From contig JAQBQZ010000014.1 of NCBI GenBank assembly GCA_028286725.1, positions 5,051 to 69,050 of the forward strand: a DNA stretch of 64,000 bases, written 5' to 3'. Under the pieces are notes generated by a model. That model saw only the letters and a program-made list of their open reading frames with translations. It made no database searches and had not been told where the DNA came from. Shown here one piece after another: positions 1 through 64,000 of this stretch; within the stretch, counting starts at the first letter, position 1; each line of letters opens with the position of its first letter. The DNA comes from Candidatus Tayloriibacteriota bacterium (GTDB lineage Bacteria; Patescibacteriota; Minisyncoccia; Phycocordibacterales; CAIRYW01). The position numbers were made by a program, and so were the translations under genes.

Positions 1-150
1 ATAGGAACCAAGTTCAATATTGGCGGTAAAGAATTCAAATTCTATTTTACCGCTTTTTAGATCCTCTTTTCTGAACCGTGTAAGATTACTCTTTAGTTTT
101 TCAACAAGAGCTGATTCAAGAGGTATTAATAATTTGATAGTATCTATCAT
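1..150 (-). CDS. Partial hypothetical protein. The N-terminus is in the window and the gene continues past the window start.
   Basis: ATG at 150 on the minus strand with an open frame (MIDTIKLLIPLESALVEKL...) running to position 1. No recognisable motif. Confidence 0.25.
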   Translation of the reverse strand, partial: MIDTIKLLIPLESALVEKLKSNLTRFRKEDLKSGKIEFEFFTANIELGSY

Positions 151-589
151 GTTGCAAATTACAACGTTCCCAAGGTGTTACTAACACCTTGGTCACTATT
201 ACCACTTTTGGAACGCGAAGCGAGTCCGTCCGCCCCTAATGGGGCAGGACCGGACTCGCTATCCGCAAATGCCAAAAATAATCCTGAAAGACCATTCAGG
301 TATTCATTGGCTGTTTCTTCAGAAATGTCTAAACCATCCTCCTCTTTGAAGCATTTGATAGTTCGATCTATTAATTTTTTGCTGAATAAAAAAAGCACCT
401 ACTTTAAATAGGTACAGATTAAAGTCATAAAAAGACAAAACAGTGACTGATCAGGGTTTACTGATCGTTGCTTTGCTCTTTAGACTCTCTTAGATTTGTT
501 ATTCGGCAATGTTCGCCTTGAATTATATTAGGCGAGAGTGAGACTGTCTGTACTGCTATAAGTCTGTTCCATTTCAATAATTCTGTCAA

Positions 590-612
590 CTCATATCTTG
601 TGTTATAATTTT
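590..612 (+). promoter_or_regulatory. Candidate sigma70-like promoter with an extended -10 (TGtTATAAT)
   Basis: tgttataat at 601-609. Lies about 10 nt upstream of a run of hairpins that ends in a T-tract. Confidence 0.35.
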
Positions 613-615
613 GGC

Positions 616-766
616 ACAACCGAATAAGCGCCTAACCCGTTAGTTTTCTAACGGTATGGCAACAAGTCAGGACATGAATAAAGAACCCATCATAGGGGTC
701 GCATGTCCTGCCGTGTGGGGAAACCTGCACGAGTAGCTTCGGCTACTACCTTGTGGTGGGCTTTTT
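616..766 (+). ncRNA. Structured leader or small RNA candidate: three hairpins, the last capped with UUCG and followed by a T-run
   Basis: Hairpins ccgttag/ctaacgg (637-654), gtcaggacatg/catgtcctg (666-710) and cacgag-gtagc-UUCG-gctac-cuugug (728-755), then ttttt at 762-766. Sits directly upstream of the ORF starting at 770/794. Confidence 0.3.
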
Positions 767-769
767 GCG

Positions 770-1390
770 TTGTTTAATTTAATTCATACAATTATGAAAG
801 TAACAAAAGTTGAGGGGTTTCTCATCCTTTTAATGATCAGCATACCTTTATTTTTATTATACAAATCGTCACATTATTCTGGTCCAGGTAGTTTTTTAGA
901 AAATCTATATTCAAATATATTTGAAGGTAATTACAAACAAGTTTCTAATGATCTTTTTGATCAGAACAAAGGCTCATTTTCACAGGCACCTCATTATCCT
1001 GATACAGTAATAAAAAATGTAAAAGAAAAATTTACTCTCTGGGATATGGAATATGAAGTAACATCAGTAGAGATTTTTCATCCCGTCTATGACATTCAGA
1101 AGACGACAGGTAAATATATTGGCATAAAAATCAAAGTTACGAATGATGCGAAATCAGATGTTGGAGTAAGCAAAATTTATATTGAAGACAGTAAGGGTAG
1201 GCAATACCAACCAGCAATGATTGGCTATCAGCAGTTAGATGTTGAGGATTATGGCTGGAACAAGATTCAGTCCGGTTTTACAAAGACGCTAGGGGTTATA
1301 TTTGAAATTCCTAAAGATTCAGAGGGATTAAAGCTTGATTACCCAAGCGCGCAAGGTCCTGTAGTTGTAAGTGTAAAACTAGGTCTTTAA
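770..1390 (+). CDS. Membrane-anchored protein with a DUF4352-like beta-rich domain
   Basis: N-terminal TM helix, then a domain resembling DUF4352 lipoproteins (…GIKIKVTNDAKSDVGVSKIYIEDSKGRQYQP…FEIPKD…). Start may be TTG at 770 or ATG at 794. Confidence 0.45.
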   Translation: MFNLIHTIMKVTKVEGFLILLMISIPLFLLYKSSHYSGPGSFLENLYSNIFEGNYKQVSNDLFDQNKGSFSQAPHYPDTVIKNVKEKFTLWDMEYEVTSVEIFHPVYDIQKTTGKYIGIKIKVTNDAKSDVGVSKIYIEDSKGRQYQPAMIGYQQLDVEDYGWNKIQSGFTKTLGVIFEIPKDSEGLKLDYPSAQGPVVVSVKLGL

Positions 1391-1412
1391 TTTACTAAAT
1401 AATTTAAATTAT

Positions 1413-1562
1413 ATGTTTAATAATAACTTGGAAAATATATTACTGGTACTTTCTTTTATAATTTTTGGATTTCTCGCTTTGCGTGAAATTTTTACTTGGT
1501 ACTGGAAAATCAATAGAATTATTGAGCTTTTGGAGAAGATAGAAGAGAATACAAGGAAATAG
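1413..1562 (+). CDS. Small (49 aa) single-TM protein. It falls below the 60-aa cut-off of the supplied ORF track.
   Basis: ATG-to-stop frame MFNNNLENILLVLSFIIFGFLALREIFTWYWKINRIIELLEKIEENTRK with a hydrophobic core. Intergenic, no competing ORF. Confidence 0.3.
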   Translation: MFNNNLENILLVLSFIIFGFLALREIFTWYWKINRIIELLEKIEENTRK

Positions 1563-1787
1563 AAACGTATTCCACCATAAAATTACTTTTTTCTTCTCCA
1601 ATTCCACTTACGGTTTAAGCTCATCTTGACAGTTCACTTGTATTGGGTTTATTTTTGTGTCGGGGTAGGCTTTTTGTTGTATATACACTGTATTTTCGAG
1701 ATAAGTTAGAGGTATACTATCATTTAGTAGGGTTTGAAGATTGAAAAACCCACCATCAAGATGATGAATTTTTCGAGTATTTAAATC

Positions 1788-2096
1788 ATGGTATTAATAA
1801 ATTTAAACACAAATATGATAGATCCAAATAAGATAAACTTAAGTGAATTACCTAAGAAACTTTGTGACGGTGCCATTGGTGCTTTTGGTAAGGAGTATTT
1901 TTCTTTTGTGCTAACATCGGGTAATAATCTTGATTCTTATGCAGCCACACCAAAAATAATGAAAAGTGTATCTGTTTGGATGAGTGCACAAATCCAAAAT
2001 TATGAAAAACAATTTGGAGAAATTGATATGACACCATCGCCAATACAAAGTCCAATTCAAATGGCGGATTTAAAAAAACCTGAAGATAATAAATAG
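1788..2096 (+). CDS. Hypothetical protein
   Basis: ORF of 102 aa, first of three tightly packed same-strand ORFs. No motif recognised. Confidence 0.35.
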   Translation: MVLINLNTNMIDPNKINLSELPKKLCDGAIGAFGKEYFSFVLTSGNNLDSYAATPKIMKSVSVWMSAQIQNYEKQFGEIDMTPSPIQSPIQMADLKKPEDNK

Positions 2097-2100
2097 TATT

Positions 2101-2496
2101 ATGAGCATACAATTAAAGAATCTATATATCTGTGAAACTGCCGTAATTGCATTTAATGGACAATTAAGTGTCATAAACCTGACATCAGAAATAGTTTCTA
2201 GCTCGTTTCCTGCACTATGTCCAAAATTGAGTGTTGTGGTGAATGTTATCGGAGATATTTCGACTTATAGAGAAACTATTGAAATAGTGGACTTAAATAG
2301 TAGCGAAGTTATTGCAAAAATTGATGGTGAAACAGAAATAAAAAATGGGGGTGAGAATAATTTTGTTGGAAACTTTTTGAACACAGTTTTTCCAAGAGAG
2401 GGTAAATATTGGATAAAAGTTTCTATCAATCGGGATAATGTAATTACAGAGCAGATAAATCATAATCATTGTATAGAAGTTAAGAAGTCTAAATAA
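2101..2496 (+). CDS. Hypothetical protein
   Basis: 131-aa ORF starting 5 nt after the previous stop. No motif recognised. Confidence 0.4.
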   Translation: MSIQLKNLYICETAVIAFNGQLSVINLTSEIVSSSFPALCPKLSVVVNVIGDISTYRETIEIVDLNSSEVIAKIDGETEIKNGGENNFVGNFLNTVFPREGKYWIKVSINRDNVITEQINHNHCIEVKKSK

Positions 2497-2501
2497 TTTA
2501 T

Positions 2502-2915
2502 ATGGAAATAAGTAACGATCAACAATCAACATCCCCTCAACCAAGTCAGGCGTATTCCATTCCCGAATCAAGTGTAAGTTTTGATTTTTTACAAAGTGAA
2601 ATTAAGAAAATAGCAAAAGAGGCTAAGGATGCAGCCGACACAATTAAAACTGATTTTATAAATTTGGAAAGAAGACAGGACAGAGCTAATAATTTTATGA
2701 TGTGGATGACTGGTATAATCGCTGGTGTTTTTCTTGTGACTGGAGTCTTAATAATGATTGACTATGCATATCATAGAGGAGAGGAATACGATGCTTTCAA
2801 AGTTCAGATGGATTCCTTGAAGGGGGATTATTATAAAAAAGATGAAGTTGATAAATTATTTGAATCTTTTAAAAATTGTATCTGGTTTAATGGTTTGTCT
2901 CATTGCTTAAAATAG
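2502..2915 (+). CDS. Hypothetical protein with one TM helix
   Basis: 137-aa ORF starting 6 nt after the previous stop. Central hydrophobic helix MMWMTGIIAGVFLVTGVLIMI. Confidence 0.4.
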   Translation: MEISNDQQSTSPQPSQAYSIPESSVSFDFLQSEIKKIAKEAKDAADTIKTDFINLERRQDRANNFMMWMTGIIAGVFLVTGVLIMIDYAYHRGEEYDAFKVQMDSLKGDYYKKDEVDKLFESFKNCIWFNGLSHCLK

Positions 2916-2959
2916 TTCCCACTTCATCCCAGCACCTGCACAAATGATTTTGAATTAAA

Positions 2960-3457
2960 TTAATCGACAAAAACTTTCTTTTTTATTTCATAAAAAATAA
3001 TTGTTGTTATATAAAACAGAATATCTGTGGCGATTTTTCCTGCGATAAGTCCGAGTAAAAGATTTCCTAAAAGAATCGGCATAATATACATAAAAAATGG
3101 GCGGAGGAGTAAATTATCTAAACTTTCTGCTATACCAAATTCAAACACAATATCTCGTGCCGTTTTACATATTTCACCAAATGAAATTTTACCTTTTTTT
3201 GTTTTTAGTTCATGAATAATTACTGCTACATAGTAACCAATATTCTCTGACCATGCGGTAGTAAATGCAATAATGACAGGATTATTGGTTAGATAGTATG
3301 AAACTAGACCACCGACAATGGCTGTGATTGTAGCTACAATCTCAAGAGGTAAGTACCTTGATAACCATTCTTTAAGTTTTTTCTTCATTTTGTTAATTGT
3401 ATCATGGAGAATTAGTGCATGACTCAAAATCGTTCTAACTTCATCTCGATAGATCAT
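2960..3457 (-). CDS. Hypothetical polytopic membrane protein
   Basis: 165-aa ORF with several hydrophobic segments. Confidence 0.4.
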   Translation of the reverse strand: MIYRDEVRTILSHALILHDTINKMKKKLKEWLSRYLPLEIVATITAIVGGLVSYYLTNNPVIIAFTTAWSENIGYYVAVIIHELKTKKGKISFGEICKTARDIVFEFGIAESLDNLLLRPFFMYIMPILLGNLLLGLIAGKIATDILFYITTIIFYEIKKKVFVD

Positions 3458-3471
3458 GAACTTGCTTCTTA

Positions 3472-3741
3472 GTGGATATTTTTATCTTCCTAATTTATTC
3501 ATGTTATAATATCCTCATGCTCTCTATTGAGACTCTCCAAAACTTCAATATCTTCAAATACCTCTGGGTAGGGTTTGTTATCTTTTGGATATTTGCAGGC
3601 TGGATGACATTTGCTCTCTTTTATCACTGGATCAAATATTCTCAGCTCAACACGATTCTTTTCCGACTTTTCCAATTCATATTCATCGGTGGAATGGTAT
3701 TCCTTTTCTTCTTATCATTTTTCTTTTTTATTAAGATATAA
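3472..3741 (+). CDS. Small membrane protein (YdbS-like partner?)
   Basis: 89 aa, highly hydrophobic. Stop lies 9 nt before the bPH_2-type gene. Confidence 0.35.
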   Translation: MDIFIFLIYSCYNILMLSIETLQNFNIFKYLWVGFVIFWIFAGWMTFALFYHWIKYSQLNTILFRLFQFIFIGGMVFLFFLSFFFFIKI

Positions 3742-3749
3742 TTTCATAT

Positions 3750-4283
3750 ATGATACCTCTCGAACAAGGTGAATACATTGTCGCAACATTCCGCAAGCAT
3801 TGGTGGAAGATATTTACATGGGGGCTCAGCATGACGGTGCTCGCATTCATTCCTATTATATTTTTGTTTGTATTTATTTATGCTATCCCGCAGGCGAGTC
3901 TCGAGCATTGGACATATATACTCGGGCTTGGATACAGTGTCTGGCTCACAGTACTTTGGATAATGTTTTTTGTTGAATGGACGGACTTCTATCTCGATGT
4001 ATGGGTAGTTACCAATAAGAGAGTGGTTGATATCGATCATGAGGGACTCTTCTCAAGAGAAATATCCGCAGTTCGGCTTGAGGATATTGAAGATACAACG
4101 ACAGAGTCATACGGCATACTTGCAACATTTCTCAAATTTGGCAATGTGTTTATACAGACAGCAGGTTCTCGAAATGAATTCTATCTTCGTGAGGCAAACA
4201 ATCCAGACAAGATCAGACAGACCATCTCTAACCTCATTGATACAGCAAAAAAGTTAAACGAGCATAATCCTCATAACTCTTAA
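3750..4283 (+). CDS. Membrane protein with a bacterial PH (bPH_2 / YdbT-like) domain
   Basis: Two N-terminal TM helices, then FYLDVWVVTNKRVVDIDHEGLFSREISAVRLEDIED…FIQTAGSRNEFYLREANNP, which is typical of bPH_2. Confidence 0.55.
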   Translation: MIPLEQGEYIVATFRKHWWKIFTWGLSMTVLAFIPIIFLFVFIYAIPQASLEHWTYILGLGYSVWLTVLWIMFFVEWTDFYLDVWVVTNKRVVDIDHEGLFSREISAVRLEDIEDTTTESYGILATFLKFGNVFIQTAGSRNEFYLREANNPDKIRQTISNLIDTAKKLNEHNPHNS

Positions 4284-4304
4284 TAGTATTATTTTTCATA
4301 CAAA

Positions 4305-5042
4305 ATGAAATCATACACAATCACAGATTCATACAAATTCTTGGATGTTAGTCCATTATCAAAAAAATATGTTTTAACAATCCGCGATCTTCCAATTGAA
4401 GACAAGCCTCGAGAAAAGTTTTTGAAGTTAGGCGCGTCATCACTCTCGGCCCAGGAATTGCTTGCGATCATTTTGAATACTGGCACCAAAAAAGAGGGTG
4501 TGCTCGAGATGTCGGGAAGAGTCCTTAAAGAGTATGGAGAGAAAGCTCTCATTATGGGTAAAGTTGATGTGAAGAAATTTGCAACAGACCTCGGTATTCC
4601 TCTCATAAAGGCGACTCAGATCGCAGCCTCAATTGAGCTTGGAAGAAGGTTCTTTGAAAAGAAAAACGCCCAGATGCCAGTCATTCGTACTCCAAAGGAC
4701 ATTTATGAATACTTGGCAGATATGCGAAGCCTTCCAAAGGAACATCTTCGAGGTCTCTATCTCAACTCCCATTACAAACTCATTCATGATGAAGTTATCT
4801 CGATCGGTACGATAGATGCGAATATTATTCATCCGCGAGAAGTATTTCGACCAGCACTTGAATACAGTGCGGTGGCAGTAATACTTGCCCACAATCATCC
4901 AACGGGCAATCCAAAAGCGAGCGAGGCAGATATTGCAGTAACGGCTCAGATCATTGAAGCGGGGAAGATCATGGGCATCAAAGTTCTGGACCATGTTATT
5001 ATTTGTAAGGACAAGTTTGGGAGCGTGCCTGCGGATTATTAA
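4305..5042 (+). CDS. radC: RadC-family JAB/MPN domain protein
   Basis: N-terminal HhH region (SAQELLAIIL) and C-terminal HNHPTGNPKASEADIAVT…VLDHVII signature. Confidence 0.85.
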   Translation: MKSYTITDSYKFLDVSPLSKKYVLTIRDLPIEDKPREKFLKLGASSLSAQELLAIILNTGTKKEGVLEMSGRVLKEYGEKALIMGKVDVKKFATDLGIPLIKATQIAASIELGRRFFEKKNAQMPVIRTPKDIYEYLADMRSLPKEHLRGLYLNSHYKLIHDEVISIGTIDANIIHPREVFRPALEYSAVAVILAHNHPTGNPKASEADIAVTAQIIEAGKIMGIKVLDHVIICKDKFGSVPADY

Positions 5043-5059
5043 TTTATTTTAAATACAAC

Positions 5060-5362
5060 ATGAGAAAGAAAACAAAAAAATATCTTTTACTCCCTACAGA
5101 AATCATAATGTCAGAAAACGGAGTGTCTATGTACTCGCTTGTCCGAGAAGGGGATTTTTCTCGAGACCTCACTCAAAAATATCATAATGATGTCAAAGAC
5201 GTCTTGAATCTAAGACTTGAAAAAATGATGAAAGATCATAGCGTGCCTCTAACCGATATCAATAGAGTAAAGGAGCTCATAAGCGAGCTCGTACATACAA
5301 AAGAAATACTTGTTACCTATGATATGGAAAAACCGATGATCCAAAAGATCATGGACAAATAA
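5060..5362 (+). CDS. Hypothetical protein
   Basis: 100-aa ORF, no motif. Confidence 0.3.
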   Translation: MRKKTKKYLLLPTEIIMSENGVSMYSLVREGDFSRDLTQKYHNDVKDVLNLRLEKMMKDHSVPLTDINRVKELISELVHTKEILVTYDMEKPMIQKIMDK

Positions 5363-5473
5363 TACTTGTCCTGTTAGAAAAGCGAACCATTTACCAAACC
5401 TAAATCTGTCAAAACATATGAATGCTAAGTATAAAAATTTATTAGAAGCAATTGCTAATCTTTTGTAATTGGG

Positions 5474-6103
5474 ATGGCTATCATCTGGAACAAAGTCACT
5501 TGGTATTCGAAGTTGCTTGCTGTTATTCTCGCGATACTTATTTTTGGTGTCGGACTTTACTTTGGAAGCGAGTTTGAGAAGCTTTCTCTTATTGTTCCTA
5601 ATACTGTTCAACCAGTGATACAGAATGTTAAAACAGATACTTCAGATTGGAAGACATATCAAAATGATAAATACGGTTTCAAGATTAAATACCCAGCGAC
5701 CTATTTTATATTTCAAAGTGCAGATCAAGTAAAGGAAAGCGTGACACCTGTGAGCTCAGATAGTAAGCAAATTTATATAACAGGAAATAAAGATATGTTT
5801 TTTTGCTGCGAGCCCTCGTATGTACTTATTAAAATAGATCCTGAAACCAAAGATTTGGACGTGAGGCTTGAAGAAGAAAAAGCTAAATTAGAGTTAAGAT
5901 CTGTTGATGCTAATGGTATACAAGCGTTGTCTACGAATATTGCGGGTGTAAAAGCATTTAACCTAACAACGCAACCTGTGTATGGTGGAGAACTTCAAGA
6001 ACTTATTTTTGATAAGGGGGGTAATTCATATACCGTTATGACAAACTTTAACGAAAATGAATCATATAAGGAAATAATCAAGAGTCTCGAGCTCACAAAA
6101 TAA
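5474..6103 (+). CDS. Hypothetical secreted or membrane-anchored protein
   Basis: N-terminal signal/TM (LLAVILAILIFGVGLYF), then a hydrophilic domain. Confidence 0.35.
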   Translation: MAIIWNKVTWYSKLLAVILAILIFGVGLYFGSEFEKLSLIVPNTVQPVIQNVKTDTSDWKTYQNDKYGFKIKYPATYFIFQSADQVKESVTPVSSDSKQIYITGNKDMFFCCEPSYVLIKIDPETKDLDVRLEEEKAKLELRSVDANGIQALSTNIAGVKAFNLTTQPVYGGELQELIFDKGGNSYTVMTNFNENESYKEIIKSLELTK

Positions 6104-6777
6104 TGTCTCTCTACATCATCGCAACTCCAATAGGCAACCTTGAAGACATCACGCTTCGCGCTATTCGAATTCTTAAAGAAGTGGATTTGGTATTGTGCGA
6201 GGATACTCGTGAGACCCGAAAACTCCTCAATCACTATGAGATCAAAACAATGACACAGAGCTATCATGCGCAGAGCAAGCTCTCAAAGATAGACTCGATC
6301 ATTGCAATGCTTGCTGACGGACGAAATATTGCACTTGTCTCTGATGCGGGGACTCCTGCTGTTTCTGATCCAGGATCGCTTTTGGTCAAAAAAGTTCGTG
6401 AAGAATTGCCAGAGATGCCGATACTTTCTGTACCTGGTCCATCTGCACTTACTTCTGCATTTTCGACGAGCGGGATCGTGGGAGGAGAGTTTACTTTCTT
6501 GGGATTCTTGCCTCACAAAAAGGGAAGAGAGACTTTGTTTAAAGAGATCGCAGCTTCAGAGCGGCCATATATCTTTTATGAATCCCCTCACCGGATCATG
6601 AAGACTCTTGAATCTCTTGTGAAATTTGCGCCAGCACGACAAGTACAGGTAGCAAAAGAGATCACGAAAATATTTGAGCAATATGTGCTTGGTACTCCTG
6701 CAGAAGTTTTGGAGTATTTTACAAAGAATAGTGACAGGGTGAGAGGGGAGTTTGTAGTCATTGTCTATAATAAGTAA
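6103..6777 (+). CDS. rsmI: 16S rRNA (cytidine1402-2'-O)-methyltransferase
   Basis: MSLYIIATPIGNLEDITLRAIRILKEVDLVLCEDTR…, the tetrapyrrole-methylase-like RsmI N-terminus. Length 224 aa. Confidence 0.8.
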   Translation: MSLYIIATPIGNLEDITLRAIRILKEVDLVLCEDTRETRKLLNHYEIKTMTQSYHAQSKLSKIDSIIAMLADGRNIALVSDAGTPAVSDPGSLLVKKVREELPEMPILSVPGPSALTSAFSTSGIVGGEFTFLGFLPHKKGRETLFKEIAASERPYIFYESPHRIMKTLESLVKFAPARQVQVAKEITKIFEQYVLGTPAEVLEYFTKNSDRVRGEFVVIVYNK

Positions 6778-6795
6778 GTATAAAGTATTATGTAT

Positions 6796-6832
6796 AAAAT
6801 GCACGGCGCCTAAAGGGCGCCGTGCATTTTGA
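6796..6832. terminator. GC-rich palindromic rho-independent terminator (bidirectional)
   Basis: aaaatGCACGGCGCCtaaaGGGCGCCGTGCatttt directly after the rsmI stop. Confidence 0.6.
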
Positions 6833-6864
6833 AATAGCCTTAAGAATAGGGTATAATTACCCTT

Positions 6865-7176
6865 ATGAAAATAAACAGACTTCACGCGATCATCGGGTTC
6901 CTTTTGGTCATAATCCCTTTTACTGGCTTTACCCGAGGCTTCAAATATGGTTTTAGTGCCCTTGCTGGAGCTACAATACTCTACTTTGCAATGCGATCTA
7001 TTCACGAAGAGATCATGAAAAAGCATCATCGGCACCGAAAGAATGATTCATTTGTAGAAAACAAGCCAAAAGATAGTCTTAAATCAGAAACAAAGTTTGA
7101 GAAAACTCATTCAGCAACTCCTGCTGAGTCAGATTCATCCCCGCAGAATTTATCTCATATAGCAGATAATAATTAG
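6865..7176 (+). CDS. Hypothetical small membrane protein
   Basis: 103 aa with two N-terminal hydrophobic helices and a Lys/His-rich tail. Confidence 0.35.
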   Translation: MKINRLHAIIGFLLVIIPFTGFTRGFKYGFSALAGATILYFAMRSIHEEIMKKHHRHRKNDSFVENKPKDSLKSETKFEKTHSATPAESDSSPQNLSHIADNN

Positions 7177-7243
7177 GTATCACGTTCCAGTTTTAGATAT
7201 ACATCGTGATTTTGTCACGGTGCCAAATCCTCTGCATTAAAAT

Positions 7244-9016
7244 GTGTTAAAATATATTCTTATGACAAACCAAAAACCAAAAACAGTATTTGGACACTAT
7301 AGAAAGGCGTTAGGGAACAAATATGTCCTCGCCTTGCTTTTTGAAGCTGTGATGTTTTCAATCCCTGTCTATATCAACAACATTCTTGCGCCAACTTACT
7401 ATCAGAGAATAGTAGATGCAATATTAAAGGGTGGGACCTACGATACTGTTGTTTATTTTATCTACCTTCTTTTGCTCTTGGGGATTGTCGCCACTATCTT
7501 CGATCGAACTTACGAATATTTTATTGATAAGATAATGACAAAGTCGATCATCAAGATCTCAGACTATTCAATGAATAATCTTACGCAGCATTCGTATCAG
7601 TTCTTTACGAACAATTTTGCAGGATCACTTGTTACAAAGCTCAAGAGATTCGTCTCTTCATTTGATCCGCTTGTTGGATTTATCATTAGTGAATTCTTGT
7701 TTGCGGCTGTGAGTGTTGTCGGGATCTTGTGGGTACTTTTTTTGAACTCACCAACATTGGCGTATACTGCGCTCGTTTGGTTTATTATTTTCTTTTATAC
7801 TCTTGTCTACTCAACAAGAAAACGAATCCCGCTTGAAAGAAAAAAGAGTGAAATGGAATCAAAAGTGACGGGAGTATTGTCAGATATCGTGAGTAATGTG
7901 TTGAATCTTAAGCTTTTCTCATCTCAAAAAGGCGAGAGAAATTATTTTTCTAATGTGTTAGAAGAAGAGGGCAAAGCAAGGTGGGCTTCTTGGTCATTTG
8001 CTAATAAATCATACACAGTACAGGTATTCATTACATTGTTTGCACGAACCTCTCTTATGTTTGTGAGTATTCTGCTCTGGAGTTATGGCGAAGTGTCAGC
8101 TGGAACCATTGTCTTGGTTATTTCTTATGGAGGCACACTCTTCAACAGATTGAGCGGACTTGGGAGTGCTATTAGGCGGTTCTCTGATTCATATGTAAAC
8201 TCAGCTGAATTCGTAGAGATCATAGATACACCAATTGAGATTGTCGATACCGAAAAACCTGAGACACTTCGAATGAAAGAAGGTGAAATTGTTTTTGATA
8301 AAGTTGGTTTCTCATACAAAAGCAGTGCAAAGATATTGAGTGATTTTAATTTAAAGATCAATGCAGGAGAAAGGGTGGGGGTGGTTGGTACATCAGGCGC
8401 AGGGAAGACAACACTCACTAAGATACTTCTTCGTTTCGCAGATGTGACAGAAGGTGCCATCAAGATCGACGGACAGGATATTCGAAATGTTACACAGGAT
8501 GATCTCCGTTCTGTTGTGTCATACGTCCCACAAGATCCAATACTCTTTCACCGATCGCTTGCAGAAAATATTGGATATGGAAGACCGGGCGTATCAGTGG
8601 ATGAAATTATCGATGCTTCAAAAAAGGCTCACGCACATGAATTTATCGAATCACTTTCACACGGCTACGATACGCTCGTCGGCGAGAGGGGTGTGAAGCT
8701 CTCGGGAGGTGAGAGACAGCGAGTGGCGATAGCGCGAGCCATACTCAAGAATGCTCCAATACTTATTCTCGATGAAGCCACAAGTGCGCTCGACTCAGTA
8801 TCAGAGACACATATCAAAGCTGCACTCGAAGTGCTCATGAAAGGAAAGACGACGATCGTTATTGCTCACCGACTTTCAACTATTGAAAAGATGGATCGAA
8901 TCATTGTTATGGAAAAGGGTGAGATTGTAGAAGAAGGAAGTCATAAAGAGCTTGTGGCAAAGAAAGGTGTCTATCAGAATTTCTGGGAGCATCAGTACGG
9001 TGGGTTTATAAAGTAG
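7244..9016 (+). CDS. ABC transporter, fused permease/ATPase (exporter type, MsbA-like)
   Basis: Six N-terminal TM helices; Walker A GTSGAGKTT, signature LSGGERQRVAIARA, Walker B ILILDEATSALD. Confidence 0.85.
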   Translation: MLKYILMTNQKPKTVFGHYRKALGNKYVLALLFEAVMFSIPVYINNILAPTYYQRIVDAILKGGTYDTVVYFIYLLLLLGIVATIFDRTYEYFIDKIMTKSIIKISDYSMNNLTQHSYQFFTNNFAGSLVTKLKRFVSSFDPLVGFIISEFLFAAVSVVGILWVLFLNSPTLAYTALVWFIIFFYTLVYSTRKRIPLERKKSEMESKVTGVLSDIVSNVLNLKLFSSQKGERNYFSNVLEEEGKARWASWSFANKSYTVQVFITLFARTSLMFVSILLWSYGEVSAGTIVLVISYGGTLFNRLSGLGSAIRRFSDSYVNSAEFVEIIDTPIEIVDTEKPETLRMKEGEIVFDKVGFSYKSSAKILSDFNLKINAGERVGVVGTSGAGKTTLTKILLRFADVTEGAIKIDGQDIRNVTQDDLRSVVSYVPQDPILFHRSLAENIGYGRPGVSVDEIIDASKKAHAHEFIESLSHGYDTLVGERGVKLSGGERQRVAIARAILKNAPILILDEATSALDSVSETHIKAALEVLMKGKTTIVIAHRLSTIEKMDRIIVMEKGEIVEEGSHKELVAKKGVYQNFWEHQYGGFIK

Positions 9017-9050
9017 CTTTATAAAGCAAGCTGTTAGTATCTAAAATACA

Positions 9051-9085
9051 AAACGCACGGCAGCATAGCTGCCGTGCGTTTTTAT
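9051..9085. terminator. GC-rich palindromic terminator
   Basis: aaaACGCACGGCAGCataGCTGCCGTGCGTtttt after the ABC transporter. Confidence 0.6.
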
Positions 9086-9111
9086 AGTAGATACTATATA
9101 CTATTTCCAAT

Positions 9112-9645
9112 ATGGCAAAAATCACTATATTTGGGCTCGCAGGGACGGGCAAAGGTACTGTTTGTAGGCTTCTCTGTGAGAAGCTTGGCTACCGATCTTT
9201 TTCGGGCGGAGACTTCGCCCGAGAGACTGCTCGCAAAATGGGTCTCACGATAAATGAGATCGATGAGCTTTCTCGATATGACAAAAGTGTTGATATTGAA
9301 AGAGATCGGGTGATCGAAGACTTTGGTAAAACCAATGACAATTTTGTCGTGGAGGCTCGACTTGGGTGGAAGTTTATTCCTGATTCATACAAGGTGAGCT
9401 TTGAGTGCGATTTTGAAGAGCGTACTCGTCGTGTAGCTCAGAGAGAGAAGAAAGATATCGTAACTGTACAAGCTGAAACTGTACAAAGGGAAAACGCGAT
9501 CTATGATAGATTTCTCAAATATTATGGAATCAAAAATGTTAATGATCCAAAACATTTCGATCTCATTATTGATACGACTCATATTACGCCAGAAGAGATT
9601 GCAGAGAAAATTATAAACGGACTCAAAGAGAATAATGTTTTTTAG
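9112..9645 (+). CDS. cmk: Cytidylate kinase, archaeal-type (Cytidylate_kin2 family)
   Basis: P-loop ITIFGLAGTGKGTV and overall similarity to archaeal CMP kinases. 177 aa. Confidence 0.6.
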   Translation: MAKITIFGLAGTGKGTVCRLLCEKLGYRSFSGGDFARETARKMGLTINEIDELSRYDKSVDIERDRVIEDFGKTNDNFVVEARLGWKFIPDSYKVSFECDFEERTRRVAQREKKDIVTVQAETVQRENAIYDRFLKYYGIKNVNDPKHFDLIIDTTHITPEEIAEKIINGLKENNVF

Positions 9646-9836
9646 AATCTAATTCAAAATTAATGAACTATACAAAACCCAAAATTTTGAAGGAAAAAAC
9701 AAAGGATGAGGAAGGAGGCCTAGCGGTGCTAAGCAGACTGACGAAACTTGGTTTTTTACCAAAATTTTGGGTTTTGGATGTTAAAGTTTTATTTTCTTGT
9801 ATTTATTATAAACGGTTAATTTTGAATTAGATTCTG
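9643..9836. mobile_element. MITE-like palindromic element, copy 1, with perfect 20-bp terminal inverted repeats
   Basis: TIR agaatctaattcaaaattaa (9644-9663) pairs with ttaattttgaattagattct (9816-9835). Nested 17-bp IR caaaacccaaaattttg/caaaattttgggttttg. Purine-rich core aaggatgaggaaggaggc. Left TIR overlaps the cmk stop codon. Confidence 0.5.
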
Positions 9837-9837
9837 T

Positions 9838-10248
9838 ATGAACTTTAAAAAATTCGCATACATATTTGGTGGATTTTATATTTTGTTAGCACTCGCTTCT
9901 GTCTACCCAAATGACATCATAGGACACAACGCATTTTTGTCGACTGACTTTCTGCATAATTTTATTCATCTACTTATTGGGTTTGTGCTTGTTGGCATTG
10001 CACTATGGGACAATGATGAACATTTCTCACTTCCTCGAGTGATTCGAACTATTGGAGGAGTGCTTATTGTACTTGCCGTATTCGGTGCATGGTTTACGGG
10101 GTTAGATATCGGCAAGATCATGGGACTCATCACGGTAAATGGGACAGCAAATATTTTGCATCTTATTACTGGAGTCTTGTGTATTGTGGTTGGAACTTCA
10201 CCGCTTCGAAATTATCGCAAAGGAGATGGTGTAATGCATTCACATTAA
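9838..10248 (+). CDS. Hypothetical integral membrane protein
   Basis: 136 aa with four hydrophobic helices. Confidence 0.4.
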   Translation: MNFKKFAYIFGGFYILLALASVYPNDIIGHNAFLSTDFLHNFIHLLIGFVLVGIALWDNDEHFSLPRVIRTIGGVLIVLAVFGAWFTGLDIGKIMGLITVNGTANILHLITGVLCIVVGTSPLRNYRKGDGVMHSH

Positions 10249-10267
10249 TTTTTTTTAAATTCAAAAA

Positions 10268-10834
10268 ATGAATAGACCAGTTCTTTATTTAATTATATCA
10301 ATCCTTATTTCATTTGGAGCATTTTATTATGTCTCCGGAGAAATAAAAGCATTTTCAAAAGAGATTGATGCTGTTGCTTCAAAACAAGAATACTACAATC
10401 CAAAGATAGTCAAAAATAAAGTAGTAATTTCAAATCCTCAACCAAATCTGGTCATTACAAACCCTCTCACTATCAAAGGTAATATTTTAGGTACTTGGTT
10501 TTTTGAAGGGGAGATCGTCTCAAAAATAATTGATACAAATGGGGTGGTGCTCGGGCAGGGGCCGCTTGTTGCAACTCAAGATTGGATGACGGTCAAAAAT
10601 GTCTCGTTCAGCGGGGTGATACCTTTTGTGGTATCGAGCGAGAAGGCCGGATTTCTTGTAATTGAGGCCCAAAATCAAGATAAAGCAGAGGATTCTTCTG
10701 CATTTAAGATCCCTATCCGATTTGGAGATATATCCGTAACGGCTTGTGTGGGAGACTCTTGTGGTGAATGTGCGCAGAAGACCATTGGCACCGATGGGGT
10801 CTGTATACATCAAGCCAATAATAAGACACTTTAA
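10268..10834 (+). CDS. Secreted protein with an Ig-like (Gmad2-type) domain
   Basis: N-terminal signal/TM, then NPQPNLVITNPLTIKGNILGTWFFEGEIVSKIIDTNGVVLGQGPLVATQDWMT…, resembling the Gmad2 Ig-like fold. Confidence 0.4.
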   Translation: MNRPVLYLIISILISFGAFYYVSGEIKAFSKEIDAVASKQEYYNPKIVKNKVVISNPQPNLVITNPLTIKGNILGTWFFEGEIVSKIIDTNGVVLGQGPLVATQDWMTVKNVSFSGVIPFVVSSEKAGFLVIEAQNQDKAEDSSAFKIPIRFGDISVTACVGDSCGECAQKTIGTDGVCIHQANNKTL

Positions 10835-10865
10835 GACTTCGGGGCAACTATGCTATAATTTATAT

Positions 10866-11141
10866 ATGGAAAATATTGCAAAGTCAGATATGTTTTTCTT
10901 TGTTACTACGATCGCAGTTATTATTGTGACGTTGGTACTTGTTGTCGCTCTCGCGTATGTTATTCGTATCGCATCAGATATCAAATACATTGCAAAGCGT
11001 GCCAAACAAGAAACAGATGAAATCGCAGATGACCTTAAGAATGCTCGAGAGACTTTGAAGTCTAAAGGCAAAACAATTGCAACTATCATTTCATCACTCT
11101 GGATGCTTCGAAGTAAAAGAAGATCAAAGAGTAAGGAATAG
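10866..11141 (+). CDS. Small single-TM protein
   Basis: Internal ATG of track ORF 10746..11141 gives MENIAKSDMFFFVTTIAVIIVTLVLVVALAYVI… without overlapping the previous gene. Confidence 0.4.
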   Translation: MENIAKSDMFFFVTTIAVIIVTLVLVVALAYVIRIASDIKYIAKRAKQETDEIADDLKNARETLKSKGKTIATIISSLWMLRSKRRSKSKE

Positions 11142-11162
11142 TTTAATAATAATTAATTTTTT

Positions 11163-11519
11163 ATGGCAAAATCAGAAAAAAGTGGAATGGGTGCAGGACT
11201 CGCGGTAGTGGCAACACTCGCGGCAGCAGCGGGAGCGTATTTTATTTATGGAACAAAGGAAGGTGCAAAGACAAAGAAGAAGATCAAGAGTTGGACACTC
11301 AAAGCTAAGGCAGAAGTACTAGAGAAGATTGAGAAGGCAAAAGATATTACAGAAGAATCTTACAACGATACTGTAGCTACTGTAATGCAGAAATATGAAA
11401 AGATGCGAGCAGAGCACGGAGACGAGATCGATGCTGTGACAAAGGAACTCAAAGGATACTGGAGTCACCTCAAGAAGCATTTGAACCCTGCAAAGAAAGT
11501 TGCACCAAAAAAGAAATAA
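11163..11519 (+). CDS. YtxH-like (DUF948) protein
   Basis: Gly/Ala-rich hydrophobic N-terminus (GMGAGLAVVATLAAAAGAYFIYGTKEGAKTKKKI), then a charged helical region. Confidence 0.4.
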   Translation: MAKSEKSGMGAGLAVVATLAAAAGAYFIYGTKEGAKTKKKIKSWTLKAKAEVLEKIEKAKDITEESYNDTVATVMQKYEKMRAEHGDEIDAVTKELKGYWSHLKKHLNPAKKVAPKKK

Positions 11520-11534
11520 ATCTGAAAAAATAAT

Positions 11535-11568
11535 AAAAAGCACCGCGGCGTAGCCGCGGTGCTTTTTA
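11535..11568. terminator. GC-rich palindromic terminator between convergent genes
   Basis: aaaaaGCACCGCGGCgtaGCCGCGGTGCttttt. Confidence 0.6.
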
Positions 11569-11576
11569 TCTTTGGA

Positions 11577-12752
11577 CTACTTTGTATTTTCAATTCTCAT
11601 TGCAGGAAGCATTGCTCCAAGAAGAACTACAGCGAGTATGGGGAAAATATATGCAAACGGTACGTAGAGAAGCATAACGCTTCCTACAAGCGGTCCTGCG
11701 ATATATGCGAGCGGCTGTGTCATACGAAAGACTTCGATGAGCTCGTCTTTACCTTCACTCTTTTTGAAAAAATAACTTTCAACCATTGTCTCCATTATTG
11801 AAGCACCGATTCTTCCCAAAAGTATGACGAGGGTCCAGAGCATAAATGCGCCTTTTGGCAAAGCCGGAAATAGAAGGCTCGCAATGATCATAAATATCAT
11901 TCCACCCAGAAGCATTTCTTTTTCTCCGAGTACATTGTCTGCAAGCTCGCCTGCAGGAATCTCAAGAATGACAAATGGAAGGAGAGTAATACTTATGATA
12001 ATACCGATATCTTCCCAGCTGAATCCCATTTTGGTTGAAAGATAAATCGGAATATAGATAACAAGCCAAGAAAAGAAAAACTGAAGTGCGAAGTTTATGA
12101 TCCCGATCCTTCGAATATTTGGTATCGACAAGAATTCTTTTATTGAATCAAATCCTTTGATGGTTGTGAGTTTTGCTTTGGTGAATTGATCCCGGTTTAT
12201 AATGATAACAAGTAAAAATATACACAAGAAAAACAGTGAGAAGAGATAGACTTGCTTGAATCCGTTTTCTGCAACCATGCCGCCTATAGCAAGAGGAGAG
12301 AGTACTGATGCGGTAGCAAGTACTGTGAGAAATATTCCGCGGGTCTTGCCCATGGTGAAAGCTTCGGCAGTGTCCTCGATTGCAGTATCAAGGCAGACGA
12401 TCATGAGTACTGGTAGTGAAAGGTATACAAGGAACGCGGGGATTATAAAATTAACATTGTCGGTGATTACGATTACACTGAGTGATGCAATATCTACAAG
12501 AGAGAGGGTGATAAAAGTCTTCAAGATTCCGATTCGTTCGATTATTCGAGAGAGTTTGTAAAGTATTAGAATAGTAAGTGCTGATGCGACTGCGTAAAGT
12601 ATTCCGATCATTGAGCGGGGCATGATCATCTCAAGGTATGAAGAGTTGATGTAGAGAATAAAATAATAATGAAAGGCGTAAAATATTGATGCAGAAAATA
12701 TATGAAGACAAGAATGGCTCGCATTCTTTGATTTGGTGAGAAGTTTTAACAT
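11577..12752 (-). CDS. MFS-type transporter
   Basis: 391 aa with about 12 hydrophobic helices and a central loop. Confidence 0.6.
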   Translation of the reverse strand: MLKLLTKSKNASHSCLHIFSASIFYAFHYYFILYINSSYLEMIMPRSMIGILYAVASALTILILYKLSRIIERIGILKTFITLSLVDIASLSVIVITDNVNFIIPAFLVYLSLPVLMIVCLDTAIEDTAEAFTMGKTRGIFLTVLATASVLSPLAIGGMVAENGFKQVYLFSLFFLCIFLLVIIINRDQFTKAKLTTIKGFDSIKEFLSIPNIRRIGIINFALQFFFSWLVIYIPIYLSTKMGFSWEDIGIIISITLLPFVILEIPAGELADNVLGEKEMLLGGMIFMIIASLLFPALPKGAFMLWTLVILLGRIGASIMETMVESYFFKKSEGKDELIEVFRMTQPLAYIAGPLVGSVMLLYVPFAYIFPILAVVLLGAMLPAMRIENTK

Positions 12753-13010
12753 TTATCCTAGAAAATTTTATCTATTAAAAAAGTTGATTGTGCTTACAGT
12801 ATATCCCATAACCTATCTAGTAGAAAGAATAATTTATTGAGTTATTTTACTACCAATCAACTTTTTCTTGTTATGCAATATTGATTGCTTTGGTTTTTTA
12901 TATAAATAGCGTTTAAATATTAATTTGGCACATATTATGTAATATGGGCTTTTTGCATAACGATAGATAAAACTTTAGAGGATGAATTATAATCTATAAA
13001 AACAAAAAAT

Positions 13011-13049
13011 AAAAATGCACCGCGCCCGAAGGGCGCGGTGCATTTTTGA
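13011..13049. terminator. GC-rich palindromic terminator downstream of RNase J
   Basis: aaaaATGCACCGCGCCCgaaGGGCGCGGTGCATtttt. Confidence 0.6.
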
Positions 13050-13063
13050 TTCCTGATCTATCT

Positions 13064-14992
13064 TTAAACTCCAAGTATCACCGGGATCACGATTGGTCTC
13101 TTTGCAGTTTTCTGGAAGAGGAATCGAGCGATGTTGTCGGTCACTACATCTTTGATGAAATCAAAGTTGATAGGATTCATTCCGACAGCATTGTCTTCAA
13201 TTGTTTTCTTGATGATGATTCTTGCTTGTCTTAGAAGCTCCTGGTTTTCACGAAGATATACGAATCCTCGAGAAATAATATCAGGAGATTTTCGAAGCTT
13301 TCCATTCACCGTATTTACGCTTGCGATGATGACGAACATTCCGTCTTGTGAAAGCATCTGTCGATCTCGAAGCACCACTTCCTGCATATCTCCGATTGCA
13401 AATCCATCTACCATGACAGCACTTGATGGTACTTTTTCTTTTAGCTTAACGATCTTCTCACCGTTGTCTGTGATATCAACGATACTTCCATTGTCAGCAA
13501 TCACAACTTCGTCTTCTTTCATTCCAAGTCCGTATGCAAGCTCTGCGTGAAGTCGGAGCATGTAGTGGCTTCCGTGAATAGGGATGAAGAACTTAGGCTT
13601 CAGCTTTTTGTGGAGCCATTCGATCTCACCTCTGTTTCCGTGTCCTGTAGAGTGAATAAATACTTCTGATGTTCGGTAGTGAACGATCTTCGCGCCTGTT
13701 CTTGCAATATTATCCTTCATTGCCTGCACAGATTTTTCGTTACCAGGAATGATAGATGAAGAGAGGACCACTGTGTCATTCTTTGTGAGAGTGATCACTT
13801 TGTGACTCTTGTTCGCAAGTCGTGAGAGTGCTGCGAATTCATCTCCCTGTGCACCAGTTGCCAAGATCACGATTCGATCTGGAGCATAGTTTTGAATCTC
13901 TGAAGACTGAATGATCGTATCTTTCTTGAGCTCGATGATCTTCGCTTCTTTACAGATATCCACGTTGTTCTTCATACTTCGTCCTTCTATCACCACTTTC
14001 TTGTTGTTCTTTTCACACGCTTCGATGATCTTTGCGATACGAGTCACATGAGAAGAGAACATACTGATGATTAGTCGTCCTTTTGTTTCTTTGATGATAT
14101 TTGCGAGGTTTTCATGCACCAATACTTCTGGAGTTGAGAATCCTGGGTTTTCAATGTTTGTTGAGTCAGTGAGGAGGAGGAGAGTTTTTTCTTTTGCGAG
14201 ATCTCCGTATACTTTTTCTTCACCATCACTTGGTACTCCGTCCATGTGCTCGAGTTTGTAGTCTCCAGGGTTAATGATGTTTCCCCAAGGTGTTCGAATG
14301 CATACACCGAGACAGTCGGGAATAGAGTGAGTCACTCCAAAGAATTTGATCTTCATTTCTCCAAGTGTCACAGTCTCATCTGTGTCCACGATCTTGAAAT
14401 CAATCATTGGGAGATGAGGGAATTCACTCTGTCTTTTCTTGATCATGAGACCTGTGAGGTTTCGAGTATAAAGAGGTGGGTTACCGATTCGATCCATGAT
14501 GTAAGGAATTCCTCCGACGTGGTCCAAGTGTCCGTGAGTGATGATCACTGCTCGAATTCGAGATTTGTTCTCTTCGAGATATTTTGTGTTAGGAAGAATA
14601 TAGTCGATTCCAGGAGTGTCCTGATCTTTGAATTTGAATCCCATATCGATGACAATGATATCGTTTTTGTATTCGATCACTGTCATGTTCATACCCACCT
14701 CTTCAACACCTCCAAGTGGAATGATTCGAACATTTTCACCAATTGGTGGAATGTTCAAAGGTCGCTCAGCTCGCTGTGGTGAACTGTTGTCTCGTTCTCG
14801 TGCTCTTTCTGGAGAGAAAGGCATAGAGTGTCTCTGTGGTCGTCGATTGTCTCGTCCGCCACCTATGTGTGGAGCGTGATGAGGTCGAGGTGCTCCTCCT
14901 GCGGGCGCACTTTGAGGTGCCCTGTGCACCGGTCGAGCTTCTGGAGCTCGAAGTATTGGTCGTCTGTCGTTACTGTTGTTTTGTCTATCCAT
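13064..14992 (-). CDS. rnj: Ribonuclease J (beta-CASP metallo-beta-lactamase RNase) with an Arg/Pro-rich N-terminal extension
   Basis: AVIITHGHLDHVGGIPYIM motif, beta-CASP region, KFFIPIHGSHYMLRLH. The first ~90 aa are low-complexity and R/P/G-rich. Confidence 0.85.
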   Translation of the reverse strand: MDRQNNSNDRRPILRAPEARPVHRAPQSAPAGGAPRPHHAPHIGGGRDNRRPQRHSMPFSPERARERDNSSPQRAERPLNIPPIGENVRIIPLGGVEEVGMNMTVIEYKNDIIVIDMGFKFKDQDTPGIDYILPNTKYLEENKSRIRAVIITHGHLDHVGGIPYIMDRIGNPPLYTRNLTGLMIKKRQSEFPHLPMIDFKIVDTDETVTLGEMKIKFFGVTHSIPDCLGVCIRTPWGNIINPGDYKLEHMDGVPSDGEEKVYGDLAKEKTLLLLTDSTNIENPGFSTPEVLVHENLANIIKETKGRLIISMFSSHVTRIAKIIEACEKNNKKVVIEGRSMKNNVDICKEAKIIELKKDTIIQSSEIQNYAPDRIVILATGAQGDEFAALSRLANKSHKVITLTKNDTVVLSSSIIPGNEKSVQAMKDNIARTGAKIVHYRTSEVFIHSTGHGNRGEIEWLHKKLKPKFFIPIHGSHYMLRLHAELAYGLGMKEDEVVIADNGSIVDITDNGEKIVKLKEKVPSSAVMVDGFAIGDMQEVVLRDRQMLSQDGMFVIIASVNTVNGKLRKSPDIISRGFVYLRENQELLRQARIIIKKTIEDNAVGMNPINFDFIKDVVTDNIARFLFQKTAKRPIVIPVILGV

Positions 14993-15212
14993 AATAATTG
15001 TTTATATTTTTTGAATCTGTTTTTTAAGATTCAAATGTTTTTAATAATTCTAATAATTTTTTCAAACCAAGTTCTTTTTCAAGGCTCATTTGAGGTGCAA
15101 GTTGTCTATGTAATATATGACGAAGAAGTTGTCTTATATTTACGAAACTTGTACCAAAATAAAAGCCTTGAAAGATTTTGATGTTTTTGTACGACTGATT
15201 GTAAAAGAAATC

Positions 15213-16985
15213 TTAATTAAACCAAGGTATATTCCACACCTTCTCTGTCTCTTTGTACCATTTGTTGATCGTAGCAAATCTCTCTGAAGATCCGGCAATA
15301 TTTTGCAACGATATTCCTTTGAGATCACTTGGCACAACATATACAAGGTCAGGAGAATAAAGGAATACTGCGGGATTATCTTTGTATATTTCTTTTTCAA
15401 AATTCTGATAGAGAGTTATTCTCTTATCCGTATCGCTTGTTGTTCTGATGTCTTGAAGTATCTTATCTGCTTTGCTATTTGTGTAGTTTGCAATATTGAG
15501 TCCTGGGTGATTTCTTTCGCTTGAATGCCAGAACGCATAAAGGTCAGCATTTCGCCCGATCGATTCACCAAAGAGAAGTGCGTCGTATCTTCGAGGCACG
15601 ATCACTTTCTGTTGAAGATCACCACTATCAAATACTTTGACTTCAACTGATGCACCGATCTTTTCCCAAGAAGTTTTCAAAAGATTGGCAATAGCTTTGA
15701 GCTCTGGAACATTCGATGTCGAGATCGAAAATGTGAGCGAGAGATTATCTGTCTTATTTTTCTTTCCTAATATTCCGTTTGCATCTTTGATCCATCCAGC
15801 TTTTGCAAGGAGAGCTTGCGCTTGTTCTACACCATCATTGTCAGTAATAGTTCGAGGTTCCAATATTGAAATGTTTTTTGGTATCGGTCCTTCGATAGGG
15901 GTACCGAAGCCAAGGAGAACATCTTTGATGATTTTGTCTTCTGGTGTTGCAAGTCCTAATGCTTTCCGCACGTCACTGTCGGCGAATACTTTAGCTTCAT
16001 TTTGATTGAAGAATACGCCATAGATTCGAGGAAGGGGAGACTTTAAGATCTCCGATCGTCCTGTATCTACGGATTTGATATTGTCAGGCGAGATCGAATT
16101 CATGCTATCGATAGTTCCGTTTTGATACGCTTCGATAAGCTTGTCTTCGCTTGTATAAAAGTAGATATACACATCTTGAATGTACGCTTCTCCTCCTGCA
16201 TATTTTTCAAATGGGGCAAGATGATAATACTCCGGAAGTCCAGATGCATTTCTCTTGATATCTTTGATCTTGTAAGGACCAGAACCTACGGGCTCAAAAT
16301 TGAACTGACTAAAGAGGAATGCATCAGAATCAATATCTTTCCAGATATGCATTGGAAGGATTCCGAGTGTGAGATTTTCGATGAACGGCGCGTAAGGTTT
16401 CTTTAGTGTAAATTCAATCGTCTTCTCGTCGATCACATGGACCACGACACCTTCCCAGTTGGCAGCCTTTGGACTTTTAATGATAGGGTCTGTTGCCTTT
16501 TTGATCGTGAATTCAACATCGTATGCAGTGACAGGAACATCATCTTGGAAAAATATATTATCTTTAAGTGTCACTGTATATGTGAGTCCGTCATCTGATA
16601 CTTTGTAATCCTTTGCAAGATCGGTCACAAGTCCATTCTCGCCATCAAGTTTCATAAGTCCTCCGAATACGAGGGTAGTGAGATCACGTCCAGAATCAGT
16701 TACAGGAAGAAGAGGGTTTACATATCGAGGATATCCGACGACACCTTCATTTAGTGTCCCGCCGAGTACCGGCACCTCAACACTGAGGCCATCAGAGGCC
16801 TTCTTGAGAAGAAGAAGTGCACTTGCAGCTAGAAGAAATGCAAAAATAAAGAAAATGATCTTTTCAATGAATCCCATTTTTTCAAATACAAAAAGAAGAT
16901 TTCTTCTTTTTTCGAGACTGAAGATAGATTTTATTCTACGAAAGAGAGTTGGTTTTTGCACAATAATATATAGATTAGAGAACAA
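15213..16985 (-). CDS. ABC transporter substrate-binding protein, family 5 (OppA/DppA-like), membrane anchored
   Basis: N-terminal TM anchor, then family-5 SBP-like architecture (…GTLNEGVVGYPRYVNPLL…). Alternative start at the internal Met near 16880. Confidence 0.65.
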   Translation of the reverse strand: MFSNLYIIVQKPTLFRRIKSIFSLEKRRNLLFVFEKMGFIEKIIFFIFAFLLAASALLLLKKASDGLSVEVPVLGGTLNEGVVGYPRYVNPLLPVTDSGRDLTTLVFGGLMKLDGENGLVTDLAKDYKVSDDGLTYTVTLKDNIFFQDDVPVTAYDVEFTIKKATDPIIKSPKAANWEGVVVHVIDEKTIEFTLKKPYAPFIENLTLGILPMHIWKDIDSDAFLFSQFNFEPVGSGPYKIKDIKRNASGLPEYYHLAPFEKYAGGEAYIQDVYIYFYTSEDKLIEAYQNGTIDSMNSISPDNIKSVDTGRSEILKSPLPRIYGVFFNQNEAKVFADSDVRKALGLATPEDKIIKDVLLGFGTPIEGPIPKNISILEPRTITDNDGVEQAQALLAKAGWIKDANGILGKKNKTDNLSLTFSISTSNVPELKAIANLLKTSWEKIGASVEVKVFDSGDLQQKVIVPRRYDALLFGESIGRNADLYAFWHSSERNHPGLNIANYTNSKADKILQDIRTTSDTDKRITLYQNFEKEIYKDNPAVFLYSPDLVYVVPSDLKGISLQNIAGSSERFATINKWYKETEKVWNIPWFN

Positions 16986-17018
16986 TACAAGCCTTTAGTG
17001 GCTTAAAATGCTCGAAGA

Positions 17019-17246
17019 CTATTTGATGAAGAATGCAGCGAATGCAGAAAGGGCAAAGAGTATTGCTACGATGATTGTTAATATAAAGATAAATTTTTCT
17101 GGTCCTCGTCGTGTGTGACCTCCGCCTCCGAGACTGTCTCCACCGAATGCAGCGCCTGCGCTTGCATCAGAATGCTGAAGTAGAATAAGACCAATAAGAA
17201 GCACTGCGAGGATTACTTGAATGTATGGTAGGTAAGTAGCGATCAT
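17019..17246 (-). CDS. secG: Preprotein translocase subunit SecG
   Basis: 75 aa with two TM helices flanking a Gly-rich loop (GAAFGGDSLGGGG), typical of SecG. Confidence 0.7.
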   Translation of the reverse strand: MIATYLPYIQVILAVLLIGLILLQHSDASAGAAFGGDSLGGGGHTRRGPEKFIFILTIIVAILFALSAFAAFFIK

Positions 17247-17570
17247 AATATAGATTATTTTAGTGTAAATTTGTTAATGACTGAGGGGTAACTTCCTTTT
17301 GAAATACACCTTTGTGGCGTTTAATGAGGAGAATTACGATACATAGTATAGTAGCACAGATGGGTAAATGGAGCAAATTTTTAGGGGAGTATATCTATTC
17401 GTTTTTGGTATATTATAAAGCTTTTAGTTGTTAGCTGTCAGCTGTTAGGGAAATGCAAACTAGAGCTTAATACATGGTTTTTTCTGGTCAGAAGCTAAAA
17501 GCTAGTTGCTAACAGCTAACACCTACTTCAGACTTGCAAAACTATATTTTTAAGCTATAATAGCCAAATC

Positions 17571-17834
17571 ATGAAAAAAGAAATCCATCCAGACAATTTT
17601 AGACCAGTTGTATTCGAGGACACTACTACAGGTGCCAAATTCCTCATTTCTTCTGCAGTTGTCACAAAAGAGACTACAAATTTTGAAGGCAAGGAATATC
17701 CACTCTATCACGTGGAAATCTCTAGTGCTTCACACCCTTTCTATACAAATACAGAAACTCTCATCGACTCAGCCGGACGAGTTGAGAAGTTCAAGAACCG
17801 AGCGTTGAAGTCAGGTGCAACAAAAGCTAAATAA
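17571..17834 (+). CDS. rpmE: 50S ribosomal protein L31 (type B, no zinc ribbon)
   Basis: [28 protein letters not shown]…HPFYTN… pattern. 87 aa, no CxxC motif. Confidence 0.8.
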
Positions 17835-17843
17835 CTACTTATA

Positions 17844-17878
17844 AAAAACAAAGCTTCTTTAAGAAGCTTTGTTTTTTA
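17844..17878. terminator. Palindromic terminator after rpmE
   Basis: aaaaCAAAGCTTCTTtaAGAAGCTTTGtttttt. Confidence 0.55.
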
Positions 17879-17931
17879 TTTTCTCCCATCCTTTATACTA
17901 GATACCAAATACTATATACTAAGCATTAATT

Positions 17932-18915
17932 ATGACCGATATCACCAAATACAAAAGCAACAACAAGACCCGCTTTCTCGCGGAGGATTTTGAGCGACTT
18001 CAAAGAGAAGAGGATGAGATCAAGGAGCTTGCCGAAAGCGATCCAACAATGAAAGAACTCGGAGATGAGGATATTGCTCGGATCGAATCACAAAAAGTGG
18101 AACTCATTCGACAGATGGATGAGATCTTGAAAGTGGACGAAGCGGAGGATGAATATCCAAACGAGATCATTATGGAAGTGCGTGCTGGTGCCGGAGGAGA
18201 TGAGGCTGCGCTTTTTGCTCATGAACTCGCAACTATGTACAAAGGTTATGCGGTAAAGGAAGGCTGGGGTTGGAATACTGTGCATGAAGCAGAGACTGAT
18301 GGTGGCGGATACAAAGAAGCGTCTTTTGAAATAAGAGGGCGGGATGTATACAAGAAAATGCGATTTGAAACAGGTATTCACAGAGTCCAAAGAGTTCCTG
18401 CTACAGAAAAGAACGGACGAGTGCATACATCAACTGCGTCTGTAGCGGTTCTTCCAATTCGAAAACATTCTAAAGTAGAAGTAAAAGAAAGTGATTTGCT
18501 CATTGAGACATCACGATCAGGTGGAGCAGGAGGGCAGAACGTGAACAAAGTTGAAACTGCGGTTCGAATGGTACACAAGCCTACGGGTATCGATGTGCGA
18601 TGTACTTCAGAGAGAAGCCAGCTCAAGAACAAGGAAAAAGCTCTCTCAATTCTTACTGCAAAGATCGAAGAAAAACAAAGAGAAGAAGAATCGGCAAAAT
18701 ATGCCGATGATCGAAAGGGGCAGATCGGAACAGGTAATCGTTCAGAAAAGATCCGTACCTACAATATTCTTCAGGATCGAATCACGGATCACCGTATCAA
18801 AGAATCATGGCACAATCTTCCGAACATAATGCTCGGGAACATTGATGAGATCATCGACACACTCCAAGAAAAATCAAAAACAGGATTTGAATCAAGCGGA
18901 GAGGACGAAGACTAA
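17932..18915 (+). CDS. prfA: Peptide chain release factor 1
   Basis: GGQ motif ([17 protein letters not shown]) and PAT tripeptide ([17 protein letters not shown]), which is RF1-type not RF2 SPF. Confidence 0.8.
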
Positions 18916-18937
18916 AAGCAAGCTTTTAGGAAATAAA

Positions 18938-20002
18938 ATGAATAAAAATATCTCAGAAATTTTAAAAAAGGACTGGATTAAAAATTGGTCAGGCAATTGG
19001 AGCCTGTTGTTCGCATCTTTCTATGGAGATAACTATTCGAAGGGTTTAAAAACGCTTGTCGGTAAAGGTTTTGATAATAACTTAATTACTTCCGAGAATG
19101 GTGTCAGGTCAAATTATTTGCCACAAAACGAACTTGATAATCTGGGGCAACTATTTGCCGAACAAATTGCAAAAGAAGGTGTTGCAGAAGAATGGGCGAG
19201 ACTCGTTTTTGAAAGAACTGACAAAGTCATGGCACTTATTTCAAAAATGGATAAAAAGGATATTTTCGATAAAGAAGATTACTCTCTACTTCGAGACGCA
19301 TACGAAGAACACGTTCCACCGAATTTTGCTATTAAAAAAGTAGCCGACTATCTCTCGGCAGATTTGATGGAAAAGTACATGGAGCTTTTCAGTAAAGTCA
19401 GAGTATACACAGAGCCTGTGTATGGTGAGATCAGTCGAATGCTTGCGAAGGTAGTAGGATCTTTAACAAATATTTCTCCAGAACTAGTTTCGTTTATAAC
19501 AAAAAAAGAAATAGAAAAATTCCTGGATAAGGGTAAAATAATTTCGATTAAAGACCTGGAAGAAAGAAAAAAAGGCTGTGCTTTTTTATTTGATTCTAAC
19601 GGAGAAGTAACCTATTTGTCGCAAAGTGACTTGATAGAAATTAATGATACTCTGATCGGAAAGCGTGATGTGTTGGAAATAAAAGGCCAGATTGCTTATA
19701 AGGGTGTTGCAAAAGGAGTCGTAAGAATTATCTCTGATCCATTTAATTACAAAATCTTTAATGAAGGGGATGTGCTCGTCACAGGTATGACAAGACCTGA
19801 ATATTTGGCACTTATGCAAAAGTCTGGAGCTTTTGTTACAGATGCTGGAGGATTACTTTCTCATGCTGCAATTGTTGCTCGTGAACTCAAAAAACCTTGC
19901 ATAATTGGAACTAAAATTGCAACGAAAGTGTTGAAGGATGGTGACTTGGTGGAGGTTGATGCGGAGAAGGGGATTGTAACAATACTAAAGAAAGTAAAAT
20001 AA
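18938..20002 (+). CDS. Protein with a C-terminal PEP-utilising-enzyme mobile (phosphohistidine) domain and an N-terminus of unknown function
   Basis: C-terminal GDVLVTGMTRPEYLALMQKSGAFVTDAGGLLSHAAIVARELKKPCIIGT. ATG at 18938 avoids overlap with prfA. Confidence 0.5.
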   Translation: MNKNISEILKKDWIKNWSGNWSLLFASFYGDNYSKGLKTLVGKGFDNNLITSENGVRSNYLPQNELDNLGQLFAEQIAKEGVAEEWARLVFERTDKVMALISKMDKKDIFDKEDYSLLRDAYEEHVPPNFAIKKVADYLSADLMEKYMELFSKVRVYTEPVYGEISRMLAKVVGSLTNISPELVSFITKKEIEKFLDKGKIISIKDLEERKKGCAFLFDSNGEVTYLSQSDLIEINDTLIGKRDVLEIKGQIAYKGVAKGVVRIISDPFNYKIFNEGDVLVTGMTRPEYLALMQKSGAFVTDAGGLLSHAAIVARELKKPCIIGTKIATKVLKDGDLVEVDAEKGIVTILKKVK

Positions 20003-20008
20003 GACAGT

Positions 20009-20503
20009 TTGTTTGTATTTCATTTGGTGCTTCTGTATACTGTCTTTATGACTTTTAAATCATTTGATATCGAACTTTTGCATATATGCCGAAGAGTTTC
20101 TGTGCCCCTTGCACGATTTGGACTTTTTGTTGTTTTTTTCTGGTTCGGGTTTTTGAAATTGTTTGGCCTCAGTCCTGCAAATCCTCTTGTTGAAGCCCTC
20201 TTGAATTCAGTGATGCCTTTTATGTCATTCGGTACGTTCATCATTTTCTTTGGAATGTTTGAATGTATTATTGGCATCCTTTTTCTTATCAAAGGATTGG
20301 AGCGAGTGGCGATTCTTATGCTTTTTGTTCACATGATAACGACTCTCATGCCTCTTTTTCTCTTGCCGCAGATCGCATGGAGCGGATTTATGATCCCGAC
20401 TCTCGAAGGTCAATACATGATCAAAAATATTCTGATCATTGCAGCAGGAATTGGTATTGCTGCGCATCTACATCCATTAAAAAAAGGTCACCACATTTGT
20501 TAA
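20009..20503 (+). CDS. Integral membrane protein (DoxX-like?)
   Basis: 164 aa with four hydrophobic helices. Confidence 0.35.
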   Translation: MFVFHLVLLYTVFMTFKSFDIELLHICRRVSVPLARFGLFVVFFWFGFLKLFGLSPANPLVEALLNSVMPFMSFGTFIIFFGMFECIIGILFLIKGLERVAILMLFVHMITTLMPLFLLPQIAWSGFMIPTLEGQYMIKNILIIAAGIGIAAHLHPLKKGHHIC

Positions 20504-20522
20504 TTAAAATTTAAAATAAATA

Positions 20523-21143
20523 ATGCGAAAAACACTTATCATTACTGCCCATCCGAGTTCAAAAGGATTTACTCACTTGATCGCGGGTGTACTCAAAGAT
20601 GCTCGAACAGAGAAAGGTGGAACTGTGGAAATATTTGATCTCTACAAGACAGATCTCAAGCAGGATTTTCTCAAGTTTGAAGATCCGCGAGAGATGAAGA
20701 ATCCTGATCCCGTTCGAGATGCTATACAAGCCAAAATGGCATGGGCAGATGAGCTCATATTCATTCATCCTCTTTGGTGGCTCACAATGCCCGCTATTAT
20801 GAAGAATTTTTTGGATCATAATATCGCTTCACCTTTTGCTTTTCATTATGATAATGGCAAGAGAATTCCAGGACTTTGTGGCAGATCAGCACGTCTTTAT
20901 ATCACTTGCGACGGTCCGATACTCCTCTATATTTGTTTGGGATTACCGTTTATAATTAACTGGGTTATTGGAATATTCACTTTTTGTGGAATTTCGACCG
21001 ATTATTTCAAGATCATTCGAATGCTGCCAATGCGAGGGGATGATGTCAAAAGAAAGAAGGTGCTTGAGAAGATAAAAAAGAATTCATTTCGAAGATCTTT
21101 TTCACTCAAGGGACTTAATTTCTTGGGGAATATGTTTCAGTAG
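20523..21143 (+). CDS. Flavodoxin-like fold NAD(P)H dehydrogenase (quinone) family protein
   Basis: MRKTLIITAHPSSKGFTHLIAG…ADELIFIHPLWW…MPAIMKNFLD, typical of Flavodoxin_2 / MdaB / KefF-like proteins. Confidence 0.5.
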   Translation: MRKTLIITAHPSSKGFTHLIAGVLKDARTEKGGTVEIFDLYKTDLKQDFLKFEDPREMKNPDPVRDAIQAKMAWADELIFIHPLWWLTMPAIMKNFLDHNIASPFAFHYDNGKRIPGLCGRSARLYITCDGPILLYICLGLPFIINWVIGIFTFCGISTDYFKIIRMLPMRGDDVKRKKVLEKIKKNSFRRSFSLKGLNFLGNMFQ

Positions 21144-21169
21144 AGAACTAATAAATAATAATAAATCAT

Positions 21170-21937
21170 ATGCTTAAAGGTTTTGAAATGGCACAAACGG
21201 AAAAAGGTCTCACTGATATGTTGAAAGACTATGATGAGGCTTTGGGTAATTTGCCAAATGAGGTGGATGCTGAATTAGCTGCGAGTGGTAGTGAAAATTG
21301 GCTTGGTTTATGGACAGAAAAATATCAGGCATTCTCGCTTCCGCTATCGACTTGGAATAAAGACTATCCAGGCCGGCTAAGTCAAGAAACGCTCAATAAT
21401 GTAACAGTGTTCAATGATGTAATCATGGCGGCTTTACGCAATGCTAACGAAAATAGCGATCGTGATTTGCTTGAAAGGGAGGTTAAAACTATGATTGGTT
21501 TGATACAAGGCGCTTTGCAGAAAGAAATTAGTAAAAGTGCGGAAGCGGAAAGTGTTGAAACGTTGCCAGCAAAAGAAAAGATTACTTTACCTGGAAATGG
21601 AATGGAAATAATTGCTAGTACCCGAAAGGCCATATCTGATTTTGAAAAAAGAGTAGAGGAAAAAAGACAATTGCATGAAAGTAAATATGCTCATTTATCT
21701 GCCGCTGAGAAAAGTGGAGATATGAAAAATAATATTTTTATGCCAATAACAGAAGGTTTGAATTTGATTTTACTTCTTTATAAAAATAATATTCCTGATG
21801 AAGTTGTCAAAAAAATACAACAGATGAAAGCGGACTTGGGGGCAAAAATTGCAGACTCTCGATCGTTTGATGAGTTAGAGCCAGAGTTAAAGCAGGAGCT
21901 TCAAAAGATCGAAACAGAATTGTCAGAAATATTCTAA
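21170..21937 (+). CDS. Hypothetical protein (helical, possibly coiled-coil)
   Basis: 255-aa ORF, no motif recognised. Confidence 0.35.
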   Translation: MLKGFEMAQTEKGLTDMLKDYDEALGNLPNEVDAELAASGSENWLGLWTEKYQAFSLPLSTWNKDYPGRLSQETLNNVTVFNDVIMAALRNANENSDRDLLEREVKTMIGLIQGALQKEISKSAEAESVETLPAKEKITLPGNGMEIIASTRKAISDFEKRVEEKRQLHESKYAHLSAAEKSGDMKNNIFMPITEGLNLILLLYKNNIPDEVVKKIQQMKADLGAKIADSRSFDELEPELKQELQKIETELSEIF

Positions 21938-21942
21938 TAAAT

Positions 21943-22323
21943 ATGAAATCCGACGACGAAATCAAAAAAGAAAATCCTGAGCTATACAAAGTTGCGCGAG
22001 AAGGTGGAACTGAAGCGCCTTTTACGAGCGAACTTCTCAAAGTCAAAGATGATGGGAGTTTTGCATGTGCTGTTTGTGGACAGAAGCTTTTTATGTCTGA
22101 TGCCAAATTTGATTCTGGTACTGGCTGGCCGTCATTTGATAAAGCGATCGAGGGCAGTGTAAAAGAAATAATTGATGATTCTTTTGGCATGCATCGTACA
22201 GAAACTGTCTGCTCAAACTGCGGTTCCCACTTAGGTCATGTCTTTAATGATGGGCCGACCAATACTGGCAAAAGATACTGCATGAATGGAGTATGTCTTG
22301 AATTCAATAAAGAAGATAAATAA
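21943..22323 (+). CDS. msrB: Peptide-methionine (R)-S-oxide reductase MsrB
   Basis: CAVCGQKLF…GWPSF…CSNCGSHLGHVFNDGP with two CxxC pairs and the catalytic Cys region. Confidence 0.85.
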   Translation: MKSDDEIKKENPELYKVAREGGTEAPFTSELLKVKDDGSFACAVCGQKLFMSDAKFDSGTGWPSFDKAIEGSVKEIIDDSFGMHRTETVCSNCGSHLGHVFNDGPTNTGKRYCMNGVCLEFNKEDK

Positions 22324-22325
22324 CA

Positions 22326-22663
22326 TGCTTACAATTCCTACAAAGGTTCCAGAGAATGGATTTTATTATCACTACAAGCATAATCCAGAAGGTGTCATAA
22401 ATGATTATGTTTATGAGGTGGTTGGAATTGGTCATCATACTGAAGATGATTGCAGACCAGAGGACACGCTCATGGTCGTCTATAGACCGATATATGAATC
22501 GACTGTCTATACAGCCGGTAAGCTTTTTGATCTTTGGCCACTCGAAATATGGATGGAAGATGTGACCAAAGACGGAAAAACTTTTCCTCGGTATCAAAAG
22601 ATAACGGATCCGAATACCATTCAAGAATTGAAATTGATTAGAGATAAAATGTATAATTCGTAA
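22326..22663 (+). CDS. DUF1653-like protein
   Basis: GFYYHYKHNPEGVINDYVYEVVGIGHHTEDD…LMVVYRPIY…LWPLEIW pattern. Start moved to the first ATG after the msrB stop. Confidence 0.45.
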
Positions 22664-22664
22664 T

Positions 22665-23309
22665 ATGAAAATCACTAAATATGGACATTGCTGTCTGCTC
22701 GTAGAAGAAAAAGGAGTGAGGGTACTCACAGATCCTGGAAGCTATACGACTACTCAAAATGAGGTCAAGAATATTGATGTTGTGCTTATTACTCACGAGC
22801 ACGGAGATCATTTCCATATTGAATCAGTCAAAGAGATTCTGAAGAGCAATCCTGAGACTTTGATTGTGACTAATAATGCAGTCAACGAACTTCTAAAAAA
22901 AGAAAATATTTTAAATACAAAGATCGTGGAAGATGGAGAAAGTTTTGAATATAAAGGAATAAAGCTAAGTGGATATGGTAAGACTCATGCAATTATCTAT
23001 CAAGAATTCGGAAGTGTAGAAAATACTGGGTATATGATCGGAGAAAGACTCTACTATCCAGCTGATGCTTTTCATAATCCTCAGGTGCCAGTAGAAATCT
23101 TGGCATTACCTGTTGCTGGTCCTTGGATGAAGATATCTGAGGCGATTGATTTTGCACTCGAGATCAAGCCAAAAAAATACTTCGCAGTACATGATGGGGG
23201 ATTGAATGAAAGCGGGAGAGGGGTTGGAAATAGAGTTGTGCCTTCAATCTTGCAAAAACATGATATTGAATTTGTAAATCTTGAAATAAATACAGAAACA
23301 GAATTCTAA
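22665..23309 (+). CDS. MBL-fold metallo-hydrolase
   Basis: VLITHEHGDHFH motif (HxHxDH). Confidence 0.6.
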   Translation: MKITKYGHCCLLVEEKGVRVLTDPGSYTTTQNEVKNIDVVLITHEHGDHFHIESVKEILKSNPETLIVTNNAVNELLKKENILNTKIVEDGESFEYKGIKLSGYGKTHAIIYQEFGSVENTGYMIGERLYYPADAFHNPQVPVEILALPVAGPWMKISEAIDFALEIKPKKYFAVHDGGLNESGRGVGNRVVPSILQKHDIEFVNLEINTETEF

Positions 23310-23310
23310 T

Positions 23311-24117
23311 ATGTCTCGCATTGGTATCTTCGACTCAGGATTCGGAGGGCTTTCAATTCTAAAAGAAATTGTGAGAGTGCTTCCTGAGTATAGCTATATC
23401 TATCTCGGTGACACAGCTCGTGCACCATATGGGAATAGAAGCCAGGAAATAATCTACGAATTCACAAAAGAAGGAATCGAATTCCTTTTTCGAAACGGTT
23501 GTGATCTTGTGATCCTGGCTTGTAATACTGCATCTAGTGAAGCCCTTCGAAAGATTCAGCAAGAATTCCTGCCTAAGAAATATCCATACAAAAAAGTGCT
23601 CGGGGTTATAATCCCTGGTGCTGAGGAAGCGGTTTTGAAAACAAAGAACAAAAAGATCGGAGTACTCGCAACAGAGGCAACTGTTTCATCGGGCGCATTC
23701 AAAAGAGAAATACAAAAATTGAATAAAAGTATAAAAGTGTTTGAGGTAGCAGCACCGATGCTCGTACCACTTGTTGAAGCGGGGGAGGACAAAAGTGAGA
23801 GTGCAAAAATACTTATTAGACAATATGTAATTGATGTGTGTCGACATAGTATCGATACGCTTGTCCTCGGCTGTACGCATTATGGAATACTTGAAAGTGA
23901 AATTAAAAAAACTTCGAAAGGTATAACTATTTTGTCAGAAGGAAAGATCGTCGCAAAGAAACTCAAAGAGTATCTGGAACGACATGATGAAATAAAGAAA
24001 AAACTCACAAAGAAAAAAAGTATTCAGTTCTACACGACGGATTCAAAAGATAAATTTGATCGATTAGGAAGTCGATTCTTTGGGGAGAAAATAAGTTCTA
24101 AAAAAGTAGATTTATAA
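23311..24117 (+). CDS. murI: Glutamate racemase
   Basis: IGIFDSGFGGLSILKEI…YIYLGDTARAPYGNRS…ILACNTAS…GCTHYG. Confidence 0.85.
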   Translation: MSRIGIFDSGFGGLSILKEIVRVLPEYSYIYLGDTARAPYGNRSQEIIYEFTKEGIEFLFRNGCDLVILACNTASSEALRKIQQEFLPKKYPYKKVLGVIIPGAEEAVLKTKNKKIGVLATEATVSSGAFKREIQKLNKSIKVFEVAAPMLVPLVEAGEDKSESAKILIRQYVIDVCRHSIDTLVLGCTHYGILESEIKKTSKGITILSEGKIVAKKLKEYLERHDEIKKKLTKKKSIQFYTTDSKDKFDRLGSRFFGEKISSKKVDL

Positions 24118-24122
24118 GGAAT

Positions 24123-24162
24123 GGATTCATTTCTGACGGCCGTCAGAAATGAATCCATTTAT
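24123..24162. repeat. Perfect 40-bp palindrome (20+20, no loop) between murI and rnpB
   Basis: aatggattcatttctgacgg|ccgtcagaaatgaatccatt. Not followed by a T-tract. Confidence 0.5.
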
Positions 24163-24227
24163 CAGATCGGTAAGAAAACATTGGACCATATTGAATCGTT
24201 GAATTAATCCAATTTTTGTGGTATAAA

Positions 24228-24840
24228 TTGGCAGCGCTGGATAGCTACTGTATATGTAAATATATAGAGGAAAGTCCGAACACGGGCTGAGTATCACACT
24301 CTGTGTGATACGTATTTAAACATTTAAATATTTAAATTCGTATCGCGCGCAGCGTGATACTCGGGCGGGTAGTGGGTAATTCCCATCATTAGGAGGTATC
24401 CTATAGAGGTGCGAGCAGAGACGCTCAAAGCGAAATGCTGAGAGTGCCCTGGAAGAGTTCATTCATAATCTAATGTCGAGATAGAATTCCAAAATTTTGT
24501 GCGAAAACCAGGAATTTAGACGAATCATATCGGTGATATGGTAAGGAGAAATTACTGAGTTTGCAGCCAAAATTTTGGAATTCTATACGGCAAGCATTGT
24601 TTTGAATTTAAGTTTGCGTTTAGATTATGAATGAACTCTTTAGGGTAAGTTTTGTGGCAACACAAAAGTGAAACGGCAAAACCCTTACTTCCGTGCAAGA
24701 CCGTACCCGTGCATCGCACTTCGTGCGATGCACGGGGGTGTCGCTTGATTCGTTTGGTAACAAACAGAACAGATAAATTGCTATCGTTGCCGCAAGGCAG
24801 GCACAGAATTCGGCTTATAGGCGCTATACAAAACACTTCA
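24228..24840 (+). ncRNA. rnpB: RNase P RNA (bacterial type A core) with large insertions
   Basis: P4 strands GAGGAAAGTCCGAAC (about 24266-24280) and ACAGAATTCGGCTTATAG (about 24803-24820). Ends are approximate; about 610 nt versus the usual 350-400. Confidence 0.8.
24482..24585. mobile_element. Short palindromic MITE-like element (copy 3, deletion derivative) apparently inserted inside rnpB
   Basis: 17/18-bp IR tagaattccaaaattttg … caaaattttggaattcta. Shares the tagaat terminus, the ccaaaattttg inner-repeat motif and a purine-rich ggtaaggagaaa core with the 9643 and 39375 elements. Confidence 0.35.
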
Positions 24841-24858
24841 GGCAACTGAGGTGTTTTT

Positions 24859-24905
24859 TTAATCCCGCACTCAATTTTCCAAAGAAAAAATGAGTGCGGG
24901 ATTTG
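24859..24905. terminator. Hairpin plus T-tract downstream of rnpB
   Basis: aatcccgcactca …17-nt loop… tgagtgcgggatt, then ttgtttttg. Confidence 0.5.
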
Positions 24906-24938
24906 TTTTTGTTGTGATATAATTAGTTCAAATTTAAT

Positions 24939-27128
24939 TTGCGCGAAGAATTTCTTTACAAAATATTTTTAATAATTTATATGGCAGAAAAAATAAAATC
25001 AATAAAAGTGCATGCGGTCGAAAAGGTAGAAGAGGAAACGGTGATTCCACAGGTGAAAGAAAAAAAGAAATTTAATTTTGAGAATCTTTCGTTTTGGACG
25101 ATTGGAGCTGTGGTATTTTTGATGCCGATTTTTTTTCTCCCTGTCTCAATAATAGGATCTTCTCAGGCAAAGCTTACACTCCTTGCACTAGGCACGCTTT
25201 TGGCATTTTGCTTTTTGCTTATAGACAGAATGAAGAAAGGGGTTGTGACTTTAACTCTCAATCCTATTTATATTACAGCAAGCATACTTTCTGTTGTTTA
25301 TTTTGTTTCTAGCTGGGTGGGCATTTCTCAATATAAATCTCTCATTGGCAGTATGACGGAACAAGATACATTCATTACGATATTTATTGGATTTCTTTTT
25401 ATGTTTCTTTTGTCTCGCCTCGCTAAGACTTCAAAGAAGATATTTACAATCCTCTCTCTTCTTTTTGGTTCTATTGTGGTTGCGATGTTTTTCCAGATTG
25501 CTCGAATTATTGTTGGCAATCCTCTGTCGCTTAGCGTTCTTACTTCGCCATCAATAACTCTCGTAGGAAGCTGGGGTGATATTACAATACTCTCACTTTT
25601 ACTCCTCGCATCACTGGTGATTATTCTTGAAACAGTCAAACTCAAAAGATGGGTTGCATTGTCTTTAGGACTGCTTCTCATTGTTCCGTTTTTGTTTGTA
25701 GTGCTTTCTGGACTTTCTTTTGACTTTTATTTCTTCGGCATCGGCTTACTTCTTCTTATTGCTATTGCATCTATTGTTATCTTTGCGTATCTTTTCTCTC
25801 TCAGACGCAGTCATAAGGCTATCGAGAATGCAGAGGAGGTTGTCATAAAAAAGAAATCAAAAGTATCCGCATCACTTGTTCTGCTCCTCATTTCTATTTT
25901 GCTTGTACTCTTTGGTACGCAGGTTAATTCGTATCTTTCAAAGATTACCGGTGTGACATATGTAGAAGGACGACCAAATTGGCAGGCAACACTTGATGTA
26001 TCATCAAAAGTTCTCGCACAAAAGCCATTCTTTGGATCAGGGCCGAATACATTTGATGTTGAGTGGGATCTCAATCGCGCTCAAGAAGTCAACAATTATA
26101 TTTTCTGGAATAACGAATATAACTTCGGTGTAGGATTTGTACCGACATCACTTACGACCGTGGGAATTGTGGGATTCCTTTTCTGGCTTCTGTTTTATAT
26201 TTTTGTTTTGATCTTGGCATCGAAGACATTGTTCGGACTTGGCAAAAGAGAAGAGGGGACAATCATGAGTATTATCATTTCTGTAGGTGCTATATTGTCA
26301 TCTCTTGTTCTCATGTTCTACGCGCCAGGAATAGTCGTCGTGTTTGTAAACGGCGTATTAATCGCACTTCTTGTAGCACTCAATGCAGGAAGCTTCAAAG
26401 TTCGGAATATTAATTTCCACGGAAAACAGTGGCACAATTTTGTTTCAACTATCGGATTCGTGATTCTTCTTATTGTCACTATTTATGTTATGTATATTGT
26501 GGCATTCAAGGCTCTTGCGAATGCGTACTACAGAGCTGCAATCCTCAGCAGTGATGTTGACTCAGCGCTTGGACTTATTCAGAAATCTGTAATTTTGGAT
26601 CCGACACAGTCTCTCTATTACCAGACAGAAGCTCAAGTGTATGCGGCAAAAGTTTCTTCGGCTCTATCCCTTTCTGATGCTGACCTTGCAAACAAAAAAG
26701 ATGAGATCAACAAGAGTATCGTAAGCGCGGTAAACGCTTCTGTTTATGCAGAAGGGGTTAATCCTACGGACTACAAAGCAAAGGTGATGACTGGAAAGAT
26801 TCTTGAATTCTTTGGGTCTATTGGGCTCAAGGATGCAAGTCAGGGTGCGATTCAGAAATATATTGCAGCAAGTGCTCAGGCTCCGACAAATCCACTCCCA
26901 CTTTTGTTTGCTGCTAATGTCGCACTCAATATAAATAACAAGCCTCTCGCTAAAGATTATTTAACTCGAGCTATCACACTCAAGTCTGATTACACTGATG
27001 TTCCAGAATTAGGTAAGGAAATCCAAGGTCTCGTGGATCAGCTCAATAAAGCGTCTGCTCCTGTAGTAGTTCCTGCGGCAACAAGTACATCCGCGATCAA
27101 AGAAAAGGTGAAGGAGAAAGCTAAATAA
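24939..27128 (+). CDS. Large polytopic membrane protein, O-antigen-ligase (Wzy_C)-like core, with a C-terminal soluble TPR-like region
   Basis: About 12-14 hydrophobic helices over residues 50-520, then a helical hydrophilic C-terminus. Family assignment is tentative. Confidence 0.35.
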   Translation: MREEFLYKIFLIIYMAEKIKSIKVHAVEKVEEETVIPQVKEKKKFNFENLSFWTIGAVVFLMPIFFLPVSIIGSSQAKLTLLALGTLLAFCFLLIDRMKKGVVTLTLNPIYITASILSVVYFVSSWVGISQYKSLIGSMTEQDTFITIFIGFLFMFLLSRLAKTSKKIFTILSLLFGSIVVAMFFQIARIIVGNPLSLSVLTSPSITLVGSWGDITILSLLLLASLVIILETVKLKRWVALSLGLLLIVPFLFVVLSGLSFDFYFFGIGLLLLIAIASIVIFAYLFSLRRSHKAIENAEEVVIKKKSKVSASLVLLLISILLVLFGTQVNSYLSKITGVTYVEGRPNWQATLDVSSKVLAQKPFFGSGPNTFDVEWDLNRAQEVNNYIFWNNEYNFGVGFVPTSLTTVGIVGFLFWLLFYIFVLILASKTLFGLGKREEGTIMSIIISVGAILSSLVLMFYAPGIVVVFVNGVLIALLVALNAGSFKVRNINFHGKQWHNFVSTIGFVILLIVTIYVMYIVAFKALANAYYRAAILSSDVDSALGLIQKSVILDPTQSLYYQTEAQVYAAKVSSALSLSDADLANKKDEINKSIVSAVNASVYAEGVNPTDYKAKVMTGKILEFFGSIGLKDASQGAIQKYIAASAQAPTNPLPLLFAANVALNINNKPLAKDYLTRAITLKSDYTDVPELGKEIQGLVDQLNKASAPVVVPAATSTSAIKEKVKEKAK

Positions 27129-27142
27129 AAGCCTTAAGAAAA

Positions 27143-28819
27143 ATGGTAAAAAAACTTTTCAAGGTATTTGGCGGAGCAACCGATAGTATTCATGAAGCCG
27201 CATACCTTTTGGGTTTTTTTGCGCTCCTTTCACAATTTTTAGGACTTTTCCGAGACAGACTCTTGGCCCACTATTTTGGTGCGGGAGCAATGCTTGATGT
27301 GTATTATGCATCATTTCGTATTCCAGATCTTATATTTGCAACTGTCGCATCGCTCGTTTCTGCGTCGGTTATTATTCCGTTCCTTCAAGAAAAGATGAAT
27401 GAGGGAGAAGGAAAGGCGAAGCAATTCATTGATGAAATGTGGAGCGCATTTTTTGTACTCATAATGGCTGTATCTGTTATTGCATTCTTCGCGATGCCTA
27501 TGCTTGTAAAGCTACTCTTTAGTACAATGCCTCTCGGGTCACAATTAAATGTCATCGCTCTTTCTCGAATCTTGCTTCTGTCACCAATATTCCTTGGGCT
27601 TTCAAATTTTCTTTCAAGTATTGTTCAGTCTCACAAAAGATTTGCGCTCTATGCACTTTCTCCAGTTCTCTATAACGTTGCGATCATTCTGGGACTTATT
27701 GTTCTCTTTCCTATTTTTGGTATTGAAGGTGTTGTAGTGGGGGTAGTGCTTGGATCAATTCTCCATGCGCTGATTCAGATTCCATTTGCACGTTCGGTAC
27801 TTTTATTTCCAGATCTTATTTTTCCAATTGTCTGGTCTCGTTTAAAATCTGTTGCGGTGATTTCGCTTCCACGAACGCTCACTTTGGCGTTTGTAAACAT
27901 TGTGCTCATTATCCTTGTATCGCTCGCATCTCGAATGGCCGAAGGGTCTATTTCAATATTTACCTTTGCATACAATCTCCAGTCGGTGCCAATGACTATT
28001 ATTGGAGTCAGTTATTCAATGGCGGCATTTCCGACGCTTTCAAAACTTTTTGTGAGTGGTGATAAGAAAGAATTCGTTCGTCATGTGTCTGTTGCTTTAC
28101 GACATATTATATTTCTTTCGCTTCCGATAATGGCGCTCTTTATTATCGTACGTGCGCAGATTGTCCGAACTATATTTGGTACAGGTGCATTCTCGTGGAG
28201 TGATACGCGCCTCACCGCTGCATGCTTTGCACTCTTTTCTATTTCAGCTGTTGCGCAGAGCGCAAACCTGCTTTTTGTTCGCGCCTACTATGCATCGGGA
28301 AAAACGAAGATTCCACTCATTATTTCTGGCGTTTCATCTCTTCTGACAGTTGTTGCTTCTTATTCTGTTTATAAATTATTTTTTGCCTGGCCATATCTTA
28401 AAGATATTATAACGATTGTATTTAAAGTGAGTGATGTTCCAGGAACAGAGATCTTGGCGCTACCTATTGGATTTACAATTGGAAGTCTGATCGGGCTTAT
28501 TCTTTTTGTAATTTATTTTGACCGACACTATAAGGGTTTTATTTTAAGTATTAAAGAAACATTTTTTCAAAGTGCTGTTGCGTCGATACTCCTTGGCATC
28601 TCAGCATACTTTGTTCTTGGCGGATCTTCATATGTGCTCGAGACTAAAACTTTGGCTGGAATCTTTAGTCAGGGATTTGTTGCTGGAATGGTAGGACTCA
28701 TTGTGTGGTTCATTACACTCAAACTCTTGGGCAATAAAGAAATAGATGAAATGGTTAAAAGTATAAAAGGCAAGGTGTGGAAGGTTGCAGTTGTAGCTCC
28801 AGAGAAGGAGGAAATATAA
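27143..28819 (+). CDS. murJ: Lipid II flippase MurJ (MviN family)
   Basis: N-terminal …LLGFFALLSQFLGLFRDRLLAHYFGAGAMLDVYYASFRIPDLIF… and about 14 TM helices. Confidence 0.7.
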   Translation: MVKKLFKVFGGATDSIHEAAYLLGFFALLSQFLGLFRDRLLAHYFGAGAMLDVYYASFRIPDLIFATVASLVSASVIIPFLQEKMNEGEGKAKQFIDEMWSAFFVLIMAVSVIAFFAMPMLVKLLFSTMPLGSQLNVIALSRILLLSPIFLGLSNFLSSIVQSHKRFALYALSPVLYNVAIILGLIVLFPIFGIEGVVVGVVLGSILHALIQIPFARSVLLFPDLIFPIVWSRLKSVAVISLPRTLTLAFVNIVLIILVSLASRMAEGSISIFTFAYNLQSVPMTIIGVSYSMAAFPTLSKLFVSGDKKEFVRHVSVALRHIIFLSLPIMALFIIVRAQIVRTIFGTGAFSWSDTRLTAACFALFSISAVAQSANLLFVRAYYASGKTKIPLIISGVSSLLTVVASYSVYKLFFAWPYLKDIITIVFKVSDVPGTEILALPIGFTIGSLIGLILFVIYFDRHYKGFILSIKETFFQSAVASILLGISAYFVLGGSSYVLETKTLAGIFSQGFVAGMVGLIVWFITLKLLGNKEIDEMVKSIKGKVWKVAVVAPEKEEI

Positions 28820-28883
28820 AAGTATTCAAATTTAAATAAAAACACCCTGACTCGGAAGAGTAGGGGTGCGACGTGTGAAGCGA

Positions 28884-29189
28884 TCAAGGATTTTGCTGAG
28901 GTTTTTGCTTTCTGATTGTGAGAAACTTCCCAAGCTTATCCTCACGATATACTACTTTAATTTTCTCGTCTTCGGCCACTATATCGGTGCGACCATTCAT
29001 GTCTTCAAGGATGCTATACACAACAAAGTCTCCCGGACTTTTCTTTAGCTTCTGAATAAGCTCTATTTTTTGTTGAGCGGTGTAGGTGTGGGTGATATCA
29101 TCACCTTGATCCATGCAAGGACCAATAATGCAAAGGAAGGTTGCGGCGATTGAGGCAATAACGATTAGGAAAGTGCGATCAGGTTTCAT
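28884..29189 (-). CDS. Hypothetical secreted or lipoprotein-like protein
   Basis: Signal-like N-terminus ending in GPC (possible lipobox), then a small domain. Confidence 0.35.
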   Translation of the reverse strand: MKPDRTFLIVIASIAATFLCIIGPCMDQGDDITHTYTAQQKIELIQKLKKSPGDFVVYSILEDMNGRTDIVAEDEKIKVVYREDKLGKFLTIRKQKPQQNP

Positions 29190-29202
29190 GGGGTTTTGTT
29201 TG

Positions 29203-29243
29203 GTTATGGAATCAAGACAATAATTTATTTATGATCTAAATTC
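29203..29243. promoter_or_regulatory. 13-bp perfect inverted repeat in a divergent intergenic region (operator-like)
   Basis: ttggttatggaat …15 nt… attccataaccaa between the minus-strand gene at 28884-29189 and lepA. Confidence 0.3.
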
Positions 29244-29378
29244 CATAACCAATCCTTGATTTAAAAGAGCTGACAATTCGTTTATGATAATGCAACTTTT
29301 GTATCAAAAAGTCAATAATTACAGTTTATGTTCAGTAAACATCTTTATACTCTCCGCTTCTTCTGCTATACTCACTAA

Positions 29379-31181
29379 ATGTTAGAAAACATAAGAAATT
29401 TCTCGATTATTGCCCATATTGACCACGGAAAGTCGACTCTGGCTGACCGTATGCTTGAGATCACGGGGACTATCGAAAACCGCAAGATGCGGGATCAGGT
29501 ACTCGACAATATGGAACTCGAACGTGAAAAAGGTATCACTATCAAGATGCGGCCTGTTCGAATGTCCTACAAAATGGATGGTAAAGATTACATTCTAAAC
29601 CTGATTGATACTCCGGGGCATATCGATTTTTCATATGAAGTATCTCGCGCGCTCAAAGCAGTTGAAGGATCAATTCTCTTGGTGGATGCGACTCAGGGTG
29701 TGCAGGCGCAGACACTCACTACTCTTGAAATGGCAAAAAAGGCAGGGATCAGAATCATTCCAGTGCTTTCAAAGATCGATTCGCCGATTGCTCGGATCAA
29801 AGAAGTAAAAGAAGAAATAATGAAGCTTCTTGATTGTGAGGAATCTGATGTAATGGAGACATCGGGAAAGACTGGTGCAGGTGTTGATGCTTTGCTTCAA
29901 GAAATAATCAAAAAAGTTTCAGCGCCAAAAACAGAACTTGTAGGCACAAAAGGTCTTCGGGCTCTTATTTTTGATTTTCAATATTCAAATCACAAGGGGG
30001 TGATCGTGTATATACGTGTGATGGAAGGAAGCGTCAAAAAAGGGGACGAGCTTGTCTTTAAAGTTGCAGGTAAAAAATTCTTCGCACTCGAGACTGGTGT
30101 GTTTTATCCAGAAGAAACTCCAAAAGAAAATATTGGAGCAGGCGAGATCGGATATATCGTAACAGGGATCAAAGAACCTGGTATCGCATCTGTGGGAGAT
30201 ACGATCACTGGATTTAAAAATCAGCTTGAGCCTCTCATGGGATATATGAAACCAGCACCGGTTGTATGGGCATCGATCTATCCTGAAGACACAGATGACT
30301 TTGAACTCTTAAAGCAGGCGCTCGGCAGACTCTCGCTTTCTGATTCCTCTTTTTCTTATGAAGAAGAATCTTCAGGATCTCTTGGGCGAGGATATCGTTG
30401 TGGATTCCTGGGACTTCTTCATCTTGAAATTATTGCAGAGCGATTGAAGAGAGAATTTCAGCTCGAACTTGTTATTGCAACTCCATCTATTACTTATGAA
30501 GTGACTTTGAAAAATGGCAAAGTAGTCATGGTGTATTCTCCGTCTCTATTTCCTTCTCATGGAATGTACCAGTCAGTTCGAGAACCTTGGGTCAATGTTA
30601 CTATCATTACGCCTGCGCATTACACAGGACCAATTTACCAGCTTCTGTATGATCATGAAGCGGAGCTTGGTGAGGTATTAAGTTTTGGTGATGGGAGAAT
30701 GTCTCTATCTATCAAGATGCCTTTGCGAGAACTTATGCGAAATTTCTTTGATGAACTAAAAAGTGTGTCATCTGGATATGCATCACTTTCATATGAATTT
30801 GATGATATGAGGAGTGCTGAAGTGACGAGAATGGATATTCTTGTTGCGGGTGAGCCTGTTGAGGCATTCACGCGAGTAGTGGCACTTCGAAGAGTGGATG
30901 AAGATGCTAACAAAGCGGTAGAAAAACTAGAAAAGATTTTGCCAAGACAAATGTTTGTGACCAAGATCCAGGCAGAAGCGAATGGACGGATTATTGCATC
31001 TCGAACACTTTCGGCGATGCGAAAGGATGTGACAGGATATTTGTATGGAGGTGACGTGTCACGAAAGAATAAATTGCTCGACAAGCAAAAAAAAGGAAAA
31101 GCAAAAATGAAGGAGAGAGGTCAGGGGAATGTGAACATCTCACATGATGTGTTTATGAAGATGATGAAAGGAGGAGAATAA
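29379..31181 (+). CDS. lepA: Elongation factor 4 (LepA)
   Basis: IRNFSIIAHIDHGKSTLADR…DTPGHIDF…LSKID G-domain motifs and a LepA-specific C-terminus. Confidence 0.9.
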   Translation: MLENIRNFSIIAHIDHGKSTLADRMLEITGTIENRKMRDQVLDNMELEREKGITIKMRPVRMSYKMDGKDYILNLIDTPGHIDFSYEVSRALKAVEGSILLVDATQGVQAQTLTTLEMAKKAGIRIIPVLSKIDSPIARIKEVKEEIMKLLDCEESDVMETSGKTGAGVDALLQEIIKKVSAPKTELVGTKGLRALIFDFQYSNHKGVIVYIRVMEGSVKKGDELVFKVAGKKFFALETGVFYPEETPKENIGAGEIGYIVTGIKEPGIASVGDTITGFKNQLEPLMGYMKPAPVVWASIYPEDTDDFELLKQALGRLSLSDSSFSYEEESSGSLGRGYRCGFLGLLHLEIIAERLKREFQLELVIATPSITYEVTLKNGKVVMVYSPSLFPSHGMYQSVREPWVNVTIITPAHYTGPIYQLLYDHEAELGEVLSFGDGRMSLSIKMPLRELMRNFFDELKSVSSGYASLSYEFDDMRSAEVTRMDILVAGEPVEAFTRVVALRRVDEDANKAVEKLEKILPRQMFVTKIQAEANGRIIASRTLSAMRKDVTGYLYGGDVSRKNKLLDKQKKGKAKMKERGQGNVNISHDVFMKMMKGGE

Positions 31182-31189
31182 AAAAGTTA

Positions 31190-31228
31190 ATAAATAGCAC
31201 GGCACCGTAGGTGCCGTGCTATTTATAT
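31190..31228. terminator. GC-rich palindromic terminator between convergent genes
   Basis: taaatAGCACGGCACCgtaGGTGCCGTGCTattta. Confidence 0.6.
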
Positions 31229-31278
31229 TTAAAATAAAAAAAAGCGCCACGAACTTGATGAGTTGTGACGCCGGGGGA

Positions 31279-31686
31279 TCAAGGATTTTTCGCGACAGCC
31301 TTTTTAATTTCTTTTGGGTTGCCGGAAATACATTCTGAAATTTTGCGAAGGGCGACTTGATAAGTTCGATCAAGATTCGAGTTTCCTGTCTTTCCTTTAA
31401 TTCCAGGATCTTTGTGAATAACTCCCTCGCTTATGATTGTCAGTATGGGAGGTTCGTCAAAGACCTGAGACCAAGTCAGATTATACTCAATGTTCTCGAT
31501 CGTGACTTTGGCGGTCACCATCTTGAGAGCACCAATTTGAAGCTCGTTTTTTTCTTTGAGAACTTTTTGGTTCTTGGTTCGCAAATTTGACGCGATGATT
31601 TTCGCCATCTCTTTCGCATCTTTTTCCAGTGCTTTGGACACGGTTGTGAATACGAGGAGGGTGAGGAGGACGATTGCAGTCTTCAT
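31279..31686 (-). CDS. Hypothetical secreted protein
   Basis: Signal peptide MKTAIVLLTLLVFTTVSKA, then a 115-aa domain. Confidence 0.35.
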   Translation of the reverse strand: MKTAIVLLTLLVFTTVSKALEKDAKEMAKIIASNLRTKNQKVLKEKNELQIGALKMVTAKVTIENIEYNLTWSQVFDEPPILTIISEGVIHKDPGIKGKTGNSNLDRTYQVALRKISECISGNPKEIKKAVAKNP

Positions 31687-31933
31687 GTGTATTGGGGGTA
31701 GGTGAGGAGAATGTCTGGCTCTTTTGTAGAGTTGCAGAATGCAAATTACATAAGTATGTATATAATCTATATTCTAAAACCTTCTATCTCTGAAACCCAT
31801 TCATCCTTTGGCCTTATCCTTGATTTGAATGTACTGAACTGCTTATATAATGACATCATTTAATTCTAAAGTCAATTACCAAAACGAACTGTACCTTTAG
31901 GTGCAGTTCGTCTGGTTTTACTGTAGATACCAA

Positions 31934-32047
31934 TTATTTATACAATGCTGGCATGTAGAGGAGTATCATACTAATGATGATAAGTACTCCGAATACAGAG
32001 AATATGACTTTAATGTATTTCTTTGCTCGTGTTCCGAATAAAAACAT
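31934..32047 (-). CDS. Small (37 aa) hydrophobic peptide, below the ORF-track threshold
   Basis: MFLFGTRAKKYIKVIFSVFGVLIIISMILLYMPALYK, followed on the minus strand by a hairpin (cgaactgtacc/ggtgcagttcg) plus T-run at about 31885-31925. Confidence 0.25.
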   Translation of the reverse strand: MFLFGTRAKKYIKVIFSVFGVLIIISMILLYMPALYK

Positions 32048-32116
32048 GTTTTTTCTTTAAACTGATAGTGAATAGAGTATAACATAGCTTTAGGTTGTGA
32101 TAAAATGAGCTAAATC

Positions 32117-32485
32117 ATGAGAAAATTCGAAGCTCAAAAACAAATCAAAAGCAGGGTGTATTCAAGAGGTGTTCTCATTGCTCTTTTGATTGTTATTATT
32201 TTTACTGCAAAGGGGGTATTTAACATTTATCTTCGTAACAAAGAGAGTGCTACGGCTCGTGATGAGACGGCAATGAAGCTTAAAGATTTGAATGATCGTA
32301 AGGATCTTTTGAATACCGAAATATCCAAGCTCAATCAGGATGATGGTGTTGACCAGGAGATCAGAGAAAAGTTCAATGTGATTAAACCTGGAGAGAACGT
32401 GGTGATCATTGTGCCAGAAGAAGTTGCGACAACAACAGAGGAAAAACCAAGTGCTTTGAGCAAGTTTTGGCACTGGCTTTGGTAG
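32117..32485 (+). CDS. Septum-formation-initiator (FtsL/DivIC-like) protein
   Basis: Short cytoplasmic N-terminus, one TM helix (VLIALLIVIIFTAKGVF), then a coiled-coil (…LKDLNDRKDLLNTEISKLNQDD…). Confidence 0.4.
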   Translation: MRKFEAQKQIKSRVYSRGVLIALLIVIIFTAKGVFNIYLRNKESATARDETAMKLKDLNDRKDLLNTEISKLNQDDGVDQEIREKFNVIKPGENVVIIVPEEVATTTEEKPSALSKFWHWLW

Positions 32486-32527
32486 GTGATATAATAACCA
32501 CCCTTTTACTAATTAATTTAAATACTT

Positions 32528-32764
32528 ATGGCAAATAAAGTAATCATTTACAGTACACCGACTTGTACATACTGCAAGCATGTTAAAGAATTTTTCAAAG
32601 AGCATAATGTAGCTTATGAAGAATTTGATGTTGCGGCAGACAAGGATAAGAGAGCTGAGATGGTAGATAAGAGCGGGCAGCTTGGAGTACCAGTGACAGA
32701 TATTGATGGACAGATTGTTGTTGGATACGATGAGGCGACACTTAAACAGCTTCTCGCAATATAA
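32528..32764 (+). CDS. Glutaredoxin-like protein (NrdH/Grx family)
   Basis: VIIYSTPTCTYCKHVKEFF… CxxC thioredoxin-fold motif. 78 aa. Confidence 0.7.
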   Translation: MANKVIIYSTPTCTYCKHVKEFFKEHNVAYEEFDVAADKDKRAEMVDKSGQLGVPVTDIDGQIVVGYDEATLKQLLAI

Positions 32765-32772
32765 ACAAATAA

Positions 32773-32800
32773 AAAGCACTCGCTCTGGCGAGTGTTTTTT
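32773..32800. terminator. Hairpin plus T-tract after the glutaredoxin gene
   Basis: aaaaagCACTCGCtctgGCGAGTGtttttt. Confidence 0.5.
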
Positions 32801-32816
32801 GTTATAGTGCAAATAC

Positions 32817-32890
32817 GCCCTTGTAGTTCAATGGATAGAACAGTCCCGTCCTAAGGGATAGATGCACGTTCGATTCGTACCAGGGGCACA
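32817..32890 (+). tRNA. tRNA-Arg (anticodon CCT)
   Basis: Hand-folded cloverleaf: acceptor GCCCTTG/CAGGGGC, D-arm GTTC-AATGGATA-GAAC, anticodon stem GTCCC/GGGAT with loop gTCCTaa, T-loop TTCGATT (one C-A mismatch in the T-stem). CCA not encoded. Confidence 0.7.
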
Positions 32891-32937
32891 GCGAACGAAG
32901 TGAGGTGTGACGGTGAGGAAGCCTGGGAGGCTTCCGT

Positions 32938-33034
32938 GTACGAATCGAAAACCTTTTGAGCCTAAAATGAGTTTACGAAATTTTAGCCAAAAGGTGTACT
33001 GAACCTGTAAGGTTCGATTCGTACCAGGGGCACA
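32938..33034. repeat. Inverted and direct partial copies of the tRNA-Arg T-arm and 3' acceptor end
   Basis: gtacgaatcgaa (32940-32951) is the reverse complement of ttcgattcgtac (32864-32875). gttcgattcgtaccaggggcaca is repeated directly at about 33012-33034. Structured spacer hairpins gaagcct-ggg-aggcttc and ctaaaat…attttag. Confidence 0.5.
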
Positions 33035-33061
33035 ATGTTATTTTTTTGATATACTTTATTT

Positions 33062-34318
33062 ATGAAAATCTTAGTCATTGGAAGCGGGGGAAGAGAAAAT
33101 GCACTCGCATGGAAACTCAAACAGTCACCAAAAGTAACTGGTCTTTTTGCTGCACCTGGAAATCCTGGTACAAAAGATATTGCGACAAATGTACCACTTA
33201 ATTCACAAAGAGAAATCATTGAATGGCTCAAACAAAATCGAATGGATCTTGTGGTTGTGGGTCCTGACAATTATCTCGCAGATGGAATTGTAGATGAAAT
33301 ACAAAATTTGGGTATCAAAGTATTTGGTCCAACCAAACTTGCGTCAGAGATCGAATGGTCAAAATCATACGCAAAAGATTTGATGAAAGAGATAGGAATT
33401 CCAACCGCATCTTTTGAAACGTTTACTGATTTTGAAAAAGCTTTGGAATATGTAAAACAAAATAAATTCCCGACCGTCATAAAAGCGAGCGGACTCGCAC
33501 TTGGTAAAGGGGTTATCATTGCAGAAAATTTTGATGAAGCCGAAAAGGCACTTAGAGAAATAATGACTGACAAAGTATTTGGCGAGGCGGGAGATGAGGT
33601 GGTGATCGAGGAATATCTCATGGGTCGTGAGATATCAACTCATGCATTTTGTGATGGTGAGACCGTTGTGATGTTTCCATCTTCACAAGATCATAAAAGG
33701 ATCTTTGAAGGGGATCAGGGTCCAAATACAGGAGGAATGGGAACGATTGCGCCTGTGCCATGGGTGACAGAGCAACATATCGAAGATATAAAAATACAAA
33801 TAGTGATTCCACTTATTCAGGCTTTGAAAAAAAGAGGGCGAGAATTCAAAGGTCTTTTGTTCCCGGGAATTATGATCACAGAGACCGGTCCAAAGGTGAT
33901 TGAATTCAATGCACGATTCGGAGATCCAGAAACTGAAAGTTATATGAGAATTCTTGAGGGTGATTTGGTAGATATTCTTTTGTCTTGTGTTGATGGAACT
34001 TTGAAAGATACAGCAATCAATTGGTCAAAACAATCCGCTGCCACAGTAATATGCGCATCAGGAGGATATCCTGGAAGTTATGAAAAGGGAAAAGAGATAA
34101 TAGGACTTGATAAAATAACCGATAATGATGTTGTTGTATTCCACTGCGGCACTAAACTTATTCAAGATAAGCTTGTTACAAACGGTGGGCGAGTGCTTGC
34201 GGTTACAGCTGTAGGAGATACAGTGTCAGATGCTCTGGCAAAATCCTATAAAGCAATAGAAGGAATTACTTTTGAAGGAATGCAATACAGAAAAGATATA
34301 GGGCAGAAATCTATTTAA
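33062..34318 (+). CDS. purD: Phosphoribosylamine--glycine ligase
   Basis: MKILVIGSGGRENALAWKL… ATP-grasp architecture; 418 aa. Confidence 0.9.
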   Translation: MKILVIGSGGRENALAWKLKQSPKVTGLFAAPGNPGTKDIATNVPLNSQREIIEWLKQNRMDLVVVGPDNYLADGIVDEIQNLGIKVFGPTKLASEIEWSKSYAKDLMKEIGIPTASFETFTDFEKALEYVKQNKFPTVIKASGLALGKGVIIAENFDEAEKALREIMTDKVFGEAGDEVVIEEYLMGREISTHAFCDGETVVMFPSSQDHKRIFEGDQGPNTGGMGTIAPVPWVTEQHIEDIKIQIVIPLIQALKKRGREFKGLLFPGIMITETGPKVIEFNARFGDPETESYMRILEGDLVDILLSCVDGTLKDTAINWSKQSAATVICASGGYPGSYEKGKEIIGLDKITDNDVVVFHCGTKLIQDKLVTNGGRVLAVTAVGDTVSDALAKSYKAIEGITFEGMQYRKDIGQKSI

Positions 34319-34877
34319 CACTCTCTAGTTTTTGTAGTAACTTTCTCATAAATCTATGAGTATTTTTGTTGAATTTTGAAATATCTGTATTTAGTATTTC
34401 TTTAAAATCAAACCATTTATATCCATTAAATTCTCCAGGGTCAAAAATAATCTTATTTTTTGAATCTCCATTTAATATGTACCATAAACTTACATCAGTA
34501 TGTCCGGCAGTTTTGCCGACGGTTATGTCTTCTGTGAGAAAAAGAGGCTCAGGATTTATAAAATTAGCCGCAATATTTAATTCCTCTTTGATTTCTCGCT
34601 CAACCGTAGTTTTAGGATGCTCATCTTTTTCTATGTGACCGCCAGCAGGCAACCATAATTCTGCTTTGATATGATCCATGAATAGTATTTTCCTTTCATT
34701 TAAATCAATGAGAGTAAAAAAGGAGACGAGATGTTTTGGTGGTATAGCCGGCTTTTTAATTCGAAATATCTCTTCGCCACTATTTATCCACTCAATCGTA
34801 TTGTTGATCTGCAAAGCTTCCAGATCATCATACGGTTCTATCGATTCAATTATTTTTCTTATTTCGTCTCGCATGTT
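34311..34877 (-). CDS. NUDIX hydrolase
   Basis: Nudix box AGGHIEKDEHPKTTVEREIKEELNI. Start trimmed to the internal Met (track ORF runs to 34925) so it does not overlap the purN 3' end. Confidence 0.65.
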   Translation of the reverse strand, partial: NMRDEIRKIIESIEPYDDLEALQINNTIEWINSGEEIFRIKKPAIPPKHLVSFFTLIDLNERKILFMDHIKAELWLPAGGHIEKDEHPKTTVEREIKEELNIAANFINPEPLFLTEDITVGKTAGHTDVSLWYILNGDSKNKIIFDPGEFNGYKWFDFKEILNTDISKFNKNTHRFMRKLLQKLESVK

Positions 34878-34878
34878 T

Positions 34879-35523
34879 TTATTTCTCAATATCCGCACCG
34901 CGCATTGATTCTGGATTCTTCCCATCCCAACTTATTTCTCCATTTACTATTCGATTAGTAATAATTGGCTGCCATTTGTGTTCAAGCGCATTCACTCGAG
35001 CGAACAATGTTTCTGCTGTGTCATCAGGAAGTATCTCGACTTTTCGTCGGAAAAAGATTGCGTTCGGATCATCGTAGGTGTCAGTTACAAAATGCATTGT
35101 GACACCTGTGTATGTGAGCTCTCCTTTTTTGTATGCATCAATCACAGCTTCATGAATGTGATGTCCGTAAAATCCAGTACCTCCAAATTGAGAGGGAAGG
35201 AATGCGGGATGAATATTAAAAGTTTTTTCAGGAGGCAATCCTTCAACAAACCCAAGCCAACCTGAGAGGGCTACGAAGTCTGCTCCGGTCTCTTTATAGA
35301 TTCTTTTGTAGTCTTCCGCAGCTCTGCCTTTTGGAGAATATATAAAAGGGATGTTGAATTTGGCGGCTTTTGCTTTCACTCCGCCGTTTTCGTGATTTGA
35401 TACGACACCGACGATCTCAGCACTTAAAACCCCATTTTGACTTGCTTCACAGAGTTTTTGGAAGCCTGAGCCTCCTCCATCTTTGGATCCTGAAGCGAAT
35501 ATGAGAAGTTTTGGCTTGCGCAT
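34879..35523 (-). CDS. purN: Phosphoribosylglycinamide formyltransferase
   Basis: LLIFASGSKDGGGSGF…NIHPAFLPSQFGG…HHIHEAVI. 214 aa. Confidence 0.8.
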   Translation of the reverse strand: MRKPKLLIFASGSKDGGGSGFQKLCEASQNGVLSAEIVGVVSNHENGGVKAKAAKFNIPFIYSPKGRAAEDYKRIYKETGADFVALSGWLGFVEGLPPEKTFNIHPAFLPSQFGGTGFYGHHIHEAVIDAYKKGELTYTGVTMHFVTDTYDDPNAIFFRRKVEILPDDTAETLFARVNALEHKWQPIITNRIVNGEISWDGKNPESMRGADIEK

Positions 35524-35621
35524 GGATTTAACTATAGCATATTCTGTGTTGTAATTACTCCATTGTTGTGCCTGCCTTTATGCTCGGGTATACTAAATGG
35601 TATAAACTAAATACTAATAAA

Positions 35622-38591
35622 ATGGCTTCACGGATCATTATTTCTCAAAAAGTTAGAGATGCCAGAGCAGAAACTAAAAAGATTCAGTTCAATTCTTTGA
35701 ATCTAAAAGGAAAGATAAATGATGTACTCGTTCTCGATTCATATACAATAGATACAAATATAAAAAGCGATGCTCTTACAAAAATTGCATCTGCACTCAC
35801 AAACAAAATTCTTGAGGATGGAACAATAGGAAAGCTTGATCTCAAGAATGCATTTGATTGGATTCTTGAGATTGGATTTTTGCCTGGTGTTACTGACAAT
35901 ATTGGAACAACAACAAAAGAAACAATTGAAGATCTTCTAAAATTTAAATTCTCCGAATCTGTGTATTTTTCACAGATTTTTATTTTGTCTGGAAATATTT
36001 CAAGACAAGAAGTTGAAACTATAGGGCTAACATTGCACAACCCGCTCATTCAAAGAATTCGAATCAAAAGCTATGCTGAATTTGTAAAAGAAAAAGATCT
36101 TGAAATTTTGGTTCCAAAAGTAAATCTCAAATCTGAAGACGCTGTGATCGAAGTCAATTTGAATGTGACAGATGAAGAACTCATAAAGATCGGTAAGGGA
36201 GGGGTTGTAGATAAAAATGGGATCTCACGAGGACCGCTCGCACTCGATTTGGCGTATATGAAAGCGATTCAGGAATATTTTAGATCAAAGAAAAGAAATC
36301 CGACAGATATTGAGCTTGAATCAATTGCGCAGACTTGGTCTGAGCATTGTAAGCATACGATCTTTGCAGATAAGCTCGACGAGATAGATAAGGGTCTTTA
36401 CAAAACATATATCAAAGAGGCTACTAATATCATTAGAAAAAAGAAAGGCAAACGCGATATTTGCGTTTCTGTTTTTTCCGATAATGCTGGAGCGATCGCA
36501 TTTGATGATAAATATTTAGTAACTCACAAAGTTGAAACTCATAACAGTCCATCAGCTCTTGATCCATTTGGAGGATCTATCACGGGTATTGTAGGGGTAA
36601 ACCGCGATACGATTGGATTTGGTCTTGGTGCAAAACCTGTTGCAAATATGTACGGATTTTGTCTTGCGGATCCATCTGACACTCGTGCGCTTTTCCGAGA
36701 CAAAAATCTGACACAAAAGATGCTTTCTCCAAGGCGAATTATGGATGGAGTGATTGCTGGAGTGAATGTGGGTGGAAACTGTTCTGGTATTCCAACTCCG
36801 CACGGCTTTGTATATTTTGATGAACGATTCAGAGGCAAGCCGCTCGTGTTCGTGGGAACTGTTGGCATCATTCCAAGAAAGATCGGCAAGAACTTTTCTA
36901 CTGAAAAGGAAGCAAAGAAAGGAGATTGTATTGTTGTGATTGGTGGTAAGGTGGGACAAGATGGAATCCATGGTGCCACATTCTCATCTGAAGTGATGGA
37001 TGGTGCGAGTCCTGCGACCGCTGTACAGATCGGCGATCCCATCACTCAGAAAAAACTTTCTGATGCGATTGTCAAAGAAGCAAGAGATTTAAATTTGTAT
37101 TCAAGTATTACTGACAACGGTGCAGGAGGAATCTCTTGTTCGATCGCTGAGATGGCAAAGGAGTGCAATGGATGTAAGGTAGAGCTTGAGAAAGTTCCGC
37201 TCAAATATCCAGGCCTCACTCCTTGGAAAATATGGATATCAGAATCACAAGAGAGAATGACGCTTGCAGTGCCAAAATCAAAGTGGAAGGCATTTAAAAA
37301 ACTTATGGATATGCGAGGTGTTGGCGCAGATGTTGTTGGAGAATTCACCAACTCTGGCAAATGTGTTGTGACATACCACGGCAAGAAAATCGTTGATATG
37401 GATCTCGAGTTTCTTCATAACGGATTACCTTCAAGAAATCTTGTATCAAAAGATGAAAAGATAACTTACCTTGAAGCACCAAAGCAAACATCGAAAGACC
37501 TGACAAAGATTGTGAAAGATATGCTTAAGAGACTGAATATCACAAGCTTTGAATTTATCTCAAAGCAATATGACCACGAGGTGCAGGCGAATTCAATTTT
37601 GAAACCTCTTCAGGGGCGAGGGCAAGTGAATGCAGATGTTGCTGTGATTCGTCCGGTGCTCGATTCCAAAAAAGGGGTGCTTCTCTCATCGACTTTAAAT
37701 CCAAGTTATTCAGAAATAGATAGCTACAAGATGGCTGCATCTTCAATTGATGGTGCAATACGTAGTGTCATTGCGGCAGGAGGAGATATTGAAAACCTCG
37801 CAATTCTCGACAATTTCTGCTGGTGCAGTTCAACGGATCCTGTAAGATTGGGACAGCTGAAGTCTGCTGTAAAGGCGTGTTTTGATTATGCTGTTGCATT
37901 TGGTACGCCATTTATTTCTGGCAAAGACAGTATGTTCAATGACTTTAAAGGATATGATGAAAAGGGGAATCTCATAAACATTTCTATTCCACCCACACTT
38001 CTCATTTCGTCTATAGGGGTAATGAATGATGCCGAAAAGGCGATCTCGCTTGACTTTAAATTCGAAGGAGATCTTGTGTATGTATTGGGGGGTACTTTAG
38101 AGGAACTTGGAGGATCAGAATATTTTAAATATGTAAGTGAAAAGACAAAGAAAGAATTTATTGGCAACATTGTGCCAAGTGTGGATGCGGTTAAAAATAT
38201 GAAACTTTACAAAGCGTTTACAAAATGTGCAAACAAAGAATTAGTAGCAAGCTCAATAAGTATCGGAAGAGGAGGGCTTGCTGTCGCTTTAGCTAAGTCT
38301 AGTATAGGTGGAAAGCTTGGGGCAGAAATAGAGCTAAAGAAAATCTCAAAGAAAACTTCGGGCGATGATAGGGCACTCTTTTCTGAAAGTCAGGGGCGAA
38401 TACTTGTAAGTATAAATCCAAAGAACAAAAAAACTTTTGAGGATATAATGAAAGGCAATAGCTTTACGCAGATCGGTAAAGTATCAAAAGATTCGAAGTT
38501 TATAATCAAAGGACGGGATGGAAACGAAATTGTAAACGCTGGTATTGATGCCTTACTGACAGATTATAAATCTACTTTTAAAAACTTCTAA
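35622..38591 (+). CDS. purL: Phosphoribosylformylglycinamidine synthase, PurS-like N-terminal region fused to PurL (PurSL)
   Basis: PurL synthetase core from about residue 210 (GPLALDLAYMKAIQEYF…SEHCKHTIF…) preceded by about 210 aa. Start set to ATG 35622 downstream of a TATACT -10 box; track ORF begins at 35568. Confidence 0.8.
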   Translation: MASRIIISQKVRDARAETKKIQFNSLNLKGKINDVLVLDSYTIDTNIKSDALTKIASALTNKILEDGTIGKLDLKNAFDWILEIGFLPGVTDNIGTTTKETIEDLLKFKFSESVYFSQIFILSGNISRQEVETIGLTLHNPLIQRIRIKSYAEFVKEKDLEILVPKVNLKSEDAVIEVNLNVTDEELIKIGKGGVVDKNGISRGPLALDLAYMKAIQEYFRSKKRNPTDIELESIAQTWSEHCKHTIFADKLDEIDKGLYKTYIKEATNIIRKKKGKRDICVSVFSDNAGAIAFDDKYLVTHKVETHNSPSALDPFGGSITGIVGVNRDTIGFGLGAKPVANMYGFCLADPSDTRALFRDKNLTQKMLSPRRIMDGVIAGVNVGGNCSGIPTPHGFVYFDERFRGKPLVFVGTVGIIPRKIGKNFSTEKEAKKGDCIVVIGGKVGQDGIHGATFSSEVMDGASPATAVQIGDPITQKKLSDAIVKEARDLNLYSSITDNGAGGISCSIAEMAKECNGCKVELEKVPLKYPGLTPWKIWISESQERMTLAVPKSKWKAFKKLMDMRGVGADVVGEFTNSGKCVVTYHGKKIVDMDLEFLHNGLPSRNLVSKDEKITYLEAPKQTSKDLTKIVKDMLKRLNITSFEFISKQYDHEVQANSILKPLQGRGQVNADVAVIRPVLDSKKGVLLSSTLNPSYSEIDSYKMAASSIDGAIRSVIAAGGDIENLAILDNFCWCSSTDPVRLGQLKSAVKACFDYAVAFGTPFISGKDSMFNDFKGYDEKGNLINISIPPTLLISSIGVMNDAEKAISLDFKFEGDLVYVLGGTLEELGGSEYFKYVSEKTKKEFIGNIVPSVDAVKNMKLYKAFTKCANKELVASSISIGRGGLAVALAKSSIGGKLGAEIELKKISKKTSGDDRALFSESQGRILVSINPKNKKTFEDIMKGNSFTQIGKVSKDSKFIIKGRDGNEIVNAGIDALLTDYKSTFKNF

Positions 38592-38592
38592 C

Positions 38593-39393
38593 ATGGCAAA
38601 CAAAAAAGTTAAAGTATTGGTGTTTTCGGGATATGGGCTCAACTGCGAAGAAGAGACCAAATATGCTTTTGAATTGGCGGGAGGTGATGCCGATATTGTG
38701 CATATCAATGACCTCATCGCAGGTATAAAGAAGATCAAAAATTATGACATCCTTGCTTTCCCCGGAGGGTTTTCTTTTGGTGATGATACAGGAAGTGGGA
38801 AGGCGTACGCAAACAAGGTTCGAAATCACTTATGGAAAGATATCGAAGAATTCATTGCCAAAGACAAGCTTATTATTGGAATTTGTAATGGATTTCAGAT
38901 TCTTACAAATCTAGGTATTCTTCCAGGAGCTTTGATGTGGAATGATAGCGCTCGATATATCGACCGATGGGTTGATATCAAGATAGAAGGCAAGAGTCCG
39001 TGGCTTACAGGTATCGACACGATCTCACTCCCGATCGCACACGGCGAAGGAAAATTCTATACAGATACTGAGACATTGAAGAAAATCAAAAATGAGAATG
39101 CGATTGTTGCTCGATATGTCAAAGGCGAGACTTGTGAAATGACAGGACTATCCTCGAATCCTAATGGAGCTCTTGAAGATATTGCTGGCGTACTAGGCAA
39201 TAATGGAAATATCATCGGTATGATGCCACATCCAGAAAGAGGATTGTTTGTATCTCAATTACCAAACTTTCCATATCTAAAAGAAAAAAGTAGAAGAGAC
39301 GGAAAGAAGCTCCCTAAATATGGTCCTGGTTTTCAGATATTTAAAAACGCAGTGGAATATTGTGCTAGAACCCGTCTCAAAATTAACCGTTAA
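38593..39393 (+). CDS. purQ: Phosphoribosylformylglycinamidine synthase glutaminase subunit
   Basis: KVLVFSGYGLNCEEETKYAFELAG…GICNGFQIL…MMPHPER class-I glutamine amidotransferase triad. Confidence 0.85.
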   Translation: MANKKVKVLVFSGYGLNCEEETKYAFELAGGDADIVHINDLIAGIKKIKNYDILAFPGGFSFGDDTGSGKAYANKVRNHLWKDIEEFIAKDKLIIGICNGFQILTNLGILPGALMWNDSARYIDRWVDIKIEGKSPWLTGIDTISLPIAHGEGKFYTDTETLKKIKNENAIVARYVKGETCEMTGLSSNPNGALEDIAGVLGNNGNIIGMMPHPERGLFVSQLPNFPYLKEKSRRDGKKLPKYGPGFQIFKNAVEYCARTRLKINR

Positions 39394-39552
39394 TTAAATT
39401 CAGATGCAACTTGAATATTCAAAAGCTAAAATTTCGGTAAAAAATAAAGTTTCGTCAGTCAACATAACGCAGTTATGCCTCCTTCCTCATCCTTCATTTT
39501 TTTCTCGAAATTTTAGCTTTTCTATTATTCATTAATTTTGAGATGGATTCTA
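39375..39552. mobile_element. MITE-like palindromic element, copy 2 (inverted relative to copy 1, diverged)
   Basis: Reverse complement aligns to the 9643-9836 element: tagaatc…caaaattaatgaa…aaggatgaggaaggaggc…gactgacgaaact…ttttttacc…aacggttaatttt. Its own inner 16-bp IR aaaagctaaaatttcg/cgaaattttagctttt shows compensatory changes. One end overlaps the purQ stop. Confidence 0.45.
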
Positions 39553-39563
39553 AAAAATAATTT

Positions 39564-39995
39564 ATGGATTCAGTAAATAATAGACCAACAGTTGGAATGG
39601 GTGTGGTTATTTTTAAAGGAAATAAGATACTTTTGGGTAAAAGAAAAAGCTCAATTGCTGGAGGATTGTATGCAAGTCCCGGTGGCCATGTCGAGTACAT
39701 GGAAACATTTGAGGAGTGCGCTATACGAGAAACTCGTGAGGAGTGTGGTATTGAAATTCAAAATGTTCGATTTCAAAGATTGGCAAATGTAATGGCTTTC
39801 AAGCCGAAACATTTTGTTGATATTTCTCTTATTGCAGATTGGAAATCTGGAGAACCTCAAAATTTAGAACCAGATAAAAATGAAGGATGGGATTGGTATG
39901 ATTTAGATAATTTACCCACAAACCTTATGGCGACTACGAAACTCACTCTTGAAAGTTGTAAAACTGGCCAGATGTATTTTCCTTTAATTGATTAA
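39564..39995 (+). CDS. NUDIX hydrolase
   Basis: Nudix box GGHVEYMETFEECAIRETREECGIEI. Confidence 0.7.
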   Translation: MDSVNNRPTVGMGVVIFKGNKILLGKRKSSIAGGLYASPGGHVEYMETFEECAIRETREECGIEIQNVRFQRLANVMAFKPKHFVDISLIADWKSGEPQNLEPDKNEGWDWYDLDNLPTNLMATTKLTLESCKTGQMYFPLID

Positions 39996-40001
39996 TAATA
40001 T

Positions 40002-41126
40002 ATGCAAAAAATTGGAATTATCGGTGGAGGGCAGCTCGGGAGAATGCTTGTAGAGGCGGCTAAGAATCTTGGGTTCTATACTGTGGTTCTCGATCCAACT
40101 CCAAATGGGCCTGCAGCACAAGTGGCAGACAAAGAGATTATCGGTGATTTTAAAGATGCATCAAAAATAAAAGAAGTTGCAGATCAGGTAGATTTTGTGA
40201 CATTTGAGATCGAGTCTGCGAATGCAGATGCATTGAATGATCTCGTGGGAGAAGGAAAAGACATCAATCCTCATCCAAAGATCTTGGAAACAATAAAAGA
40301 TAAATATCTTCAGAAAAAGTTTTTGGAAAAAAACGGAATCCCGGTCGCTGATTCGGTTGAAGTAAGTGATGAGGAAGAAATAAAAAAAGCAGGAACTGTA
40401 TTTGGATATCCATTTCTTCTTAAAGCACGAAAAGATGCATACGACGGGAGAGGAAATGCTTTAATAAAAAATGAAATTGATATAAAAGATGGAATAGTAA
40501 AGCTTAAAGATCGAACACTCTATGTAGAGAAATTTGTTCCATTTGTGAAAGAACTTGCTGTGGTCGTGGGACGATCAAAGAATGGAGAGGTCAAAGTATT
40601 TCCAGCTGTTGAAACGATTCACAAAAATAATATCTGCCATATTGTCATTTCTCCTGCACCTGTTAAAAAAGATATTACACAAAAAGCAGAAGAACTCGCG
40701 ACAAAAATAATAGCTGACTTTAAAGGTGTAGGAGTATTTGCTGTTGAAATGTTTTTGACAGAGAAAAATGAACTTGTAATAAATGAGATCGCACCTCGAG
40801 TACATAATTCTGGACATCATACAATTGAAGGCAACAAGACTTCGCAATTCGAACAGCATATTCGAGCAATTACGGGGATGCCTTTGGGAGACACTGGCCA
40901 CACAGCCCCGTTTTCAGTAATGATAAATATCTTGGGTGAAAGAAGTGGAGAGGTAAAACTCGAGGGTGAAGAAAAGTTGAATGAAATTAAGGGTGCGACC
41001 ATGCATATATACGGTAAGTCCGAGACTCGTCCAGAGCGAAAAATGGGGCACATCACGGTTGTGGGTGATGATCTTATAGAGGTCTTGGAAAAAGCGAGAC
41101 TCGCTCGGTCAATTATTTCAATTTAA
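40002..41126 (+). CDS. purK: N5-carboxyaminoimidazole ribonucleotide synthase (ATP-grasp)
   Basis: MQKIGIIGGGQLGRML… and an ATP-grasp C-terminus. 374 aa. Confidence 0.8.
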   Translation: MQKIGIIGGGQLGRMLVEAAKNLGFYTVVLDPTPNGPAAQVADKEIIGDFKDASKIKEVADQVDFVTFEIESANADALNDLVGEGKDINPHPKILETIKDKYLQKKFLEKNGIPVADSVEVSDEEEIKKAGTVFGYPFLLKARKDAYDGRGNALIKNEIDIKDGIVKLKDRTLYVEKFVPFVKELAVVVGRSKNGEVKVFPAVETIHKNNICHIVISPAPVKKDITQKAEELATKIIADFKGVGVFAVEMFLTEKNELVINEIAPRVHNSGHHTIEGNKTSQFEQHIRAITGMPLGDTGHTAPFSVMINILGERSGEVKLEGEEKLNEIKGATMHIYGKSETRPERKMGHITVVGDDLIEVLEKARLARSIISI

Positions 41127-41128
41127 TT

Positions 41129-41989
41129 TTGAATCTTCTTATGTCTGACTTGATCAAAATAGTAGAAGACAGTCGAGATAGAGCCACACAAGTGGCTTTA
41201 GATTCAATATCAGATTTGATAGGTTCTTCTGAAATTGAAGTGCGAGACAGGATCCTCTCAAAGATTGCAGAACAAAAAATATTCTTCCCCTTAGGATGGT
41301 ATGATCCACCGTTCGGGGGAGTGGCTGTGCTTTTTGGAAATGATCCGTATGACAGACTAAAATTTGAAACTCTTCGAGATCCACTTTTCTCTCCAAGTGA
41401 ATCAGATTTTTATAATAAAGAGAGCGTCGGCATCGTCTATTTGTCTCCTATTGAAAAAGAAACAGGGATGATCGGGGACATTGGATTCACGATCTATAAT
41501 GGTAGAGATGAGAAAATAAAAACTCATATTCGAGATTGTTATAATTTGTTAATCGAGGTTGCAAACTTTGCAGAAGTTGGGCAGTCATTTGGTGATCTAT
41601 ATACTTATGCAATGGATGTATTTGTAAACAAGGGGCAAAAAAGAATTGGCTGGATGTCTACCAATATCTGGAAAGCAACAAATGATGATAAGAGAAAAAT
41701 AAATTTTGGACACACGATTCCTGGGTCTTTTGATAATTTGAATCTTGGAAACTCTTTTGATGAAATAAAGGAAAATATTAGAACAAAAAGAATTTTTATT
41801 GAAGAAATTGAAACATTTAAAATTCCAGATACCTGTGCGTTTACACTCGAAGCCAGATTGACAGACAGGGATCATATTTTACCGAACACATTCTTTCATT
41901 TTGTGGTTGTTTTTAATGATGGTAAAAAGAAAATATTGGCTAATTTTAGCGAAATTTTTATAAAGACAGGTATGGATTATATGCTATAA
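41129..41989 (+). CDS. Uncharacterised 286-aa protein embedded in the pur operon between purK and purE
   Basis: Starts 3 nt after the purK stop and ends 8 nt before purE. No recognisable motif. Confidence 0.4.
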
Positions 41990-41996
41990 TCGATTT

Positions 41997-42512
41997 ATGG
42001 AAAAACCACTAATAGGCATAATTATGGGCTCGGATTCTGATCTTGCGGTAATGCACGAAGCGGCAAAGATCATTGAAGAATTCGGTGTAGAATTCGAGAT
42101 AACTATTGTCTCAGCGCACAGAACTCCTGACAGGCTTGTAGAATATGCAAAAGGGGCAGAGAAAAGGGGGCTTAAGGTCATTATTGCGGGTGCTGGAGGC
42201 GCAGCACACCTTCCTGGAATGACAGCAAGTATGACAGTGCTTCCGGTGATTGGAGTGCCTGTGAAGGGTAAGAATCTTGAAGGGATGGATTCACTACTTT
42301 CGATCGTTCAAATGCCCGGAGGAATACCTGTTGCAACGGTGGCTATAAATGGCGCAAAGAATGCCGGACTTTTAGCGCTTCGAATTCTTGGCACTTCAAA
42401 TAAAACCCTTCAAGAAAAATTGGCCTTGTATGCAAAAAAAATGGAATCAGATGTAAAAGAAAAGGCAGAAAAATTAGAAAAGAATGGGTATGTTAATTAT
42501 TTAGGACTATAA
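41997..42512 (+). CDS. purE: N5-CAIR mutase
   Basis: [13 protein letters not shown]…[14 protein letters not shown]…. Confidence 0.9.
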
Positions 42513-42518
42513 AATTTT

Positions 42519-43673
42519 ATGAGCGATCAAAAACAAAAGAGTTTGTATTCAGGTGATGGGGTTGATATTCACGACGAAGCAGATTTCAGTAAATACGCAG
42601 GCTCTATTTGTAAGCAAAGTTATAACAACTCAAACTTTGTGGACGTGCACGATCTCTCGGAGGGTCAGTTCCGCGGACCTCGACCTTTTACATTCAAGAA
42701 TCTCCCAGAGGGCTTTCTCATTGAAGCCTCAACTGATGGGATAGGAACTAAAGGTATTATAATCGATGCTGCAAAGACTCATGCTGATGCTGCATATGAC
42801 ATCATTGCAATGACCTCAAGTGATATTACTCGATATGGAGGATTGCCGCTCGTTTTCATTAACGTGCTCGATACTGTTTCTGTTGGAATTGTTGGAAGCG
42901 AAGCGAGAAATGCATACAAGTCTCTTATGGATGGATTGGGTAAGGTTGCAAAAGATGAAGGTCTTGTAGTGCTCAAAGGTGAGACGGCACAAATGGGTGT
43001 GTGTCTTGGTTCTGAAATTGCTGATTCGAAAACAAAACTCAATTGGTCTGGAATGATGATTGGAGCGTATCATAAAGACAAGATGATCACGGGCAACACG
43101 ATCAAAGAAGGTCAGGTGATTATTGCTCTTAAGGAAAATGGTTTTCGAAGCAATGGGATCAGTTCTGTCCGAAAAGCGCTCGTAATGAAATATGGGCAGG
43201 AATGGTGGAAGAATATTGAAGCAAAAGATGATATCAAAAAAGCTGCAGAAAAGTCGGTGCTTTATGACAAGTTTATAAATACACTTCATGGCTGGTATGA
43301 TAAAGAATTTAAAGCAGAAATAGAGATTCATTCTGTTGTACATCTTTCAGGTGGAGCAATGAGGGAAAAGCTCGCTCATGATATTTTGTTCACAAAGGGA
43401 CTCGGGGCAAATATTACAGACCTATGGGAACCTGCAGAGATAATGGCAAACTGTGCAAAGTGGCGAGAAATGTCAGACGATGAATTTTATGAGACTTGGC
43501 ACGGGGGACAAGGAATGCTTTTGGTAATAAATAAAGAGGATGTGGAGCATTGCTTGAAGCGGGCAGAAGACTTTGGCATCAAGGCAAAACTTGCGGGCGT
43601 CATCACAAAGACAGAAAAGCCTACAATAAAAATAATTTCAAAATTAAATGGCAAAGAGGTTATTTATCAATAA
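42519..43673 (+). CDS. purM: Phosphoribosylformylglycinamidine cyclo-ligase (AIR synthetase) with an N-terminal extension
   Basis: ASTDGIGTKGIII motif (DGVGTK-like) and PurM-type N- and C-domains. 384 aa. Confidence 0.75.
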   Translation: MSDQKQKSLYSGDGVDIHDEADFSKYAGSICKQSYNNSNFVDVHDLSEGQFRGPRPFTFKNLPEGFLIEASTDGIGTKGIIIDAAKTHADAAYDIIAMTSSDITRYGGLPLVFINVLDTVSVGIVGSEARNAYKSLMDGLGKVAKDEGLVVLKGETAQMGVCLGSEIADSKTKLNWSGMMIGAYHKDKMITGNTIKEGQVIIALKENGFRSNGISSVRKALVMKYGQEWWKNIEAKDDIKKAAEKSVLYDKFINTLHGWYDKEFKAEIEIHSVVHLSGGAMREKLAHDILFTKGLGANITDLWEPAEIMANCAKWREMSDDEFYETWHGGQGMLLVINKEDVEHCLKRAEDFGIKAKLAGVITKTEKPTIKIISKLNGKEVIYQ

Positions 43674-43685
43674 TAATTAAATATT

Positions 43686-44624
43686 ATGAACCTACTCAGG
43701 GAGACTCACTTTAATAATCTTGGAGAACAAAAAATAGGTAAGGTTCGAGATATTTATATTCAACCCGACAAAATAATTCTTGTTTCAACTGATAGGCATT
43801 CTTCTTTTGATCGGATCATAGCTCACATACCTCACAAGGGACAGCTTTTAAATCAAATAAGCGCATTCTGGTTTGATGCGACAAAGGATATTATTTCAAA
43901 TCATTTTCTTGAGGTTCCTGATCCAAATGTATTGGTGGCAAAGAAATGCACTCCGCTTCCAATTGAAATGGTGGTTCGTGGATATATGACAGGAGTTACT
44001 GGCACATCACTCTGGGTTAATTATTCTAAAGGTCAGAGAGATTTTGGTAACTTCACGCTTCCAGATGGAATGGTCAAGAATCAAAAACTTGAGATCCCAG
44101 TCATAAATCCCACAACAAAATCAGATGAGCATGATCAACCTATTACCCCAAAAGAAATCCTCGAACAAAATCTTGTTTCAAAAGAAGTCTGGGATGAGGT
44201 GGCAGACAAATCTATTAAACTTTTTATAAGAGGACGAGAGATTGCTGAGAAAGCAGGATTTATTCTCGTGGATACAAAATATGAATTTGGAATAGACGAA
44301 AGTGGAAGGGTGGTACTCATCGATGAGATTCATACTCCTGATTCATCACGATTCTGGCAGAAAGCGGTATATGAAGAACGATTCGCAAAAGGGGAAGAGC
44401 CGGAATATTTTGATAAGGAATTTCTAAGGCTTTGGTTTAAGGATAATTGTGATCCATATAATGATCCGGTACTTCCTGAAGCTCCGAAGGAGATGGTAGA
44501 GGAGTTATCAAAAAGATACATTATGATCTATGAGGGAATTACTGGAAACAAATTTATTGGAGCAGGGGAGAATGAAAATATTATTGACAGAATTGAAAAT
44601 AATTTAAAAAAGTTTAATGTCTAA
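43686..44624 (+). CDS. purC: SAICAR synthetase (long form)
   Basis: GKVRDIY…LVSTDRHSSFDRI motif. Confidence 0.75.
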   Translation: MNLLRETHFNNLGEQKIGKVRDIYIQPDKIILVSTDRHSSFDRIIAHIPHKGQLLNQISAFWFDATKDIISNHFLEVPDPNVLVAKKCTPLPIEMVVRGYMTGVTGTSLWVNYSKGQRDFGNFTLPDGMVKNQKLEIPVINPTTKSDEHDQPITPKEILEQNLVSKEVWDEVADKSIKLFIRGREIAEKAGFILVDTKYEFGIDESGRVVLIDEIHTPDSSRFWQKAVYEERFAKGEEPEYFDKEFLRLWFKDNCDPYNDPVLPEAPKEMVEELSKRYIMIYEGITGNKFIGAGENENIIDRIENNLKKFNV

Positions 44625-46005
44625 TCTTAAAGCAATAAGTCCGATAGATGGAAGATATGCGAAAACAAGCGAACCACTTATAGACATTTTTAGTGAGAAG
44701 GGTCTGATGAGATACCGGATCATTGTAGAGGGCGAGTATCTTATTGCACTGTCAAAACTTAATTTGAAACTTCGGAAGATCACCGAAAAAGAACAGAAAT
44801 TAATTCGTTCGCTTTATGATCTTTCAGATACTGATGCACAAATCATAAGTGATATTGAATGGAGGGGGTATAAAAATATCAAAGCGACAGATCACGATGT
44901 GAAGGCTGTGGAATATTATTTGAAAGATAGACTTGGCAACACGTCGCTTAAAGATGTTTTGGAGTGGATCCACTTTGGACTAACGAGTGAAGACACAAAC
45001 AATCTTTCTTATGCTTTGATGATCCAAGACGGGGTAGAAGTGATTTTAAATAAACTCAATGAAGTGCAAAAGGAGATAGATCTTTTGGTCAAAGCAAATG
45101 CAAAGCTTCCAATGCTTGCGCGAACTCATGGACAGAGTGCATCGCCGACGACCTTTGGAAAAGAGTTTAAAGTGTTTCATGCTCGAATCGATAGACAGAT
45201 GAAAGAGCTCCGATCAAAACATATTCTTGCAAAACTTAATGGTGCAACAGGGAATTATAATGCGCATATTTCCGCATACCCGAAGACAGATTGGGTCAAA
45301 TTCACAAAAGCATTTGTTGCTGACTTGAATAAATTAAATCCAAAGACAATAAAACTTGAAGCAAATCTCTTTACTACCCAGATCGAATCTCACGATTCAA
45401 ATATAGAGATCTTTGATTGTGTAAGACGAATCAATACTATTCTCATCGACTTTGATCAGGATATGTGGAGATACATTAGTGATGAATGGATCGTTCAAAA
45501 ACAAGTTGAAGGTGCGGTAGGAAGTTCAACAATGCCACACAAAACAAATCCTATTAAGTTCGAAAACAGTGAAGGAAATCTAGGTCTTGCAAACTCTCTC
45601 TTTGAATTCTTTGCTCGAAAACTTCCGATCTCAAGACTTCAAAGAGATCTCACAGACTCAACAGTACAGAGAAATTATGGTACTGCTTTTGCTCACTCAT
45701 TCATTGCCTATGAATATCTTCTCAAGGGATTGAGTAGAATAAGTGTAAATGGCACCAAGGTTGTAGAAGTGTTGAATAGTCATCCTGAGGTCATTGCAGA
45801 GGCAATACAGACAGTTTTGCGTCGAGAAGGGGCACCGATGCCATATGAACAGTTGAAGGCTCTCACAAAGGGGAGAAAGGTTACTCTCAAGGATTTTGAA
45901 GAGTTTATCGATGGGCTCAAGGTAAGCGATATGGTCAAAAAAGAACTCAAAAAATTCACGCCTGAAAACTATATTGGGATCGCGGATAAATTAGCAGGAA
46001 AATAA
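44617..46005 (+). CDS. purB: Adenylosuccinate lyase
   Basis: SPIDGRYAKTSEPLIDIFSEKGLMRYRIIVEGEYLIALS… and fumarate-lyase-fold length (462 aa). Confidence 0.85.
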   Translation: MSNLKAISPIDGRYAKTSEPLIDIFSEKGLMRYRIIVEGEYLIALSKLNLKLRKITEKEQKLIRSLYDLSDTDAQIISDIEWRGYKNIKATDHDVKAVEYYLKDRLGNTSLKDVLEWIHFGLTSEDTNNLSYALMIQDGVEVILNKLNEVQKEIDLLVKANAKLPMLARTHGQSASPTTFGKEFKVFHARIDRQMKELRSKHILAKLNGATGNYNAHISAYPKTDWVKFTKAFVADLNKLNPKTIKLEANLFTTQIESHDSNIEIFDCVRRINTILIDFDQDMWRYISDEWIVQKQVEGAVGSSTMPHKTNPIKFENSEGNLGLANSLFEFFARKLPISRLQRDLTDSTVQRNYGTAFAHSFIAYEYLLKGLSRISVNGTKVVEVLNSHPEVIAEAIQTVLRREGAPMPYEQLKALTKGRKVTLKDFEEFIDGLKVSDMVKKELKKFTPENYIGIADKLAGK

Positions 46006-47019
46006 TTATTTGCCCATGTTCTTTAATACCTCAAGATACAGTTTCTCAACTATCTTTTCTTGTTTCGCGCCGGATGTTACATAATGGTCAAGTCCTGGAG
46101 CAGCATTGATCTCGATGATCCAATAGTTATTGAGTTTGTCTTCTATATTTCCATCGATCATAATATCAACTCCACAAAGTCGAAGTCCCATATCTTTGGT
46201 CAATTTTACAGCAAGTTTTTTCACACTTTCATGCATTGTGTCTGTAACATCGACTGAATCACCGCCGGTCGAGAGGTTTGCGTTATCAAGAAGAAATATT
46301 TTCTCTTCTTGTTTTAGGATCGAATGCATTGTGAATCCTTGGTGGAGTAACTTGTCAGCTATTCGAGGATCCTTTGTCTTAATTTTTGTGTCACGTCCTT
46401 TAATTATAAATTCCTTTTGTTTCGCTTTGAGGAGTTGAATGATCGTTGATTTGCCGTCCCCGGTAATACTTAGTGGAATTCTTTTGTATGCTGATATTAC
46501 TTTTTTATCTAAAACTACAATTCGATAATCTGTCCCCACAACGAGCGATTGAACGAGCGCGATCCTGTCGTATTTAAAAATAGCCTTCATTCCTTTGTAG
46601 AATTCTTTTTTGTTGTGAACGAGACTCACGTGCGAACCTTGGGTGCCACTATTTGGTTTTATGATAACAGGGAATTCTAATTGTTCCGCGTATGTAAACC
46701 CGTCATCAATAGTTCGATGTTTTGCACCTATAGCTTTGTGCCATCGTGGAGAATAAAATGATTTGCCGAGGATCGTGTTGTACCCAAGATTTTTCATGAA
46801 GAAAGTTGAATAGTCTTTATCAACCGCGATTTCAGTGGATCCTAATGTGTTTAAATCCATTCGTCCATCACGAAAATATTTGATATTTCCATTCTTAAAT
46901 AGTATTTGACCTACAACACCCCACTCCGGTTCCATAATAACTTTGGCACCGATTTTCGGCGCTAGTCTTTGGAGCATTGGGCCTAAGAAGGGGATGAATT
47001 TTCGTTTTTTCTTCGGCAT
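46006..47019 (-). CDS. ATP-grasp domain protein (RimK / alpha-L-glutamate-ligase-like), function unknown
   Basis: …PVIIKPNSGTQGSHVSLV… and …WIIEINAAPGLDHY ATP-grasp C-terminal motif. Stop abuts the purB stop tail-to-tail. Confidence 0.5.
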   Translation of the reverse strand: MPKKKRKFIPFLGPMLQRLAPKIGAKVIMEPEWGVVGQILFKNGNIKYFRDGRMDLNTLGSTEIAVDKDYSTFFMKNLGYNTILGKSFYSPRWHKAIGAKHRTIDDGFTYAEQLEFPVIIKPNSGTQGSHVSLVHNKKEFYKGMKAIFKYDRIALVQSLVVGTDYRIVVLDKKVISAYKRIPLSITGDGKSTIIQLLKAKQKEFIIKGRDTKIKTKDPRIADKLLHQGFTMHSILKQEEKIFLLDNANLSTGGDSVDVTDTMHESVKKLAVKLTKDMGLRLCGVDIMIDGNIEDKLNNYWIIEINAAPGLDHYVTSGAKQEKIVEKLYLEVLKNMGK

Positions 47020-47115
47020 ATTGTTTGGTTACTCTACCAGAAAATTGCTATTTGTATAGAGGTGGATAATGTTGTTTGTAAGACTTAAATTGGGATATAA
47101 TATGTTTCTAATTAT

Positions 47116-48675
47116 ATGAAAAAAATAGGCGAAAAATGTGCAGTATTTGGAGTCTATGGAAAAGGTATGGATGTAGCCCGTCTTGCCTTTTTTGGTTTAT
47201 TTGCGCTCCAGCATCGAGGACAAGAAGGTTCAGGCATTGCTGTTACTGATGGAAAGAAAATTTCTTGCCATAAAAGAGAAGGACTCATGGCTCAAGTCTT
47301 CAATGAAGACATCATCAAAAATCTTGGCGGATCAATTGATGTGCCTTCATTCGCTGCCATAGGACACAATCGATATTCAACATCTGCTGGAGGAGGTGCT
47401 CACTATGTACAGCCAGTTATTGCAGGAGGAGTTGCAACTTGTAAGGTAACAATCGGAAGTGATAATTGTACGGAACATGCGATCTCTGAATATTTTGATA
47501 ATGATGGTGTGAAACAAACTATTGCTTTAGTACACAATGGGAACATTCCATCTGTCACAGCGCTCACAGATTTTCTCAAAGAAAAGAATGTTGATCTTTG
47601 TAATTGTGCTCCTGATCCTTGTATTGAAAAGACTGCGCACAATCACAAGATAGTAGAAGGTGTGTGTATTACGCCATCCGATTCGACACTCATTACAGAA
47701 GCGCTCGCATGGTATGTAGGACAAGGGCTTGATATTGAGGATGCAGTGAAGAAAGTTTTTCCACTCATGACAGGCACATTCTCAATACTTGTTATGACAA
47801 AAAATAAAATGATTGCAATAAGGGATGCACATGGAGTGCGTCCTTTTTCTGTTGCAAAGCTAAATGGAGGATTCGTTTTCTCTTCTGAGACCTGTGCGTT
47901 TATCCCAATCGGTGCGACACATCTCCGTGATGTAGAACCGGGTGAGATGATTGTTGTTGATGATGAAGGAATGCGAAGTGAAACTTTAGCTCCAGCAAAC
48001 CAAAAACTTGATATATTTGAATTCGTTTATTTCTCGCGACCAGATAGTATTCTTTTGGGACAATCGATCTATGGAGTTCGAAAAAGATTTGGCGAGATAC
48101 TTGCAAGAGAAACAAAGATCGAAGCTGATGTCGTGATCCCCGTACCCGAAACTGCAATGGCAGTAGGTATTGGATTTGCGAATGCGTCTGGCATTCCTTT
48201 TGAAATGGGGCTGGTAAAAAGTCGGTATATCAATAGAACTTTCATTCAGCCAGAACAGCATATTCGCGATCAGGGAGTAAAGCTCAAGCTATCACCCTTA
48301 AAAGAGGTTATAGATGGAAAAAGAGTTGTTGTGATCGATGATTCGCTTGTACGTGGGACTACCTCAAGACAAATTGTAAAAATGCTTTTTGAAGCGGGGG
48401 CAAAAGAGGTTCATTATATGCTTGGTTCTGCTCCGATCAAGTATCCTGATTTTTATGGAATCGATATCCCAAAGCAAAAGGATCTTTTGGCATCATCAAG
48501 GACGATCGAAGAGATGAATACATACCTCGGATCAACATCGCTTCACTTTTTGTCATTTGAAGGTATGATAGAGGCCACTGGGATAGATGGATCGAAATTC
48601 TGCACTTCTTGCTTTACAGGTGAGTATCCAATTGATATAAAGGAGCGCATATTAGAAGTAGATTTCACAAAATGA
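47116..48675 (+). CDS. purF: Amidophosphoribosyltransferase
   Basis: Propeptide MKKIGEK, then N-terminal nucleophile Cys (CAVFGVYG). PRTase motif VVVIDDSLVRGTT. Carries a Cys-rich insertion. Confidence 0.85.
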   Translation: MKKIGEKCAVFGVYGKGMDVARLAFFGLFALQHRGQEGSGIAVTDGKKISCHKREGLMAQVFNEDIIKNLGGSIDVPSFAAIGHNRYSTSAGGGAHYVQPVIAGGVATCKVTIGSDNCTEHAISEYFDNDGVKQTIALVHNGNIPSVTALTDFLKEKNVDLCNCAPDPCIEKTAHNHKIVEGVCITPSDSTLITEALAWYVGQGLDIEDAVKKVFPLMTGTFSILVMTKNKMIAIRDAHGVRPFSVAKLNGGFVFSSETCAFIPIGATHLRDVEPGEMIVVDDEGMRSETLAPANQKLDIFEFVYFSRPDSILLGQSIYGVRKRFGEILARETKIEADVVIPVPETAMAVGIGFANASGIPFEMGLVKSRYINRTFIQPEQHIRDQGVKLKLSPLKEVIDGKRVVVIDDSLVRGTTSRQIVKMLFEAGAKEVHYMLGSAPIKYPDFYGIDIPKQKDLLASSRTIEEMNTYLGSTSLHFLSFEGMIEATGIDGSKFCTSCFTGEYPIDIKERILEVDFTK

Positions 48676-49547
48676 TTGATATAACAAAACAACAAAAAGA
48701 ATACGAACTCCTGGATTCAGGAGATGGAGAAAAGCTCGAAAGATTCGGAACTTTTGTTCTTCGGCGCCCTGATCCTCAGGCACTTTGGCCAAAGATGCTC
48801 ACTCCAAAAGAATGGGCAGATGCGAGTGCGAGTTTTCTTCGTGCGGGAAATGCTGGTAAATGGCAGTTCAAGGAAGGGGTACCAAAAGAATGGGAAATAA
48901 AATATGGGGGACTTAAATTAAACATTTCTCCAACACCTTTTAAACACACCGGAGTTTTTCCAGAGCAGATCGTGAATTGGGCTTGGAGTCAGGAAAAGGT
49001 TACAGCTTATAAATCAAAAAATAAAGAAAGGGAAATCACAGCTTTGAATCTCTTTGGGTATACAGGAGGGGCAACACTCGCTCTTGCAAAGGCTGGGGCT
49101 CAGGTGTGTCATGTAGATGCATCAAAGACTTCTATCACTTGGGCACGTGAGAATGCAGAAAGCTCAGGGCTTAAAGATGCTCCGATCCGATGGATACTTG
49201 ATGATGCATATGAGTTTGTTAAAAAAGAAATAAAGAGGGGAAAGAAATATGACTGTATCATCATGGATCCTCCTGCATTCGGACATGGACCAAATGGTGA
49301 GGTGTGGAAGATCGAAGAGCAGTTTATAAGATTTCTTGAAGACACCAAAAAACTTTTATCTGATGACCCGATACTTTTCTTGGTCAATGGGTATGCTTCA
49401 GGATATTCATCAATTGCATACAAACAAAATTTGACAGACTTAATCGAAAAACATGGAGGCACGATCGAAGATGGGGAGCTTGCAATAGAAGAAAAAGATG
49501 GAGGTCGACTTCTGCCATCTGGAATATTTGCAAGGTGGAGTAAGTAA
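48672..49547 (+). CDS. Class I SAM-dependent methyltransferase, RlmI/RlmK-like
   Basis: NLFGYTGGATLALAKAG (motif I) and IIMDPPAFGHG (DPPxF motif IV). Confidence 0.6.
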   Translation: MIDITKQQKEYELLDSGDGEKLERFGTFVLRRPDPQALWPKMLTPKEWADASASFLRAGNAGKWQFKEGVPKEWEIKYGGLKLNISPTPFKHTGVFPEQIVNWAWSQEKVTAYKSKNKEREITALNLFGYTGGATLALAKAGAQVCHVDASKTSITWARENAESSGLKDAPIRWILDDAYEFVKKEIKRGKKYDCIIMDPPAFGHGPNGEVWKIEEQFIRFLEDTKKLLSDDPILFLVNGYASGYSSIAYKQNLTDLIEKHGGTIEDGELAIEEKDGGRLLPSGIFARWSK

Positions 49548-49560
49548 GATTTATACAAAC

Positions 49561-49597
49561 AAATGAAACGCATCCTACGGATGCGTTTCATTTGTTT
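49561..49597. terminator. Palindromic terminator
   Basis: aaATGAAACGCATCCtacGGATGCGTTTCATttgtttt. Confidence 0.5.
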
Positions 49598-49627
49598 TGA
49601 AGGCTATTTTTTGGTATTATTATCTTT

Positions 49628-49912
49628 ATGGAAGACAATGAACTCCGAAAGATGGTAGAAGAAACGATGGAATTATCTAAGGATAATAATCGAATTCTTC
49701 ACTCTATTCAAAGAAGGGAAAGAATGACTCAGGTGTTTAGAGTTGTTTATTGGCTTATTCTCCTTGGAGCTGGTGCCGGACTCTATTACTATATTCAGCC
49801 CTATATAGATGAGCTTGTAAAAGCTTATGGCAATATTGTTGATACTCAGCATAAAGTTGCTGATATATCGGGCAAATTTAGTCTTGATAGTATAAAAAAT
49901 TACTTTAAATAA
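49628..49912 (+). CDS. Hypothetical small membrane protein
   Basis: 94 aa with one hydrophobic helix (VVYWLILLGAGAGLYYYI). Confidence 0.3.
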   Translation: MEDNELRKMVEETMELSKDNNRILHSIQRRERMTQVFRVVYWLILLGAGAGLYYYIQPYIDELVKAYGNIVDTQHKVADISGKFSLDSIKNYFK

Positions 49913-50014
49913 CTCCGTTCTTACTTCGATCCAGATTTCGGTCACGGGTTGTTAAGTCTGCTTATGTGATAATGAGAGCCAGAATTTCTCCTCCGACCTT
50001 TTCCTCGTCGTCTC

Positions 50015-50090
50015 TCGGAAAGGTCTAGGCGCCAGCTCGCTTGTTTCTGAAGCTTCAGAAACATAGCGGCGCTGTTCGAATCTGGACGCA
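50015..50090 (+). other. Degenerate inverted tRNA-Phe-like fragment (pseudo-tRNA remnant) containing a perfect 18-bp palindrome
   Basis: Shares ctgaag and the 12-mer gttcgaatctgg with tRNA-Phe in the opposite orientation. Does not fold into a cloverleaf. Palindrome tttctgaagcttcagaaa. Confidence 0.3.
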
Positions 50091-50114
50091 ATCAAAATTA
50101 TTTGATTGCTCTCT

Positions 50115-50169
50115 CGGCACAAAATACAAAAAACCACACAGAATCTGTGTGGTTTTTTGTATTTTGTGC
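50115..50169. terminator. Perfect 26-bp-arm palindrome directly downstream of tRNA-Phe
   Basis: ggcacaaaatacaaaaaaccacacag-aat-ctgtgtggttttttgtattttgtgcc. The inner ccacacag/ctgtgtgg stem plus tttttt acts as a terminator on either strand. The symmetry extends into the tRNA 3' end (gctctctcggca versus tgccgagagcc). Confidence 0.5.
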
Positions 50170-50239
50170 CGAGAGCCAGATTCGAACTGGCGACCCCTTC
50201 CTCTTCAGGGAAATGCTCTACCAACTGAGCTATCTCGGC
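50167..50239 (-). tRNA. tRNA-Phe (anticodon GAA)
   Basis: Minus-strand cloverleaf GCCGAGATAGCTCAGTTGGTAGAGCATTTCCCTGAAGAGGAAGGGGTCGCCAGTTCGAATCTGGCTCTCGGCA. All four stems pair and the T-loop is TTCGAAT. Confidence 0.85.
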
Positions 50240-50317
50240 ATGGCCTGTTTTATAAGGTTACAGAGCCATATTACACGATTTAAGGCATATTATCAACAGA
50301 GGGCGGTTTCCATTTTC

Positions 50318-50348
50318 CAACCAAAACAAAACCGCCCTTTCGGGCGGG
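50318..50348. terminator. Hairpin plus T-run downstream of the minus-strand gene 50356..50793
   Basis: aaaccgccc-tttc-gggcgggttt; on the minus strand it is followed by ttttgttttgg. Confidence 0.45.
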
Positions 50349-50355
50349 TTTCAAT

Positions 50356-50793
50356 CTATTGTTTAAATATCTTTCTTGCTGCCACTACTCCAGCTCCCAA
50401 GAAGAGCATGAGAAGTGATTGGCTAATATCGTTGATCTTTGCCTTGTCTCTTGATTCTTTAACTCCATCAAGACAGTTTTGTTTTTGAATGTCGAGATTC
50501 TTCTGCGCCTCTGCCTTTTCTGCTTCTGTTTGAACTACCGGTCTGCCACTTGCATCATATGTTGGATAAACGATACTGTTGTTTGCTATACAGTCACCTT
50601 CACGTCCATAATATGGTGTTGGTGCGTACACTGGCTGTTGGAAGAAAGGAAGTGCAGGGTAGACGCCTTCTTGTGGATATTTATCAAATGCCAATACATT
50701 AATACTTGTTCGCGCAACACCATAAATCCCTGCGAGGATCAGTATAACTCCGATAAATGTTAACCACTGATTCTGCTTTTTATTTTGATCCAT
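50356..50793 (-). CDS. Hypothetical membrane protein (N- and C-terminal TM helices)
   Basis: 145-aa ORF. Confidence 0.4.
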   Translation of the reverse strand: MDQNKKQNQWLTFIGVILILAGIYGVARTSINVLAFDKYPQEGVYPALPFFQQPVYAPTPYYGREGDCIANNSIVYPTYDASGRPVVQTEAEKAEAQKNLDIQKQNCLDGVKESRDKAKINDISQSLLMLFLGAGVVAARKIFKQ

Positions 50794-50812
50794 ATTTATA
50801 AATTATTATTAA

Positions 50813-51274
50813 TTATATTGATTTAACTCGTATCTTCGCCTGTCTACCTTTATCTATCTTTGGAAGCTTGAGTGTTAACATTCCTTTGTCTTCAAATGCG
50901 TCAGCTTTTTCAATGTCTACTTCTTGAGGAAGAAGGATAGTTCGTGCGAATCCTCCCCAGTATAGCTCTTTGTGGAAGTAATCTCCGTCATCAATATTGC
51001 TTTCTGATACTCGGCTGCCCTTGATTGATACTATGTCTCGAGAAAGTGAGATATCAAGATCTTCTTTTTTGACTCCAGCAATGATCGCCTTAATGATGAT
51101 GTTAGTTGCAGTTTCGTAGACATCAACAGAGAGCTCGCCCTCAACATCATCGTCATCTTTCCAGCTAGGTTTTGAGCTCACAACTTCTTCGTCGGAATCA
51201 AAAAGTTCCATCTCTTTGTCTTCTGGAGAAAGTGCGCCTTTCAGTCGTTTGAAAAATCCTTTTTCTTTACTCAT
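50813..51274 (-). CDS. Hsp20 / alpha-crystallin family small heat-shock protein
   Basis: Alpha-crystallin domain (…VDVYETATNIIIKAIIAGVKKEDLDISL…GMLTLKLPK). Confidence 0.8.
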   Translation of the reverse strand: MSKEKGFFKRLKGALSPEDKEMELFDSDEEVVSSKPSWKDDDDVEGELSVDVYETATNIIIKAIIAGVKKEDLDISLSRDIVSIKGSRVSESNIDDGDYFHKELYWGGFARTILLPQEVDIEKADAFEDKGMLTLKLPKIDKGRQAKIRVKSI

Positions 51275-51278
51275 TTGA

Positions 51279-51962
51279 TTATATTTTTATCTTTTTAATG
51301 TTCTTAATTTTCTCGAGTATGAATATTACTCCAATAAGTCCGATCCACAATGCACAAAACACCCAGATCGTATGCTGTTCGCCTAATATTATAAAACTAT
51401 TGAATGCAGTATGCAATATTGTTGCGAATATGATTCCTCCAAATACCGCGAGTTGTTGAAGTGTTTTTGATTTATAAAAAACAAATCCCATTGCGATACC
51501 GATAGTTCCTGATGCAATTATATGAAGAAGAGTAGCGCCGACAAATCTGAAGGAAAGAGTCATGATACCTTTCTCAATCTCGCCATTTGCAAGCGGTTCA
51601 AAAAGAAACAGAATATTTTCTGCAGCAGCAAATCCGAGTGCGCTTGTGATCATGTAGATTGTTGGATCAATTGCTTCATCTACAAATCTTGTTTTGAGGG
51701 CAACGATATTGGCCGCGAGGAATTTGAGGAGTTCTTCGATAAATGCCCAAATGAAAAAGGAGAAGGTTGTGTATTCGAGGATATAAATACTGACACTCTT
51801 TTCGAGAAATCCTGCTACAAGGACCGAAAGCATACCTAAGGCAAAGGTACCCACAATAAGTCGGCGAGGCTCTCTGTGTTTGGCTTCACGAAGCCAGAAT
51901 TGAAGCCAGAGGACAGCTGGGATTATACCACCGATGAAACTGAGTAGAACTGCGTATTTCAT
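51279..51962 (-). CDS. PrsW-family intramembrane protease
   Basis: Polytopic; conserved EELLK, FAAAENILF and HTAFN motifs of the PrsW family. Confidence 0.55.
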   Translation of the reverse strand: MKYAVLLSFIGGIIPAVLWLQFWLREAKHREPRRLIVGTFALGMLSVLVAGFLEKSVSIYILEYTTFSFFIWAFIEELLKFLAANIVALKTRFVDEAIDPTIYMITSALGFAAAENILFLFEPLANGEIEKGIMTLSFRFVGATLLHIIASGTIGIAMGFVFYKSKTLQQLAVFGGIIFATILHTAFNSFIILGEQHTIWVFCALWIGLIGVIFILEKIKNIKKIKI

Positions 51963-52011
51963 AAAGATAGTATAGCAAAAAAAGCATTAAGTATCAGGTA
52001 TAAGTTAAAGC

Positions 52012-52046
52012 AAAATGCACGGCACCCCTCGGGTGCCGTGCATTTC
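52012..52046. terminator. GC-rich palindromic terminator downstream of valS
   Basis: aaaATGCACGGCACCCctcGGGTGCCGTGCATtt. Confidence 0.55.
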
Positions 52047-52057
52047 TGTGTGATATT

Positions 52058-54220
52058 TTATACCTTTGGATTTCCAGGCCATTTTTCTACCATGAGCATT
52101 GAATCGTCGGTATGAATTGTCTGCCAAATCTCTTCGGTTACAAACGGCATAAAAGGATGGAGAACTTTGAGCATGTTCTCAAGTGTGTGAAGAAGAAATT
52201 GGATTCGCGATGTCTTTTCTTCCTCTGTCCCGTCTTTAAATATTGTTTTACTTTCTTCAAGTATCACATCTGCGAGATTACTCCAGATATAGTGATAGAT
52301 CTTTTCTGCAACGATGTGGATCTTGTATTCCTCGAGCTCCGCTGTAATTGTTTTTATGAATTCCTGCTGTGCTTTGATAAGTTCAAGATCTTTAGGTGTT
52401 GGTGCACAGAATTTGTAATCGATCTCAGTCTTCAGCTCGTCTTTAGAAGTCAAAATAAATCGAGTAATGTTCCAGAGCTTGTTTCCAAAGTTTCTGTAAC
52501 CCTTGATCTTGTCATCTGAAAGAGAAAGATCGGTTCCTGGAGTATTACCCACCACAAGTCCAATACGGACTGCATCTGCACTATATTTTTCAATAAGTTC
52601 AACAGGACTTATAACATTGCCTTTTGATTTAGACATTTTCTGACCTTTGGCATCATTCACCATTCCATGAAGATACACTTTTTCAAACGGCACTTGGTTT
52701 TTGAGATAGAGTGAAAAGATAACCATTCGTGGGATCCATTTGAATATCAAATCTCGCCCTGTTTCCATCACCTGTGTTGGATGATATACATCGAGATCTT
52801 TGGTTTCTGGATATCCGAGTGCTAAAAGCGGCCACTGACCAGAAGAGAACCATGTGTCGAATGTGTCAGTATCAGTAACAAGGCTTGTCTTACAATCTGG
52901 ACACTCTGTTACATTGTCAGTATCGAGAAATCCTTTGTTACATTTGTCACAAACTTTAGCAGGTATAGGAATACCCCAAACGATCTGGCGAGAGATGTTC
53001 CAGTCGATAGTATTCTCCATCCAGTAAGTAAAGATCTTCTCAAAGTTCTCAGGCATAAAAGAGATCTGTTTTTTTTCGATTGCGGTGAGTGCGAGCTTGC
53101 CGAGTGGCGCCATTTTGACGAACCACTGATCTTTTACTTGAGGCTCGATCTGAGTCTCACATTTGTAGCAGCATTTTAAGTTGTGAACATAATTCTCATC
53201 AACTTTATCTAGGAGACCTTTTGATTTTAGTTTTTCGACAATGAGCGGTCGAGCTTTACTGATATGGAGTCCGGCGAATTCACCTGCGATAGGGAGGAGC
53301 TTTCCTTTCCAGTCGATCACTTGCTCCATGTCGAGGTTGTGTCGTTTTGCGATCTCGAAGTCTACTGCATCGTGCCATGGAGTGATGGTCATTACACCAG
53401 TACCGAATTCCATATCAACAGATTCATCTTTGATGACAGTTGCAGTGATTGGTCCATTGATCCATTCAAGATCAATTTTTTGTCCATGTTTGTATTCGCT
53501 GTATCGAACATCTTTTGGATGCATTACCACATATTTGTCTCCAAATTTTGTCTCTGGTCGAGAAGTGGCGATCGTGAATGGTCCATATTTGAAGTAATAA
53601 AAAGGCTCTTTCTTTTCTTTAAATTCTGTTTCAACTTCTGAAAGGGAAGTCTGGTGCTTTGCGCACCAGTTTACAATTCGCTTACCGCGGTAGATGAGAT
53701 CATCTTTGAACATCTTTCGAAATGTCTCTTGAACGGTCTTTACAACATCTGCATCAAGCGTAAATTTTTCTCGCGACCAATCACAAGATGCACCAATTCG
53801 GCGAACATCGTCTTCCATGAACTTTTTGTTTTCGATCGTGAAATCAAAAATTTCTTTGTAGAGATCCTCGCTCTTCATTTCAAATCTAGAGCGGCCTTCT
53901 TTCTCAAGTTTCTTTTCGTATACGATCTGTGTTTCAAATCCTGCATGGTCAGCACCTGGAACCCAAAGTGTTCTTTTGCCCTGCATACGAGCAAAACGGA
54001 TGAATATATCCTGAAGAGTGATAGTGAGTCCGTGACCTGCGTGAAGGCGACCGTTGGCGTTTGGTGGAGGCATGATGATTGTATAGGGTTTTGCATCTTT
54101 GTCAGTCGCGCCCTTTTCGATACATATATCAGGATTGAAAAAGCCACTCTCTTCCCAGAGTTTATAGATCCGACCCTCTGTCTCAGCAGGGTTATATGGC
54201 TTTAAGAATTTGTCGTTCAT
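52058..54220 (-). CDS. valS: Valine--tRNA ligase (short form, no C-terminal coiled-coil)
   Basis: PPPNANGRLHAGHGL (HIGH region with the ValRS-type PPPN prefix) and KMSKSKGN. Start set to MNDKFLKPY…; track ORF extends to 54298. Confidence 0.75.
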   Translation of the reverse strand: MNDKFLKPYNPAETEGRIYKLWEESGFFNPDICIEKGATDKDAKPYTIIMPPPNANGRLHAGHGLTITLQDIFIRFARMQGKRTLWVPGADHAGFETQIVYEKKLEKEGRSRFEMKSEDLYKEIFDFTIENKKFMEDDVRRIGASCDWSREKFTLDADVVKTVQETFRKMFKDDLIYRGKRIVNWCAKHQTSLSEVETEFKEKKEPFYYFKYGPFTIATSRPETKFGDKYVVMHPKDVRYSEYKHGQKIDLEWINGPITATVIKDESVDMEFGTGVMTITPWHDAVDFEIAKRHNLDMEQVIDWKGKLLPIAGEFAGLHISKARPLIVEKLKSKGLLDKVDENYVHNLKCCYKCETQIEPQVKDQWFVKMAPLGKLALTAIEKKQISFMPENFEKIFTYWMENTIDWNISRQIVWGIPIPAKVCDKCNKGFLDTDNVTECPDCKTSLVTDTDTFDTWFSSGQWPLLALGYPETKDLDVYHPTQVMETGRDLIFKWIPRMVIFSLYLKNQVPFEKVYLHGMVNDAKGQKMSKSKGNVISPVELIEKYSADAVRIGLVVGNTPGTDLSLSDDKIKGYRNFGNKLWNITRFILTSKDELKTEIDYKFCAPTPKDLELIKAQQEFIKTITAELEEYKIHIVAEKIYHYIWSNLADVILEESKTIFKDGTEEEKTSRIQFLLHTLENMLKVLHPFMPFVTEEIWQTIHTDDSMLMVEKWPGNPKV

Positions 54221-54600
54221 ACGAGAAATACTAGCATTTTTATTGATTTTTTTCAAAAAAATGGATATAAAGAGTATATGAACATTTGTCCGTACCATCC
54301 AGTTAAAACGTTAAAAATGTCAGAATTGGAGCTGGGCGATATATTTTGTTTTACGGCAGCTTCCGCAAAATACTATTGTGAGCAGCACAAGGGTGTGGCT
54401 GTCGAAAGATTTAATTTTCGCTTTTACAGGCTTAGATGTTTTGTTCTTTACAACTTCCAAACCCTTGATAGGGATATTGAAAGAATCGCCTATGTTGGCG
54501 AGGGAATGGAACGTGATTATGAGGTGTTGTTACTATTACGAGGTGACTCTTAGCTTTTGGCGGGGTCACTTTTTTATTTATGATATAATTTCTTTTACTT

Positions 54601-55464
54601 ATGAAAGTGCTCAAAAAGATTTTAAAGATTTTGGGATACATTATTCTCTCAGCGGTTCTCATTATTGCTCTTGCACTCTTTATCGTATCTTTTAAAAAAC
54701 CTTCAAATGACAAGGTGTGGGATAGTGCGGTCAAAGTTCTACCCGAGATCTCTTTTGATAAAAACAAAGTAACCATAAAGAATCTCCGAGATTTTTCTTA
54801 TTCTGCTAAAGATAAAATAAATAAAGAAGAATACTATAAGGATGTATTTGATACCGAAAAAATCAAAGACGTGTATTTTCTCGTAAATCCATTCGATGGT
54901 CATCCATCTTTTGCTCACACTTTCTTTTCTTTTGTTTTCAGTGATGGCAAGACTGTCTCGGTATCAATTGAAGCTCGAAAGGAGGTGGGTGAGTCATACT
55001 CATCAATAAAGGGAATTCTCAATGACTACGAACTCTCGATTCTGTGGGGAAGTGAAAAAGATTTTCTTTCTCGAAGGGCTGTCTATTTCGATGAAGATCT
55101 CTATCGCTACAAACTTCAAGTGGGCAGTACTACGGCGAAGTCTCTTTTTATGGATATGCTGGACCAAACAATAAAAACAGAGTCACAACCAAGGTTTTAT
55201 AATACGATCACTGACAACTGCACCAATCTTCTTGCTGATAGTGCAAACAGGGTAAATCCAGGAAGTGTGCCATGGACATGGGCTCGAATATTTACTGGAC
55301 GGTCTCCGGAAGTTCTTTATGATTTGAAGCTTATTGAGAATGATCCAAAAGGATTTGAATATGTAGAACAACAATCAGATATAAGTCCTTTGATTAGAAA
55401 GATAATAAGTGGAAATCCAGGGCTAACAAAATTTGGGTTTTCAAATATTCCGGGCATACATTAA
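54601..55464 (+). CDS. DUF4105 domain protein (Lnb-like N-terminal domain), membrane anchored
   Basis: N-terminal TM, then …YNTITDNCTNLLAD… characteristic of DUF4105. Confidence 0.5.
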   Translation: MKVLKKILKILGYIILSAVLIIALALFIVSFKKPSNDKVWDSAVKVLPEISFDKNKVTIKNLRDFSYSAKDKINKEEYYKDVFDTEKIKDVYFLVNPFDGHPSFAHTFFSFVFSDGKTVSVSIEARKEVGESYSSIKGILNDYELSILWGSEKDFLSRRAVYFDEDLYRYKLQVGSTTAKSLFMDMLDQTIKTESQPRFYNTITDNCTNLLADSANRVNPGSVPWTWARIFTGRSPEVLYDLKLIENDPKGFEYVEQQSDISPLIRKIISGNPGLTKFGFSNIPGIH

Positions 55465-55465
55465 A

Positions 55466-55497
55466 AAACAAGCAGCCAATAAAGCTGCTTGTTTTTT
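55466..55497. terminator. Bidirectional hairpin terminator between convergent genes
   Basis: aaaaaaCAAGCAGCcaataaaGCTGCTTGtttttt. Confidence 0.5.
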
Positions 55498-55512
55498 ATA
55501 GAAGAGAATTTT

Positions 55513-56154
55513 CTATTTCTTTGTCATGATAACGACTCCGTCTTTATCTTTCGAGAACTCATAGTAAGTTACTCCATTTTTGTCTTCGCTTTTAAGGATC
55601 AGATTTCCTGAACTTTTCTCTACGCTAAGTTCAACGGATGTTTGAGGATCATTATCATCTTCTGCATCCACAACTACATCAATAATTTTACCTTCCTTTT
55701 CCAGAGATAAATTTGCTGAAAGCTTAAGGATCTTTCGACCATCTTGAGGAGTGTAACTGAACCAGTGTATACCAAGCTCTTTTGCTCGTTCTTTAGCGCC
55801 TTCACCTATTGTAAGCTCCTTTTTTGGTTCTATGATTTCGACTTTTGAGTCGTATTGAATCTTCTTGTTATCGAGTATTGCCTTTACTCCATTCTTGAAA
55901 TCAGGTTCTGTAAAGTCTTTTTTTTCTGAGTGCAAACTTCCAACATGTTCATCTTTATAATAAATTCCGATTTTCTCACCCATGCCACGACTAAATATTC
56001 CTTGAGGCTCACCAATTTTTAGGTCGCTATTACCAAATTCTTTCAACCAAGCTGCAGCATTTTGGTGTCTTTGTTCAAATGTGAGTACTTGTTCAGGGGC
56101 TTTCGGTGGGTGTTGAGTTTCCACAATAGCACCTTCTGATTTCTGTGCTGGCAT
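55513..56154 (-). CDS. Hypothetical exported protein, annotated from ATG 56154, with an out-of-frame Tat-like signal upstream
   Basis: 213-aa ORF. Immediately upstream in the same frame is KIRRLFNSALAVAAFAGA with no start codon, and a 38-aa ORF in another frame. Confidence 0.4.
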   Translation of the reverse strand: MPAQKSEGAIVETQHPPKAPEQVLTFEQRHQNAAAWLKEFGNSDLKIGEPQGIFSRGMGEKIGIYYKDEHVGSLHSEKKDFTEPDFKNGVKAILDNKKIQYDSKVEIIEPKKELTIGEGAKERAKELGIHWFSYTPQDGRKILKLSANLSLEKEGKIIDVVVDAEDDNDPQTSVELSVEKSSGNLILKSEDKNGVTYYEFSKDKDGVVIMTKK

Positions 56155-56401
56155 GGCACCAGCAAATGCTGCAACTGCGAGTGCAGAATTGAAAAGACGT
56201 CTTATTTTCCGCTTCCGCTTTTCCGTTCAGTAACTGGATCAGGTGCCACATCTAATGCCGGTGCTTCTTCATGAGTAATATGAGACTGATCTTCGGGCTG
56301 TGGATTATATGATTCCATAAATGATTAGCTATTAGCTATTAGATAATGGATAAATTATAGCACCTTATCTAAAGAGGAAACAAATGGTGTATACAGGTAA
56401 A

Positions 56402-57574
56402 TTAAAATTTTAGATGTCCCTCAGCTTTAATATTCCTTTGATTTATAATCTTTTTCTTTTTGTACACATTTAGATATCCTGCGATAGCAATCATGATTGC
56501 ATTGTCTGTTGAGAGTGCTTTGTCAGGGATATGAAGATTAATGTTTAGTTCATTCACCATTGCCTGAAGATTGTTTCTTAAATGTTTGTTTGCACTTACA
56601 CCACCCCCAACAATAAGAGTTTTGACTTTGAAATGTTCTATAGCTTTCTTGGTTTTGTGAATGAGCACATCAACAGCTGCATCTTCAAATTCTTTGGCGA
56701 TCTCTGTTTTGATTTGTTCTGTAATTTGAGGAATATCTCGAACCGTATAAAGTACTGCGGTTTTGAGACCGGAGAATGAGAAGTCAAAATCCTTTGTATA
56801 CATCATTGGACGAGGTAGTTTTATATCTGAAGTTTGATTTTCTTTATTTCGAATTGTTTCGGCAAGAGTTGAGATCTGTGGTCCGCCAGGGTACGGGAGT
56901 CCCAATATCCGTGCTGCCTTGTCGAATGCTTCGCCAACCGCATCATCTTTTGTTTGCCCAATGACTTTGTATTTACCCCAGTCTTTGACGAGTACCAATT
57001 CTGTGTGACCTCCGCTTACAAGAAGTGAGAGTGCAGGGAACTGTTTTTTATTGGAAATATTAAATTCCGATTTGGAAATTTGCTTTTTGTTCATGAGTAC
57101 TGAAGCAATGTGTCCCTCCATGTGATTCACACCGATCATTGGAATATCCCAAAGTTCGCTTAAAGCTTTTGCAAAACTTATTCCTACCCATAAAGCAGGT
57201 TCAAGTCCCGGACCTTTTGTAACAGCGATCAGGTCTATTTTTGGAGCTTTAATATTGAGAATATGATTTGTGATATGTTCAAGGAGTTCCGGCTCGCGGA
57301 TAAGAATTGTTTTGAGTTTATTTATTTTTTTATCATCAATTTTTGACTTTAAATATGTGAGATTTTTTGAATCTTTGAGAACTTTAATGAGAAGTGGTAT
57401 TGAATTCTTTTGGTGCTCTCTTCGAGCGAGGTTAGGGAAGACACCTCCATATTGTTCATGTAGTTTTGCTTGTGATGCCAGTGCGTCTCCTAATACTTCT
57501 ATTTTATTTTTTGAAATAGAAAGAAGGGAAATGGCTGTTTCGTCGCAAGAGGTTTCTATAGATAATATCTTCAT
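56402..57574 (-). CDS. tsaD: tRNA N6-adenosine threonylcarbamoyltransferase
   Basis: MKILSIETSCDETAISLL… Kae1/TsaD fold with metal-binding His motifs. 390 aa with insertions. Confidence 0.85.
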   Translation of the reverse strand: MKILSIETSCDETAISLLSISKNKIEVLGDALASQAKLHEQYGGVFPNLARREHQKNSIPLLIKVLKDSKNLTYLKSKIDDKKINKLKTILIREPELLEHITNHILNIKAPKIDLIAVTKGPGLEPALWVGISFAKALSELWDIPMIGVNHMEGHIASVLMNKKQISKSEFNISNKKQFPALSLLVSGGHTELVLVKDWGKYKVIGQTKDDAVGEAFDKAARILGLPYPGGPQISTLAETIRNKENQTSDIKLPRPMMYTKDFDFSFSGLKTAVLYTVRDIPQITEQIKTEIAKEFEDAAVDVLIHKTKKAIEHFKVKTLIVGGGVSANKHLRNNLQAMVNELNINLHIPDKALSTDNAIMIAIAGYLNVYKKKKIINQRNIKAEGHLKF

Positions 57575-57599
57575 ATGATAGGTGAGTTATTAGAAAAGC

Positions 57600-57850
57600 A
57601 AAAGATTGGCACTTCGTGCCCCTGCAGATTTGTACTCAAATGTGCTTTGGGGTCGCACGAAGTTTCGATTGAGAGGATTTTCATATAAAAAGTGATGGTC
57701 TACGTGGAGATTCGAAACTTACAGTTTCAGTATACCTTTTGAGTCTACGGGGAGATTCGGTCACAGATAATTTTCTGGTGAAAATTTCTGCGACCCCGAC
57801 TCCTCCGCCTTCGCGGAGTCCGTCTTTCGACTCATTTTTTAAAGCAATCC
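57600..57850. other. GC-rich non-coding stretch with direct repeats and long-range complementarity (decayed mobile DNA or structured RNA)
   Basis: Two about 20-nt direct repeats gtctacgNggagattcg (about 57698 and 57751). ggggtcgca (about 57649-57657) is complementary to tgcgacccc (about 57790-57798). Small hairpins ggcac-ttc-gtgcc and ctccgc-cttc-gcggag. No ORF above 30 aa. Confidence 0.3.
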
Positions 57851-58048
57851 CATTGCTTTAAAAATTCAAAATATCTTCGATATTTATGAGCCCATTGTAC
57901 CTTGAATGGAACACAGTAGAAAGCACGGTTTTAGAGTGGAAACAGGCTTTTGAACTTATGGGACGACAATGGATCGTTGCCTGATTCCTTTAAAACAAAG
58001 CCATTTTTGCGATATGCCGACTCGGCATCATTACCTCTCTGGGTATAG

Positions 58049-58492
58049 AACTCTATCATTATCAATGTATGTAAGGAAGTAGAGCACGGCATCCGTTTTA
58101 TTTACGCAGACAGCGCCGGAAAGTTTGAAAACATCGCACTGCAGAATGCTCTCAGCTCTGCAAACGATGGCAGAGGCGTTCCTTGCAAAGTGATCGAGGT
58201 AGTTTTCTCAAAAGAGAAAGACGAAATGGTGGGCAATTTGCGAGCTCACTTCGAGCAAGGGAAGATAAAGCTACCAAAGAAATATCGCGATGCCTTCTAC
58301 CAGTTTAAAAACTATCGATACCAAGAGGGCACCGACAAGCCAGTGAAGAAAGACGACCACATCCCCGACTCGACAATGTGCGCACTCCAGCACTTCAAAC
58401 TCGGACAGGTGAAATTAATCAGAACAGTGATTCACTTTCACCATTGGAGTTTTTGTAGCTTTTTATTGATATATTCTTTATTTGCAAGGTAA
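58049..58492 (+). pseudogene. Remnant of a phage terminase large subunit (C-terminal nuclease domain only)
   Basis: Open frame after a stop at 58046-58048 reads …GIRFIYADSAGKFENIALQNA…VIEVVFSKEKDEMVGNLRAHFEQGKIKLPK…KDDHIPDSTMCALQHF. The N-terminal ATPase domain is absent. Visibly GC-richer than its surroundings. Confidence 0.5.
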
Positions 58493-58555
58493 AAAGGGTG
58501 TTTTGCCATCAAACCCTATGGTGATTAACCGTGATTTTAAAGGGTGTATGGCAGT

Positions 58556-59227
58556 TCAAAAACTATCTTGTATGTTGGCGATCGCTGTCCGTCTTACGAT
58601 ATCCCGGAGTTCTTCATAAGTAAGTGAAATATCTAGAGATATCCTTCTTTTCTTACCTTTCTTGCCAAGACTGCTCGATGTGATAAATCCCCAGTCTGTA
58701 TACCCAGCACGTTTAATTTTATCTGCCTCATTAGGCAGGGAAAAACTATAATAATCCTCGCCGTGGACCGCTTGATTTCTTATTTCATAGAGAATCCTTA
58801 AAATAGAGCTAAACCTGAGACTGTGGTGCTTTGGACTTAGCAGGGTTCTTGTAAATCCTAATAAGATTTTTTCTTTATCTTGCTCTGAGGTAAAGGCAAA
58901 GAATCTTTTTATTGCATCAAACGATCCGATCGCATTTCTTCCAGTTTTCATTTTTGTAACTGCTTCAGCCAAAGCAATTAGGAAAATTATTTTAAGTGCA
59001 GGTCTATTTTGTCTTACTAGTTCTTGATCGTCCGCAATATCCAAATACCACTGAGCACGCAAAAGCATACGCCGAGTTTTTAATTTTCTTAAACACTTTT
59101 TTATAAACTTTTTACGCTCCTCCTTATCTGCAAGCAGCGGTGTCAAAAACTGATGGAGCTCAGTGTCTTCAACAAGCGCTTGTCTGGTTGCGTCCTCAAC
59201 AGGTTTCCATATAGATGAAGTTGCCAT
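58556..59227 (-). CDS. HEPN-like (Rx4H) all-alpha protein, Abi_2 / Swt1 / DUF4145-like; candidate effector
   Basis: 223 aa with the motif LYEIRNQAVHGE (R-x4-H, with Asn after Arg) in a predicted helical context. Starts 14 nt downstream of the 697-aa gene on the same strand. Confidence 0.5.
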   Translation of the reverse strand: MATSSIWKPVEDATRQALVEDTELHQFLTPLLADKEERKKFIKKCLRKLKTRRMLLRAQWYLDIADDQELVRQNRPALKIIFLIALAEAVTKMKTGRNAIGSFDAIKRFFAFTSEQDKEKILLGFTRTLLSPKHHSLRFSSILRILYEIRNQAVHGEDYYSFSLPNEADKIKRAGYTDWGFITSSSLGKKGKKRRISLDISLTYEELRDIVRRTAIANIQDSF

Positions 59228-59241
59228 GTGTTTACAATAAA

Positions 59242-61335
59242 TTATTTATTCCAATCTACAGGCTGGATATGAATATTTACACTCCTCATCTCATCATAGA
59301 GTTTTTTTAGTTCTGTTTTGACTCTTTCTTTATCCTCTTCAGGAACCTGAGCGTAGCTTTCAAATATCTTAGGAATGTCCCCGATGTATGTTCCACCCAC
59401 AAGCCATATCTTTTTGAGATTATTTACAAGTTTCAGTAACCTATCAGGTTCATTTGTCAGGAGAGCAACAATTTCCTCTGTTCCATTTACCCACGCTTGG
59501 TGCCTCTCCTCCGGATGATCTTTAAGGCGTATTTTCAGAAGCTCAGCCATTTTCTCAAACAGGTCTTTTGCGTCTTCTGGAGCAATAATCGCTAATTGCT
59601 CAAAAACCAGTCCAAACATCGAGGCGATGTCAGAGTCATAGCCGTTCGCCCAAAACAACAAAACATACTCTCGTATCTGATCGTAGGGCAACATCTTTTC
59701 TTCTAGCATTTTCCAAAAATGCCACGTAAGCGAAGACTTCAGGGCTGGTTTCCCATTAGCTATTTGATCTTTTAATATAGCTTCAAAAACTCTTGGGTTA
59801 AAAGTTCCCATTCGGGGAAAGTCATTCTTTCGAAATAATGCGAAGTATGGAATAAGTGCAGCTAGATCGTGTAAGACATCATCATGCTCGGTAGCAATGC
59901 AGGCATGTAATACCTCTTCCGCTTCTGCTTCTGTTAAATCTCTGAACATAAGAAAAATATTCAACAGCGCTTCTATTACGCGCGGATACTGAGCATTGTC
60001 TCGTAACATTTTTAAAGGCATCTTTCTTACAAGATCACGCTCCTCCTGTTTCCAATCAAAAGGATTTCCGTCTTGATTTTTTATGGCATCTTTTCTTTTC
60101 ACAAGTTCTATAAGGGGGTAGGTTGCTTGAGCACGAATGTAAAGATTATCTTCCAATACATAGCGTTGAATGATCTCAATTATTTCTGTGTAGTATTCTG
60201 GTTTATTCTTGGCAACTATTCGCGACATAAGCCAGCATAGATTTCCGCGCACAGTAGTTATATTCCGCACGTCTTCATTTCTTAAAGCTCGAGCATGATA
60301 ATTGTGTTCTCCCTCAGGATCGTCTGGGTCATTTGCACCAGACGGATTAGGGTTGGGGTCATTTTGAAGCATTCTTACTACCCACATTGCATCATCAATG
60401 CGCTCGTCAGGAAACTCTTGCGCAAAACGGATTAGGTTTTCTTTTGCGCCATTATCAGATAGCCAATCAAGGTTGCCAGAAGCTGTACCTACAGTTTTTA
60501 CAAAGTCGAAAGCGTTTTCGCTTTTATCATCAAGTTGGCTCCTCAGGTATCCCATAAGAAGTTTAAGGGCGTCAGGATTTTCTACATTCGCTCTTGCTTT
60601 TATTGCATCAACAACAGAACGATCAAAGATAAGTGAAAAGTTATTTTGATTTTCCTCAAAATATATCTTGTCTATATTTTCAAACTTTTCAAAATCAAAA
60701 GAAGAGAGTGCTCGAATAGCGGCATGAGTATCAACAAAGAACGCCCAATTTACTACCAATAAAACTCTTTCGTGGTCTTCCACATCAACTTGCTTATTTT
60801 TTGTAGGCAATTTATCAATGAAACTTGTTGTTGCTGCGCCCCTACTATCTACTGATCTGACACCATCACTGTACGACAGAGAAATATTTTCTAAGGATTC
60901 TATTTTATGAAACTTAAATCCCTCATGATCAAACTTTTTCACAGTCGGGTTATCTTTTATTCCTTTTTCTATAACATCTGCCATTATCACAGAATTAGCC
61001 TGCATCTGATTTTTCTTAAAAGAAAATCTGGGAGTATAAACAAGATATCCCTTCAACCCTCTCTTTTTAATTTCTTCTCTGAGTAGTCCTGTAAATTGGT
61101 GCCAAAATTGGCTCCGAGCGAGATCTTCTTCATTTTCAACAAGACGAAAAATCTCTACCGCAACTTTTTCGTTGTTTTCATTTTGAAGTTGATAGTCAAA
61201 GTTTTTTCCTGACTTTACAACAACATCTCTGTTCGTAATACCGTAAGTGAGTTGTCGATTTTGACTCAGATATTCTCTAAATCTTTCTATCGCTTCCTCT
61301 TCCCATTGATCTTTTGCCATTCCTGCATTATGCAA
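59242..61335 (-). CDS. Large uncharacterised protein (697 aa), partner of the HEPN-like gene
   Basis: N-terminal about 330-aa mixed domain, a Pro/Asn/Asp-rich linker (PNPNPSGANDPDDPEGEH), and a C-terminal about 330-aa helical-repeat region. No Walker A or other known catalytic motif. Confidence 0.5.
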   Translation of the reverse strand: MHNAGMAKDQWEEEAIERFREYLSQNRQLTYGITNRDVVVKSGKNFDYQLQNENNEKVAVEIFRLVENEEDLARSQFWHQFTGLLREEIKKRGLKGYLVYTPRFSFKKNQMQANSVIMADVIEKGIKDNPTVKKFDHEGFKFHKIESLENISLSYSDGVRSVDSRGAATTSFIDKLPTKNKQVDVEDHERVLLVVNWAFFVDTHAAIRALSSFDFEKFENIDKIYFEENQNNFSLIFDRSVVDAIKARANVENPDALKLLMGYLRSQLDDKSENAFDFVKTVGTASGNLDWLSDNGAKENLIRFAQEFPDERIDDAMWVVRMLQNDPNPNPSGANDPDDPEGEHNYHARALRNEDVRNITTVRGNLCWLMSRIVAKNKPEYYTEIIEIIQRYVLEDNLYIRAQATYPLIELVKRKDAIKNQDGNPFDWKQEERDLVRKMPLKMLRDNAQYPRVIEALLNIFLMFRDLTEAEAEEVLHACIATEHDDVLHDLAALIPYFALFRKNDFPRMGTFNPRVFEAILKDQIANGKPALKSSLTWHFWKMLEEKMLPYDQIREYVLLFWANGYDSDIASMFGLVFEQLAIIAPEDAKDLFEKMAELLKIRLKDHPEERHQAWVNGTEEIVALLTNEPDRLLKLVNNLKKIWLVGGTYIGDIPKIFESYAQVPEEDKERVKTELKKLYDEMRSVNIHIQPVDWNK

Positions 61336-61428
61336 TAAATATCTTCATATTTCTAGGAGTCATCATAGGTCTCAGTAAATGCTTTGTTTACTTCGTAATT
61401 TTCAGTTAAAAGTGCTAAACTCTTATTT

Positions 61429-63801
61429 ATGAATGAGGCATATTCACGCGTCATTATCGATAAGAAACTCAGAGAAGCTGGGTGGGATATTGAGGATCCT
61501 GCCCAAGTCATTTTTGAAGATCACGGTGATGCAGGACGTGCCGACTATGTGCTCAAGGATTCCTCTGGACATGCTATCGCCCTCATTGAGGCAAAACGCC
61601 CAGACGTAGATCCGTACAGCGCCAAGAAGCAGGCGTTTGATTATATTCAAGCTCAATATCCAAAAGTTCGCTTCATTTATCTTGCTAACGATAAGTTGGT
61701 GTATTTATGGGACCTCGATGGAGGAGGAGATGCGCAGATCGTGCCAGCTTTTTTCTCTCGTGAGGACTTAGTGCGTCGTCAGAGCTCACGAGCAATGAAT
61801 CTTGCAAAGAAGTTTAGCGAGGAGAAAGTCACAGAAGGATATTTCAGCGACGTAGCAGACAATGTCACTCTCCGACCATATCAACTCGCAGCATGGGAAT
61901 CGATAGCCGAAAATTATGATAAAGGTAAGCATGCATTCTTGCTCGAGATGGCAACGGGTACTGGCAAGACGGTTTTAGCTTCACTTATCATCTCGCGTTT
62001 TTTGCGTACCAATAATGCTCAGAATGTTTTATTTTTGGTGGACCGCAAATCTCTCGCAATTCAAACTAAAAATACTTTTGAGAAATTGCTTCGAGGTGTT
62101 TCTGCTGTCGGCACATACTGGGGATCAAACAGAAAAAACCTCACAGGTGCAAATGTTGTTGTCGCTACAATTCAGTCTTTGATGCTCCACGGTACTCGGG
62201 ACTTTTCTCCCGGCTATTTTGATTTGATTATTCACGATGAGGCGCATAGAAGCATTTACTCGCCTGAGGCACGTGCAGCTGTAGATCATTTTGTCGGAGC
62301 TACAAAGATTGGACTTACAGCAACACCTCGAGATTTCTTAAAAAATATTAGCGTAGAGAAACTTTCAGAGAAGGACCCTCGTAAATTGGAGCGCCGTGTG
62401 CAACGAGATACGTATCGATACTTCGGCTGCGATGATGGAGTGGCAACTTACCGATACACAATCCAAGATGGAGTAGCTGAAAAGTTTTTGATCCCACCGA
62501 AGTATCACAAGATGAATACTTCGGTCACTCAGCAGGCACTTTCGGAAGAAGGAATAACTGAGCTGTCGGACGTAGAACTTGAGGAGGGAGAAAGCATCAA
62601 GATCCGTGACCTTGAAAAGAAAGTACACTTTCCAGTTCGCAATCGCCGCATGATGGAGGAGTTTCTTGAGCATGCTCTTCGCACACCCGATGGAGAGATT
62701 GGTAAGACTCTTGTTTTTGCAGTATCACAGGATCATGCGCTGGCACTTGAAAAGATTTTGAATGAACTGAAACCCGAATACGGCGGCAGATTCGCTATGA
62801 CCATTACTTCACGTGTACAAGGAGCACATGACATCGCTAAAGACTTTGCTCGAGACACAAACAAACTTCCACGTATCGGTGTGACAGTAGACATGCTTGC
62901 TACAGGTTTTGATTGTCCTGAGATCTTGAACATCCTCTTTGCTCGCCCTATTTTCGATCCAATCACATATCAGCAGATCAAGGGTCGTGGTACACGGCTT
63001 TGCCCAGCGATCGGCAAGAAAGAGTTTGTTGTTTTCGACTTTTGTGGAGTCGTAGCCTACTTTGACGAAAAGTACGACTGGGAAGCTCCGGCGAGATTGG
63101 CGCGTGAGGGAGGCTTTGCCACGGGGTTGGCTAATGGAGCGATTGAAGGAGGTTCAAGCAACGTGAGCGAAAATGAGGGCATTTCTGAGCCTCGTGTGTC
63201 CCAAACCCCTGACGTAGTTCTCACCCGAGACGTTATGACCCTGCCTGAGGGCGACACTGTCGACCGAAATATGTACCGTGACGAATGGACGAAAGCGGTC
63301 CAGAGCTTCATGAGCAACAAGACCAAAATGGTATCTGGTGCACTCGAAGATCCAGAGAAAGTCGAGGAGCTCATCGAGGAAATCAACACCACCCTCCTAA
63401 ACAAACCTAGACTTTATTTCAATGAAGAAAACTTGCAGGAGTCACATCGCATTGTTGCTGGTATTCGTGAGTTCTTTTTGTCAGCGATCGGTCGGCAGTC
63501 ACTCCCGACTCGTGATGAGCAGCTAGCTTCATTCAAAGAAGCTCTCATAAACAAGTTTGCTAAGACAGACAATCCCGAGAGCTCTTTCAAAAGAGCTGTG
63601 ATGGTGGAGTTTATCGCAGACCAAGCAATTTCAAACGACAAGTTTCGAACTACGGTCCAAGCAAATCCAACTCTCGACTTCCTGCGGTGGGATGAGTTCG
63701 CTCAGGCATACTCCGTTACAGAATGGCTTGACGTATTTTCAAAAGAGGAGCTAACTGAGCTCGTGTCGGATATTTCAAACGCAAAGATTTTGACACTATA
63801 A
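61429..63801 (+). CDS. hsdR: Type I restriction enzyme R subunit-like (HsdR_N nuclease plus DEAH helicase)
   Basis: N-terminus …IIDKKLREAGWDIED…GRADYVLKDSSGHAIALIEAKRP… (HSDR_N PD-(D/E)xK). Helicase motifs MATGTGKT, LFLVDRKSLAIQ, IIHDEAHRS, TATPRD. GC-richer than flanking host genes. Confidence 0.75.
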   Translation: MNEAYSRVIIDKKLREAGWDIEDPAQVIFEDHGDAGRADYVLKDSSGHAIALIEAKRPDVDPYSAKKQAFDYIQAQYPKVRFIYLANDKLVYLWDLDGGGDAQIVPAFFSREDLVRRQSSRAMNLAKKFSEEKVTEGYFSDVADNVTLRPYQLAAWESIAENYDKGKHAFLLEMATGTGKTVLASLIISRFLRTNNAQNVLFLVDRKSLAIQTKNTFEKLLRGVSAVGTYWGSNRKNLTGANVVVATIQSLMLHGTRDFSPGYFDLIIHDEAHRSIYSPEARAAVDHFVGATKIGLTATPRDFLKNISVEKLSEKDPRKLERRVQRDTYRYFGCDDGVATYRYTIQDGVAEKFLIPPKYHKMNTSVTQQALSEEGITELSDVELEEGESIKIRDLEKKVHFPVRNRRMMEEFLEHALRTPDGEIGKTLVFAVSQDHALALEKILNELKPEYGGRFAMTITSRVQGAHDIAKDFARDTNKLPRIGVTVDMLATGFDCPEILNILFARPIFDPITYQQIKGRGTRLCPAIGKKEFVVFDFCGVVAYFDEKYDWEAPARLAREGGFATGLANGAIEGGSSNVSENEGISEPRVSQTPDVVLTRDVMTLPEGDTVDRNMYRDEWTKAVQSFMSNKTKMVSGALEDPEKVEELIEEINTTLLNKPRLYFNEENLQESHRIVAGIREFFLSAIGRQSLPTRDEQLASFKEALINKFAKTDNPESSFKRAVMVEFIADQAISNDKFRTTVQANPTLDFLRWDEFAQAYSVTEWLDVFSKEELTELVSDISNAKILTL

Positions 63802-63804
63802 ATT

Positions 63805-64000
63805 ATGGATACAATTTCACTCTACAAAAGCAGAATCGATGGATTGATGGACATACTCTTCGGAGCAGGAGTATCAAATCCTCAGACAATCATCGAGCAA
63901 CTAAACTATTTACTTTTTTTACGAGCTCTTTCAATCAAAGATGATGAGGCTGAGCTACTTGGAATTACAGATGAATCAGAAAAGATTTTTTCAGGAGAGC
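63805..64000 (+). CDS. hsdM: Type I restriction-modification methyltransferase subunit, N-terminus only (runs off the window)
   Basis: MDTISLYKSRIDGLMDILFGAGVSNPQTIIEQLNYLLFLRALSIKDDEAE resembles the HsdM N-terminal domain. Starts 4 nt after the hsdR stop. Confidence 0.5.
   Translation, partial: MDTISLYKSRIDGLMDILFGAGVSNPQTIIEQLNYLLFLRALSIKDDEAELLGITDESEKIFSGE

Follow-up and report, generated by a model that had tools for sequence, protein, structure and literature searches.

The gene pair and its neighbours

The window, the whole 64,000-nt stretch of DNA analysed here, comes from the genome of an uncultured member of the Taylorbacteria and carries two adjacent genes on the minus strand. The first encodes a large protein of 692 aa when read from an ATG at 61320 (59242..61320), or of 697 aa from a TTG at 61335 (59242..61335). 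The ATG is favoured by the alignment of homologues and by the NCBI annotation (JWP09_948, 692 aa). The stop codon of this gene, TAA, occupies 59242-59244 and is followed, after a 14-nt spacer (59228..59241), by the ATG at 59227 of the second gene (58556..59227). This encodes a 223-aa probable HEPN RNase which, on profile matches and a family alignment, is Abi2/RiboL-PSP-like and presumed to be an effector or toxin. An earlier note, made from the sequence alone, had described two minus-strand genes 14 nt apart, and both reading frames and the spacer are located as claimed. The common strand and short spacer imply that the large gene and the 223-aa gene are co-transcribed.

Upstream, the large gene shares a divergent intergenic region (61321..61428) with an hsdR-like gene. 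The region had been noticed before at a length of 93 nt, but it measures 108 nt given the preferred ATG at 61320 and the hsdR ATG at 61429. Promoter-like hexamers occur on its minus strand at 7 sites against 7.2 expected by chance, and Rfam, promoter, and terminator scans around the locus gave no signal above chance.

The HsdR-like type I restriction subunit (61429..63801, plus strand) is matched by ResIII (1e-37), HSDR_N, and the PADLOC model REase_I (2.6e-62). It is EcoAI-like, although it falls below the equivalog cut-off of NF046051 (2.5e-76, 258 bits vs. a cut-off of 550). Its G+C content of 0.45–0.48 compares with ~0.38–0.41 in its surroundings. The next frame on the plus strand (63805..64000), which translates as MDTISLYKSRIDGLMDILFGAGV...IIEQLNYLLFLRALS and leaves the window, is the start of a putative HsdM-like gene by its resemblance, judged by eye, to HsdM N-termini. 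Adjacency of the pair to hsdR-hsdM is therefore borne out, by profiles for the former and by eye for the N-terminus of the latter. On the other side of the pair, 58190..58492 (plus strand) is a possible remnant of the C-terminus of a terminase large subunit and a trace of a mobile element. The phage terminase remnant proposed earlier thus has weak profile matches behind it (Terminase_6C, E=0.008; phrog_5653 (TerL), 0.012; phrog_38, 0.041). A phage or plasmid origin of the pair itself was considered and rejected, as neither protein has a homologue in IMG/VR or PLSDB.

Domains and conservation of the large protein

The AF2 model of the whole large protein has a pLDDT of 90.8 and divides it into two domains. 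The N-terminal domain (residues 1-245; 60586..61320, minus strand) is modelled with a PD-(D/E)xK, restriction-endonuclease-like (REase) fold with an alpha-beta-beta-beta-alpha-beta core. Strand 2 bears D42 and strand 3 bears E56; both are invariant across the alignment of homologues, as are K174, N175, and Q177, with K174 located on a later helix. E7/E8 of helix 1 are kept in at least 90% of the sequences. The N-terminus had been described as a mixed domain of a protein without a catalytic motif, acting as sensor or scaffold. It is indeed a distinct domain, but the label does not fit a restriction-endonuclease fold in which acidic residues are invariant, and the absence of catalytic features was wrong in part given D42 and E56. 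Catalysis by this domain is nonetheless uncertain as the E56 motif, AVEIFR, has Phe58 at the +2 position in place of the canonical Lys (ExF vs. ExK). The invariant K174 could act as a substitute for the missing lysine.

The C-terminal domain (residues ~246-692; 59245..60585, minus strand) is all-helical and in the model forms a HEAT/ARM-like alpha-solenoid of stacked helical-hairpin repeats, in agreement with the helical-repeat domain first proposed. Within it, the segment formerly read as a low-complexity linker is a conserved acidic loop rich in Pro, Asn, and Asp (residues ~320-356; 60253..60363, minus strand), as judged from its translation, its block pLDDT of 84–93, and its conservation. 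The loop reads NDPNPNPSGANDPDDPEGEHNYH...ITT and runs into a TVRGxLCW motif, with D321, P324, N330, D334, G337, N340, and H342 conserved. It is also found in other architectures that bear the C-terminal module.

The large protein has no match in Pfam, PADLOC, NCBIfam, PHROG, or PDB sequences. Likewise, no one family recurred when the 42 aligned homologues were all scanned against Pfam, searches of the PDB by sequence and by profile were empty, a BFVD search returned nothing at E ≤ 1e-3, and a literature search turned up no description of the family. The family profile is matched by 574 clusters at 50% identity. In relatives the C-terminal solenoid module also occurs alone or fused to other N-termini, which points to a separable module for regulation or binding. 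Such fusions include ~1200-aa proteins in which the module follows a putative D..ExK N-domain, a motif recognised by eye in a region that no Pfam family matches. Other relatives carry HTH or LexA fusions; the window protein contains no DNA-binding autoregulatory domain. The last ~45 residues were considered as a feature specific to partnered members and rejected, as unpartnered intermediate homologues carry them too.

The 223-aa HEPN-type protein

The Rx4H motif that had been noticed in the 223-aa protein is present as RNQAVH (58763..58780, minus strand), and every one of the 31 family members keeps its R150, N151, and H155. Profile matches are weak. The protein aligns with Abi_2 (PF07751) at E=0.066, with 13.9 bits vs. 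a gathering cut-off of 25.6 and only the C-terminal motif region aligned, and with phrog_2158, 'abortive infection resistance protein', at E=9.4e-5. Across the family, Abi_2 is matched by 5/31 members (best E 6.5e-4) and HEPN_RiboL-PSP by 8/31 (best E 0.011), and a PDB profile search with the 223-aa protein gave no match. The protein is most likely a HEPN given the invariant RNxxxH and the convergence of these matches on Abi_2, RiboL-PSP, and phrog_2158.

Partner exchange among relatives

The large protein belongs to a monophyletic clade from Candidate Phyla Radiation (CPR) bacteria, which comprises 16 distinct loci: the window, L001, L002, L009-L011, L013-L020, L023, and L099. A downstream gene is present in all 15 loci of the clade with enough downstream sequence to judge. 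The exception is L012: its contig runs out ~600 nt further on, and no gene on the same strand was seen downstream. In the relatives this gene starts between 17 nt before the end of the large gene, as an overlap, and 9 nt past its stop, compared with 14 nt in the window.

The downstream genes of the clade fall into four mutually unrelated families. One, of ~360 aa, has R261/H266/G267 invariant in 118 sequences; a second, of ~325 aa, has the motif RNQLAH; the third is HNH_5 (E=4e-10); and the fourth is the 223-aa HEPN family of the window. Comparison of the 360- and 325-aa families with the 223-aa family by hhalign was not significant and local at the Rx4H motif (P 0.004–0.11), so that both are candidate HEPN families by motif alone. 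An adaptor segment common to all four families was sought by blastp and hhalign but not found. In a neighbour-joining (NJ) tree of the large protein, the protein of the window is sister to L001, which has a partner of the 360 family, the HNH_5 loci are sister to L010, also of the 360 family, and the 325 family is interspersed. These positions indicate that the partner was replaced three times or more while the large gene stayed constant. The earlier idea of a constant large protein with a separate effector is reinforced by this exchange.

The same cannot be said of the two families as a fixed couple. The earlier note had named a failure of their homologues to co-localise in other genomes as grounds against its proposal, and taken literally this is what was found: the exact pair occurs only on this contig. 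No 223-family homologue was found beside other large-protein homologues by HMM in 79 metagenome loci and L001-L003, a search that took in every ORF of L001-L087, and in three later large-protein loci its absence was read from gene tables. Conversely, the large-protein HMM found no homologue beside nine other 223-family loci. Co-localisation is thus valid as a large protein with some nuclease, but not for these two families.

Both sides of the pair also occur apart. Elsewhere the 223- and 360-aa families lie beside a 281-aa protein in a type I operon, DUF5677, or a ~830-aa protein, with a pair of 1266-aa and 118-aa proteins, or solo, which indicates that they do not require the large protein. 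The 1266-aa neighbour of a 360-family gene at L097 was considered as a relative of the large protein and rejected as unrelated. Distant homologues of the large protein from soil bacteria, at ~30–46% identity, lack a conserved partner, and R-M genes are not enriched among their neighbours. This suggests that the large protein can function alone.

R-M systems and mobile islands

The location beside R-M genes, first noticed at the window, recurs among relatives. In the window the pair adjoins a type I R-M system, as it does at L017 (HsdR and HsdM/S), while L001 has Dcm and BsuBI/PstI overlapping the large gene. L015 and L018 adjoin an Eco57I-type IIG enzyme, L016 a type III Mod and Res, L019 an N6_N4 MTase with a MutH-like protein, and L002, L009, and L010 a PLD-SNF2 protein with an MmeI-like MTase. 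The adjoining systems thus represent at least five unrelated architectures, and some relatives adjoin none. A type I operon elsewhere has another member of the 223-aa family between its hsdS and hsdR genes. In seven loci, serine recombinases or integrases are encoded close by, placing the genes in mobile islands, usually with R-M systems. R-M adjacency may be merely a defence-island effect.

Comparison with known systems

The earlier note could name no described defence system of this architecture, and no model in PADLOC-DB v2.0.0 (2023) matches either protein or the pair, with 0 families for either protein at E up to 1. Several known systems consist of a conserved core and swappable effectors, such as Lamassu, with LmuB and a variable LmuA, and the CBASS, Avs, and Thoeris systems with their effectors. 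The genes described here share with these a constant component, interchangeable effectors, here nucleases of unrelated folds, and a location in mobile defence islands. They differ in lacking SMC, ATPase, cyclase, or STAND domains and any PADLOC match, the constant component instead being a REase-fold and HEAT-like protein.

The N-domain has no detectable sequence similarity to the CdiA-CT(1026b) tRNase, XisH, SfsA, NucS, HamA (Hachiman), Shedu SduA, Upx, NucC, or Cap4. Compared with such REase-fold nucleases, the ExK lysine is here replaced by Phe, and the domain continues into a large alpha-solenoid for which those families show no counterpart. HEPN-MNT type II toxin-antitoxin (TA) systems are similar as two-gene operons with a neutralising partner upstream and a HEPN toxin downstream, roles that the two proteins here would share, but the partner here is not a minimal nucleotidyltransferase, being ~700 aa with its own nuclease-fold domain.

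For the small protein a close parallel is with HEPN proteins of the Abi2/AbiD/AbiF type. Anantharaman et al. (2013; PMC3710099) linked 16 or more HEPN clades to R-M systems, among them Abi2/AbiD/AbiF proteins encoded within R-M operons, and proposed for them a PrrC-like second line of defence. The likeness lies in a small Rx4H protein beside or inside R-M loci, weak Abi_2/RiboL-PSP profile similarity, and the proposed role as a second-line RNase effector. The differences are that the 223-aa family scores below the Pfam gathering thresholds and that the partner is a large REase-fold/HEAT protein; no description of such a protein paired with HEPN genes was found in the searchable literature.

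The resemblance to PrrC/RloC anticodon nucleases drawn earlier holds as an analogy, in that a HEPN-type RNase lies at a type I R-M locus and may act as a backup. It does not extend to domain content. In PrrC and RloC one polypeptide combines an ABC-ATPase (Walker A/B) at the N-terminus with the nuclease, whereas Pfam and NCBIfam find no ATPase domain in the large or the 223-aa protein at E up to 1. PrrC is also encoded within the hsd operon and latched to one type Ic enzyme, whereas the module here is divergent from hsdR and accompanies many R-M types. The diversity of R-M systems beside relatives argues against a PrrC-style lock on one R-M enzyme.

Proposed function and alternatives

A constant large gene with a repeatedly exchanged, tightly coupled nuclease gene is as expected of an undescribed toxin or defence module. 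The preferred explanation, given a probability of about one half, is a two-gene, co-transcribed nuclease-effector module in a mobile R-M island, which would cause abortive infection through triggered release of its HEPN effector. The 223-aa HEPN RNase would be the toxic effector, and the 692-aa constant partner would most likely bind it and keep it inactive via the HEAT-like solenoid. The REase-fold N-domain would sense a nucleic-acid infection cue or serve as a second nuclease. Upon the trigger the RNase would be released or activated and translation shut down, which would either abort the infection or kill cells losing the island. For the pair itself we infer physical interaction, RNase activity, a trigger, and a defence phenotype.

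A more specific proposal, judged less likely than not, is that the large proteins are a new family of infection sensors. The solenoid would hold interchangeable HEPN or HNH nucleases and free them on a nucleic-acid cue, providing CPR bacteria with a second line of defence independent of R-M type. Such cues would include, for example, DNA ends that the accompanying R-M system generates, or anti-restriction proteins that mimic DNA. The acidic-loop-plus-solenoid module would then also regulate the cis-fused nucleases of the ~1200-aa relatives.

It may also be, as a less likely reading, that the pair is a classical TA or addiction module, with a HEPN toxin and a HEAT-solenoid antitoxin or immunity protein; the two together would stabilise the R-M island and play no part in sensing phage. 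The order of large gene then small toxin, with an overlap or very short spacer, is like that of type II TA operons, mobile islands flanked by recombinases are frequent at these loci, and L100 is situated among TA genes. HEAT-type proteins probably act as immunity proteins in polymorphic toxin systems, and an alpha-solenoid could plausibly adapt to nucleases of unrelated folds. Additionally, the HEPN families pair with many other upstream partners, resembling promiscuous toxins. However, a ~700-aa antitoxin with a conserved nuclease-fold domain (D42, E56, K174, N175, Q177) far exceeds the needs of neutralisation, the large protein occurs partnerless in many bacteria, and the window protein lacks a DNA-binding autoregulatory domain despite the HTH/LexA fusions of its relatives.

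That the large protein is a stand-alone nuclease-based restriction or defence enzyme with a regulatory domain (Shedu-, Upx-, or type IV-like), and the downstream HEPN, HNH, or other gene an independent neighbour, is unlikely. The acidic residues of its REase fold are invariant in partnered and solo clades, distant homologues are commonly solo, and in the ~1200-aa proteins a different putative D..ExK N-domain is joined to its C-terminal module. Defence genes also cluster in islands by chance, but this poorly explains a translationally coupled downstream nuclease gene in all 15 judgeable CPR loci that is exchanged in situ. The missing ExK lysine likewise speaks against an independent enzyme.

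A PrrC-like guard, in which the pair is physically tied to HsdR/HsdM and the loss of R-M function to an anti-restriction protein of a phage sets off the RNase, is very improbable. It would fit the divergent position beside hsdR-hsdM, the 223-family member that separates hsdS from hsdR in a type I operon, the PrrC/EcoprrI precedent, and what Anantharaman et al. (2013; PMC3710099) proposed. However, an ABC-ATPase or PrrC-like domain is absent and, as relatives adjoin type I, II, IIG, III, or PLD-SNF2 systems or no R-M at all, the conserved mechanism cannot consist in latching onto one particular R-M enzyme. Chance adjacency of two orphan genes that are unrelated and share no function, to which the uniqueness of the exact family pair to this contig might point, is scarcely credible given the same strand, the 14-nt spacer, and an architecture kept across the 15 judgeable related loci with in-place partner replacement.

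Significance

CPR genomes are tiny, and beyond R-M few defence systems have been recognised in these bacteria. If the preferred module is real, a mobile, R-M-associated combination of a sensor-like constant protein with swappable nucleases would be a new entry in the CPR defence repertoire. It would extend an existing theme and not establish a new principle, as HEPN RNases backing up R-M were already predicted in 2013. The finding would also define a protein family of ~570 clusters (50% identity) that is without any annotation. The HEAT-like module, found alone, beside nucleases, or fused to nucleases, may be a general regulatory device, and the swapping of HEPN and HNH partners in place, on a single scaffold, would be a natural experiment in effector recruitment.

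The locus in the window

Both minus-strand genes proposed in the earlier note are found in the window, separated by 14 nt. The large gene is open from a TTG (59242-61335); the ATG at 61320 is favoured as its start, based on homologue alignments and the NCBI annotation of JWP09_948 in a Candidatus Taylorbacteria MAG, which gives a protein of 692 aa. The small gene (58556-59227, JWP09_947) encodes 223 aa. Divergent and upstream of the pair lies an HsdR-like gene (61429-63801), followed from 63805 by a putative HsdM N-terminus, as read from the fragment's sequence. The HsdR-like protein is EcoAI-like, yet under the equivalog cut-off; its matches to ResIII (1e-37), HSDR_N and PADLOC REase_I (3e-62) support the proposed location beside a type I R-M locus. 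The suggested phage terminase remnant corresponds to an ORF at 58190-58492 whose likeness to the C-terminus of a large terminase is present but weak (E about 0.01).

From 61500 to 64000, across hsdR and the beginning of hsdM, G+C content rises to 0.45-0.48, compared with 0.35-0.41 for the two-gene module and for most of the 40-64 kb region examined. This contrast suggests that the module and the R-M genes arrived in separate acquisitions. About 600 nt (57575-58190) separating tsaD (56402-57574, minus strand) from the terminase-like fragment contain no listed ORF of at least 60 aa and give no Rfam match. This stretch, which includes the similar short segments ggtctacgtggagattcgaaac and gagtctacggggagattcggtc, may be a decayed mobile-element edge. 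A tRNA-Phe (GAA) on the minus strand at 50166-50239, about 8 kb from the island, is probably not its integration site as the housekeeping genes valS and tsaD lie in between.

The large protein family

Neither the large protein by itself nor a scan of its 42-member family gave a match in Pfam, NCBIfam, PADLOC v2, PHROGs or PDB sequences. AlphaFold2 with the family alignment produced a confident model (pLDDT 90.8) with a restriction-endonuclease-like N-terminal domain, an acidic loop and a HEAT-like solenoid. The protein had been described as lacking a catalytic motif and containing a low-complexity linker; the first description is wrong in part and the second does not hold. Conserved residues occupy the active-site places of the nuclease fold (E7/E8 in helix 1, with D42 and E56 in strands 2 and 3 respectively), though Phe58 replaces the canonical lysine; K174-N175-x-Q177 is invariant on a later helix. 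The domain may be catalytic or may serve only to bind nucleic acid. The supposed linker is the acidic loop, NDPNPNPSGANDPDDPEGEHNYH (60253-60363), which is conserved and modelled with confidence.

When 1.84 billion representative proteins were searched with the family profile, 574 clusters matched, 267 of them at an E of 1e-30 or better. Some consist of the acidic loop and solenoid alone (~430 aa, homologue P0348). The same module is C-terminal in ~1200-aa proteins (P0343-P0387), whose different N-terminus carries a D..ESK motif and has no Pfam match, and also lies behind LexA_DNA_bind or HTH_31 domains (P0342 and P0300 are listed among these architectures).

The small protein and its other neighbours

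The motif R150-N151-x3-H155 is invariant in 31 homologues of the small protein, nearly all of which lack annotation and many of which come from Patescibacteria. Over the motif region, the window protein matches phrog_2158 ('abortive infection resistance protein', 9.4e-5) and Abi_2 (E=0.066). Within the family, Abi_2 is matched by 5/31 members (best 6.5e-4) and HEPN_RiboL-PSP weakly by 8/31. All of the family's profile matches stay below curated thresholds, and sequence searches detect no relative in PDB. Taken together with the motif, these matches agree with the HEPN-type motif reported earlier and make the protein likely to be HEPN.

The small nuclease families are promiscuous in their neighbours. 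Members of the 223-aa family occur after a type III system and within a type I operon ordered hsdM-RhuM-DUF4145-hsdS-281aa-HEPN-hsdR (locus L004:2726-11831); DUF4145 is itself a HEPN family, giving this operon two different HEPN genes. At L006:7345-8660 the HEPN gene overlaps an upstream DUF5677 gene (E=1e-28) by 4 nt, a candidate two-gene HEPN module, with a PLDc_2 gene two genes downstream. A further family, of ~360 aa, is found after a 1266-aa and 118-aa pair, or alone. The 223-aa and 360-aa families also precede ~830-aa proteins, of 834 aa (L094:7461-10626, spacer 4 nt) and 830 aa (L096:7001-10588, spacer 27 nt) respectively. These large proteins are distantly related (28-31% identical over two segments) and the L094 copy has a terminal D..EIKE motif reminiscent of PD-(D/E)xK. 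They are unrelated to the window's large protein and may represent a second module of a small HEPN-like gene with a large protein of no known family.

Recurrence and partner exchange

Homologues of the large protein were sampled in 79 metagenome loci and several assembled contigs. The earlier note stated that failure of the two families to co-localise elsewhere would refute its proposal and, taken literally, that refutation applies, as co-localisation of exactly these two families was not found in the other loci sampled. HMM searches detected no 223-family member beside large-protein homologues in any of the 79 metagenome loci or L001-L003, the partner position of three further large-protein loci is either empty or taken by other genes, and none of nine distinct 223-family loci contains a large-protein homologue.

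What recurs is the architecture. Large genes of the nearest homologues, which are 49-79% identical and come from CPR bacteria, almost always have a gene directly downstream, from 17 nt overlap to 9 nt past the stop; the sole exception, L012, has no same-strand gene in about 600 nt before the contig end. These partners fall into four families without detectable mutual similarity. The ~360-aa family (L001, L010, L011, L013, L015-L019) keeps R261, H266 and G267 in 117-118 of 118 sequences, the ~325-aa family (L014, L020, L023, L099) carries RNQLAH, and a 334-aa partner (L002/L003, L009) matches Pfam HNH_5 (E=4e-10). The fourth is the window's 223-aa HEPN partner, with RNQAVH invariant in 31/31.

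In a quick neighbour-joining tree, without bootstrap, the partnered clade is monophyletic. The window adjoins a 360-partnered locus, the HNH_5 loci adjoin another, and the 325-family loci are scattered among 360-partnered loci. These positions mean at least three replacements of the partner while the large gene stayed constant. Homologues at greater distance (about 30-46% identity), from soil bacteria and including one in a 5.3-Mb genome, show no partner conservation; occasional neighbours are a PLD nuclease at +27 nt and a SAM-methyltransferase at +10 nt. The latter (218 aa, not a nuclease) follows a 44%-identical homologue in the housekeeping region (carAB, greA) of the 5.3-Mb genome (L095:8001-10752).

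R-M neighbours and mobility

Throughout the partnered clade, R-M genes of several unrelated types directly adjoin the module. These are a Dcm methylase and BsuBI/PstI enzyme overlapping the large gene (L001), Eco57I-type IIG enzymes (L015, L018), type III Mod and Res (L016), type I HsdR with an HsdM/S fusion (L017), an N6_N4 methylase with a MutH-like nuclease (L019), PLD-SNF2 with an MmeI-like methylase (L002, L009, L010), and the type I system of the window. The L019 methyltransferase (4444-5982, minus strand), adjoining the MutH-like nuclease, carries a fused LexA DNA-binding domain and S24 self-cleaving peptidase, a domain composition suggesting that this R-M system is coupled to an SOS-type switch. 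Seven loci have serine recombinases or integrases no more than a few kb away; at L099 recombinases are present and R-M is not visible. Among 130 neighbours of distant homologues, no R-M family is in the 25 most frequent Pfam families. No relatives of the large or 223-aa family were found in IMG/VR, BFVD or PLSDB.

Anantharaman et al. 2013 (PMC3710099) described HEPN genes linked to R-M, among them Abi2/AbiD/AbiF lying inside R-M operons, and drew the analogy with PrrC. The earlier note likened the pair to PrrC/RloC-type nucleases that back up type I R-M. Given the diversity of the R-M systems found with the module, a latch of the PrrC kind onto a single R-M enzyme is unlikely to be the mechanism that is conserved. 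A better fit is co-mobility in defence islands, or the sensing of a feature that all restriction shares, such as DNA ends.

Proposed role

Systems with a conserved core and swappable effectors are familiar. What is new here is the large REase-fold/HEAT protein family, the in-place exchange of its partner, and the recurrence of the acidic-loop-plus-solenoid module in other architectures. In line with the earlier note, no described defence system with this architecture was found in catalogues to 2023: PADLOC v2 has no model of it, and a full-text literature search found no description of the large-protein family.

The evidence best supports a two-gene effector module, for which we infer the interaction, RNase activity, trigger and phenotype. 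The variable downstream gene would be a nuclease effector or toxin, in the window a HEPN RNase, controlled by the constant upstream protein, probably by binding through the solenoid. The nuclease-fold domain would sense a nucleic-acid cue or add a second nuclease activity. The module may serve in infection-triggered suicide (abortive infection) or mobile-island addiction (toxin-antitoxin), roles which are not mutually exclusive.

Follow-up and report, generated by a model that had tools for sequence, protein, structure and literature searches.

The gene at the centre of this analysis lies at 58556..59227 on the minus strand of the window, by which we mean the whole stretch of 64,000 nucleotides that was analysed. 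It is an open reading frame with an ATG start and encodes a 223-aa protein, referred to below as HEPN-like; an identical database entry is a hypothetical protein from a Candidatus Taylorbacteria metagenome-assembled genome. Upstream, after a gap of 14 bp, a second open reading frame, of 697 aa as listed, occupies 59242..61335 on the same strand, and the two genes are probably co-transcribed. A consensus scan of the divergent intergenic region that separates the 697-aa gene from an hsdR-like gene (61336..61428) gave promoter-like sites on the minus strand at 61390-61362 and 61355-61327, the regional count being not above shuffle expectation. A terminator-like hairpin with a T-run (58312..58338, minus strand), picked out by pattern scan only, follows the HEPN-like gene at a distance of about 220 bp, and the two-gene transcript may end there.

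The hsdR-like gene (61429..63801, plus strand) encodes a helicase-nuclease of 790 aa with HSDR_N, ResIII and Helicase_C domains, recognised with Pfam, PADLOC and NCBIfam models (Pfam ResIII 9.6e-38 and HSDR_N 4.6e-06; PADLOC REase_I 2.6e-62). The NCBIfam model for the EcoAI-family R subunit gives 257.7 bits, below its cut-off of 550. The GC content of this gene is 0.44-0.50, compared with 0.36-0.40 in its neighbours. Neither hsdM nor hsdS was found within the window, which ends at 64000, 199 bp past the hsdR-like stop codon. On the other side, between the HEPN-like gene and tsaD, there is a 3' remnant of a terminase large-subunit gene, an indication that the island is bordered here by a decayed mobile element.

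The motif, the family and the predicted structure

The sequence-only reading had noticed in the 223-aa protein an arginine, four residues and a histidine, with an asparagine directly after the arginine, and had interpreted them as a HEPN motif. The codons, read by hand, verify this observation: RNQAVH is encoded at 58763..58780 (minus strand), within residues 141-160 (SILRILYEIRNQAVHGEDYY), with R150 at 58778-58780, N151 at 58775-58777 and H155 at 58763-58765. The motif of the HEPN superfamily has the form Rx4-6H with a polar residue, typically N, D or H, after the arginine (PMC3710099). Taken by itself the bare Rx4H motif is uninformative, because 13 Rx4H and 2 R[NDH]x3H occurrences were counted across the whole window in 62 non-overlapping ORFs of at least 100 aa (18,558 residues). 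It can be called non-random only because it is conserved across the relatives of the 223-aa protein.

A word-indexed search with the 223-aa protein returned 32 relatives, nearly all of them metagenomic and without names or Pfam domains. When 1.84 billion cluster representatives were searched exhaustively with a profile, the family came to 364 proteins at E <= 0.001, 210 of them at E <= 1e-10; 118 representatives, 17-48% identical to the window's protein, were aligned. Seven positions are invariant among the 32 closest relatives (F82, F109, F110, R150, N151, H155 and F162). Across the wider alignment R150 is kept in 118 of 118 representatives, H155 in 117 and E88 likewise in 117, with K or R at position 92 in 97. 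The last two positions form an Ex3K motif, E88-A-V-T-K92 (58952..58966, minus strand), which the predicted structure places in putative helix 2; in described HEPN domains a second acidic residue is found in helix 2, typically as Ex3[KR] (PMC3710099). The residue after the arginine is C in 65 representatives, N in 43, S in 6 and H in 4; the wider consensus reads LYxVRCxVVHEG, and the RN form marks the subfamily of the window, where N151 is found in 32 of 32. Cysteine at this position is atypical of HEPN, yet it is the form carried by those 65 of the 118.

For some members a HEPN affiliation is already on record. For example, WP_050921859.1, from a conjugative plasmid of Vibrio harveyi, is named 'HEPN domain-containing protein' in RefSeq and matches our family HMM over its full length at 206 bits; its relatives in V. 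cholerae, V. parahaemolyticus and V. vulnificus bear the same RefSeq name, while a relative in Bacillota is an 'Abi-like protein' in UniRef. Two members are fused to further domains of this kind. In P0097 (396 aa) the family domain (residues 8-196) is followed by HEPN_AbiU2 at 2.6e-17, above the Pfam cut-off, and in P0084 it is preceded by a domain with the motif RNYLAH and a weak DUF4145 match (0.059). HEPN dyads, as in Swt1, are a recurring architecture (Table 1 of PMC3710099). Another member, P0123, has a multi-pass membrane N-terminus. Relatives of the window's own subfamily were not found in annotated phages, plasmids or viral contigs; the only plasmid relatives are on Vibrio plasmids and were reached through the relative P0156.

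An AlphaFold2 model of the 223-aa protein, built on the alignment of 32 sequences, has a pLDDT of 91.6 and a pTM of 0.89. Its helices are given here with their putative assignment, the numbering of helices 1 to 4 being inferred from the published HEPN description (PMC3710099): an N-terminal extension (5-19, 22-28, 35-46), helix 1 (49-70), helix 2 (76-95, with E88-x3-K92 inside it), two short inserted helices (102-110, 115-124), helix 3 (139-154), a loop with a helix at 167-172 and a beta-hairpin at 181-200, and helix 4 (204-222), which closes the domain. The hairpin (181-187/194-200) is the only beta element of the model. The protein had been predicted to be all-helical and of typical HEPN size. 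The first description fits the model except for this hairpin, and the second holds loosely, given about 46 extra N-terminal residues with three helices ahead of the putative core.

HEPN domains are described as four-helix up-down bundles of two alpha-hairpins, with a frequent insert between helices 2 and 3 and the motif at the end of helix 3 (PMC3710099). At the level of secondary structure, the model fits this anatomy in the position of the motif, of the Ex3K element and of the insert. R150 and N151 occupy the last turn of helix 139-154, and H155 is the first residue beyond it; the motif had earlier been expected at the start of helix 4, which is wrong because the model helix 139-154 ends at H155. 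A Foldseek search with the model retrieved no similar structure from the PDB, which includes the AbiF structure 8vz6, or from BFVD. The conservation of R150, H155 and E88, together with the helix that ends at H155 in the model, supports the HEPN interpretation of the motif. We consider it probable that the 223-aa protein represents an unnamed family of small HEPN-superfamily proteins, nearest to the Abi2/Swt1 clade (AbiD/AbiF, RiboL-PSP), and that it is most likely a metal-independent endoribonuclease; from the evidence above we infer a three-dimensional HEPN fold.

Genomic contexts and the 697-aa partner

Members of the family are found in a variety of defence islands and mobile elements. In one type I restriction-modification (R-M) operon (L001/L002) the gene order is hsdM, rhuM, DUF4145, hsdS, a 281-aa unknown, the family gene, hsdR and DUF4357, the member P0008 thus lying between hsdS and hsdR in L001. 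Elsewhere the family gene follows a type III mod-res pair (L004) or a 549-aa unknown (L008), precedes an unknown of 834 aa (L006), or has a DUF5677 gene ahead of it and a PLD gene nearby (L007). Several Patescibacteria genomes carry it alone among housekeeping genes, beside a tRNA or before a NYN-domain gene. In Paenibacillus it is cargo of a Tn7-like element, with GmrSD, ScoMcrA-HNH and GIY-YIG genes, and in Vibrio it forms an integron cassette, each small ORF there being followed by a VCR-like repeat; in Vibrio harveyi it is on a conjugative plasmid.

The family gene is mobile and usually stands alone or with changing neighbours, and of the 13 contexts seen only about 4 include R-M genes. 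The idea that the whole family belongs to a fixed two-gene system was considered and rejected, because the adjacent genes in eight family loci share no homology by BLASTP; none of them matches the family HMM. About 13 other contexts contained no homologue of the 697-aa protein, their partner genes being mutually unrelated or absent.

The 697-aa protein itself had no match among Pfam, NCBIfam, PADLOC or PHROG models and nothing in the PDB, and no plasmid or viral relatives of it were found. Its C-terminal half looks helical-repeat-like, and a single-sequence model was unusable (pLDDT 42). Three homologues, 66-69% identical, are encoded on metagenome contigs (L052-L054); one of them matches OloA at 5.9e-4, and nothing else informative was obtained. 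All three begin at M6 of the protein as listed, and by this comparison the real start of the gene is probably the ATG at 61320. Each homologue is tightly coupled to a gene downstream, from which it is separated by 2 or 1 bp or with which it overlaps by 13 bp. In L052 this gene encodes an HNH_5 endonuclease (2.9e-10), and in L053 and L054 a protein of 357 or 362 aa with LYxARSxFVHG, an Rx4HG motif. These two putative HEPN proteins have no Pfam match and resemble the C-terminal half of the HEPN-like family weakly (i-Evalue 6e-4, HHalign 23.6). A divergent helicase-nuclease is present at three of the four loci, HsdR-like here and PLD+SNF2 in L052 and L053 (PADLOC HKD+Snf2, 4.5e-46), and L052-L054 are flanked by integrases or recombinases.

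Few as they are, the four loci show a pattern that hints at effector exchange behind a conserved large subunit, and the HEPN-like protein may serve as the effector of the 697-aa gene in the window. On this basis the 223-aa protein could be an exchangeable nuclease effector and the 697-aa protein a conserved sensor or regulator that would hold the effector and release it, the two acting as a two-gene system or, with the divergent helicase-nuclease, as a three-gene one. We regard this as possible but doubtful. The 14-bp spacing on one strand, the non-identical genes coupled downstream of each of the three homologues, the recurrent divergent helicase-nuclease and the flanking integrases or recombinases all agree with it, but there are only four such loci, the partner has no informative match beyond that of one homologue to OloA, the 697-aa gene is missing from the 13 or so other family contexts, and the 357/362-aa proteins are only putative HEPN proteins. 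The exchangeable-effector reading is compatible with the HEPN reading, and is a rival to it only with regard to control and to membership of a system.

A broader proposal, to which we give equally tentative weight, is an undescribed defence module in which a conserved 697-aa subunit is combined with interchangeable nucleases (a HEPN-like RNase, an Rx4HG protein of about 360 aa, an HNH nuclease), usually divergent to a restriction-type helicase-nuclease. If true, the 223-aa family would be a free-standing effector cassette taken up by many unlike partners and, besides these, by Tn7-like elements, integrons and R-M operons. With its changing small nuclease gene next to the 697-aa gene, the module is a specific candidate, open to testing, for a new system of effector swapping, and it could be the sole part of the locus that perhaps goes beyond known kinds.

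Sequence links to HEPN families and the alternatives

The motif had been likened to that of Abi_2 (AbiD/AbiF) and Swt1/DUF4145 proteins. The Pfam Abi_2 model scores the 223-aa protein at 13.9 bits (E 0.066), below its cut-off of 25.6, and the match covers only profile positions 134-182 of 184, while DUF4145 gives no Pfam match at E <= 10. With neither membership borne out, the protein can be placed only at superfamily level, as HEPN within or close to the Abi2/Swt1 clade. The NCBIfam and PADLOC (PADLOC-DB v2) models yielded no family for the 223-aa protein, and the PHROG collection yielded phrog_2158, 'abortive infection resistance protein', at 9.4e-5. When family members were scanned separately, weak matches to HEPN_RiboL-PSP were the most frequent (16 members, best 6.8e-4), followed by Abi_2 (14 members, best 6.5e-4), with single weak matches to MAE_28990, Ribonuc_2-5A and Cas_Csm6_HEPN. 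The relative P0156 weakly matches AbiD (0.003) and CARF_HEPN (0.0012) in PADLOC and Cas13e (0.0077) in NCBIfam. One HEPN_Swt1 match (E 0.15) lies outside the Rx4H motif, and HHalign put the match between the family and the L001 DUF4145 protein at a probability of 0.2%. Searches of PDB chains with the 223-aa protein, both family alignments and the Vibrio member returned nothing relevant.

For a profile comparison with Abi_2, an alignment was built from 107 homologues of AbiF of the C. difficile phage phiC2. The viral-contig relatives of this AbiF are near-identical and were useless for alignment building. HHalign of our family against this alignment scored 27.8 over 107 columns and placed R150/H155 on R202/H207 of AbiF, with a probability by its own estimate of only 14%. 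The AbiF residues R202/H207 are structurally aligned with R210/H215 of PbAbiF, of which the double-alanine variant is inactive (PMC12373285). Among the controls, 120 column shuffles gave a mean of 13.2 and a maximum of 18.9, 120 reversed-block shuffles a mean of 12.5 and a maximum of 18.3, and the fully reversed family 15.3. With the R, N and H columns masked, however, the score dropped to 13.2, the same as the shuffle mean, and Abi_2 against the unrelated 697-aa family reached 21.6; the comparison was therefore downgraded as evidence. All sequence links of the family to HEPN families are carried by the motif, and at this level what links them is the motif in an Abi2-like local context, which does not prove common descent of the whole domain.

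The motif-borne character of every link is the chief argument for an alternative in which the protein is no RNase: the conserved R, H and E would have a role in regulation or in binding, for example of a nucleotide or a protein, in a helical fold that only mimics HEPN, or the protein would be an inactive HEPN adaptor. The lack of structural neighbours in PDB and BFVD by Foldseek and the atypical cysteine after the arginine in most of the family point the same way, and non-catalytic HEPN domains exist, for example in nucleotidyltransferase fusions (PMC3710099). Such domains typically lose the Rx4-6H motif, however (PMC3710099), which is retained here in 117-118 of the 118 representatives, and both the fusion to a second motif-bearing HEPN domain in P0097 and the defence-island and mobile-element contexts fit a toxin. 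We judge this alternative unlikely.

Still less probable is that the protein is a true AbiD/AbiF (Abi_2), a HEPN toxin neutralised, as toxins of type III toxin-antitoxin systems are, by a structured non-coding RNA whose gene lies just upstream, as described for AbiF with its abiF-type RNA (PMC12373285). The 223-aa protein is 60-130 residues shorter than AbiD/F proteins, and, although its best weak matches are to Abi_2 and the abortive-infection PHROG, it falls below the Pfam cut-off and aligns with only the last 50 or so of the 184 model positions. Locally it resembles phiC2 AbiF (VRNQCAH, here IRNQAVH), and one relative is called Abi-like in UniRef, but the Foldseek search did not recover 8vz6, a solved protein of the Abi family. 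Nor was the RNA found: Rfam gave no abiF motif or other RNA family in positions 57000-62000 of the window at E <= 1, and in eight related loci nothing that reached the gathering score; standalone loci show no tandem repeats upstream of the family gene, and only 14 bp separate the 223-aa gene from the upstream coding sequence. An RNA antitoxin was accordingly rejected, since the Rfam and repeat searches upstream of the family gene gave nothing consistent. The least credible of the alternatives is that a 223-aa toxin and the neighbouring 697-aa protein, as its proteic antitoxin, make up a toxin-antitoxin pair of the classical type II: the two genes are tightly linked and HEPN toxins with protein antitoxins exist (HEPN-MNT), but the partner is very large for an antitoxin, is absent from all other family loci examined, pairs elsewhere with other nucleases and has no nucleotidyltransferase or DNA-binding domain detectable by Pfam.

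Proposed mechanism and comparison with known systems

We thus return to the HEPN endoribonuclease as the preferred reading, with a mechanism modelled on HEPN RNases (PMC3710099) and AbiF (PMC12373285). If the protein works as characterised HEPN enzymes do, H155 would be the general base that acts on a 2'-OH, and substrate positioning and transition-state stabilisation would fall to R150, N151 and E88; the cleavage products would carry 2',3'-cyclic phosphate ends. The active site would probably be a composite of two HEPN domains, which would be brought together by dimerisation. As in AbiD/F and PrrC/RloC, the RNase might stay latent until triggered by phage attack or by failure of the neighbouring restriction, and once released could cut cellular or phage RNA and so cause growth arrest (abortive infection). 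In the loci examined, no antitoxin or other restraint was identified for the 223-aa protein. In this proposed action it comes closest to AbiD/AbiF and to the HEPN nucleases embedded in R-M loci.

The 223-aa protein is most likely one more anti-phage RNase, not new in kind, and RefSeq already labels some members of the family as HEPN-containing. If the HEPN reading is true, it puts a name to a family of at least 364 sequence clusters without a counterpart in Pfam, NCBIfam, PADLOC or solved structures, which ranges over candidate-phyla-radiation bacteria, Bacillota and pathogenic Vibrio. It would also extend, by one RNase toxin, the set of genes that travel with Tn7-like elements, integron cassettes and restriction systems. 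A profile made from the family would let defence-finding pipelines detect such genes. The understanding of HEPN defence would be unchanged and its catalogue extended.

Among known systems, Abi_2 (AbiD-AbiD1-AbiF; PF07751, solved as 8vz6) has the same R-N-x-x-x-H after a hydrophobic helix (LTQVRNQCAH in AbiF, LYEIRNQAVH here) and, ahead of the motif, a comparable F/Y...(E)DK stretch. It too is a single-protein, mobile, defence-associated system that is sometimes embedded in R-M operons (Table 1, PMC3710099). The 223-aa protein differs in being much shorter and below the Abi_2 threshold, with a similarity that is lost once the motif is masked. It also differs in the upstream abiF RNA, which was not found, in the cysteine that follows the arginine in most of its family, and in the beta-hairpin that the model inserts between the motif and the last helix. 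RiboL-PSP-HEPN (PF18735), a distant relative of AbiF and AbiD (PMC3710099), is the most frequent weak match of the family, but no member reaches its threshold and no fusion to an L-PSP endoribonuclease was seen. HEPN_AbiU2 (PF18734), with its own RNKHFAH motif, is the C-terminal fusion partner in P0097; it is a separate domain, which the family profile does not match.

Integron-cassette HEPN proteins (the 3jrt family; Esos) offer another parallel, in that the Vibrio members of our family are single-gene cassettes flanked by VCR-like repeats. Esos, from the chromosomal integron of V. cholerae, is a single-gene anti-phage cassette with a HEPN-like domain only (bioRxiv 10.1101/2024.07.02.601686), and is likened to the family by description only, not by sequence; nor is there a sequence link from the family to 3jrt or to any solved structure. 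The anticodon nucleases PrrC and RloC differ from the 223-aa protein, which has no ABC-ATPase domain and no sequence match to them, and whose family is found with R-M genes in only the 4 or so of 13 contexts mentioned above. They resemble it in having a HEPN-type motif within or beside type I restriction genes, as with P0008 in L001 and the HsdR-like gene here, and in the role proposed for them, that of a latent RNase backing up restriction (PMC3710099).

Composition and borders of the gene neighbourhood

The three genes at this locus, namely the HEPN-like gene encoding the 223-aa protein with the RNQAVH motif (window 58556-59227, - strand), the 697-aa gene 14 bp upstream of it (59242-61335, - strand) and the divergent hsdR-like gene (61429-63801, + strand), are not uniform in composition. 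The GC content of the hsdR-like gene is 0.44-0.50, versus 0.36-0.40 in the two adjoining genes, and this contrast suggests that it was acquired separately or more recently.

On the other side, between tsaD and the HEPN-like gene, lies what is left of a terminase large-subunit gene, its 3' part (window ~58050-58492, + strand), identified by matches to Terminase_6C (E 0.008) and to PHROG terminases (0.012 and 0.041); further upstream its frame is interrupted by several stop codons. The remnant looks like the decayed edge of a prophage or mobile element. The short spacer that directly follows the 3' end of the HEPN-like gene and separates it from the remnant holds two copies, 46 nt apart, of the 14-nt direct repeat AAAGGGTGT[T/A]T[T/G]GC (58493-58506 and 58539-58552).

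The RNQAVH motif has a single counterpart of the R[NDH]x3H form among the long ORFs of the window, RNINFH at residue 489 of a 729-aa ORF (24939-27128, + strand). This motif, used purely as a control count, is probably a chance occurrence.

Start and changing partners of the 697-aa gene

As listed, the 697-aa ORF starts with TTG (window 61320-61335). This start is probably wrong, and the likely true start is the ATG at 61320, because all three homologues begin at the equivalent of M6 (MAKEQWEE). The close homologues, on metagenome contigs (L052-L054), are each followed by a tightly coupled small gene that differs between loci; its product is either HNH_5 or a protein of ~360 aa bearing the motif LYxARSxFVHG. 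Two of these loci also have a PLD+SNF2 helicase encoded divergently upstream, and integrases and recombinases flank the loci.

Relatives of the HEPN-like protein and their genomic settings

Family architecture varies: one relative (P0123) has a multi-pass membrane N-terminus, and three others (P0139, P0158 and P0171) end in a DUF413 domain (E 4e-11 to 1.4e-8). Two mutually unrelated contigs, chosen solely for carrying a relative, each contain a LOOT RNA (Rfam RF03000) scoring above the gathering threshold (L004:5192-5310, + strand, 68.4 bits; L006:7178-7305, - strand, 63.2 bits), the latter 156 bp upstream of the family gene on the opposite strand.

In Vibrio, the relatives take the form of integron cassettes (L021:2400-7500): five small ORFs each have a VCR/attC-like repeat (TAACAAACGCCTCAAGAGGGACTGTCAACGCG...) after them, spaced at 528-738 bp, and pyocin immunity and RadC/DUF2787 genes are found nearby. 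On the chromosome of Paenibacillus sp. RUD330 (L016:289-16708), a Tn7-like element with TnsA, TnsB, TniB and TniQ/TnsD carries a relative as cargo; this relative, GmrSD, ScoMcrA-HNH and a GIY-YIG protein jointly make up a compact defence cargo block. A further family member is found within a type I R-M operon (L001:4726-14677), which is followed by a DUF4357 gene and is broken up by four additional genes encoding RhuM, a 281-aa unknown, the family member and DUF4145, itself also a HEPN family.
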